Below, piece by piece: positions 1 to 34,061 of a DNA stretch of 34,061 nt. This DNA comes from Caldisericota bacterium (lineage in GTDB: Bacteria; Caldisericota; Caldisericia; Cryosericales; Cryosericaceae). Location of the stretch: the NCBI GenBank assembly GCA_026390215.1, contig JAPLGJ010000190.1, positions 1 to 34,061 on the forward strand, given 5' to 3'. How positions within the stretch are numbered: the first letter of the stretch is position 1; each line of letters starts with the position of its first letter. Position numbers and translations under genes: made by a program. A model generated the notes under the pieces. It was not told where the DNA came from. It saw only the letters and a program-made list of their open reading frames with translations, and ran no database searches.

Positions 1-597
1 GGTGCGCAGATCATTGTCAGCGGCGGCGACACGATGAATCCGCCGACTGAGGCGTTCCTGGGTCCCATCAAGGCGTGCAAGGCCAAGTCTTTCATCGTCT
101 TCCCAAACAACAAGAACATCATCATGGCCGCACAACAGGCCGCCGGTCTCATCGACAAGGACGTGCAGGTGCTGAATGCTCGCCACCCGGTTCAGGCTAT
201 CAGCGCGCTGGTCCAGCTGGCTTCCTGTGGTCCCGATGAGGACTGTATGGCAATCGCGAACCAGGCTATCGATGCGACAGACTTCTTTGCGGTCACGCGT
301 GCGACCAAGGATGCTACGGTTGCCGGCATGCTTGTCCACGAGGGCGACCACATGCTGCTCGTGGATGACAAGCTGGTGGGGATTGGACAGTCGGTCGATG
401 ACGCACTGGCGCACCTCAGCGAGTCCCCTATCGCCTGGGACGACAAGTCTCTGGTGTCGGCGTACCGGGGCGTCGACGTTGCTGAAGCGTCATTCGATGA
501 GCTTGTTGCGACGTTGACCCGACAATTCCCTGACCTTGAGATTCAGTCCTACTATGGAGGGCAGGCTTTCTACGACGTCGTGGGGTCGGTCGAGTAA
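1..597 (+). CDS. DAK2 domain fusion protein (FakA/YloV-like fatty acid kinase subunit), 5'-truncated by window edge
   Basis: Frame is open from base 1 (GAQIIVSGGDTMNP). Motifs GGxTMNP, PNNKNIIMAA and the C-terminal YGGQxxY are typical of the YloV/FakA C-terminus. Confidence 0.88.
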   Translation, partial: GAQIIVSGGDTMNPPTEAFLGPIKACKAKSFIVFPNNKNIIMAAQQAAGLIDKDVQVLNARHPVQAISALVQLASCGPDEDCMAIANQAIDATDFFAVTRATKDATVAGMLVHEGDHMLLVDDKLVGIGQSVDDALAHLSESPIAWDDKSLVSAYRGVDVAEASFDELVATLTRQFPDLEIQSYYGGQAFYDVVGSVE

Positions 598-1430
598 TGG
601 ACAGCGCTCAGCTGAGACAACAAGTGACCATGGCCGTCGAGAGCCTGATACCGCGAATCGGGCAGTCGTACGAGTTCACGGTCGTCCTCGGATCTGGTCT
701 GTTGAGCTTCGTGGAGCGGATGGACGCGCGGACGATCGTTCCCTACGTCGAGATTCCGGGGTTCCCTGTGTCGACGGTCAAGGGACACGCCAGCAAGATT
801 GTCGCGGGGAACATCGGCGGGCACAGAGTGTTGTGTTTTGCGGGCCGCTTTCACTACTATGAGGGGTACGATGCTGCCACGGTGACGATCCCCGTCCGGG
901 TCGCCCAGGCTCTCGGGGTCCATACCGCCCTTTTCACGAATGCTGCGGGCGGCATTGCGGATCGCCTGCGACTGGGGGACCTCATGGTCATCGAAGACCA
1001 TCTCAACCTGCTTACGGCGGACAGCCCGCTTCGAGGTCTCGCAGATGACGTCTTCGGCTCCAAATTCGTGAACATGTATACGGCGTATGACCCCACGGTC
1101 ACCCGGGCGCTCAAGTCGGTAGGCGAGCGTCGTTCCTTGCCGATGGCGTCCGGCATCTATGCAGCACTGTCCGGGCCACAGTTCGAAACCCGTGCGGAGA
1201 TTCGCATGCTGCGGACCCTGGGAGCGGACGCGGTCGGCATGTCGACGATTCCCGAGGTGATTGTGGCAAACCAGGCAGGCATGCGCGTTGGCGCTGTCTC
1301 GGTTATTACCGATCTTGCGACCGATACGGTCACCGAGCTGAGTCATGACCAGGTACTCGCCACGGCGAGACGTGCCGACGAATACTTGGCAGAGCTGCTT
1401 ACTGGTGTCATCGAGGGGACCGAGTGCTGA
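597..1430 (+). CDS. punA: Purine-nucleoside phosphorylase (trimeric, PunA/XapA type)
   Basis: Motifs VLGSGL, GRFHYYEG, TNAAGG, GPQFETRAE, GADAVGMST. Confidence 0.93.
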   Translation: MDSAQLRQQVTMAVESLIPRIGQSYEFTVVLGSGLLSFVERMDARTIVPYVEIPGFPVSTVKGHASKIVAGNIGGHRVLCFAGRFHYYEGYDAATVTIPVRVAQALGVHTALFTNAAGGIADRLRLGDLMVIEDHLNLLTADSPLRGLADDVFGSKFVNMYTAYDPTVTRALKSVGERRSLPMASGIYAALSGPQFETRAEIRMLRTLGADAVGMSTIPEVIVANQAGMRVGAVSVITDLATDTVTELSHDQVLATARRADEYLAELLTGVIEGTEC

Positions 1431-2770
1431 GCAGGAACTTCGCAGAACTCATCGAGAAGAAGAAGTCCGGCGGCGAGCTCTTGGAAGAAGAGATCTCGTG
1501 GTGGATCGATGGCCTTGTGAGTGGCTCCATCCCCGACTACCAGACATCTGCAATGCTCATGGCCATCTATTTCAGGGGGATGAATCCTCATGAGACTGCC
1601 TGGCTGACGCATTGCATCAGCATAAGTGGAGACATCATCGACCTCTCTTCCCTGCGTGGAGTGAAATGTGACAAGCACTCATCGGGGGGCGTCGCCGACA
1701 CCGTGTCCATACCCCTCATTGCTATTGCCACAAGCTGTGGCGCCGTGATGCCCAAAATGTCGGGAAGGGGACTCGGCCATTCCGGTGGGACAATCGACAA
1801 GCTTGAGTCGATTCCGGGTTTCGACGTCAACTTGACGCCTCTGGCGTTCGCGGACGTCGTCAACCGTTTTGGTGGAGCCATCATGGCTCAGACCGGCGAT
1901 GTAGCCGTCGCCGACAAGAAGCTATACGCTCTCCGTGACGTGACAGCGACGGTGGATTCGGTGCCTCTCATCGCATCCAGCATCATGGGCAAGAAGCTTG
2001 CCTCAGGGACGGACGTGATCGTCCTCGATGTGAAGTGGGGTTCGGGTGCATTCATGACAAGCACATTGGAGGCCATCGAACTGGCGAAGACCATGGTTGG
2101 CATAGGAGAGGACAACGGCAAGACGACCGTGGCCTATGTGACGGATATGAATGAGCCGCTGGGCAACGCAGTAGGCAATGCCCTCGAGATCGTCGAGGCC
2201 GTCCAGGTCCTGAAGGGGCATGGGCCAGCCAAATTGGTCGATGTCATCCTGACGCTGTGCGACGAAGTCCTCATGCAAAGTGGAGTCGCTCACAAGCGCG
2301 AGGACGCCAGAACAATGGCGATCGACGCCATCGCCAGCGGGAACGCGCTGCAGCGCTTCGCAGATATCGTGAAGGCGCAGGGAGGCGATCCGGCATTCAT
2401 CGACCGGCCCGAGGTTTTGCCACAGGCGGCAGTCACGCGTCCGGTCTATGCTCCTTGCGGTGGATTCGTCACGAGCATTGATGCAAAAGGCATCGGGCTG
2501 GCTGCCATGCACCTTGGTGCAGGACGCCGAACGAAGGAAGACGTCATCGATCTAGCCGTCGGCCTGGTCCTGGACGTCAAGACTGGCGATGCCGTCAGCG
2601 CCGGGCACCAGATCGCGACCGTCTACGCACGCACGGAGGGTGACGCAGCTACGTGCGAGCAGGAGATCCTGCGAGCGACCGTCGTCGGGCAAGCGTCCGT
2701 CCCTCGGTGGCAGACCGTCGTGGCAAAGATCAGTCGTGCGGACGGTGTGGTGACGTACGAGCAGTCGTGA
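1424..2770 (+). CDS. pdp: Pyrimidine-nucleoside/thymidine phosphorylase
   Basis: Motifs DKHSSGGVAD, KMSGRGLGHSGGTIDKLESIPGF, ADKKLYALRDVTATV, SSIMGKK, LDVKWGSGAFM, LGAGR. Confidence 0.95.
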   Translation: MLSRNFAELIEKKKSGGELLEEEISWWIDGLVSGSIPDYQTSAMLMAIYFRGMNPHETAWLTHCISISGDIIDLSSLRGVKCDKHSSGGVADTVSIPLIAIATSCGAVMPKMSGRGLGHSGGTIDKLESIPGFDVNLTPLAFADVVNRFGGAIMAQTGDVAVADKKLYALRDVTATVDSVPLIASSIMGKKLASGTDVIVLDVKWGSGAFMTSTLEAIELAKTMVGIGEDNGKTTVAYVTDMNEPLGNAVGNALEIVEAVQVLKGHGPAKLVDVILTLCDEVLMQSGVAHKREDARTMAIDAIASGNALQRFADIVKAQGGDPAFIDRPEVLPQAAVTRPVYAPCGGFVTSIDAKGIGLAAMHLGAGRRTKEDVIDLAVGLVLDVKTGDAVSAGHQIATVYARTEGDAATCEQEILRATVVGQASVPRWQTVVAKISRADGVVTYEQS

Positions 2771-5373
2771 AAACGGTCATTCTTGGCCACGCGGGTGCGG
2801 ACTTTGATTGTGTAGCCTCAATGGCCGGGCTCTCTCGGCTGTATGCCGGGGCCGTCCCAGTGTTGCCCGGATCCCTCGAACCGAACGTTGAGGAGTTTCT
2901 GCGGCTGTACGAGGGACGTTTTCGTTTTGTACGCATGCCTGCACCTGTCTTGCTGAAAGAAGACATCGAAACGGTCGTCATTGCTGACACGATCGTCGCA
3001 TCCCGTCTCGGTGAGTACAAAGAGGTCCTCTCGCTCCCTGGGATCAGGCTGGTCGCCTATGACCATCATGAACCAAACTCAGCGAGCCTGGCACATATTG
3101 ACGAGGGGCATATCCGGAAGTGTGGAGCGACCGCGTCGCTTGTGACCGCTGCGCTCCGTGAACGGCTGGTTCCCGTGAATCCGGACGAGGCGACACTCCT
3201 TGCCCTTGGCATCTACGAGGACACGGGCTCCCTGCTGTTTCCCGAGACGACAGCGTTCGACGTCGAACAGGCGGCGTATCTGCTCAAGGCTGGGGCAAGC
3301 CTCTCCATGGTCGCCCGCTATGTCACGACCTACCTGGTCCCGGATCAGCAAACGGCCCTCGAGAACGCGCTGAGCAATGCACAGGTCAGGACAGTGGCTG
3401 GAGCACAGATAGCATTTTCGATCGTGCATGCAGAGCGGAACGTCGGCAACCTCTCGGTCATCGTCCACCGGCTGGCTCAGATCATCAAGGCGGAGGCGTT
3501 GTTTCTCATCTACCAGACCCCCCAGTCGCTCTACGTTCTCGGGCGCAGTGACCGCCTGCTCAACGTTGCAGAGCTGCTCGCCCCTCTGGGTGGAGCAGGC
3601 CGTATCCATGCGGCAGCATCCATCCTGCGAGACGGGACATCTGCTGAGACTGCACAGGAACACATTATATCAGCGATAGCCGCGAGGCGTACCCAGTGGC
3701 GTCAGGTCGTGCGCGATATCATGACCCCCCATCCCGCGACAGTCTCCCAGGACCGGGTTGCCGAGGAAGCCTTGCAGATCATGGTCAATCTTGGGTTCTC
3801 AGTCCTGCCGGTCGAACGCGACGGCCAAGTTGTCGGCGTCGTGGCCAAGAAAGCTCTCGAGAAGACTTCCCTCATGCGCCTCCAGCAGAAGCCCGTGCAC
3901 TACTTCCTGAATACGCGCATTCCAGCCGTCCCCCTCACTGCAACCGTCGAGGAGCTCATACAGGCGTTTGGCACCTACAACACGGGCCTCCTTCTGGTCA
4001 TGGAACAGGAGCACCTTCTGGGGGTGGTGTCGAGGTCCGACGTCCTCCGCTACCTCAATAGCACCGCACATCCACAGAGCGTCGTGGGTGCAACAGGCGG
4101 TCGGGTCATCGCGCGTTCCGACCTCGATCGCCTGGGAGGAAGCGATACTGCAGCGATACTGGCCACAATCGGTCAGATAGGGGATGCCGAGGAAAACCGG
4201 GCCTATCTGGTCGGTGGCTCAGTACGCGACGTCCTCCTCGGCAGGCCTCCCAACGACGTTGACATCGTTACGGAGAAGGACGTCTCAGGCGTTGCCGCGG
4301 CAGTCGCGGCCTCCTTCGGAACCAACGTGATCTCGTATGGGCGCTTCATGACGCACAAGGTTCGCATCCGGGGTCGGGAGTACGACTTTGCCGCCGCTCG
4401 CCTCGAGTACTACGACTTTCCAGGCTCGCTGCCCACGGTCGCTCCTGCAACACTGATAAAGGATCTGCTGAGAAGAGACTTCACGGTGAATGCTCTTGCC
4501 ATGTCTCTCTCAGAAAGCGATTTCGGCACGATCATCGACGCCACCGGAGGGCTCAAGGACCTCGACGCCCGGATCATCCGGATGACCTACGCCGACAGCT
4601 TCATCGAAGACCCAGCGCGGATACTGCGTGCCGTGGCAGCCCAGACACGGCTAAGCTTCATCCTCGAGGACGGCACCCGGGACAAGGCGAGGGAGGCCCT
4701 GGAGCTCGGGCTCCTGAACGTCCGCCGCAACAGACGTGCACAGGACGAGTTCAAGGAGCTGCTCTCGGGAGGGACGGGCGTCGCATGCATTACGGCGCTT
4801 TGCTCGCTCGGATGTGGACTCATCGGGCTTCCACTGGTCCCGCCACGGGCCGCAAGACTCCGGCTCCTATCAGCCCTCGGAGATGCCCGCAAACCGGTCA
4901 TGAATGGCCTGAACGCTCCTCTCTGGGTTGCGCCGCTTCTCGTGTGGCTGGGCAACATCTCTTCGGGGGCCGTACAGGAGGTCCTCAAGGACTTCGGCCT
5001 GAGTGACCGCCTTGCGGCGGCGTTTCACTCGTGGCAGCGAAGGGAGCGTGGGATGCGCCGCCTTCTGGAGCAAGGATCATCCAAGGTGAGCGCCATAGCA
5101 GCCAAGCTCGAAGGCATTCCCTTGCCTGTGCTCTCGATCCTGGAGGCCCATCTTGCCGGATTGGAGACCAGCGGGCCCCACGACCTCCTCCTGACAGTCC
5201 TGGCAAGGATGGACAAGCCACGACTGGTCTCAGGTAAGGACGTCGTGATCCTTGGCATTCCCGAGGGACGGCGGGTGGGAATGCTTCTCGACCAAGTACG
5301 ACGCCTCCAGCTGGACGGTATCATCGGCTCCAGGGAGGAGGCTGTGGCGTATCTGTGCGCGTCGAAAGGTTGA
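2767..5373 (+). CDS. DHH-DHHA1-CBS-fused class II tRNA nucleotidyltransferase (CCA- or A-adding)
   Basis: GTG at 2767 overlaps the pdp stop (GTGA). N-terminal HxxADFD, DHH and GIYEDTG motifs, a CBS pair, then LVGGSVRD..DVDI, RRDFTVNA and EDPARILRA. Confidence 0.92.
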   Translation: MKTVILGHAGADFDCVASMAGLSRLYAGAVPVLPGSLEPNVEEFLRLYEGRFRFVRMPAPVLLKEDIETVVIADTIVASRLGEYKEVLSLPGIRLVAYDHHEPNSASLAHIDEGHIRKCGATASLVTAALRERLVPVNPDEATLLALGIYEDTGSLLFPETTAFDVEQAAYLLKAGASLSMVARYVTTYLVPDQQTALENALSNAQVRTVAGAQIAFSIVHAERNVGNLSVIVHRLAQIIKAEALFLIYQTPQSLYVLGRSDRLLNVAELLAPLGGAGRIHAAASILRDGTSAETAQEHIISAIAARRTQWRQVVRDIMTPHPATVSQDRVAEEALQIMVNLGFSVLPVERDGQVVGVVAKKALEKTSLMRLQQKPVHYFLNTRIPAVPLTATVEELIQAFGTYNTGLLLVMEQEHLLGVVSRSDVLRYLNSTAHPQSVVGATGGRVIARSDLDRLGGSDTAAILATIGQIGDAEENRAYLVGGSVRDVLLGRPPNDVDIVTEKDVSGVAAAVAASFGTNVISYGRFMTHKVRIRGREYDFAAARLEYYDFPGSLPTVAPATLIKDLLRRDFTVNALAMSLSESDFGTIIDATGGLKDLDARIIRMTYADSFIEDPARILRAVAAQTRLSFILEDGTRDKAREALELGLLNVRRNRRAQDEFKELLSGGTGVACITALCSLGCGLIGLPLVPPRAARLRLLSALGDARKPVMNGLNAPLWVAPLLVWLGNISSGAVQEVLKDFGLSDRLAAAFHSWQRRERGMRRLLEQGSSKVSAIAAKLEGIPLPVLSILEAHLAGLETSGPHDLLLTVLARMDKPRLVSGKDVVILGIPEGRRVGMLLDQVRRLQLDGIIGSREEAVAYLCASKG

Positions 5374-5397
5374 CGCACGGCCGTCCCCGCCTATAAT
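5370..5397 (+). promoter_or_regulatory. Sigma70-type promoter of tRNA-Ile2
   Basis: TTGACG-16 nt-TATAAT, about 40 nt upstream of the tRNA. The -35 overlaps the upstream stop codon. Confidence 0.75.
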
Positions 5398-5438
5398 AAG
5401 CATGGCGCAGGCCCTTTGCTGACGTGCGCACAGCGCAG

Positions 5439-5513
5439 GGGCCCATAGCTCAACGGTAGAGCAGGTGGCTCATAACCACTTGGTTCTTGGTTCGAATCCA
5501 GGTGGGCCCACCA
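5439..5513 (+). tRNA. tRNA with CAT anticodon, most likely Ile2 (lysidine-modified)
   Basis: Acceptor GGGCCCA/TGGGCCC followed by A-CCA; anticodon arm GGTGG-CTCATAA-CCACT; T-loop TTCGAAT. The paired G1-C72 excludes fMet, and the anticodon region resembles E. coli ileX. Confidence 0.9.
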
Positions 5514-5755
5514 CATACTGCAAAGCCGCTCTGAAACTGACTCTAGAGCCTTCCTTCTTCACAGATCCTCCCCGGCAACTGCCTTCGCCCGCTGTGCCGA
5601 AACCAGACTTATCCTGGCAGCCACCGGCCACAACGATCTAGCTGAGAACAAAGGTTTCCCCAGCCACTCTTGTCCGAACTGGCGCCATCGAGCCTTCGGA
5701 CTCCCCATCTCGCGCGAGCGAAACCGTTTCATGTTGTTTCTGACTGCACAAGCAG
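5514..5755 (+). repeat. ~242-bp non-coding direct repeat, copy 1
   Basis: Ungapped match to 7801-8042 (offset 2287), about 17 mismatches by manual count, with weaker similarity for about 30 bp more. Confidence 0.95.
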
Positions 5756-5780
5756 GCCCGATGCGCTTTTCCTGTTTCCC

Positions 5781-5809
5781 TTGACATTGCTGCAATTCGT
5801 TAGTACTCT
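5781..5809 (+). promoter_or_regulatory. Putative promoter of the island surface-protein gene
   Basis: TTGACA-17 nt-TACTCT. Palindrome ATTGC-T-GCAAT at 5786-5796 lies in the spacer. Confidence 0.55.
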
Positions 5810-5951
5810 AGGTAATAGGTACCCCTCCGCCGGTGGTCCGGTGAGTGATTGGTTGAACGTGGCCGTCCTGATGCGGCATTCTCGATCACATTCCTCGTGG
5901 TTCTGTAATCCCGTCCCGTTTCAACAGCCCAAGGCAAGAAGGAGGTATGGG

Positions 5952-7634
5952 GTGAAGAGGGTCTTTTGTGTGTTTCTCGTCTTTATGCTTGTACTTTCAA
6001 TCTTCTCTTTCTCGCTAACGCCCAAGAATATGATCCTTAGAGCAGATGAATCTTATCAATGGATGAGCGCAAATACTGGACTCAGAACCAACGAGATTTA
6101 CTCTTTTGCGATTGACCCTACGAATACGCAGGTGATCTATACAGGAACGTATAGCATTGGCGTATTCAAGTCAACGAACGGAGGAACTTCATGGAGTGAT
6201 GCAAATACTGGGATCACGGACTTGGATATTTGGACTCTTGCAATTGACCCAACGAATACAAGCACTGTCTATGTAACGACATGGGGTGGCGGCGTATTCA
6301 AGTCAACGAACGGAGGAACTTCATGGAGTGCTGCAAGTACTGGACTTACAGACGTGAGAGACTTGTATGTTGCATGTATTGCAATTGACCCGACAAACAC
6401 AAGCACTCTCTATGCAGCAACAAATGGTGGCGTATTCAAGTCAACGAACGGAGGAACTTCATGGAGTGCTGTAAGTGCCGGACTCACAAGCTTGCTTGTT
6501 CAATCCCTTGCAATTGACCCGACAAACACAAGCACTCTCTATGCAACAACAAATGGTGGCGGCGTATTCAAGTCGACGAACGGAGGAACTTCATGGAGTG
6601 CTGTGAATACCGGACTTGCAGACTTGAATATTGGGGTTCTTGTTATTGACCCAACAAGTACAAGCACTCTCTATGCGGCAACAACAGGACAGGGTCGTGG
6701 TGGCGGCGTATTCAAGTCGACGAACGGAGGAACTTCATGGAGTGCCATAAATGCTGGACTTCAAGGCCATTTTGATTATATCCAGCTTGCAGTTGACCCA
6801 ACAAATACGGGCATTGTCTATGCAGGAACATGGGGTGGTGGCATATTCAAGTTGACGAGCGGAGGAACCTCATGGAGTGGCATAAATGCCGGACTTAGAG
6901 GCTCCTTTGATGTCTCCGCTCTTGCAGTTGACCCGGCAAATACAGGCATTATCTATGCAGGAATATGGGGTGGTGGCATATTCAAGTATGTCCCTCAGTC
7001 TAGTATTCCCAAGTACACAATCACTTCTTCCGCCGGTTCAGGTGGCCATATCTCCCCCTCAGGTACTGTAACTGTTGAGGACAATTATTCGGAGACGTTC
7101 ACACTTATGCCTGATTCAGGATATAGGATTTCTGAGGTCAAGGTCGATGGAGTATCGAAAGGTTCTATCTCCCTGTATACCTTTTTGAACATTACCTCAA
7201 ACCATGTGATAGAGGCTCGATTTGAGAGAGAGATAGCGCAAACAGTGATTATCCTTCAGATCGGAAAGTCCAATTTCACCGTGAATGGAGTTTCAAACAC
7301 CTTAGACTCACCACCTGTCGTCAAGAACAGCAGAACACTGCTTCCAATAAGAGCAATCATTGAATCTCTTGGTGGAACAGTCTCATGGGACGCAACTGAA
7401 AGAAAGGTTACAGTATCACTTGGTTCAACGAGTATTGAACTCTGGATAGGTAAGAGCGCTGCAGAGGTGAATGGCGTGGATACCGCTATTGATTCGACTA
7501 ACTCAAAGGTTGTGCCTGAGATAGTGAATTCAAGAACTATGTTGCCTTTGAGATTTGTAACAGAGAATCTCGGCTGTGATGTGCAGTGGGATGGAACTAC
7601 GAAGACAATTACAATAACACATCAGGCACCATAG
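5952..7634 (+). CDS. Secreted BNR/Asp-box beta-propeller protein with a beta-sandwich repeat and C-terminal copper-amine-oxidase N-terminal-like (stalk) domain
   Basis: SD AGGAGGT precedes GTG 5952. Signal peptide KRVFCVFLVFMLVLSIFSF; repeats of AIDPTNTSTLYA..GGVFKSTNGGTSWS; YTITSSAGSGGHISPSG module; C-terminal PPVVKNSRTLLPIRAIIESLGG / RTMLPLRFVTENLG. Confidence 0.88.
   Translation: MKRVFCVFLVFMLVLSIFSFSLTPKNMILRADESYQWMSANTGLRTNEIYSFAIDPTNTQVIYTGTYSIGVFKSTNGGTSWSDANTGITDLDIWTLAIDPTNTSTVYVTTWGGGVFKSTNGGTSWSAASTGLTDVRDLYVACIAIDPTNTSTLYAATNGGVFKSTNGGTSWSAVSAGLTSLLVQSLAIDPTNTSTLYATTNGGGVFKSTNGGTSWSAVNTGLADLNIGVLVIDPTSTSTLYAATTGQGRGGGVFKSTNGGTSWSAINAGLQGHFDYIQLAVDPTNTGIVYAGTWGGGIFKLTSGGTSWSGINAGLRGSFDVSALAVDPANTGIIYAGIWGGGIFKYVPQSSIPKYTITSSAGSGGHISPSGTVTVEDNYSETFTLMPDSGYRISEVKVDGVSKGSISLYTFLNITSNHVIEARFEREIAQTVIILQIGKSNFTVNGVSNTLDSPPVVKNSRTLLPIRAIIESLGGTVSWDATERKVTVSLGSTSIELWIGKSAAEVNGVDTAIDSTNSKVVPEIVNSRTMLPLRFVTENLGCDVQWDGTTKTITITHQAP
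6100..6990 (+). repeat. Intragenic tandem repeats of ~132-144 bp (propeller blades), about 7 copies
   Basis: GGCGTATTCAAGTC(A/G)ACGAACGGAGGAACTTCATGGAGTG at about 6159, 6291, 6429, 6561 and 6705, with variants at about 6840 and 6975. Confidence 0.92.
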
Positions 7635-7662
7635 AGAGACTGTCAGTACAGGTCAGTATCCG

Positions 7663-7692
7663 AACCCCTTGCTGAAAGTGCAAGGGGTTTTT
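7663..7692 (+). terminator. Intrinsic terminator of the island gene
   Basis: AACCCCTTGC-TGAAAGT-GCAAGGGGTT followed by TTT. Confidence 0.85.
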
Positions 7693-7774
7693 CCATGGTT
7701 AAGCCTCATCAAATACCACCTTATAGCTTGAAAGTCGCTCAAAATCAGAAAAGAACTTGGAAATGTCATCTGTA

Positions 7775-7800
7775 CGAGGTTCGACTCCCCGCCGTTACAG
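7775..7800 (+). pseudogene. Decayed tRNA/tmRNA-like 3' fragment (T-arm)
   Basis: CGAGG-TTCGACT-CCCCG T-arm (one mismatch) directly before repeat copy 2, in the same position as the real tRNA before copy 1. Confidence 0.5.
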
Positions 7801-8042
7801 CATACTGCAAAGCCACTCTGGAACTGACTCTAGAGCCTTTCTCTTCTAAAGATCCTCCCCAGTAACTGCCTTCGCCCGCTGTGCCGAAACCAGACTTATC
7901 CTGGCAGCCACCGGCCACAACGATCTAGCTGAGAACAAAGACCTCCCCAGCCACTCTTGTCCGAACTGGCACCATCGAGCCTTCGGACTCCCCATCTCGC
8001 GCGAGCGAAACCGTTCCATGTTGTTTCGGACTGGACAAGCAG
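7801..8042 (+). repeat. ~242-bp non-coding direct repeat, copy 2
   Basis: Matches 5514-5755; both begin CATACTGCAAAGCC. Confidence 0.95.
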
Positions 8043-8303
8043 CCTGAAGGCGAGTTCCCTGTTTCTCCCCATTGCCGATAGGACTTATCAGACTAGACTA
8101 ATGTAGTAACGAGTATCGGTTCTTGGAGACTAGGGTAGTGAACGTCGGGAAGATATCCCCCTGATCCTGGAAGGTGCTATCTCTCCCTCAGTTCTGGTGC
8201 TGCTGTACGTGAGGACCCATGGCCCCTGTCGTTCGTGGATTGCTCAACAATCCTGCTGAGTTGCGACAATTCCGTGAGCAATTAGTTCCAACTGGAATCG
8301 CCC

Positions 8304-8313
8304 GGGCCCACCA
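8304..8313 (+). other. Putative att duplication of the tRNA-Ile2 3' end
   Basis: GGGCCCACCA is identical to 5504-5513 and lies just before housekeeping genes resume. Confidence 0.6.
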
Positions 8314-8343
8314 TGGTGTCATAATCGTCGATGAGGTGAATTC

Positions 8344-9075
8344 ATGCTAATAGACAAACTCTGGGAACTTCAGGAACTCCAGTTGGACTATCGGCAGAAG
8401 GAACGTCTTCTGGAGGAGTCTGACTTGTCTTCATTGTTGAGTCACAAGATCGACGAGACCGAGGAACAGCTGACCGCACTGCGCGAGCAGCTGGAAACAT
8501 TCAGGGCCGACGAGGTCAGGATCGGTGAGAAGCTGGACGACCTTTCGGCGAAGGTTCACGAAGCAGGCGCGAAACTCGGGAAGGAAGAAATGTCCGAGGA
8601 CAAGGTCCAGAAACTCGAGGAGAAGATGAAGAAGCTCACCCTCGAGAAGGAGAAGGTCGAGGATGCGCAGGGGAAGAACTTCCACGATCGGCAGGATGTC
8701 GAAGATCAGACCAGAGCATCGGAATTGCTGGCAGAGAAGCTTCGCAAGGAGCTCGTTACCATTCCACAGTTGGACAGGACCTCGAGAGCTGCCGTGAAGA
8801 AGTCTCTCCCTGCCTTGCGCAAGGAAATGGAGGATCGCAAGTCGAAGCTGCCGCTGAAAGCCAAGCTGATCTTCGAGAGTCTTTCAGAGAAGTTCAGCGG
8901 AGCGCCCGTTGCAAGAGCGGCGAGTTCGACCTGTGACTACTGTCACGTGAGACTGTCCCAGAAGACACTGTTCAATCTTCGCAATGCAGAGGGCGGTAGT
9001 GGTGATGCTGAGGATCTCATCCGTTGCGAGATCTGCGGCAAGATCCTGTACGCTGGTACCAAGGACCGCGAATGA
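8344..9075 (+). CDS. Coiled-coil protein with C-terminal C4 zinc ribbon (DUF164/CT398-like)
   Basis: SD GAGGTG; starts LWELQELQ; long coiled coil; CDYCH..CEICGKIL. Confidence 0.88.
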   Translation: MLIDKLWELQELQLDYRQKERLLEESDLSSLLSHKIDETEEQLTALREQLETFRADEVRIGEKLDDLSAKVHEAGAKLGKEEMSEDKVQKLEEKMKKLTLEKEKVEDAQGKNFHDRQDVEDQTRASELLAEKLRKELVTIPQLDRTSRAAVKKSLPALRKEMEDRKSKLPLKAKLIFESLSEKFSGAPVARAASSTCDYCHVRLSQKTLFNLRNAEGGSGDAEDLIRCEICGKILYAGTKDRE

Positions 9076-9380
9076 GTCAGTCGCAGGCAGGAGATCTTCC
9101 TGCTTGAGGAAAGTCCGGGCTCCAAGAAGCGAGTTGCTCGGGAAACCCGAGTGGGGGTAACCCCAAGGAAAGCGCAACAGAAAATATACCGCCCCGCAAG
9201 GGGTAAGGGTGAAATGGTGGTGCAAGAGACCACCGGCAGACCAGCGATGGGCTGCGCATTGCAAACCCCAACTGGAGCAAGACAAAATAGGAAGGCACAC
9301 AGGGCTGCTTCTCCCTGCCTTCGGGTATGTCGCTTAGATAAATGACTGACCACGACAGAACCTGGCTTATCATTCGCGGT
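9065..9380 (+). ncRNA. rnpB: RNase P RNA (bacterial type A-like)
   Basis: GAGGAAAGTCCGGGCTCC near the 5' end and ACAGAACCTGGCTTA near the 3' end; P1 ACCGCGAATGA/TCATTCGCGGT; P2 GTCAGTC/GACTGAC. Confidence 0.96.
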
Positions 9381-9384
9381 ATAT

Positions 9385-9521
9385 GAAGAGACCCCGGCCG
9401 TACTTCGGAAGGGGTCTCTGCGTTTGTCGTATAGCAGGAGACCCCGGCCGTACTTCGGAAGGGGTCTCTGCGTTTGTCGTATAGCAGGAGACCCCGGCCG
9501 TACTTCGGAAGGGGTCTCTTC
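9385..9521. repeat. 50-bp tandem repeat (about 2.6 copies) of a hairpin; likely a bidirectional terminator region between rnpB and tpiA
   Basis: GAGACCCC-GGCCGTACTTCGGAA-GGGGTCTC at 9388, 9438 and 9488 with identical linkers. Outer ends GAAGAGACCCC/GGGGTCTCTTC are complementary. Confidence 0.9.
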
Positions 9522-9552
9522 ACATACCCGACGGACAGCGTTTGGCAGAGAG

Positions 9553-10314
9553 CTACACCTGCTCTGCGATCGCAATCAGCTCGGCGAAGGCGGCCGGCTT
9601 GAGGCTGGCCCCTCCGATCAGTCCGCCGTCCACCGAAGGGAGGCCCGCGATCGAGGCGAAGTTGGCCGGCTTGACGCTCCCGCCGTACAGAATCGCGACA
9701 GAGCCACCAACTACCGATCCTAGAAGCTGCTTGAGGTGCTCGCGGATGAGGAGGTGCGCTTCCTCGATCTGCTCATTCGTGGCATTCACCCCTGTTCCAA
9801 TGGCCCATACCGGCTCATAGGCGACGATGAGCTGAGCACCGTCGGTGAGCTGGACGTCAGTGAGGGCGGTGTCCAGCTGCCCGAACACCACTTCCTCGAT
9901 CTTCCCCGCATTGCGCTCCTCGAGCGTCTCTCCAACGCACAAGACAGGAATCAGGGACGCCTGCAGGGAGTTGACCAGCTTGCGATGAAGGAGAGCGGCT
10001 GACTCGCCGATGATGTGTCTGCGCTCCGAATGCCCTATCAGTACGTGGGTCGCCCCTGTTGAGCGGATCATGGCCGGTGACACTTCTCCGGTGAACGCGC
10101 CTTCTGCGTCGGCCGCGACATCTTGAGCGCCGAGTTGCACCCAGGCTGGTACCACCCCTGTCTTTGCCAGCGCCCCCAATGCGATGTAGTTGGGGAACAC
10201 GAGGACTCGCACCTTGTCCCCCTGCGGGGGAGTGGTGGCGGTCAGCTCGGCAAAGTAGGCCCCCGACTCCTCAATGGTTTTGAACATCTTCCAGTTTCCC
10301 GCGACGATTTTCAT
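9553..10314 (-). CDS. tpiA: Triosephosphate isomerase
   Basis: MKIVAGNWKM after SD AAGGAG; GHSERR, AYEPVWAIGTG, YGGSVKP, GGASL. Confidence 0.97.
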   Translation of the reverse strand: MKIVAGNWKMFKTIEESGAYFAELTATTPPQGDKVRVLVFPNYIALGALAKTGVVPAWVQLGAQDVAADAEGAFTGEVSPAMIRSTGATHVLIGHSERRHIIGESAALLHRKLVNSLQASLIPVLCVGETLEERNAGKIEEVVFGQLDTALTDVQLTDGAQLIVAYEPVWAIGTGVNATNEQIEEAHLLIREHLKQLLGSVVGGSVAILYGGSVKPANFASIAGLPSVDGGLIGGASLKPAAFAELIAIAEQV

Positions 10315-10354
10315 GTTGTTCTCCTTTTGACGCGACACATGACACCCACGCCCG

Positions 10355-11641
10355 CTATGATTCTTCATCCTCGGCCGCGCGTGGCGGAGCTGTGGGCAAT
10401 CGCTCTGCACGCACTCTGGAGATTCTCTTCCCAACAACGTTCACGACTGTGAGAACAACGCCGGTGTGCTCGACCTTGTCTCCAACACGAGGAAGTCGCC
10501 CAATCTGGGACAGCATGAGCCCTGCGACGGTATCGTAGTCTTCACCCGACAACTCTGCGTGAAAGAGTTCCGAAACCTTGTCGGTCGACACCGAACCCTT
10601 GATAAGGAATGCATCGGCTCCTGCGTTCTCGATTTCGGCGGCCTCCTTGTCATACTCGTCCTGGATCTCGCCGAACACTTCCTCCAGGATATCCTCGACG
10701 GTAATGAGCCCTGAAACGGCACCGTACTCGTCGAAGAGAACGGCTGTCTGGATGCGCTGCCGCTGCATCTCCTGGAGCAGGCTGCTGATTTTCTTGGTGT
10801 CGGGAGCAAAGAATGGCTGCCGGAGGATGCCGCTTGCCTTGACGTTGGGCCCGGCACCGCCCGCCATGGCTCTCAGCGCATCCTTGGCATAAACGACTCC
10901 CACGACGTTGTCGTCGTCCATGACCGGCAAACGGGAGTGGCCGGTCTCGTTGATGGCCCTGACCACTTCACTGATTGGCGTTTCCTTCTCGACTGTTCTC
11001 ACGTCCACAAACGGCGTCATGATCTCATAGGCTAGTGTGTTGGTATAGTCGAAGATGTTGTAGATGAGGCGCTCTTCCTCTTTGTCGATCACGCCGTCCT
11101 CCTGCCCCATCTTCAGCAGATAGCGGAAGTCCTCGGAGTCGTTGAGGTAGCCAGTGTGCTTGGCACGCCGGAGCAGTGGTCCTGTGAAGACGCCCGAGAC
11201 TGCCGCAAGTGCACGTGCGCCCGGGTACAGCAGCAGGTACAGAGGATACAGCAAGATAGCTGTGCCGCGTGTGACCTGTTCAGGGAACGCCTTGCCGATC
11301 GACTTCGGGATACTCTCGGCAAAGATGACGACAACAACTGTCAAGGCGAGTGTGGAGGCCACCGCAAGCAGGTCCGGATTCACGCGCGCGAACAGGGTGA
11401 GAACGACCCGAGCGAAGATGAAGGACGCCCCAAGATTGGCCATGTTGTTCCCCAGGACGACCACGGCGATGAGCATCGAATGGCTGGCCGCCATTCTGGC
11501 TCTCAGCCGGTCAGCAAGGACGGAAGATGCTCCGGTCTTTTCCAGAGCCATCGGTGTGATGGTCACGTAGCCGTATTCCACCATGGAAAAAAGGAACGAC
11601 AGAATCAGCAGGACCACCAATCCGACGATCTGCCCAGTCAT
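10355..11641 (-). CDS. CNNM/DUF21-CBS-CorC (hemolysin family) membrane protein
   Basis: N-terminal TM helices with LGNN and FAESIPK; CBS pair GHSRLPV / DEYGAVSGLITVEDILEE; C-terminal YDTVAG. Confidence 0.92.
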   Translation of the reverse strand: MTGQIVGLVVLLILSFLFSMVEYGYVTITPMALEKTGASSVLADRLRARMAASHSMLIAVVVLGNNMANLGASFIFARVVLTLFARVNPDLLAVASTLALTVVVVIFAESIPKSIGKAFPEQVTRGTAILLYPLYLLLYPGARALAAVSGVFTGPLLRRAKHTGYLNDSEDFRYLLKMGQEDGVIDKEEERLIYNIFDYTNTLAYEIMTPFVDVRTVEKETPISEVVRAINETGHSRLPVMDDDNVVGVVYAKDALRAMAGGAGPNVKASGILRQPFFAPDTKKISSLLQEMQRQRIQTAVLFDEYGAVSGLITVEDILEEVFGEIQDEYDKEAAEIENAGADAFLIKGSVSTDKVSELFHAELSGEDYDTVAGLMLSQIGRLPRVGDKVEHTGVVLTVVNVVGKRISRVRAERLPTAPPRAAEDEES

Positions 11642-12147
11642 GCGGACCTTCTCGCCAAGTCAGGGCAGTGCTCGTGCGCAATTGTTGCGAACACCTCTTC
11701 CTCGCGGTGCTCCATCAGTGTGCGGTCATGCTCCACGGTGTGGTCGAAGCCGACCAGGTGGAGCACAGAGTGAATCAGCGAGAACGCGAGCTGGTCCTCA
11801 AGCCCGTTTCCACTGGAGACGGCTTTGCTCTCCACCGCATCCATGCAGATGACGACGTCCCCCAGCACCCATCCCGTGCCCGGCACGGCATAGCCCAGCG
11901 GAAACGATAGCATGTCGGTCATCGTGTCGCTGCCTCTGTGGTCACGGTTCAACTCCTGCATTTGAAACCCAGGGACGAAATAGCAGGAGATGGCGACAGC
12001 GTGTCGAACACCCGGAATTGCAGTGATTTCCGGTTGTATCAGACGGGTTATGCGGACGACAAGCTCCACCAGAGCCTTGCTGTCCACCTGCCATCCGGGA
12101 TCCGACAGTTCCACCCGACAACGTACTGACAGGTCAGATTCTTTCAT
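11638..12147 (-). CDS. ybeY: rRNA maturation endoribonuclease YbeY
   Basis: LNRDHRG..TDMLSFP, LGDVVIC, HSVLHLVGFDH. Confidence 0.93.
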   Translation of the reverse strand: MKESDLSVRCRVELSDPGWQVDSKALVELVVRITRLIQPEITAIPGVRHAVAISCYFVPGFQMQELNRDHRGSDTMTDMLSFPLGYAVPGTGWVLGDVVICMDAVESKAVSSGNGLEDQLAFSLIHSVLHLVGFDHTVEHDRTLMEHREEEVFATIAHEHCPDLARRSA

Positions 12148-14221
12148 TTGCCTCCTCGGGCGTCACATAGGCATCGCGAACATGGTAGAACGAGATGAGA
12201 GATGTGAGGAAGTAGTCCTTGACGGCACCAATCTCACCCAGTGTGAGCTGTGACTCGGCAAGTTGACCGTCGGCAATGCGAGCGCTGACAATCGCGTCGA
12301 TGAGCCCTTCCAGAGCCGGTTTGTCCACCCTTGCAAGCGAACGCGCCGCCGCTTCGACGCCGTCGGCGAGGAAGACAAGAGAGGATTCCCTCGTGTGCGG
12401 CTTCGGTCCCTGGTACCTGAATGTGTCAGGCGAGAGGTTTGTCTGCTCGGCGGACGCCTTGTCGTAGAAGAACTGCACCACAGTCGTGCCATGGTGCTCG
12501 GCGATGATATCGACCACCTCGGGCGGCAGGTGATTGCTCCCTGCAAGCGTGACGCCAGCCTGGACGTGCTCGAGGATCACCTTGGTACTCAGTTCGGGAG
12601 AGATATCCTCGTGGATGTTCGGCAGTTCTCCGCGGTTTTCGCCGAAGAATTGTGGATGCAGCAACTTGCCGATGTCATGGTAGTAACCGCCGACGCGAGC
12701 CATCAGCCAGTTTGCACCGATACGCTGAGCGGCACCTGCTGCGAGATTGGCCACGTTGAGACTGTGATGGTACGTTCCCGGGGCGCTTTCGAACAGCTGC
12801 GCCAGAAGCTTGCTTCCCGTATCCAGAAGCTCGCGCAGCCTCATGACGGTGGCGACGTTGAAGAGCCGCTCGAAAACCAGGGTCAGTCCCAATGCAAACA
12901 CGGCTGCAACAACACCCCCTGCGAGCAGGTACCCGGCGTTGGCAGCAATCACGGAAAGCCGTTGTTCGCTGAGCCCGGCAAGGGCGCCGTAGACGGCAGC
13001 TGCTGATACCCCCGCAATCGGCCCGGCGATGAGAAGGGCACTCATCTTGTTCGCCTTCCGCATGACGATGAAGAGCGAAATAGCCCCCACGACGAGCCCC
13101 GAGATCACTTCCGCGGGCATCGGAACCATGATCCATGTCATGACCATCAGGGCAAGGCCGAAGACCGTGGCAAGGGCACCCTCGAAGAAAACGAACCCGA
13201 GCAGCATGCAGAGGAAGAAGGGGGTCATCGTTGCCGCCACACCACCGGCAAGCCAGCCGATCGCGATGCAGGAGCCGCCGATGACCCCTGTCTCCATCAG
13301 TAGATGCTCGGTCCGGCCTTTCGCCGAACCCAGTAGTATGACTGCCAGCGCGACCGCTATCCACGCAAGCCACGCGACCAGGATCTGAGAAACAACGTTC
13401 CGAAGCGCGCGAGGTCCCCAGACCAGGCCTGTGGTCAAGAGCACGTCGACAGTGCTTTGATCCAGTATGCTCCCCTTCTTCACGACGGGGGTGCCGGCGA
13501 GGATGGTCGAGACAACCGGCGATACGGAGGACGCAGCCTTCTCGCGCGCAAGCAGCGTTGCCTGCTCATCGAAAATGAGGTTCGAAGACACGAAACGGGC
13601 GGCCAGCAGATACGCTGAGCGCACTTGGTTATCAGAGACACTGTAGGTCTTCAGTTCCGTGTTGATGCTCTCGCGGGCAGCTGCAAGGCTCCCCTCCAGG
13701 ACGCCGCGACTCATGACGGTCGTCAGTGCCTGACGCGCCGCCGTCTTCGACGATTGAACCTCCGATTCCGAACAGGTCGCCAGGTACTTGGTCGTTGCAC
13801 CTGCCGAGGTCATGAGCAGTGCAGCGATCCGCTGAGAGTCCTGGTCCAGAGTGAGGTCCTGCGCGCGTATGGCGATGACCTTGGTCATGGTTTCTTCGAA
13901 GGCAGCGACGGCTGCAGGCAGCCGCGAGCTGTCGAACTTGTAGATCGGAGCGACTTCGTCTCTGGCGCGCTTGCGAAGGTCCTCAGTCCTGGCACCATCG
14001 ACATAGATGATGTCTCGCCTGGAAACCATGTCTTCCTCGAGGACGGTGCCTACAGCCACACTTCTGCATACGGGCACGAACGGAAGAGCGCATAGCAGGG
14101 CAGACAGAAGTGCCGCCAAAATGAACACGAGGGTACCGCTGTGTCTGAATCGTGTGAGTCGGACAACGAGGCTATGACGAACACTTCGGAGCAAACGCGC
14201 TATTCTACTGTGTCTGGTCAT
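12134..14221 (-). CDS. 7TM-HD phosphohydrolase (PgpH-like c-di-AMP phosphodiesterase); start uncertain
   Basis: Extracellular domain, TM bundle, then APGTYHHS, YYHDIGK, EHHGT, FRYQGPKP, LADGVEAA. Confidence 0.88.
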   Translation of the reverse strand: MTRHSRIARLLRSVRHSLVVRLTRFRHSGTLVFILAALLSALLCALPFVPVCRSVAVGTVLEEDMVSRRDIIYVDGARTEDLRKRARDEVAPIYKFDSSRLPAAVAAFEETMTKVIAIRAQDLTLDQDSQRIAALLMTSAGATTKYLATCSESEVQSSKTAARQALTTVMSRGVLEGSLAAARESINTELKTYSVSDNQVRSAYLLAARFVSSNLIFDEQATLLAREKAASSVSPVVSTILAGTPVVKKGSILDQSTVDVLLTTGLVWGPRALRNVVSQILVAWLAWIAVALAVILLGSAKGRTEHLLMETGVIGGSCIAIGWLAGGVAATMTPFFLCMLLGFVFFEGALATVFGLALMVMTWIMVPMPAEVISGLVVGAISLFIVMRKANKMSALLIAGPIAGVSAAAVYGALAGLSEQRLSVIAANAGYLLAGGVVAAVFALGLTLVFERLFNVATVMRLRELLDTGSKLLAQLFESAPGTYHHSLNVANLAAGAAQRIGANWLMARVGGYYHDIGKLLHPQFFGENRGELPNIHEDISPELSTKVILEHVQAGVTLAGSNHLPPEVVDIIAEHHGTTVVQFFYDKASAEQTNLSPDTFRYQGPKPHTRESSLVFLADGVEAAARSLARVDKPALEGLIDAIVSARIADGQLAESQLTLGEIGAVKDYFLTSLISFYHVRDAYVTPEEANERI

Positions 14222-14813
14222 GGGTGGTACTATCTGCCTCGTTTCTGTGCCTTGTTGCACGGAAGAATGTCGTGCTAACGTCTCCGTAGCGCCTTTCCTT
14301 GTAACTCACCAGATCGATCGCCAGCCCTTCATACCGTTCATGCACGGGTTGCCTTGATGCATGTTCCATGATTATGATACAGCCGTCTGCTGCATCGCGC
14401 AAATGCTCGGACAGGGTGACCAGGAGCCCTTCCTGCAATCCGGAGTCAAAGGGCGGGTCTGCAAAGAGGACGTCGAACTCCGTTCCCTGCAATCCGCCCA
14501 CATATCCATCAGCGTCGCCCTTGACGACAGAAGACTGCTCCTCAAGCGAAAGCATCCGCAGGTTGTCACGGATCAGACGCACTGAGCGACTGTCCGCATC
14601 GACGAAGGTCGTATGTGCCGCTCCATTGCTGAGCGCCTCGATGCCAACTGCACCGGTGCCGCTGCAGACGTCGATGAACCGCGCTCCTGCAAGAACCGGT
14701 CGCAGCATATCCATGATGGCCTCTCGTGCCTTGTCGGACGTGGGCCGCAGCCACGGTTCCTTCCCGATTGCCTTCAGTGAACGTCCCTTCAGTGCACCTG
14801 ATCCGATGATCAA
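14205..14813 (-). CDS. rsmD: 16S rRNA m2G966 methyltransferase
   Basis: TTG 14813 after SD GGAGG; LKGRSL, LRPTSDKAREA, GTGAVGIEALSNGA, FADPPF, RRYG. Confidence 0.92.
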   Translation of the reverse strand: MIIGSGALKGRSLKAIGKEPWLRPTSDKAREAIMDMLRPVLAGARFIDVCSGTGAVGIEALSNGAAHTTFVDADSRSVRLIRDNLRMLSLEEQSSVVKGDADGYVGGLQGTEFDVLFADPPFDSGLQEGLLVTLSEHLRDAADGCIIIMEHASRQPVHERYEGLAIDLVSYKERRYGDVSTTFFRATRHRNEADSTTHDQTQ

Positions 14814-14814
14814 C

Positions 14815-17274
14815 TCAGTTGTCCTCCATGCCTGGCTTTGAAGCAGGGTACCGGAGAGACAGCATACGGGCCAGATCGATGTGTTCCGGAGTGCCAAGTG
14901 CGGGGTCGCGTTCCAAGAGCTCCGAAGCAGCCTCTCGAATCTGCGGTAGAGCCGAGAGATCACGGTAGGTCAGCAGGGCTGTCGATCCGAACAGCGGAAC
15001 GTCATAGCCATGCTGGACGGTTCCCAGGATGTCGCCGGGTCCTCGCAGTTTGAGGTCTTCCTCTGCGATCTGGAATCCGTCGTCAGAATTGACCAGGACC
15101 TGGAGGCGTTCGGTACCGTCGGCAGTCGCGTTGCCCTGGATGAGCATACAATGCGAGACCGAGGACCCTCGGCCGACTCTCCCGCGGAGCTGATGGAGCG
15201 TAGCGAGCCCGAATCTCTCCGCATCCTCGATGACCATGACACTTGCATTCGGCACGTCGACACCCACCTCGACGACCGTCGTCGCAATAAGGGCATCCAG
15301 ACTCCCCAACCGGAAGGCGTCCATGGTAGCCTCCTTCTCACTGCTCTTCATGCGTCCGTGCAACGACGCAATGCGCAGGCCCTTCAGACTGCCTGTGGTC
15401 AGCTCCTTCATTGTCTCCTCGACGGACGCAGTGCCTGCGCCCTCGTCCAAAGCGGGGTCAATGGCGGGGACCACGACAAATGCCTGCCGGCCCCGAGCAA
15501 TCTCCCTGCGCGCCATGGCGTAGGCGCTATCGCGTTTAGCGGCCGTCAGGAGATGCGTCTGGATCGGGAACCTCCCCGGAGGCTTCTCCAGCAGTTCGGA
15601 GATGTCGAGATCGCCGTATATGGTGAGAGCCAGCGTTCTCGGGATCGGGGTCGCGCTCATGACGAGCGAGTGTGGCTGGTTGCCCTTCGTCCCCAGAGCT
15701 ACGCGCTGAGCAACTCCAAAGCGATGCTGCTCGTCGACCACGCTCAGGCCAAGACGCTCGAATGCCACACCCTCCTCGAGAATGGCATGTGTGCCGACGA
15801 GACAATCGACTTCACCGGTTGCGACAGCGCTCAGGATGCTCCTGCGCTGGGACTTGGGCATCCCTCCGGTCAGCGTGGCGACTCGAACCCCGACAGGAGC
15901 AAGCATCTCCTGGAGGACGCGTCCCGTTTGCCCTGCGAGAATCTCAGTGGGACTCAGGACGGCGCTCTGGTATCCAGCCACCTTGGCTGCATACGCCGCG
16001 TACCCGGCCACCGCCGTCTTGCCTGAGCCAACGTCCCCGTGGAGCAGGCGGTGCATCTGCTTCGGTCTGCGGACGTCTCCCTCAATGTCTCGCATGGCCG
16101 CTGTCTGAGACGCAGTGGGAACGAACGGCAGGACTCCGGCATAGCGTTCGACTGTCCCCGCGGGCAGGTCGAACGGGGTTCCCAGAACATCTTGTTCGAC
16201 GTGCCTGCGCATCAGCACTCTGAGTTCAAAGAGAAACAGACTATCGAATGCAAACCGCCCGCGTGCCCTTTCTGCCTCGTTTTCATCGGTGGGGAAGTGC
16301 AGGGAGCGGTAGCTCCAGGCAAGGTCAGGCAGCTGGAAACGCGAAGCCACGTCCCGTGGCAGATACTCGGCGGCCACAGAGGGTATCCGGCCTGCAGCAC
16401 GCCACATATGAGACCGCAATCCCTTCTGGGTGACGCCCGACGTAAGGTGATAGAGCGGTACGATCCGGTTCATGTGCAGTTGGGCAGCCGGTGTTCCCGA
16501 TTCCTCAAAAGCCGGCTGCATCAGCTGAGCCCCTTCGAACGAATTCTCCAGTCTTCCGTAGAAGTCGTAGTCGTGTCCGGCCTGCAGTCTGCTCCTCACG
16601 AACCGGTTGTTGAACCAGACGAGGTGGAACACGCGTCCACCGGGGTCCCTGGCTGTCGCCTTGACCAGCAGGACCTTTCGGCGGATCTCTGTAGCCGACT
16701 GCAGCCGCGCTTTGATGAGGACCATCTGTCCAAGCGACTCGCGCGACACCTCCGTAGGATAGCGAAGGTCGAGGTAGCCCTTGGGCGCATGCTGGAGCAG
16801 GTCGGCAATGCTGGCCACCCCGAGTTTCGCCATGACCTCTTGAACGCGAGGTCCCACCCCCCACAATGTGGATACCGGTTTCTCGAGCACCTCCAGCAAT
16901 GCGTTCATGCTGTCGGACACAGGCTTCGGCGAAGGCGGCGCACACGTCGCAGACGCGCTTCCCTGCAGTGGCGACCCTGCAGCCCAAGGCGTCGAGCTTT
17001 CCAATAGGGCAAGAAGCGCGCTGCACCGGTTTGTCCGCTCGCGCTTCGGCAGGAACTGATAGTCAACCAGCAGAGACCGCAGCTCGTTCGTTACACCCTG
17101 CTCCGCTACATGCTGTGCTGGCGTGCAAGAGTCTTTCACCGTCGCCAGGGCCAGCCGCGCAAACCCGCCTACGGCAGCGTCGTCCTGACAGCCGCGTTTG
17201 AGTTCCAGGCGTACTAGACCCCGCAGGAGCTCCTTCCACGTATCTGATTCCGCCGGACTGCCTCCGCCGCTCAC
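14815..17274 (-). CDS. recG: ATP-dependent DNA helicase RecG
   Basis: RLLHGDVGSGKT, DEQHRFGV, MSATPIPRTL, ERFGLATLHQLRGRVGRG, DGFQIAEEDLKLRGPG. Confidence 0.96.
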   Translation of the reverse strand: MSGGGSPAESDTWKELLRGLVRLELKRGCQDDAAVGGFARLALATVKDSCTPAQHVAEQGVTNELRSLLVDYQFLPKRERTNRCSALLALLESSTPWAAGSPLQGSASATCAPPSPKPVSDSMNALLEVLEKPVSTLWGVGPRVQEVMAKLGVASIADLLQHAPKGYLDLRYPTEVSRESLGQMVLIKARLQSATEIRRKVLLVKATARDPGGRVFHLVWFNNRFVRSRLQAGHDYDFYGRLENSFEGAQLMQPAFEESGTPAAQLHMNRIVPLYHLTSGVTQKGLRSHMWRAAGRIPSVAAEYLPRDVASRFQLPDLAWSYRSLHFPTDENEAERARGRFAFDSLFLFELRVLMRRHVEQDVLGTPFDLPAGTVERYAGVLPFVPTASQTAAMRDIEGDVRRPKQMHRLLHGDVGSGKTAVAGYAAYAAKVAGYQSAVLSPTEILAGQTGRVLQEMLAPVGVRVATLTGGMPKSQRRSILSAVATGEVDCLVGTHAILEEGVAFERLGLSVVDEQHRFGVAQRVALGTKGNQPHSLVMSATPIPRTLALTIYGDLDISELLEKPPGRFPIQTHLLTAAKRDSAYAMARREIARGRQAFVVVPAIDPALDEGAGTASVEETMKELTTGSLKGLRIASLHGRMKSSEKEATMDAFRLGSLDALIATTVVEVGVDVPNASVMVIEDAERFGLATLHQLRGRVGRGSSVSHCMLIQGNATADGTERLQVLVNSDDGFQIAEEDLKLRGPGDILGTVQHGYDVPLFGSTALLTYRDLSALPQIREAASELLERDPALGTPEHIDLARMLSLRYPASKPGMEDN

Positions 17275-17307
17275 AGGGCCGCTAATCCTCGGGATTCCTG
17301 CACCAGC

Positions 17308-18471
17308 CTAGGAAATATCCGCAAGAAAACTGGCACCGCCGACAGGCGGGACTCCGAGGTACTCCGCCACGGTGGCTCCAAGGTCGGCAAAGGATTCGCG
17401 GACTCCCAGGTACGTTCCCCCACGGCGCGAGGGCGAGTACGCGAGAACGGGCACGTATTCACGTGTATGGTCCGTATGCGCTGTAAACGTCGGATCGCAG
17501 CCATGGTCGGCAGAGATGAACAGGATATCGTCGTGCTTCATCGACCTCAGCAACTCGGGGACCGCTTCATCGAAGCGTTCCAGGGCGGTGGCATAGCCAG
17601 CCGCGTTGCGGCGGTGGCCGAAGAGCATGTCAAAGTCGACGAGGTTGGTGAACAGCAGCCCTTCCCAGTTGTTGGCCTTGACCAGCTCGATCGTCTTCTG
17701 GATCCCTTCTTCGTTGTTCTCGGTGTGGAAATGCTGGGTGAACCCCTCACCCGCAAACAAGTCGTAGGTCTTGCCGACGCCGATGACGTCCATGCCGGCC
17801 TTGCTCACCTGAGTCAGGGTGGTGGGGCCCAGAGGCTGAGCGGTATAGTCGTGCCGGGCGGCCGTTCGCACAAAATTCCCGGGCGTTCCGGTGAACGGAC
17901 GCGCGATAACCCGACCGACCAGGTGTTCACCCTGAAGAATCTCGCGTCGGCTGATCTCGCACATCTCATACAGCTTGTCCAGGGGGATGACCTCGTCGTG
18001 GGCTGCAATCTGGAACACGGAGTCGGCGGACGTATAGACGATCGGATAGCCGGTACGCATATGCTCCTCGCCCAGTTCTGCGATGATTGTCGTCCCGGAC
18101 TCAGGGCGGTTGCCCAGAGCCTTTGTACTGAAGCGCTTTTCGAAGACTTCAATGACCTCAGGCGGAAACCCGTTGGGATACGTGGGGAACGGCTTTGTCA
18201 GTGTCAGTCCCATCATCTCCCAATGACCGCTCACAGAATCCTTCCCCCTGGCTTTCTCCTCCATGATCCCGAAGGAACCCACCGGGCTGTCGAAGCGCAG
18301 GTCGAGCAGATACTTCAGGCCAAGTTCCTCGAGATGAGGGAGACGAAAGCCCGGCACGCTCTTGTAGATGTGACGAAGGGTATCCGAACCACCATCCCCG
18401 TAGATGAACGCATCCTTGGCTTCGCCGATGCCGACGCTGTCCAGAACAATGACGATCGCTCTCTTCTTCAT
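17308..18471 (-). CDS. deoB: Phosphopentomutase
   Basis: VLDSVGIG, GKDSVSGHWE, YTSADSVFQIAAH, GRVIARPF, NLVDFD..GHRR, ADHGCDP, DHTREYVP. Confidence 0.96.
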   Translation of the reverse strand: MKKRAIVIVLDSVGIGEAKDAFIYGDGGSDTLRHIYKSVPGFRLPHLEELGLKYLLDLRFDSPVGSFGIMEEKARGKDSVSGHWEMMGLTLTKPFPTYPNGFPPEVIEVFEKRFSTKALGNRPESGTTIIAELGEEHMRTGYPIVYTSADSVFQIAAHDEVIPLDKLYEMCEISRREILQGEHLVGRVIARPFTGTPGNFVRTAARHDYTAQPLGPTTLTQVSKAGMDVIGVGKTYDLFAGEGFTQHFHTENNEEGIQKTIELVKANNWEGLLFTNLVDFDMLFGHRRNAAGYATALERFDEAVPELLRSMKHDDILFISADHGCDPTFTAHTDHTREYVPVLAYSPSRRGGTYLGVRESFADLGATVAEYLGVPPVGGASFLADIS

Positions 18472-19733
18472 GGCTTGTTCGTCTCCTCCTGTGCGCTGGC
18501 GCCCTTCTCCGCCTGTCGACGCTGTCTGCGACGACGAGCTGGCCTCAGCACGAATTCGCCGATGGCTGTGATGCCGCCGGCGCCCATCTTGACATAGTGA
18601 TCGAAAAAGCGCCAGATCAGGATGAAGGCCCCCAGGATGCCGTTCGGAACGAACGCCGCAAACAGGGCCACGGCCCCGAGCTCGGCTCCGACAGAAGCGC
18701 CTGGGGTGGGAAAATAGGATACGGCAAGGTAATAGATGAGGGTTGCCACAATAATCTGGGTTATCGACGATGCGACGCCAAGACCATACAGCAGGAGGAT
18801 CGGCGTCAGCACGATGAGACCCCAGGAGACGAAGCTGTAGGCCAAGCCTGCGGCAAGCATTGCTCGATTGGCCTTGGCGGCCGTCTCGCGCGCGCGCAGG
18901 GCTTCCTTGACGAATTTCTCCACACGGCGCGCCGGCCGCTGCCAGAATCTTCCTGGCCCATTGAGCGTCTGTGTCGGACTCTCTACCAGCCTCTCGATGC
19001 GGTCATTGATCCACTCCAGCCGAATCAGGCAAAACACGAGCAGGGCGAAGTTGGCCACGTAGGCAGCTGTACCGATATACAGAACGAGACGGAAACGATT
19101 GCCGACATCCAGGCTCTGGCCAGAGAAGAACAGCCAGACTGGCACCAGAACGAGAATGGCCATCTGGGAAACACCCGCGAGAATCGCCTTGATGGCGAAC
19201 ACCATCGTCGAATCTGCCACGTTGATCGAGTCGTCCTTGAACAGCATGAAGATCTGGGCCGGCTCACCTCCGCCCGCCGCGAACGGCATCAACCTGGCGA
19301 AGAACTCCCCCACGAGGATGTTGCGCATGGCAGTGCGGAACGTGATTCGCAGGCCGACCGAGCGGACGATTGCCTGTAATCGAAGTGCCTGGAAGACGAT
19401 TTCGAAGAAGATGAGGACCAGGGCCGCCAGGATATAGCGGGGATTGAGAGACCTCACCACCTTCACGATATTCATCTGATGCGAAATGAGTGAGACAGCG
19501 AAGAAACCGAGTGCTCCGAATGCAAGTGCTCCCAGAAGCTTCCAGACGATGCTCCAGACGTTGGTAATCTCAGGACGATCGGGCGCCGGCGGCAGAGGTT
19601 GAGAAAGTCCAGCAGCACTATCGGGCTGACTGACGGCGCGATCCTCCGGGCTCAACCGGACAGGCTCGCGTTGGTCACCGTGCGTCCCCACCGTCGGGAG
19701 ACGGTCGTCTAAGCGTTCTTCGCCAGTTGCCAT
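18468..19733 (-). CDS. Lysylphosphatidylglycerol synthase TM-domain (UPF0104, flippase-like) membrane protein; start uncertain
   Basis: Multiple TM helices; PFAAGGGEP, PTPGASVGAE and IWRFFDHY motifs. Confidence 0.82.
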   Translation of the reverse strand: MATGEERLDDRLPTVGTHGDQREPVRLSPEDRAVSQPDSAAGLSQPLPPAPDRPEITNVWSIVWKLLGALAFGALGFFAVSLISHQMNIVKVVRSLNPRYILAALVLIFFEIVFQALRLQAIVRSVGLRITFRTAMRNILVGEFFARLMPFAAGGGEPAQIFMLFKDDSINVADSTMVFAIKAILAGVSQMAILVLVPVWLFFSGQSLDVGNRFRLVLYIGTAAYVANFALLVFCLIRLEWINDRIERLVESPTQTLNGPGRFWQRPARRVEKFVKEALRARETAAKANRAMLAAGLAYSFVSWGLIVLTPILLLYGLGVASSITQIIVATLIYYLAVSYFPTPGASVGAELGAVALFAAFVPNGILGAFILIWRFFDHYVKMGAGGITAIGEFVLRPARRRRQRRQAEKGASAQEETNKP

Positions 19734-20854
19734 AGGCGGTCCAACTCCTCGGGAGATGCTGTCGCTATGTCGACTTCCTGCTGTGTTGCATACGCACGGA
19801 CGCGATCGTATCGGTTGCGAAATTTGTCGAATGAGTGGTGCAGAGCCTTGACAGGGTTGACACCCGACAGCCGGGCGACGTTGAGTGCAGAGAAGAGGAC
19901 GTCCCCCAGTTCCATAGCCACTGCGTGCTCGTCCCTGGACGCTGCGTTCAGTTCCTGCCCCAACTCGCGGGACTCCTCGAGCAGCTTGCCATAGGCCTGC
20001 TCCGCCGACTCAAAATCGAACCCCTCGCAACGGGCGGTCTCCTGGGACAGCAGCGCGTTTTCGATGGACGACAGGAGTTTTGCGCTGTCGACAAAGTGCC
20101 TCTTCCGACCCTCCTGGGCCTTGAGCTTCTGCCAGTTCTCCAGCACCTGGTCGCTCGATGCCGCCGAAACACTGCCGAACACGTGCGGATGCCTGAATGT
20201 CAGCTTCTCGTCGACGGTCCGAACCACGTCACAGATGTCGAAGCCATCTTCCTCACGGGCGATCTCCGACTGGATGAACACTTGCAGCAGCAGGTCCCCG
20301 AGCTCCTCTTCCAAGTTATCGGCGCTGCCCCTCTGTATGGCGAGAGCGACCTCGTAGGATTCTTCCAGAAGCGTATCCAGAAGCGACACATGCGTTTGCT
20401 GGCGGTCCCATGGGCACTTCTGGCGCAACTCCGCAATGAGCAGCCTGAATTCCTCAAGAGCCGTATATTCGGTGCCGACGAGCGGCCAGAGAACGTCGGC
20501 CAGGCGTGCCGCCTCCCGGCTCAGGTCGTCAGTCTCGATCGCCGGAGCGTGCGACAGCCCGGGCAGCCGGCCGAGAAGCCCCACAACGACAGATGCCATA
20601 TCGACAGGACACAGGCAGACGATTGTGCCATAGTGCCGACCCGCAAAATGTATCCATGTCAGGAAACCGATAGCCTCTACCGGTTCCAGCAGTGTTCGGG
20701 CTGAGGTTGGCAGAAACCGGATGCTGGAGGCAGACGCGTAGACCGAAGCATCCGTTCCAGCCGGCACTGCCCAGGCAACGTGCTGTCCCCTATCAAACGC
20801 TGACTGCAGGTTTGGGTCCGGCTTACTGATGACGCGTATCTCATATTCTTCCAT
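19709..20854 (-). CDS. mazG: MazG nucleoside triphosphate pyrophosphohydrolase with N-terminal extension
   Basis: LRQKCPWDRQQTH, EESYEV, EELGDLLLQV, RHPHVFG, second domain ELGDVLF. Confidence 0.92.
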   Translation of the reverse strand: MEEYEIRVISKPDPNLQSAFDRGQHVAWAVPAGTDASVYASASSIRFLPTSARTLLEPVEAIGFLTWIHFAGRHYGTIVCLCPVDMASVVVGLLGRLPGLSHAPAIETDDLSREAARLADVLWPLVGTEYTALEEFRLLIAELRQKCPWDRQQTHVSLLDTLLEESYEVALAIQRGSADNLEEELGDLLLQVFIQSEIAREEDGFDICDVVRTVDEKLTFRHPHVFGSVSAASSDQVLENWQKLKAQEGRKRHFVDSAKLLSSIENALLSQETARCEGFDFESAEQAYGKLLEESRELGQELNAASRDEHAVAMELGDVLFSALNVARLSGVNPVKALHHSFDKFRNRYDRVRAYATQQEVDIATASPEELDRLWQLAKNA

Positions 20855-20858
20855 TGCT

Positions 20859-23800
20859 TCAGTGTACTGTCTCCGGTCCCGAAAGCAACCCTGAAAGCAG
20901 TGAGAGCGGCTTCTGGCCGTCCCTCACGGGAAGGACTACCGAGTCCCGCACGGTTCGGGCATGGGTGACCTGGTCGACGTGCGCGCGAAGGAACCGCGTG
21001 GCTGCTTCCTGGCTGGCAAATTCCAGAACAAGCGCCTGGCCCGACTCCTTGACGGACGACACGCCAAGGGGAATCAGCGCCAGTTCGAGGCGCTTCAGCG
21101 CAAAGATCCCCAGAACATCAGGAGGAAGAGCTCCATAGCGGTCGACGGTCCGCTCTTCGACTGCTGTCAGTTCCTGCATGCCAGCCCGTTCGACAGTGTT
21201 GTAGAGCGCCAGCCGTTCTCCTGCGTCGGCCACATACGACTCAGGGATGAAGGCGGACATCCCAAGAATGATCACGGGCTTCGCCACAGGCTCCGCATAC
21301 TGGCCCCGTACTCTCATGATCTCGTCTTCGACCATGGAGAGGAACATGTGGTACCCAACGTCTGAGAACCGGCCGCTCTGCTTCACGCCCAGGACGTCAC
21401 CGGCGCCACGCAGCTCCAGGTCCTTGAGGGCGACCTGCAGGCCGGCACCGAAGTCAACGGCCGAGGCAATAGCCTCAAGACGCTTGAAAGCCGCTGATTC
21501 ACGCAGGACGCCGTGGGAATGGAAGATATAGGCATAGGCATGACGCTCCGCACGGCCCACCCTGCCACGCAGCTGATAGAGCTGGGCCAGTCCGAAGCGC
21601 TCTCCCTCGTCGATGATGATCGTATTCACGTTGGGGAGGTCGAGTCCCGCTTCGATGATGGTGGTCGACAGGAGGATGTCATACTTGCCTTCGTAGAAGT
21701 CCAGCATGATCTGTTCCAGGACCTCGCTCCTCAATTGCCCATGCGCTACCGCGATACGTGCCTCCGGAAACAGGCGGGACAGTAGCGCAAACCGCCCCTC
21801 GATGTCCAGGATGCGGTTGTGGACAAAGTATACCTGCCCGTGACGTGCCAATTCAGCGCGGACAGCCCGTGTCAGCTGCTCCTCGTCGAAGGGCATCAGG
21901 AACGTCCTGATGGGATACCTGCCCACCGGGGGCGTGTTGATGAGGGAAATGTCCCGGATACCGACAATCGACGATTCCAGCGTGCGTGGGATGGGTGTAG
22001 CGCTGAGAGTCAGCACGTCGACTTCAGCTTTCATCTTCTTGATCTTCTCCTTGTCCAGAACGCCGAAGAGCTGTTCCTCGTCCACGATCATGAGGCCGAT
22101 GTCCTTGAAGTCCCCCGCCATGTTCAGGACCTTGTGCGTTCCGACAGCGATGTCGACACGGCCTTCGTGCAGGAGCTTGCGGTCGGCCGCCAGTTCCCTG
22201 GAGCCTACCATCCTCGAGAACAGCGCAACCTTGTACCCAATTGGCTCGAAGCGTTCCTCCAGGTTGCGGAAGTGCTGCATCGCCAGGATGGTCGTCGGAG
22301 CGACGACGGCGACCTGTTTGCCATTCGCGACCGCACGTGCCGCCGCCCGTACGGCGACCTCCGTCTTCCCGAAACCGACATCCCCGCACACCAGACGATC
22401 CATCGGCTTGCCGGCCTCCATGTCGCTGAGGACGTCGGCGATGGCCTTGGACTGGTCTGGCGTCAACTCGTAGGCGAAGGCGTCGACGACCGGTACCTCC
22501 AGCTCTGGATTCGGCTTGAACATATAGCCCTCGCGCGCGTGGCGTTTGGCCGCTGTCTCGAGCAGTTCGTGGGCGATGCGCCGGGCATCTTCTGCAGCCT
22601 CCTTGCGCGCCCTCTTCCACTTTCTCGATCCCGGTTCGTCGAGGGTAATCTCCGTCCGGTCCCCGACATACTTCTCCAGATACCCCAGACGTTCCACAGG
22701 CACGTGGAGCAATGAATGGTCCTTATACTCCAGGGAGATATAGTCCCGGGTGACGCCGTCGACCGTCATGGCGGTCATGCTCCTGAACACGCCGATACCA
22801 TAGTCCCGGTGGACGACGTAGTCGCCCTCGTGCAGGTCCTCGAGACGCGAGATGGCCTGCGAGAAACGGGTCGTCTTCCTGGGACTCATCGTGGCCCTCG
22901 GGAACAATTCCCTGTCTGTCAAAACCATGAATCGCTCTGCGGCAAACCCCACCGACAGGGAGCCCTTGATGACGGCAATCCTTGCCATGATACCAGGGTC
23001 CTCGACCGTATCCATCACCAGATGCCGAGCCTTGTCGGGATTCCATGAAACGACGTCGATGGCGGTCTCTCCTGGGGCGTGAAGCCCCAGGTACTCGCTG
23101 AAGGAACCCGACAGCGTCAGTGGCGGCAGCTCGCGGGAGACAGGCATCAGGGCGTCCTGGGTCGACGTAGAGGTGAGGAAAATCGACCGTCCAAAACCAC
23201 CCAGGGCCCGTCTGGCCGTCTGCTCCACCTGGTCGAGCGCGCTGGACGATGGCACGAAGCCAGTCTGAATGGTCCGGTCATAGAGTTCCCGGGCAGAGTC
23301 GAAGATCTGTTTCAGTTCGGCTTCAGGATCGACGTCTGCAAAGAGTGCTACGGCACGAGGTCCGAGCAGGCGGGCAAGGCCTCCGCATATGCGCTCCGGA
23401 TCTGCATACTGATAAAGAAAGTAGTTGACCCCTCTGCTGTTCGTCGTCGATATGAAGGATTCGAGGTCCTCGAAAAACGTTGCATCCTGTTCCTCACTTC
23501 CTTCACTGGTCTCGCGCTCCTTCTTCCAACGTTCCGCAGCCAGGGCGGCGAAGCTCTGACGGGCCTCCCGGTCCAGCAGGACGGGGTACGGCGGCTGGAG
23601 TCCGACAGATGATACCGGCTCGACTGACTGCTGTGTCATGGGGTTGAAGAGCTTGATACGGCTAATGACATTGCCTTCGAGCACAATGCGCGCCGGGTAG
23701 TCTCCAACCTGCGAGTACAGGTCGAACACGTTGCCGCGCATGCTGAACTGGCCCATCTCGGTGACCGACGAAACCCCTTCATACCCCATCTGCAGGAGGT

Positions 23801-24296
23801 GGCGCGCCAGCGAGTGCGGGATGATGCGGTCCCCGACGGTCAGGGTGGAAACCAGCTCTGTGAAATCGCCAGAGGGTATGGACGGGTCGATGAGCCCCTG
23901 GGCCGTCGTGAACACGACGGTCTCCGCATGGGCATAGATCTGATCGAGGGCTCGGGCCCGGGCGAACGACAGTGGACGTGAGTATTGCGTGTACTCCATG
24001 ATCTCGACCCCCAGCTCGGGAAGGACCACGAAGGGGCGCATGCTGGAGGTGGCACCCGACATCCCACGGACCATCGAGGACAGTTCCTCCGCACGGTCGA
24101 CGCTTGGACAGATGACCACGAGGGGTCGGGGGCAGACGGTGACCAGTGCCGCCAGCAGCAGTTGCCGATAGCCGCTCGATGGACTGGACACGGTGATGGA
24201 GCCGGGTTGTTCCAGCAGATGTGAGAATCTGGCGAACAGTTCCGGAGTGCTGGCCCGTGCCTGCTGCAGCAGCAGGTCGAAGGAACCAGACTGCAT
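20859..24296 (-). CDS. mfd: Transcription-repair coupling factor
   Basis: GDYVVHRDYGIG, MDRLVCGDVGFGKTEVA, LSATPIPRTL, VYFVHNR, GLAQLYQLRGRVGR. Confidence 0.97.
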   Translation of the reverse strand: MQSGSFDLLLQQARASTPELFARFSHLLEQPGSITVSSPSSGYRQLLLAALVTVCPRPLVVICPSVDRAEELSSMVRGMSGATSSMRPFVVLPELGVEIMEYTQYSRPLSFARARALDQIYAHAETVVFTTAQGLIDPSIPSGDFTELVSTLTVGDRIIPHSLARHLLQMGYEGVSSVTEMGQFSMRGNVFDLYSQVGDYPARIVLEGNVISRIKLFNPMTQQSVEPVSSVGLQPPYPVLLDREARQSFAALAAERWKKERETSEGSEEQDATFFEDLESFISTTNSRGVNYFLYQYADPERICGGLARLLGPRAVALFADVDPEAELKQIFDSARELYDRTIQTGFVPSSSALDQVEQTARRALGGFGRSIFLTSTSTQDALMPVSRELPPLTLSGSFSEYLGLHAPGETAIDVVSWNPDKARHLVMDTVEDPGIMARIAVIKGSLSVGFAAERFMVLTDRELFPRATMSPRKTTRFSQAISRLEDLHEGDYVVHRDYGIGVFRSMTAMTVDGVTRDYISLEYKDHSLLHVPVERLGYLEKYVGDRTEITLDEPGSRKWKRARKEAAEDARRIAHELLETAAKRHAREGYMFKPNPELEVPVVDAFAYELTPDQSKAIADVLSDMEAGKPMDRLVCGDVGFGKTEVAVRAAARAVANGKQVAVVAPTTILAMQHFRNLEERFEPIGYKVALFSRMVGSRELAADRKLLHEGRVDIAVGTHKVLNMAGDFKDIGLMIVDEEQLFGVLDKEKIKKMKAEVDVLTLSATPIPRTLESSIVGIRDISLINTPPVGRYPIRTFLMPFDEEQLTRAVRAELARHGQVYFVHNRILDIEGRFALLSRLFPEARIAVAHGQLRSEVLEQIMLDFYEGKYDILLSTTIIEAGLDLPNVNTIIIDEGERFGLAQLYQLRGRVGRAERHAYAYIFHSHGVLRESAAFKRLEAIASAVDFGAGLQVALKDLELRGAGDVLGVKQSGRFSDVGYHMFLSMVEDEIMRVRGQYAEPVAKPVIILGMSAFIPESYVADAGERLALYNTVERAGMQELTAVEERTVDRYGALPPDVLGIFALKRLELALIPLGVSSVKESGQALVLEFASQEAATRFLRAHVDQVTHARTVRDSVVLPVRDGQKPLSLLSGLLSGPETVH

Positions 24297-24895
24297 CAGT
24301 CCTTGGCCACCTTGTGGTTGAACACGGCCTGCGCGGCCATCAGTCCGTCACAGACGATGGTCCGGACGACAGTCGGCGACTGGGCAATGACGTCGATGAT
24401 AGACGGCCACTCGGACCTCGAGAACCGCGACAGCACGAAATCGATGACACCGCCCTTGCTGCGTGGCTTTTCGATGCCGACGCGGACCCGGATAAATCCC
24501 TTGCCACCGCAGTTGTCGGCAATCGACCGGACCCCGTTGTGACCTGCGGCTGTGGCGTTGAAGCTCACTCTGACGGTGCCGACCGGCAAGTCCATCTCGT
24601 CATGGATCACGATGAGATTCTCGAGAAGGATGTTGCGTTCCTTCATCATTGGAGCGATTGCGACGCCTGAACTGTTCATGAAGGTCTGAGGCTTCACCAG
24701 CACTACTCTGACAGGTTCCGATCCGTCGCAGAGAACCAGGTCGACGGCAGCCCAGTGCGCCAGTCGATTGTGGTTGAACCTGCGCACCTTGAACGAATGT
24801 GCGATAGCGTCGAGGGCCATGAAGCCTACGTTATGCCGTGTCTCGTCGTATTCAGGCCCCGGGTTGCCCAGCCCTGCGATCATGATCGTTTTCAC
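24296..24895 (-). CDS. pth: Peptidyl-tRNA hydrolase (start GTG 24895 inferred)
   Basis: AGLGNPGPEYDETRHNVGF, KPQTFMNSSG, HDEMDL, GHNG, RVRVGI. Confidence 0.94.
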   Translation of the reverse strand: MKTIMIAGLGNPGPEYDETRHNVGFMALDAIAHSFKVRRFNHNRLAHWAAVDLVLCDGSEPVRVVLVKPQTFMNSSGVAIAPMMKERNILLENLIVIHDEMDLPVGTVRVSFNATAAGHNGVRSIADNCGGKGFIRVRVGIEKPRSKGGVIDFVLSRFSRSEWPSIIDVIAQSPTVVRTIVCDGLMAAQAVFNHKVAKD

Positions 24896-24902
24896 ACCTG
24901 CT

Positions 24903-24930
24903 ATACTACTCGGGAGAGGCCCGATTTCAA
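24903..24930 (-). promoter_or_regulatory. Putative pth-mfd promoter
   Basis: Minus strand TTGAAA-16 nt-TAGTAT, 7 nt before the GTG. Confidence 0.5.
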
Positions 24931-24941
24931 GCTGTGAACGG

Positions 24942-24969
24942 TTGACAGGGGCCTCGAATGCCGTATACT
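24942..24969 (+). promoter_or_regulatory. rplU operon promoter
   Basis: TTGACA-16 nt-TATACT. Confidence 0.75.
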
Positions 24970-25042
24970 TTCTTTGCATTGGTCGGGTTCCCTAAGTGCC
25001 GAAAGGCCGCCTCGACCGAGCAATTCCTCGTGGAGGTAGTCT

Positions 25043-25351
25043 ATGTACGCTGTTATTGAAGCAGCAGGAAGGCAGTATCGGGTCGAGCTCGGCGAGACCG
25101 TCAAGATGGAGAAGATCGCCAGTGAACCCGGCACGCCGATCGTGTTCGACAAAGTCCTCGTCGTCACCACTGACGCCGGCACTCAAATCGGCAAGCCCTA
25201 CGTTCTGGACGCGAAGGTGACCGGTACGATCGTTCGTACTACGCGCGACCGCAAGGTCCGGGTCTTCACCTACAAGAACAAGACGACGCACAAGAAGCTC
25301 ATAGGGCACAGACAAACATCGACCTACGTGAAGATCACGGAGATCGGGTAA
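25043..25351 (+). CDS. rplU: 50S ribosomal protein L21
   Basis: MYAVIEAAGRQYRV..GHRQ; SD GGAGGT. Confidence 0.97.
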   Translation: MYAVIEAAGRQYRVELGETVKMEKIASEPGTPIVFDKVLVVTTDAGTQIGKPYVLDAKVTGTIVRTTRDRKVRVFTYKNKTTHKKLIGHRQTSTYVKITEIG

Positions 25352-25366
25352 GAGGGGTGGTGAACA

Positions 25367-25648
25367 ATGGCACACAAGAAAGCAGGCGGCAAGTCACGTA
25401 ACGGGCGGGACAGCAACGCGCAGTACCTCGGTGTCAAACTCTATGATGGTCAAGTCGTTCGGCCAGGCAACATTATCGTGCGTCAGCGCGGCGAGCACTT
25501 CAAAGCCGGCAAGGGCGTCATGATGGGCCGTGACTATACCTTGTTCGCTGTCATCGACGGGACCGTGAAGTTCGAGTCGCTCAAGACAGTGAAGCGCGTT
25601 CACGTGCTGCCCGTTCCCGAGCTTCCTGTTCCTGAGCAGGCGAATTAG
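25367..25648 (+). CDS. rpmA: 50S ribosomal protein L27
   Basis: [30 protein letters not shown]. Confidence 0.97.
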
Positions 25649-25668
25649 CCCACAAAGGGAGCATTCTC

Positions 25669-26970
25669 ATTAGAGACTCAGCTGACCGCATTGTCGATGA
25701 GGTCATCGTCCGAGTCACCTCGGGACACGGCGGGAACGGAGCAATGAGCTTCCGCCGTGAGAAGTATGTTGAGAAGGGCGGGCCGGATGGCGGTGATGGC
25801 GGCAGAGGCGGAGACGTTATCTTTGTTGCCACCGCCCGCTACTCGAGCCTTCAGTTCTTTGCAAAGAAGCGGACGTTTAGGGCTCAGGCTGGAGAGCCGG
25901 GCGCCGGGCGCAACAAGCACGGCAGTGATGGACTGGATGTCACCATCCTGGTCCCGCTGGGAACGGTCCTGACGGATATTGTCTCAGAGGAAGTCCTGGC
26001 TGACCTGGTCGACGAGGGCGAGACTGTCACCGTAGCCCGTGGCGGAGGCGGTGGCAGGGGCAACGCGGCGTTTGCCACGTCCGTCGACCGTGCCCCGCGC
26101 TACTCCGAAGAGGGCATCCCTGCACAGGAACGTCGGATCAGGCTGCGCCTGAAGATTCTTGCCGACGTCGGCATGGTTGGTTTTCCTAACGCGGGCAAGA
26201 GCACACTGCTCAGCAAGCTGTCCGCAGCTCACCCGAAGATTGCCGACTATCCCTTCACGACGTTGTCCCCGAACCTGGGCGTTGCGTTCTCGCCAGACGG
26301 TGAGCGCGTCACCTTTGCGGACATCCCCGGGCTTGTGGAAGGGGCGGCCGACGGTCGGGGCCTTGGCAACAAGTTCCTGGCTCACATCGAACGCAGTCGG
26401 GTTCTGCTGTTTCTGGTTGACGGAAGTTCGTCCGATCCCGACCCGGTCCAGGCGTATCACCTGCTCACCCGCGAACTGGAACAGTACAGTGAGCAGCTTG
26501 CAGGCAAGCCTCAATTCATCGTCGTCAACAAGATCGACGTGATCTCTCCACAGAAGCGGACGGGGATCCGCACGCGCTTTGTCCATGAGGGGGCCTCGCC
26601 TCTGATGATTTCCGCCCTGGAGAATACAGGCATCGACGCCGTCATCGAACGTGGACTGGCCCTCGTGCAGTCTGCGCCGGTTCCTCCCCGCGAACAGGTG
26701 ACGCGGATCTACAAGCTGAAGCCGTCTGATGAGACATTTGGCATCTCCCGGCTTCCCGACGGCATGCTCTCTGCGTCGGGACGCTATCTCGACAGGATCG
26801 TCCACACGACCGACTTCGAGAAGCCGTTTCAGGTCACACTCCTGGACCAGAGGATGCGCAAGATCGGCGTCGAGAAGGCTCTCCGCAAGAAGGGGGCTCA
26901 CGACGGACAAAACGTCATGATCGGCGGCCGTGTCTTCACTCTGGGAGAAGAGACAACCAAGAAGAGATGA
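25669..26970 (+). CDS. obgE: GTPase ObgE/CgtA (start inferred at ATT 25669)
   Basis: FRREKYV..GGPDGGDGG, GFPNAGKST, ADYPFTT, DIPG, NKID. The conserved N-terminus VDEV..GHGGNG lies upstream of the first ATG (25744). Confidence 0.95.
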   Translation: MRDSADRIVDEVIVRVTSGHGGNGAMSFRREKYVEKGGPDGGDGGRGGDVIFVATARYSSLQFFAKKRTFRAQAGEPGAGRNKHGSDGLDVTILVPLGTVLTDIVSEEVLADLVDEGETVTVARGGGGGRGNAAFATSVDRAPRYSEEGIPAQERRIRLRLKILADVGMVGFPNAGKSTLLSKLSAAHPKIADYPFTTLSPNLGVAFSPDGERVTFADIPGLVEGAADGRGLGNKFLAHIERSRVLLFLVDGSSSDPDPVQAYHLLTRELEQYSEQLAGKPQFIVVNKIDVISPQKRTGIRTRFVHEGASPLMISALENTGIDAVIERGLALVQSAPVPPREQVTRIYKLKPSDETFGISRLPDGMLSASGRYLDRIVHTTDFEKPFQVTLLDQRMRKIGVEKALRKKGAHDGQNVMIGGRVFTLGEETTKKR

Positions 26971-27554
26971 AGACCGTTCTGTATGGGGGGGCGTTCGACC
27001 CTGTCCATGCTGGTCACGTCTTTGTCGGCCATGAGGCCCTGCGCCTCATGGCTCCTTCCATCCTTATGCTCATCCCCACGGGGCTTCCCAATCCGGATTT
27101 CGACAAGCGCCTCTCCGCATCCGCCGCCGATCGTGTGGCAATGCTTCGGCTAGCCTTCGCAGGGGTGCCTGACGTGGTCATCTCCGAGATCGAATTGAGC
27201 CGTGAGCCAAGGCCGTCCTTCTTCGTGGACACGCTCGAAGGACTCCGCCCGTCGCTGGGTGGAGACAAGCCTGCACTGCTGCTCGGGGAGGACCAGCTTG
27301 TTGCGTTCCCGCAGTGGCATCGGTACCAGGACATCCTGGACCAGGTCGAACTGTGGTTCGTCCCACGCGCCGGCAGGCATCGTCCGGTCAGCCCGGAAGT
27401 CCATGCCAGGGCTCTGTTCGATATCAACCCGTTCGACAGCCTGTCGTCAACCCTGATTCGTGGCCGGTTGCAGCAGGGTCTCTCGGTCGAGGGCCTCGTA
27501 CCCCCGTCGGTCGCCGGGTATATTGCAGAACGCCGATTGTACAGAGCTCCGTGA
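26967..27554 (+). CDS. nadD: Nicotinate-nucleotide adenylyltransferase
   Basis: YGGAFDPVHAGH, DTL, LGED, W, SSTLIR, YI..LY. Confidence 0.93.
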   Translation: MKTVLYGGAFDPVHAGHVFVGHEALRLMAPSILMLIPTGLPNPDFDKRLSASAADRVAMLRLAFAGVPDVVISEIELSREPRPSFFVDTLEGLRPSLGGDKPALLLGEDQLVAFPQWHRYQDILDQVELWFVPRAGRHRPVSPEVHARALFDINPFDSLSSTLIRGRLQQGLSVEGLVPPSVAGYIAERRLYRAP

Positions 27555-28171
27555 CACCCCAGGAGAGAGATACCCTCGTCGGTCTCGTCGCTGGGCGCGT
27601 ATCGAAGAAGCGTCTGGAGCACACGCTCCGCGTGGAGACACTGGCAGTGAGACTTGCCCGTTTCTGGGGAGTATCTGAGGAGAAGGCCAGCGTCGCTTCT
27701 CTGCTGCACGACATCGTGAGGGATGAGCCCGACGCTGCCCTGCTCGGGCTGGCCGAGGACACCGATGACCCTCTGGCTCGTGAGATGGCCGGGACGGCCG
27801 CCCCAGTTGTCCTCCATGCTCCCGTCGGGGCGCTGATCGCTCGGCGCGACTTCGGTGTGTATGACCCCCAGATTCTTCAGGCAATCGCTGTGCACACGAC
27901 GGGCGCGCCCCACATGGACCGACTCGCGATGATCATGTTCCTTGCCGACTACTGTGAATCGGCCCGCCATTTCACCGGCGTCGAGGAAGTACGTTCTCTG
28001 CTGTTCAGCAGTCTCGAAGCGGCTATGCTGCGCGCGCTTGCGCAGACGCTCGCATATTTGCGCCGGCATTCCCGGCCCGTAGACAGTCACACCGTCGACG
28101 CAGCGGCAGCGTTCGCGCGTCTGGCTGCAGAAGACTCACAGGACCTTCACGAGGCGTGTCAACTCACGTAG
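27551..28171 (+). CDS. yqeK: HD-domain Ap4A hydrolase YqeK
   Basis: GTG overlaps the nadD stop; RLEHTLRV, LLHD, LHAPVGA, HTTG, LADYCE; nadD-yqeK adjacency. Confidence 0.9.
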   Translation: MTPQERDTLVGLVAGRVSKKRLEHTLRVETLAVRLARFWGVSEEKASVASLLHDIVRDEPDAALLGLAEDTDDPLAREMAGTAAPVVLHAPVGALIARRDFGVYDPQILQAIAVHTTGAPHMDRLAMIMFLADYCESARHFTGVEEVRSLLFSSLEAAMLRALAQTLAYLRRHSRPVDSHTVDAAAAFARLAAEDSQDLHEACQLT

Positions 28172-28176
28172 GGCGC

Positions 28177-28242
28177 CTGTCCCCTGTTACAACAACTACG
28201 GCTGTCCCCTGTTACAACAACTACGGCTGTCCCCTGTTACAA
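28177..28242. repeat. 25-bp tandem repeat, about 2.6 copies
   Basis: CTGTCCCCTGTTACAACAACTACGG at 28177 and 28202, partial at 28227. Confidence 0.92.
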
Positions 28243-28265
28243 GGCTGGGAGCACCTGCGCCAAGC

Positions 28266-28294
28266 TTGACAGAAGTCTCCGCGCCGTGTAGAAT
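28266..28294 (+). promoter_or_regulatory. tRNA operon promoter
   Basis: TTGACA-17 nt-TAGAAT. Confidence 0.82.
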
Positions 28295-28312
28295 ACTCGA
28301 GTACGTGATCGT

Positions 28313-28387
28313 GCGGGAGTAGCTCAGGGGTAGAGCATCGGCTTCCCAAGCCGAGTGTCGCGGGTTCAAATCCCGTCTTCCGCTCCA
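28313..28387 (+). tRNA. tRNA-Gly(CCC)
   Basis: GCGGGAG/CTTCCGC followed by T-CCA; anticodon arm TCGGC-TTCCCAA-GCCGA. Confidence 0.95.
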
Positions 28388-28389
28388 GA

Positions 28390-28464
28390 GGCGGCATAGC
28401 CAAGTGGTAAGGCAAGGGTCTGCAAAACCCTCATACCCCGGTCCGAATCCGGGTGCTGCCTCCA
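28390..28464 (+). tRNA. tRNA-Cys(GCA)
   Basis: GGCGGCA/TGCTGCC followed by T-CCA; anticodon arm AGGGT-CTGCAAA-ACCCT. Confidence 0.94.
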
Positions 28465-28485
28465 TTTTTCTATCCAGGCATCCCT

Positions 28486-28572
28486 GCCGGGATGGCGGAA
28501 CTGGCAGACGCACGGGACTTAAAATCCCGCGGTGGTAGCACTGTGTGGGTTCAATTCCCACTCCCGGCACCA
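28486..28572 (+). tRNA. tRNA-Leu(TAA)
   Basis: GCCGGGA/TCCCGGC followed by A-CCA; CGGGA-CTTAAAA-TCCCG; long variable arm. Confidence 0.95.
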
Positions 28573-28592
28573 CAGTTGCTGCTATGGTGGCT

Positions 28593-29915
28593 TTATGCCT
28601 CAGTATCCGACCCCGAGTTGCCAAGACTACGTGTGTGGCGGTAGACTCTCCACGTGATCTCGGCATTGCCCATACGTGAGAGTGGAACCGAGATCTCGGG
28701 GTTGGTATCCGCAACCTGCGACCCTGATCCAAACTGGATTCCCATGTTCATGCCGGCAAGGTAGGTCTTCTCATACAGCACGGCGTCGATACCATTCTTC
28801 TTGCGCGTCGTGCCAAGGACGAAGACGCGGGCCCCCTTGAAGTTCCGGTGTCTGACGCGATGCCTGAGCAGCCTGAAGATCCCCAGATCACGCCGTACAT
28901 CAGACAACCCATAGATGTGGTCACTGGGGACGTACGCTGGGTGAAACCGGTCATACTCCTCGACGACCTCGTTGAGGTCAGGCAGCGTTACAGCCATACC
29001 AATGACAGGATGATTCGGCTTCGTCACGTCTTCGACCACGAAGACCAGGTCTTCGATGGCAATCATCCTGAGTCCGCTCGCGAGATAGTCGAACTCCTCT
29101 TCGGAAAACCGTTCAAACTGCGGGTGGACGCTGGTGTCCCATGCCGTGTTATAGATGGTCTTGATGCGGGCCACCTCGTTCGCCCAATCGCTGATCTTGA
29201 CAGATCTGACGGCAAGGCCCTGTCGCGCAAGGCGTTGTTCGAGGTCCTGCCCTCGCTTTCGCATGTTCTCGAGGCGCTCCATGTACGGAGAAGCACTCTC
29301 GTGTGTCATGCGAAATGCATACCAGTCGTTTTCCTTGACTCCCCACCGCTCCAGGAAGCGCGTGTAGTACGGGGGTTGGTACGCCTCCATGACCATGGGG
29401 TGCTTGTCGAACCCATCGATCAGAAGACCGTCCTCGCCGTTGGCGTTGAAGCGTGCCGGGCCGATGATCTTCACCGCCCCGCCCCGCTGGAGATCTTCAG
29501 TCGCCGCGGCCAGCAATGCCGCTGCAGCCTCGTCATCGTCGAATGACTCGAACAAACTAATCCATCCAACCTCACCGTGTACCGCGGACTCATGGTAGGA
29601 ACGGTCGATGAACCCGGCGATGCGTCCGACCGGCTTTCCATCCCTGTGGGCAACGTAGTACTGCAGGAAGGAACAATGATGAAAGAAGGGGTTCGCGCCG
29701 GGGAACTTCTTCTTCCACCAGTTGCGGTCCGGGTTCAGGTCGTTCATCTCCACAGCCAGAAGGGGCATGACTTTGTGAGACTCGGCCGTCGTGTAGAAGG
29801 GTATGCTCCAGACGACGCTGACGAATTGTTTGAGCTTGCTGACTGGCAGGGCAAAGGATCCGTCCACGGAGACCGGCCGGGAGATGAGTCGCTCGATTGT
29901 CACTGTCGTTTTCAT
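28593..29915 (-). CDS. GNAT-fold N-acyltransferase, YghO / bacterial ceramide synthase-like family
   Basis: ATG after SD GGAGG; NPFFHH, RDGKPVGRIAGFID, FESFDD, IIGP..N.EDGLLIDGFD..P..M..YQPPYY, IYNTAW, TLPDLN, WRVY. Confidence 0.72.
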   Translation of the reverse strand: MKTTVTIERLISRPVSVDGSFALPVSKLKQFVSVVWSIPFYTTAESHKVMPLLAVEMNDLNPDRNWWKKKFPGANPFFHHCSFLQYYVAHRDGKPVGRIAGFIDRSYHESAVHGEVGWISLFESFDDDEAAAALLAAATEDLQRGGAVKIIGPARFNANGEDGLLIDGFDKHPMVMEAYQPPYYTRFLERWGVKENDWYAFRMTHESASPYMERLENMRKRGQDLEQRLARQGLAVRSVKISDWANEVARIKTIYNTAWDTSVHPQFERFSEEEFDYLASGLRMIAIEDLVFVVEDVTKPNHPVIGMAVTLPDLNEVVEEYDRFHPAYVPSDHIYGLSDVRRDLGIFRLLRHRVRHRNFKGARVFVLGTTRKKNGIDAVLYEKTYLAGMNMGIQFGSGSQVADTNPEISVPLSRMGNAEITWRVYRHTRSLGNSGSDTEA

Positions 29916-30058
29916 GGTTCCTCCGGGCTGCTGATCATGACAGGTTCGTTGGTGCTCCTGCAATTTCGCTGCTATACTACATTTGAGCCACGTTCTGTAT
30001 CGCACATCATGATACGTGAAACGGGCAACCTGTAAACTGATAGGATGTCCCCGACACC

Positions 30059-31957
30059 ATGCCGCTGATACTGGAGAACCTTGAGAAGATGTACGGCGAT
30101 CGCCTCCTGTTCCGGTCTCAGCACTGCACCGTCGGTGCCGGAGACAAGGTCGGTATCATCGGCCCCAACGGAAGCGGCAAAACGACGCTCCTCCGCATCC
30201 TGGCCGGGGCTGATGACGAGTATGCCGGGTCGGTCCAGATGACCGGTGGGGACAGCGTCTGCTTCATCGATGCTGTTTCGGTGGACCCCGAGCGTACCGC
30301 TCGCCAGATTGTCGCTGAGCCGTTCGAGCACCTCCGTGTCCAGGATGCACGCATCCGCGAATTGGAACGCCTTCTTTCCACGACTCTTGAGACGGATGCG
30401 TATCTCGTCGAGCTCGCCCGGCAAACCGAGCGGTTCGAGGCACAGGGTGGCTACGACTACATCGTCAGCATGAACAAGGCACTCTCCAGCCTTGGGTTCG
30501 CTGCAGAGGACCTTGATCGTTTTGCTGGGACGATGAGTGCCGGAGAAACCTCACGGCTGCGCCTGTCCCGGCTGGTCAGCGACACCAAGGACATCTGGCT
30601 GCTGGATGAGCCTACCAACTACCTGGACATTCCCGGTGTACAGTGGCTCGAGCGCCAGCTCAAGGGGCTGCAGGCCACCGTCCTGGTGGCATCACACGAC
30701 GCCTGGTTTCTGGACCAGGTCTGCAACAAGCTGCTCGTCATCGAAAACGGGGCTCTGCGCCTCTTCAGCGGTGGGTACACCGACTACGTCCGGGTCAGGG
30801 ACGCCGAAGCAGCCGACCGCGCCCAGCATGATGCTGAGCTCAAGCGGGAGATCGAGCGTATGCGGCAGTACGTGGAGAAGTATCGGTACGGGACACGCGC
30901 AAGCCAGGCTGCGTCACGCGAGAAAGCCATGGAACGACTCAAGACGAAGGTCCAGACTGAACCCGCCTCCACCCGCAAACGCGTCCACGTGCGGCTCCGC
31001 AACACGGGAGAGAGCGGAGAGATCGCTCTGCGTCTCGAGCACGTCAGCAAGTCGTACGGCGACCATGCGATTCTCAGCAGGGCAAACGTTACGATCCTCT
31101 CGCGCCAGCATGTGGCCATCCTTGGCCGCAACGGGGCCGGGAAGTCGACACTGCTGAGCATAGCGATGGGGCAGATCGTGCCGGAGGCCGGCGACATCTA
31201 CTGGGGACCGAGCGTGCGGTACTCCTTCTTTCCTCAGAACTACACGCTCTTCGACAAAGAGACTGCCATGGAATGGATCACGGCCCGCCGACCGCAGATG
31301 CTCATCTCGGAGGTCAAGGCCCTGCTCGGCAGTTTTGGCTTCTCCGCCGACCAGATGGACCAGCAGACCGGGGCCATGAGCAGTGGGGAGAAGCAGCGTC
31401 TTCTCTTGGCCCTGCTTTCCACCGAAACGGCCAACATGATCATCCTTGACGAGCCGACGAACTTTCTGGACATCCAGACGCGGGAGTCGCTCGCTTCGAC
31501 GCTCCGGGCGTTCGAGGGGACAGTCCTGTTCGTCTCGCACGACCGGACATTCATCGACGCTGTCGCCGACCGCGTCGTCCTTATCGAACGCAGCCACGTG
31601 TCGGTGCTGGAGGGAAACTACTCGACAAACCGGCAGGGGCTCTTCAACGACCGTCCCGGCCGCACCCTGCCATCTGGTCGCCCGGAAGTCCAGGACACTG
31701 CGAGGTCCATGCGGACGTCACACAACAGGCTCGTGGCCCTTCAGGCTCACGTACGGCTTCTCGAGCGCCAGATTGGCGAGATCGAACAGGAACAGGCCGA
31801 CCTCACCCGGAGACTGCAGGAAGAAGGGCCTGCAATGCAGGGAAGCGATATCGCTTCGCTGTCGGTGCACATTCACGAGCTGCAGGTACGACGGGACGAG
31901 TTGTTCGAGGAGCTGGCAATGGCGGAAGAGCGGTTCCTACAAGCCTCGGCGTCGTGA
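30059..31957 (+). CDS. ABC-F family ATPase (ribosome-associated)
   Basis: Two NBDs (GPNGSGKTT/LLDEPTNYLD and GRNGAGKST/ILDEPTNFLD), SHD motifs, interdomain linker, C-terminal coiled coil, no TM segments. Confidence 0.93.
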   Translation: MPLILENLEKMYGDRLLFRSQHCTVGAGDKVGIIGPNGSGKTTLLRILAGADDEYAGSVQMTGGDSVCFIDAVSVDPERTARQIVAEPFEHLRVQDARIRELERLLSTTLETDAYLVELARQTERFEAQGGYDYIVSMNKALSSLGFAAEDLDRFAGTMSAGETSRLRLSRLVSDTKDIWLLDEPTNYLDIPGVQWLERQLKGLQATVLVASHDAWFLDQVCNKLLVIENGALRLFSGGYTDYVRVRDAEAADRAQHDAELKREIERMRQYVEKYRYGTRASQAASREKAMERLKTKVQTEPASTRKRVHVRLRNTGESGEIALRLEHVSKSYGDHAILSRANVTILSRQHVAILGRNGAGKSTLLSIAMGQIVPEAGDIYWGPSVRYSFFPQNYTLFDKETAMEWITARRPQMLISEVKALLGSFGFSADQMDQQTGAMSSGEKQRLLLALLSTETANMIILDEPTNFLDIQTRESLASTLRAFEGTVLFVSHDRTFIDAVADRVVLIERSHVSVLEGNYSTNRQGLFNDRPGRTLPSGRPEVQDTARSMRTSHNRLVALQAHVRLLERQIGEIEQEQADLTRRLQEEGPAMQGSDIASLSVHIHELQVRRDELFEELAMAEERFLQASAS

Positions 31958-32482
31958 TTCGATTTCCTGCAGCAGCTCTTCCCGGGACGTGAATCCCCAC
32001 CGCTCCAGCAGTTCCTCCGAGAGGTCGTACACGAGAACCTTCTTCAGATAATCCCGTTTTGTCGTCAGGAGCTTGCGTTCGAGGAGCGAGACCAGAGCCT
32101 TGTCGCTCGTGACTCCGCGAAGCTGGAGAATCTCCTTGCGTGTCAGCGCTCCCTTCGTAATGATGAGGGCAAGAACCTCCATGGCCTGCCTGGAGAGACC
32201 GACCTTGGGTCTGGGCTGAGATGGCTCAGGCGTGAGCTTGTCTGGCACCGAAAAGCAGTACTTCTGGCCGTCCTGAACGAGACGGACGCCTCGATTCGCA
32301 TAGTCGGCCTGGAGACTTTCCAGAAGACGCCGGGTCGCCGGGCAGCTCTGTCCTGCCCGACGCGCCAGATAGCGGACGCCCACAGGCCCCTCAGCCGCAA
32401 ACAGGATGGCCTCGAGTCGCTGCTTCGCGGCCTGAAGCTCCAGCCCCGTAATGAATTCCTGACTCTCTCTGCGTTCAGTCAT
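31937..32482 (-). CDS. scpB: SMC-Scp complex subunit ScpB
   Basis: LEAILFAAEGP, Y.NRGVRL, LSRQAMEVLALI, TRKEI..LRGV; downstream of scpA. Confidence 0.88.
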   Translation of the reverse strand: MTERRESQEFITGLELQAAKQRLEAILFAAEGPVGVRYLARRAGQSCPATRRLLESLQADYANRGVRLVQDGQKYCFSVPDKLTPEPSQPRPKVGLSRQAMEVLALIITKGALTRKEILQLRGVTSDKALVSLLERKLLTTKRDYLKKVLVYDLSEELLERWGFTSREELLQEIESRRRGL

Positions 32483-33167
32483 CTGGTTTCCCCACGTATG
32501 CGACGGCAATACCCTCGAACCGACTCTGCTGAGCAATGTGGAGGACCCCCATCTTGGTCAGGATGAGAATCGCCAGAAAGCTCAATACCACGCGCTCCCT
32601 CGAGTCAGATGAGTCAAAAATGTCCTCGAACAGCATCGTTCCCCTCTCCTGCAGCAGTGTCCGAAGTTCCCGCATGACCTGCTGGAGGCTCAGATAGACC
32701 GGTCGCTGATTCTCGCTCCTGACGGGCTGGCGCGCCGCGACCCGTTCGACGATGCGCGCAAGTGCCTCGAGGAGAGCGTCCGACACCTCGTCACCCGTCT
32801 GCTCCTCCGCTGGAGGCAGCGTCGTCCGGACATTCGGCCTCTTGTATGGGGCTCTGTCCGCGTTCACTTCCTGAAGGACCTCGATGATGGGCCTGGCGTA
32901 CAACCCCGCCTCATCCAGCGCTCTGATCCCTTCGAGCAGGGATCTCTCCTGCGAGGCGGCGTGCCCAAAGAGGACAAACTCGCTCTTCAACTTGAGAAGA
33001 TCGGCCAGCATGTAGACGAGCTCGGCATGCTCCTCGACCCCGGCATCGCGCCGAATGGTCATGCTGCAGTAGTCCACCAGGCGCTCCACGACGATGTCGG
33101 CGACGTCGGCACGCCCCGCCCGCCCCAGGAGTCTCAGGTTGTTCACAGAATCCGTCAGGCCCGCCAC
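32475..33167 (-). CDS. scpA: Segregation and condensation protein A (divergent)
   Basis: LADLLKLKS and C-terminal VLSFLAILIL..QQSRFEGI; trpS-scpA-scpB order. Confidence 0.8.
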   Translation of the reverse strand: MAGLTDSVNNLRLLGRAGRADVADIVVERLVDYCSMTIRRDAGVEEHAELVYMLADLLKLKSEFVLFGHAASQERSLLEGIRALDEAGLYARPIIEVLQEVNADRAPYKRPNVRTTLPPAEEQTGDEVSDALLEALARIVERVAARQPVRSENQRPVYLSLQQVMRELRTLLQERGTMLFEDIFDSSDSRERVVLSFLAILILTKMGVLHIAQQSRFEGIAVAYVGKPDD

Positions 33168-33169
33168 GT

Positions 33170-34060
33170 TCAGATCCCTATGACCTCCCTGACCATGCGC
33201 ACGGTCTCGGCCGCGACCACCGAGGCCTTTGCGCGGCCTTCTGCCAGGATGCGGTCGACCGACTGCGGATCGGCGGCAAAGGCGGCACGGCGCTCCTGGA
33301 ACCCGACCAGCCTCTCCGAGACCATCACAGCGACGGAGCGCTTGTGGGCGACACAGCCAAGGCAGCCCTGTTCACACTGAGTCTTGGCTTCTGGCGCTGT
33401 GTCCGGCTGAAACAGCTTGTGATACTGATAGATGACACAGCCGGCTTCCGGGTGGCCGGGATCGTCCCTGCGTACCTTCAACGGGTCCGTGTAGGCCGTC
33501 ATCATGCGCTTCCCCGTCACTTCGGGCGGGTCGGACACCACGATGTCGTTCTCCAGAGACTTGCTCATCTTCCGTCCGTCGAGGCCCGGCAGCATCTGAA
33601 ACTCGTTCAGGATGGGCTGAGGCTCCGGGAAAAGGTCAGTGCCGTAGGTGTGGTTGAAGGTGCGCACCAGTTCGCGCGTGAATTCAAGGTGTGGGACCTG
33701 GTCCTTGCCGACGGGCACTGCTTCCGCACGGTACGCCATGATGTCGGCGGCCATCAGGACCGGATAGCTCAACAGGCCGAGGTTCACGTTGTCCTTGAGG
33801 CCCATGTCCCGGATCATTTCCTTGACGGTCGGGTTTCGCTCGACCCAGGAGACGGGGGTGATCATCGCAAGAAGCGTGAACAGATAGGCATGCTCCGGTA
33901 CGTCTGACTGACAGAAGATAGCCGACCTCTGCGGGTCGAGTCCCGCTCCCAGCCAGTCGAGGACCATGTCGCGCCGGTACTCGTGGATGGAGCCGCTCTC
34001 GTTCCACTTGGTCGTCAGTGCATGCATGTCCGCCACCATGAAGTAGCAGTCGTACTCGTC
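33170..34060 (-). CDS. trpS: Tryptophan--tRNA ligase, 5'-truncated by window edge
   Basis: ADMHALT, QSDVPEH, YPVLMAADI, VPVGKDQVPH, KMSKS. Confidence 0.96.
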   Translation of the reverse strand, partial: DEYDCYFMVADMHALTTKWNESGSIHEYRRDMVLDWLGAGLDPQRSAIFCQSDVPEHAYLFTLLAMITPVSWVERNPTVKEMIRDMGLKDNVNLGLLSYPVLMAADIMAYRAEAVPVGKDQVPHLEFTRELVRTFNHTYGTDLFPEPQPILNEFQMLPGLDGRKMSKSLENDIVVSDPPEVTGKRMMTAYTDPLKVRRDDPGHPEAGCVIYQYHKLFQPDTAPEAKTQCEQGCLGCVAHKRSVAVMVSERLVGFQERRAAFAADPQSVDRILAEGRAKASVVAAETVRMVREVIGI

Positions 34061-34061
34061 C

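What the first reader, a model, noticed from the sequence alone, without database searches (positions are those of the whole stretch)
5504..8313. Integrase-less, tRNA-anchored cassette island: [tRNA 3' end + 242-bp arm] units bracketing a self-contained surface-protein gene
Seen, in order: tRNA-Ile2 CCA, 242-bp arm, promoter, propeller gene, terminator, decayed tRNA-like T-arm, second 242-bp arm (about 93% identical by manual count), ~260 bp without a clear ORF, then a GGGCCCACCA copy of the tRNA end. No recombinase gene is present. Known: tyrosine-integrase islands target tRNA 3' ends and can stack in tandem, but usually carry their own int. Inference: this is a non-autonomous cassette-capture platform where the conserved arm serves as an att arm for a trans-acting integrase, or as a homology arm, to add or swap surface-protein cassettes. 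It is the best candidate for an undescribed system in this window.
Basis: partly seen in the sequence, partly recalled or inferred. Interest (0 to 1): 0.75.

Follow-up and report, generated by a model that had tools for sequence, protein, structure and literature searches.

The report
Integrase-less serine-recombinase island at tRNA end
A 2.8-kb piece of foreign DNA carrying a surface-protein gene sits at the very end of a tRNA gene in a Cryosericum bacterium, and although it encodes no recombinase, its ends show that it likely belongs to a widespread family of islands moved by large serine recombinases, enzymes long said not to target tRNA genes.

Summary
The anatomy is real: 5514-8313 is an insertion at the CCA of tRNA-Ile2; 11 of 22 relatives have the site empty and 6 hold other DNA. 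But the key part is the '260 bp without an ORF' (R1, 8071-8313), which ends islands at Ile2, Met, Glu and Arg tRNAs in 8 of 22 relatives. Read backwards from CCA it gives a conserved peptide in the same frame in which 508-aa large serine recombinase (LSR) genes run into tRNA ends, so it is likely the split-off gene tail and attP arm. Its GGTTCCA sits 5 bp further out than the tRNA T-loop GGTTCRA (21/21 versus 36/36), the attP/attB shift known for LSRs. The 'decayed T-arm' is a second arm type (R3). Only the first ~85 nt of the 242-bp arm is a conserved left end (8 copies, 5 genomes), never attached to a recombinase. Best reading: a recombinase-less composite of two formerly stacked elements, likely moved as one unit by an LSR in trans; none was found in this 83%-complete genome. 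Closest known: Dehalococcoides ssrA islands (DsiB) and CIMEs. No circle seen; no evidence for homology-arm cassette swapping.

The parts
5439..5513 (+). Host tRNA-Ile2 (CAT); its CCA end is the insertion site (left junction)
   Evidence: identical tRNA followed directly by the native 30-bp spacer in empty relatives
5514..5600 (+). A1: conserved left end of the element ('A-type'); motif CTCTGRRACTSACTCTAGAGC 15 nt after the junction
   Evidence: 8 copies in 5 of 84 genomes, 0 control matches; 7 of 8 directly follow a tRNA CCA or an arm end, the eighth is A2
5601..5739 (+).
   Evidence: no match in relatives or fetched loci
5740..5935 (+). Dispersed promoter/leader module (TTGACA 5781-5786, TACTCT 5804-5809, conserved core about 5825-5880) found ahead of many different island genes
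   Evidence: 14 matches in 6 of 22 relatives, different downstream ORFs; hairpins without covariation
5952..7634 (+). Cargo: 560-aa predicted surface protein (signal-peptide-like start, BNR/Vps10 propeller repeats, Cu_amine_oxidN1 C-terminal domain)
   Evidence: low GC and GC3
7662..7694 (+). Terminator-like hairpin (11-bp stem, T run)
   Evidence: fold; conserved position in three relatives; not called by the scanner
7636..7800 (+). R3: right arm of the inner, older unit, ending in a tRNA-T-arm mimic whose CCA has decayed (…CCGTTACAG); internal fossil junction with A2
   Evidence: homologues in G014 (1) and G032 (2) all end in CCACCA; minus-strand peptide RRGVEPRTDDISKFFSDFERL matches theirs
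7801..8072 (+). A2: second left end, broken off at the start of the promoter module
   Evidence: 225 of 242 identical to A1; homology ends about 8065-8072
8071..8313 (-). R1: right arm (attR side); minus strand from the core reads VGPGDSSWN*LLTELSQLSRIVEQ, the predicted cut-off LSR tail, here with a stop at codon 10; T-loop mimic AGTTCCA at 8284-8290
8304..8313 (+). 10-nt repeat of the tRNA end (right junction); across other elements only about 6 nt are shared with the target tRNA
8344..9075 (+). Host C4 zinc-ribbon gene marking the native flank

Best explanation
The 2,800-bp insertion is a recombinase-less composite island whose ends likely serve as the attachment arms of a large serine recombinase (LSR) family that recombines at the CCA of tRNA genes. 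Shown: in intact relatives the LSR gene lies at the tRNA-proximal end, reads towards the tRNA and finishes inside it on the opposite strand, while the far end of the element (R1) carries an in-frame continuation. Inferred: the crossover site lies inside the LSR gene, the free circle encodes the native tail, and integration swaps it for antisense-tRNA codons; the enzyme would read the T-loop GGTTCRA in attB and its mimic GGTTCCA, 5 bp further out, in attP. Inferred history here: two sister elements with A-type left ends were once stacked, [A1-promoter-surface gene-terminator-R3] and [A2-deleted middle-R1]; the inner R3/A2 junction decayed, and the pair was likely excised and inserted as one unit through its outer ends A1 and R1 by an LSR acting in trans or since lost, as for cis-mobilisable elements.
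For: Insertion: 11 of 22 relatives empty, including G019 (flanks 89-95% identical), 6 with other DNA, 3 with an unrelated ~240-bp spacer, 2 uninformative. R1 in 8 of 22 genus genomes and not in 61 other genomes of the class beyond two 27-nt chance-level hits; it closes islands at tRNA-Ile2, Met, Glu and Arg. Ten LSRs (nine of 507-508 aa with PF00239+PF07508+PF13408, one fragment) all end in antisense tRNA-Glu; in G011 a full LSR at tRNA-Glu and the next right arm, R1, bound a 22.5-kb element. LSR ends and R1 tails share one reading frame across the core, and two natural junctions put LSR 3' remnants next to R1 (L044 in frame; L039 broken). Of 80 metagenome loci, 53 show the C-terminus with enough flank; 39 of 53 have an antisense tRNA starting there, 38 of 39 in the same codon phase. 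In a second subfamily 8 of 17 proteins end in tRNA-Ala antisense and 8 of 17 in a non-tRNA tail. Motif offset -30 in 21 of 21 R1 ends and -25 in 36 of 36 tRNAs, matching the 5-bp ZD shift described in PMC3783163 (passages). G014 holds an independent 3,852-bp A-type...surface gene-terminator-R3 element at tRNA-Ala(CGC) with no LSR. Of 8 tRNA-proximal elements with both ends on one contig, 1 has a full LSR, 1 a 3' fragment, 6 none. Similar fossil junctions (R2/left end/R1) occur at 5 places in 3 genomes.
Against: No LSR was found in this genome (83% complete), so the enzyme that acted is not identified. No A-type end is attached to a recombinase in 8 genomic copies or in the 6 hits of a full protein-library search, all short ORFs of 70-198 aa; its likeness to LSR gene ends is a 16-nt motif only and the two window copies do not score. 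An R1-tail profile did not significantly match the two native-looking tails among metagenome LSRs (L140, L146). Whole-length codon periodicity of R1 is weak, clear only in the first 22 codons. An inverted copy of the motif in left ends is inconsistent. In G002 the arm nearest the LSR is a partial R2, about 400 bp before R1. No excised circle or recombination was observed. Genomes are related and are not independent samples.
Confidence: 0.72

Rival explanations
1. Purely decayed stack: two autonomous LSR elements inserted one after the other at this very tRNA, then lost their recombinase genes and other cargo by deletion in place; the ends are now inert and nothing is mobilised in trans.
For: LSR remnants of many lengths at tRNA-proximal ends (L037, L015, L011, L072, L039); A2 joins R1 at an apparent deletion; stop codon in the window's R1 tail; no LSR in this genome.
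Against: The inner junction is decayed and resembles the elongator tRNA-Met end, not Ile2, while the outer junction is intact; the nearest relative is empty; LSR-less A-type ends keep one register at three tRNA types.
Confidence: 0.17
2. One reading: the 242-bp arm is a dedicated homology or capture arm through which surface-protein cassettes are added or swapped.
For: Two 93%-identical copies bracket the gene; surface-protein genes are frequent in these islands.
Against: The middle of the arm has no relative in 40 genomes or the fetched loci; other cargo sits behind other left ends; exact scans for the arm motif found 1 locus in genome contigs and 0 in metagenome contigs.
Confidence: 0.05
3. 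A tyrosine integrase of the usual tRNA-targeting kind made the island (or its inner R3 unit) and was lost.
For: R3 mimics the T-arm at the same offset as a displaced tRNA fragment; tRNA islands are classically tyrosine-integrase products (PMC4383910, passages).
Against: Most genus genomes have a single PF00589 match, and none of the matches lies at an R1-bounded island examined; shared junction is only about 6 nt at other sites; R3 differs from the host tRNA between T-loop and CCA; LSR genes, not tyrosine integrases, occupy the proximal ends.
Confidence: 0.06

Closest known systems
Dehalococcoides ssrA genomic islands with serine integrase DsiB (McMurdie et al. 2011, PMC3146451; passages read)
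   Same: ~540-aa serine recombinase next to attL on the reverse strand, gene always overlapping attL with its stop beyond the junction; tandem islands; 15 islands without integration module proposed to be cis-mobilisable.
   Different: Target there is tmRNA with a 20-bp repeat and a six-gene module (dsiA, parB, mom...); here many tRNA isotypes, about 6-10 nt shared, no such module identified beside the LSR (not systematically checked), and a conserved split-off tail with a 5-bp-shifted T-loop mimic.
CIMEs and accretion of tandem elements (review PMC5704250; passages read)
   Same: Element lacking integration genes but keeping attL/attR; stacking at a gene's 3' end; possible movement of a composite as one unit.
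   Different: In the passages read the tRNA-end elements use tyrosine integrases and serine-recombinase elements disrupt genes; here serine recombinase arms at an undisrupted tRNA end; no conjugation genes seen.
Phage-type large serine integrases (LI/A118, phiC31, Bxb1; PMC3783163, passages read)
   Same: Domain order resolvase-recombinase-zinc ribbon; very short shared core; 5-bp outward shift of a motif in attP relative to attB.
   Different: Motif lies further from the presumed core than LI's 16-24/11-19; only one half-site of attB is conserved; attP inside the integrase gene.
Mx8 and SSV integrases that extend across attP (mentioned in PMC4383910)
   Same: Integration into a tRNA gene splits the integrase gene and changes its C-terminus.
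   Different: Those are tyrosine recombinases.
Tyrosine-integrase tRNA islands of the Islander database (PMC4383910)
   Same: tRNA regenerated at one end, copy of its 3' end at the other, tandem arrays.
   Different: That paper states serine recombinases are not known to target tRNA genes; the short repeat and missing integrase would fail its filters.

Membership tests
Large serine recombinase integrative element | Recombinase with resolvase, recombinase and zinc-ribbon domains on the element | tested here: not met
   Absent from the island and not found in this 83%-complete genome; met in sister R1-ended element of G011
Large serine recombinase integrative element | Precise insertion with a short shared core and an empty allele | tested here: met
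   11 of 22 relatives empty; 10 nt shared here, 6 nt at five other junctions, 1 nt at one decayed end
Large serine recombinase integrative element | attP motif shifted 5 bp outward relative to attB | tested here: met
   GGTTCCA at -30 in 21 of 21 R1 ends, GGTTCRA at -25 in 36 of 36 tRNAs; that this motif is the ZD site is inferred
Large serine recombinase integrative element | Inverted copy of the motif in the other attP half-site | tested here: inconclusive
   Partial matches at -26 in several LSR left ends and -25 in A2, not consistent over 14 left ends
Large serine recombinase integrative element | Recombination activity / excised circle | not testable with these tools
   Only assembled contigs were available; no junction listed
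CIME (cis-mobilisable element) | No integration or transfer genes, both att ends kept | tested here: met
   One cargo ORF only; A1 and R1 ends intact at the junctions
CIME (cis-mobilisable element) | Mobilised together with an adjacent autonomous element | tested here: inconclusive
   No autonomous neighbour now; fossil inner junction suggests past accretion
Dehalococcoides ssrA-GI / DsiB | Target is ssrA with a 20-bp repeat | tested here: not met
   Targets are tRNAs; own tmRNA end differs
Dehalococcoides ssrA-GI / DsiB | [quoted passage not shown] | tested here: met
   In sister elements, not in this island
Dehalococcoides ssrA-GI / DsiB | Six-gene integration module; sequence kinship with DsiB | not tested
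   DsiB was not fetched; genes beside the LSR were not annotated
Tyrosine-integrase tRNA island | Tyrosine integrase on or beside the island; displaced fragment from anticodon or T-loop | tested here: not met
   Single PF00589 match in this genome, on another contig; repeat limited to the last 10 nt

The most novel reading that the evidence does not exclude
A-type ends define a standing family of non-autonomous shuttles in Cryosericum: a fixed ~85-nt left end with no recombinase, able to pair with any of three arm types (R1, R2, R3), is moved in trans by T-loop-reading serine recombinases to almost any tRNA CCA, so that surface-protein and other cargo genes are stacked and reshuffled across species and even families of the class.
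Probability: 0.25. Interest if true: 0.75.

Novelty: new variant of a known kind. Interest (0 to 1): 0.5.

Why it matters
Island finders built on the rule that only tyrosine integrases use tRNA genes (stated in PMC4383910) would miss these islands, which appear to carry much of the variable surface-protein content of Cryosericum. If the enzyme recognises the universal T-loop plus CCA, one LSR clade offers non-disruptive landing sites in most bacteria, and the 5-bp-shifted mimic gives a direct, cheap test. The tail swap also offers a simple way to couple directionality to integration state. The island itself is a small, partly decayed passenger; the general design has a precedent at tmRNA and was noted repeatedly by earlier agents of this scan.

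Tried and rejected
Arm as a genome-wide repeat: only 2 copies in G000. Exact-pattern scans: arm motif 1 locus in genome contigs, 0 in metagenome contigs; R1 pattern 0 in viral contigs. R1 as a structured RNA: consensus fold weak, covariation term -0.8; Rfam found only the tRNA and RNase P RNA at meaningful scores in 5300-9600. Arm A as LSR gene remnant: tblastn with LSRs gave no hit in the window; DNA profile of Ala-subfamily gene ends matched only a 16-nt motif; profile search of 1.84 billion proteins gave 6 short ORFs, no recombinase: unresolved. Sequencing runs: 4 of 20 runs hold most of the island, all one study and possibly the source; only contigs; no joint skipping the island, no circle joint, and no listed contig bridging the empty tRNA-flank site by 31 nt each side (tables were cut). 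Island contigs had about half to two-thirds the depth of flank contigs, which the tool says is no share of cells, so it is not used as evidence. Promoter-module core as an RNA element: hairpins but 0 of 18 pairs covary in 6 sequences. The ~400-500-bp [left end + R1] blocks as independent MITEs: two copies share the upstream R2 as well, so they read better as ends of composites. First cargo comparison used a wrong frame and was redone. Mageeney et al. 2020 (TIGER paper) is not held and was not seen; it may discuss serine integrases at tRNAs. Literature searches showed no listing that describes a tRNA-CCA-targeting LSR clade; Durrant et al. (PMC10083194) has 0 occurrences of tRNA in its main text (supplements not read); PMC13626063 shows S-int by site category in a figure I could not see. 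No structure or complex prediction was run.
Full report
Observation. The window is contig C172 of an 83%-complete, 1.34-Mb genome; record titles of relatives name the genus Candidatus Cryosericum.

It is an insertion. I located the tRNA and the downstream zinc-ribbon gene in all 22 genus relatives and read the interval. Eleven have CCA followed by a 30-45-bp spacer and the gene; G019 has the same 30 bp that follow 8313 here. Six hold other DNA on one or both sides (G010, G012, G013, G017, G018, G020; a second tRNA copy in the 10%-contaminated G008 too), three have an unrelated ~240-bp spacer, two end on contig breaks. Four of the filled alleles carry a different, ~800-aa propeller gene on the opposite strand. 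The island is therefore 5514-8313.

The informative part is the right end. The 242-bp arm has two copies in this genome and only partial matches in 2 of 40 relatives. Copies end in CCA or a one-base variant and close islands at tRNA-Ile2, Met, Glu and Arg, often in stacks 2.3-2.9 kb apart. Only about 6 nt are shared with the target tRNA; the 10 nt here partly reflect the R1 consensus resembling Ile2. Read on the minus strand from the CCA, R1 gives VDPGDSSWNLLLAELSRLSKIVEQ, open in most copies, with third-position variation in the first 22 codons; the window copy has a stop at codon 10.

The enzyme. At the tRNA-proximal end of a G019 island lay a 138-aa ORF reading towards the tRNA. Its longer relatives are ten Cryosericum-type large serine recombinases, all finishing with residues read antisense off tRNA-Glu. 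Full genes sit at tRNA-Glu in four genomes, a broken one at Arg, remnants at Leu and Ile2, and further subfamilies at Ala, Asn, Phe and Met. All cross the CCA in the frame in which R1 continues. In G011 the full gene and the next right arm, R1, bound 22.5 kb. The design is general: of the best 80 of 381 metagenome matches, 53 show the C-terminus with flank, 39 of these have an antisense tRNA (Glu, Lys, Ala, Pro) starting there and 38 of 39 share the codon phase; most of the other 14 end in tRNA-like or other tails. In the Ala subfamily both states exist as proteins: 8 of 17 tRNA-tailed, 8 of 17 with a non-tRNA tail from arm type R2, 1 frameshifted. The tail profile of R1 did not significantly match the two native-looking metagenome tails, so tail homology beyond the genus is by eye only.

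Site recognition. GGTTCCA is the best match at -30 from the end in 21 of 21 R1 copies (2 with ties); the T-loop GGTTCRA is at -25 in 36 of 36 CCA-ended tRNAs of this genome (4 with ties). Rutherford et al. (PMC3783163, passages) show that the zinc-domain motif of serine integrases lies 5 bp further out in attP than in attB. I infer that the T-loop is that motif, which would explain how one clade reaches many tRNAs whose downstream flanks differ. The other half-site is not convincingly symmetric.

The inner parts. The 'decayed T-arm' ends a 165-bp arm (R3) found after the same kind of gene end and terminator in G014 and in G032, a low-GC genome of another family; all three homologues end in CCACCA and share a minus-strand peptide. 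G014 has a complete 3,852-bp element at tRNA-Ala(CGC): A-type left end, a different propeller gene (72% identical over the last 189 aa), terminator, R3, no LSR. The first ~85 nt of the arm is a left end seen 8 times in 5 genomes, always at the same distance after a junction (a tRNA, R1, R2, or here R3) and never attached to a recombinase. The last ~35 nt of the arm begin a promoter module that precedes unrelated genes in 6 relatives; A2 breaks off in it and joins R1, a deletion. This genome has a second LSR-less island of about 2.9 kb at tRNA-Ala(GGC) with Ala-type ends. Of 8 tRNA-proximal elements with both ends visible, 6 lack any LSR sequence.

Mechanism and history. Shown: insertion, arm types, LSR placement and frame. 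Inferred: attP inside the LSR gene; crossover at CCA; earlier stacking of [A1...R3] and [A2...R1], perhaps at elongator tRNA-Met, whose end the R3 copy resembles; later movement of the pair by its outer ends, since the inner junction is decayed and the outer ones are not. Similar fossil junctions sit inside other R1-ended elements. Not shown: the acting enzyme (none found here), circles, the route between cells, and the origin of the A-type end.

Comparison. It works like the Dehalococcoides ssrA islands, where the serine integrase DsiB overlaps attL, islands stack, and 15 lack the integration module (PMC3146451, passages), and like CIMEs (PMC5704250, passages). [quoted passage not shown] Also seen as passages only: PMC12884075, PMC10083194, PMC13626063, PMC9580842, PMC12765450; none described this clade in what I read; no supplements were read and the 2020 TIGER paper was unavailable. 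Earlier agents of this scan reported the same split-tail LSR design in other genomes; I reached it before that look-up, and those notes are not independent evidence, but they show the design is a repeat finding of the scan. What this locus adds is the recombinase-less, composite end of the spectrum and the 5-bp-shifted T-loop mimic.

Verdict. Observation confirmed; interpretation partly supported; new variant of a known kind; interest 0.5.

Noticed in passing
window 5740-5935: Dispersed promoter/leader module with a near-invariant core (about 5825-5880) ahead of unrelated island genes in 6 of 22 relatives; many loose contig ends at 5824-5880 in the source-like runs. Origin and function unknown; no covariation in 6 copies.
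   Followed up: partly
G000:C51:1433-4331: Second recombinase-less island of about 2.9 kb in this genome, at tRNA-Ala(GGC), with an Ala-subfamily left end and an R2 right end.
   Followed up: partly
L033:6411-6886, L035:6677-7160, L041:4249-4723, L036:1440-1940, L038:573-970: Homologous 398-501-bp blocks (75-94% identical) made of an Ala-type left end joined to R1, each behind an R2 end, in G020 (3), G011 and G017; same layout as the window's A2+R1 block.
   Followed up: partly
L016, L023, L025, L027: An ~800-aa propeller gene reads inward from the inner end of R1 at the Ile2 site in four species, suggesting an old shared island or an inward promoter in R1.
   Followed up: no
window 9379-9528: Three 50-bp direct repeats, each with a hairpin, starting at the 3' end of the RNase P RNA gene (9065-9384).
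   Followed up: no
window 28174-28248: Three 25-bp direct repeats upstream of the tRNA-Gly/Cys/Leu cluster; the same tRNA-Leu(TAA) carries an LSR remnant in G008 (L072).
   Followed up: no
window 2653-5373: The gene just upstream of the target tRNA is a DHH-CBS-PolyA_pol (CCA-adding-type) protein.
   Followed up: no
G000, 12 other contigs: At least 12 further contigs encode the same C-terminal Cu_amine_oxidN1-type domain, so the cargo belongs to a large paralogous surface-protein family.
   Followed up: no
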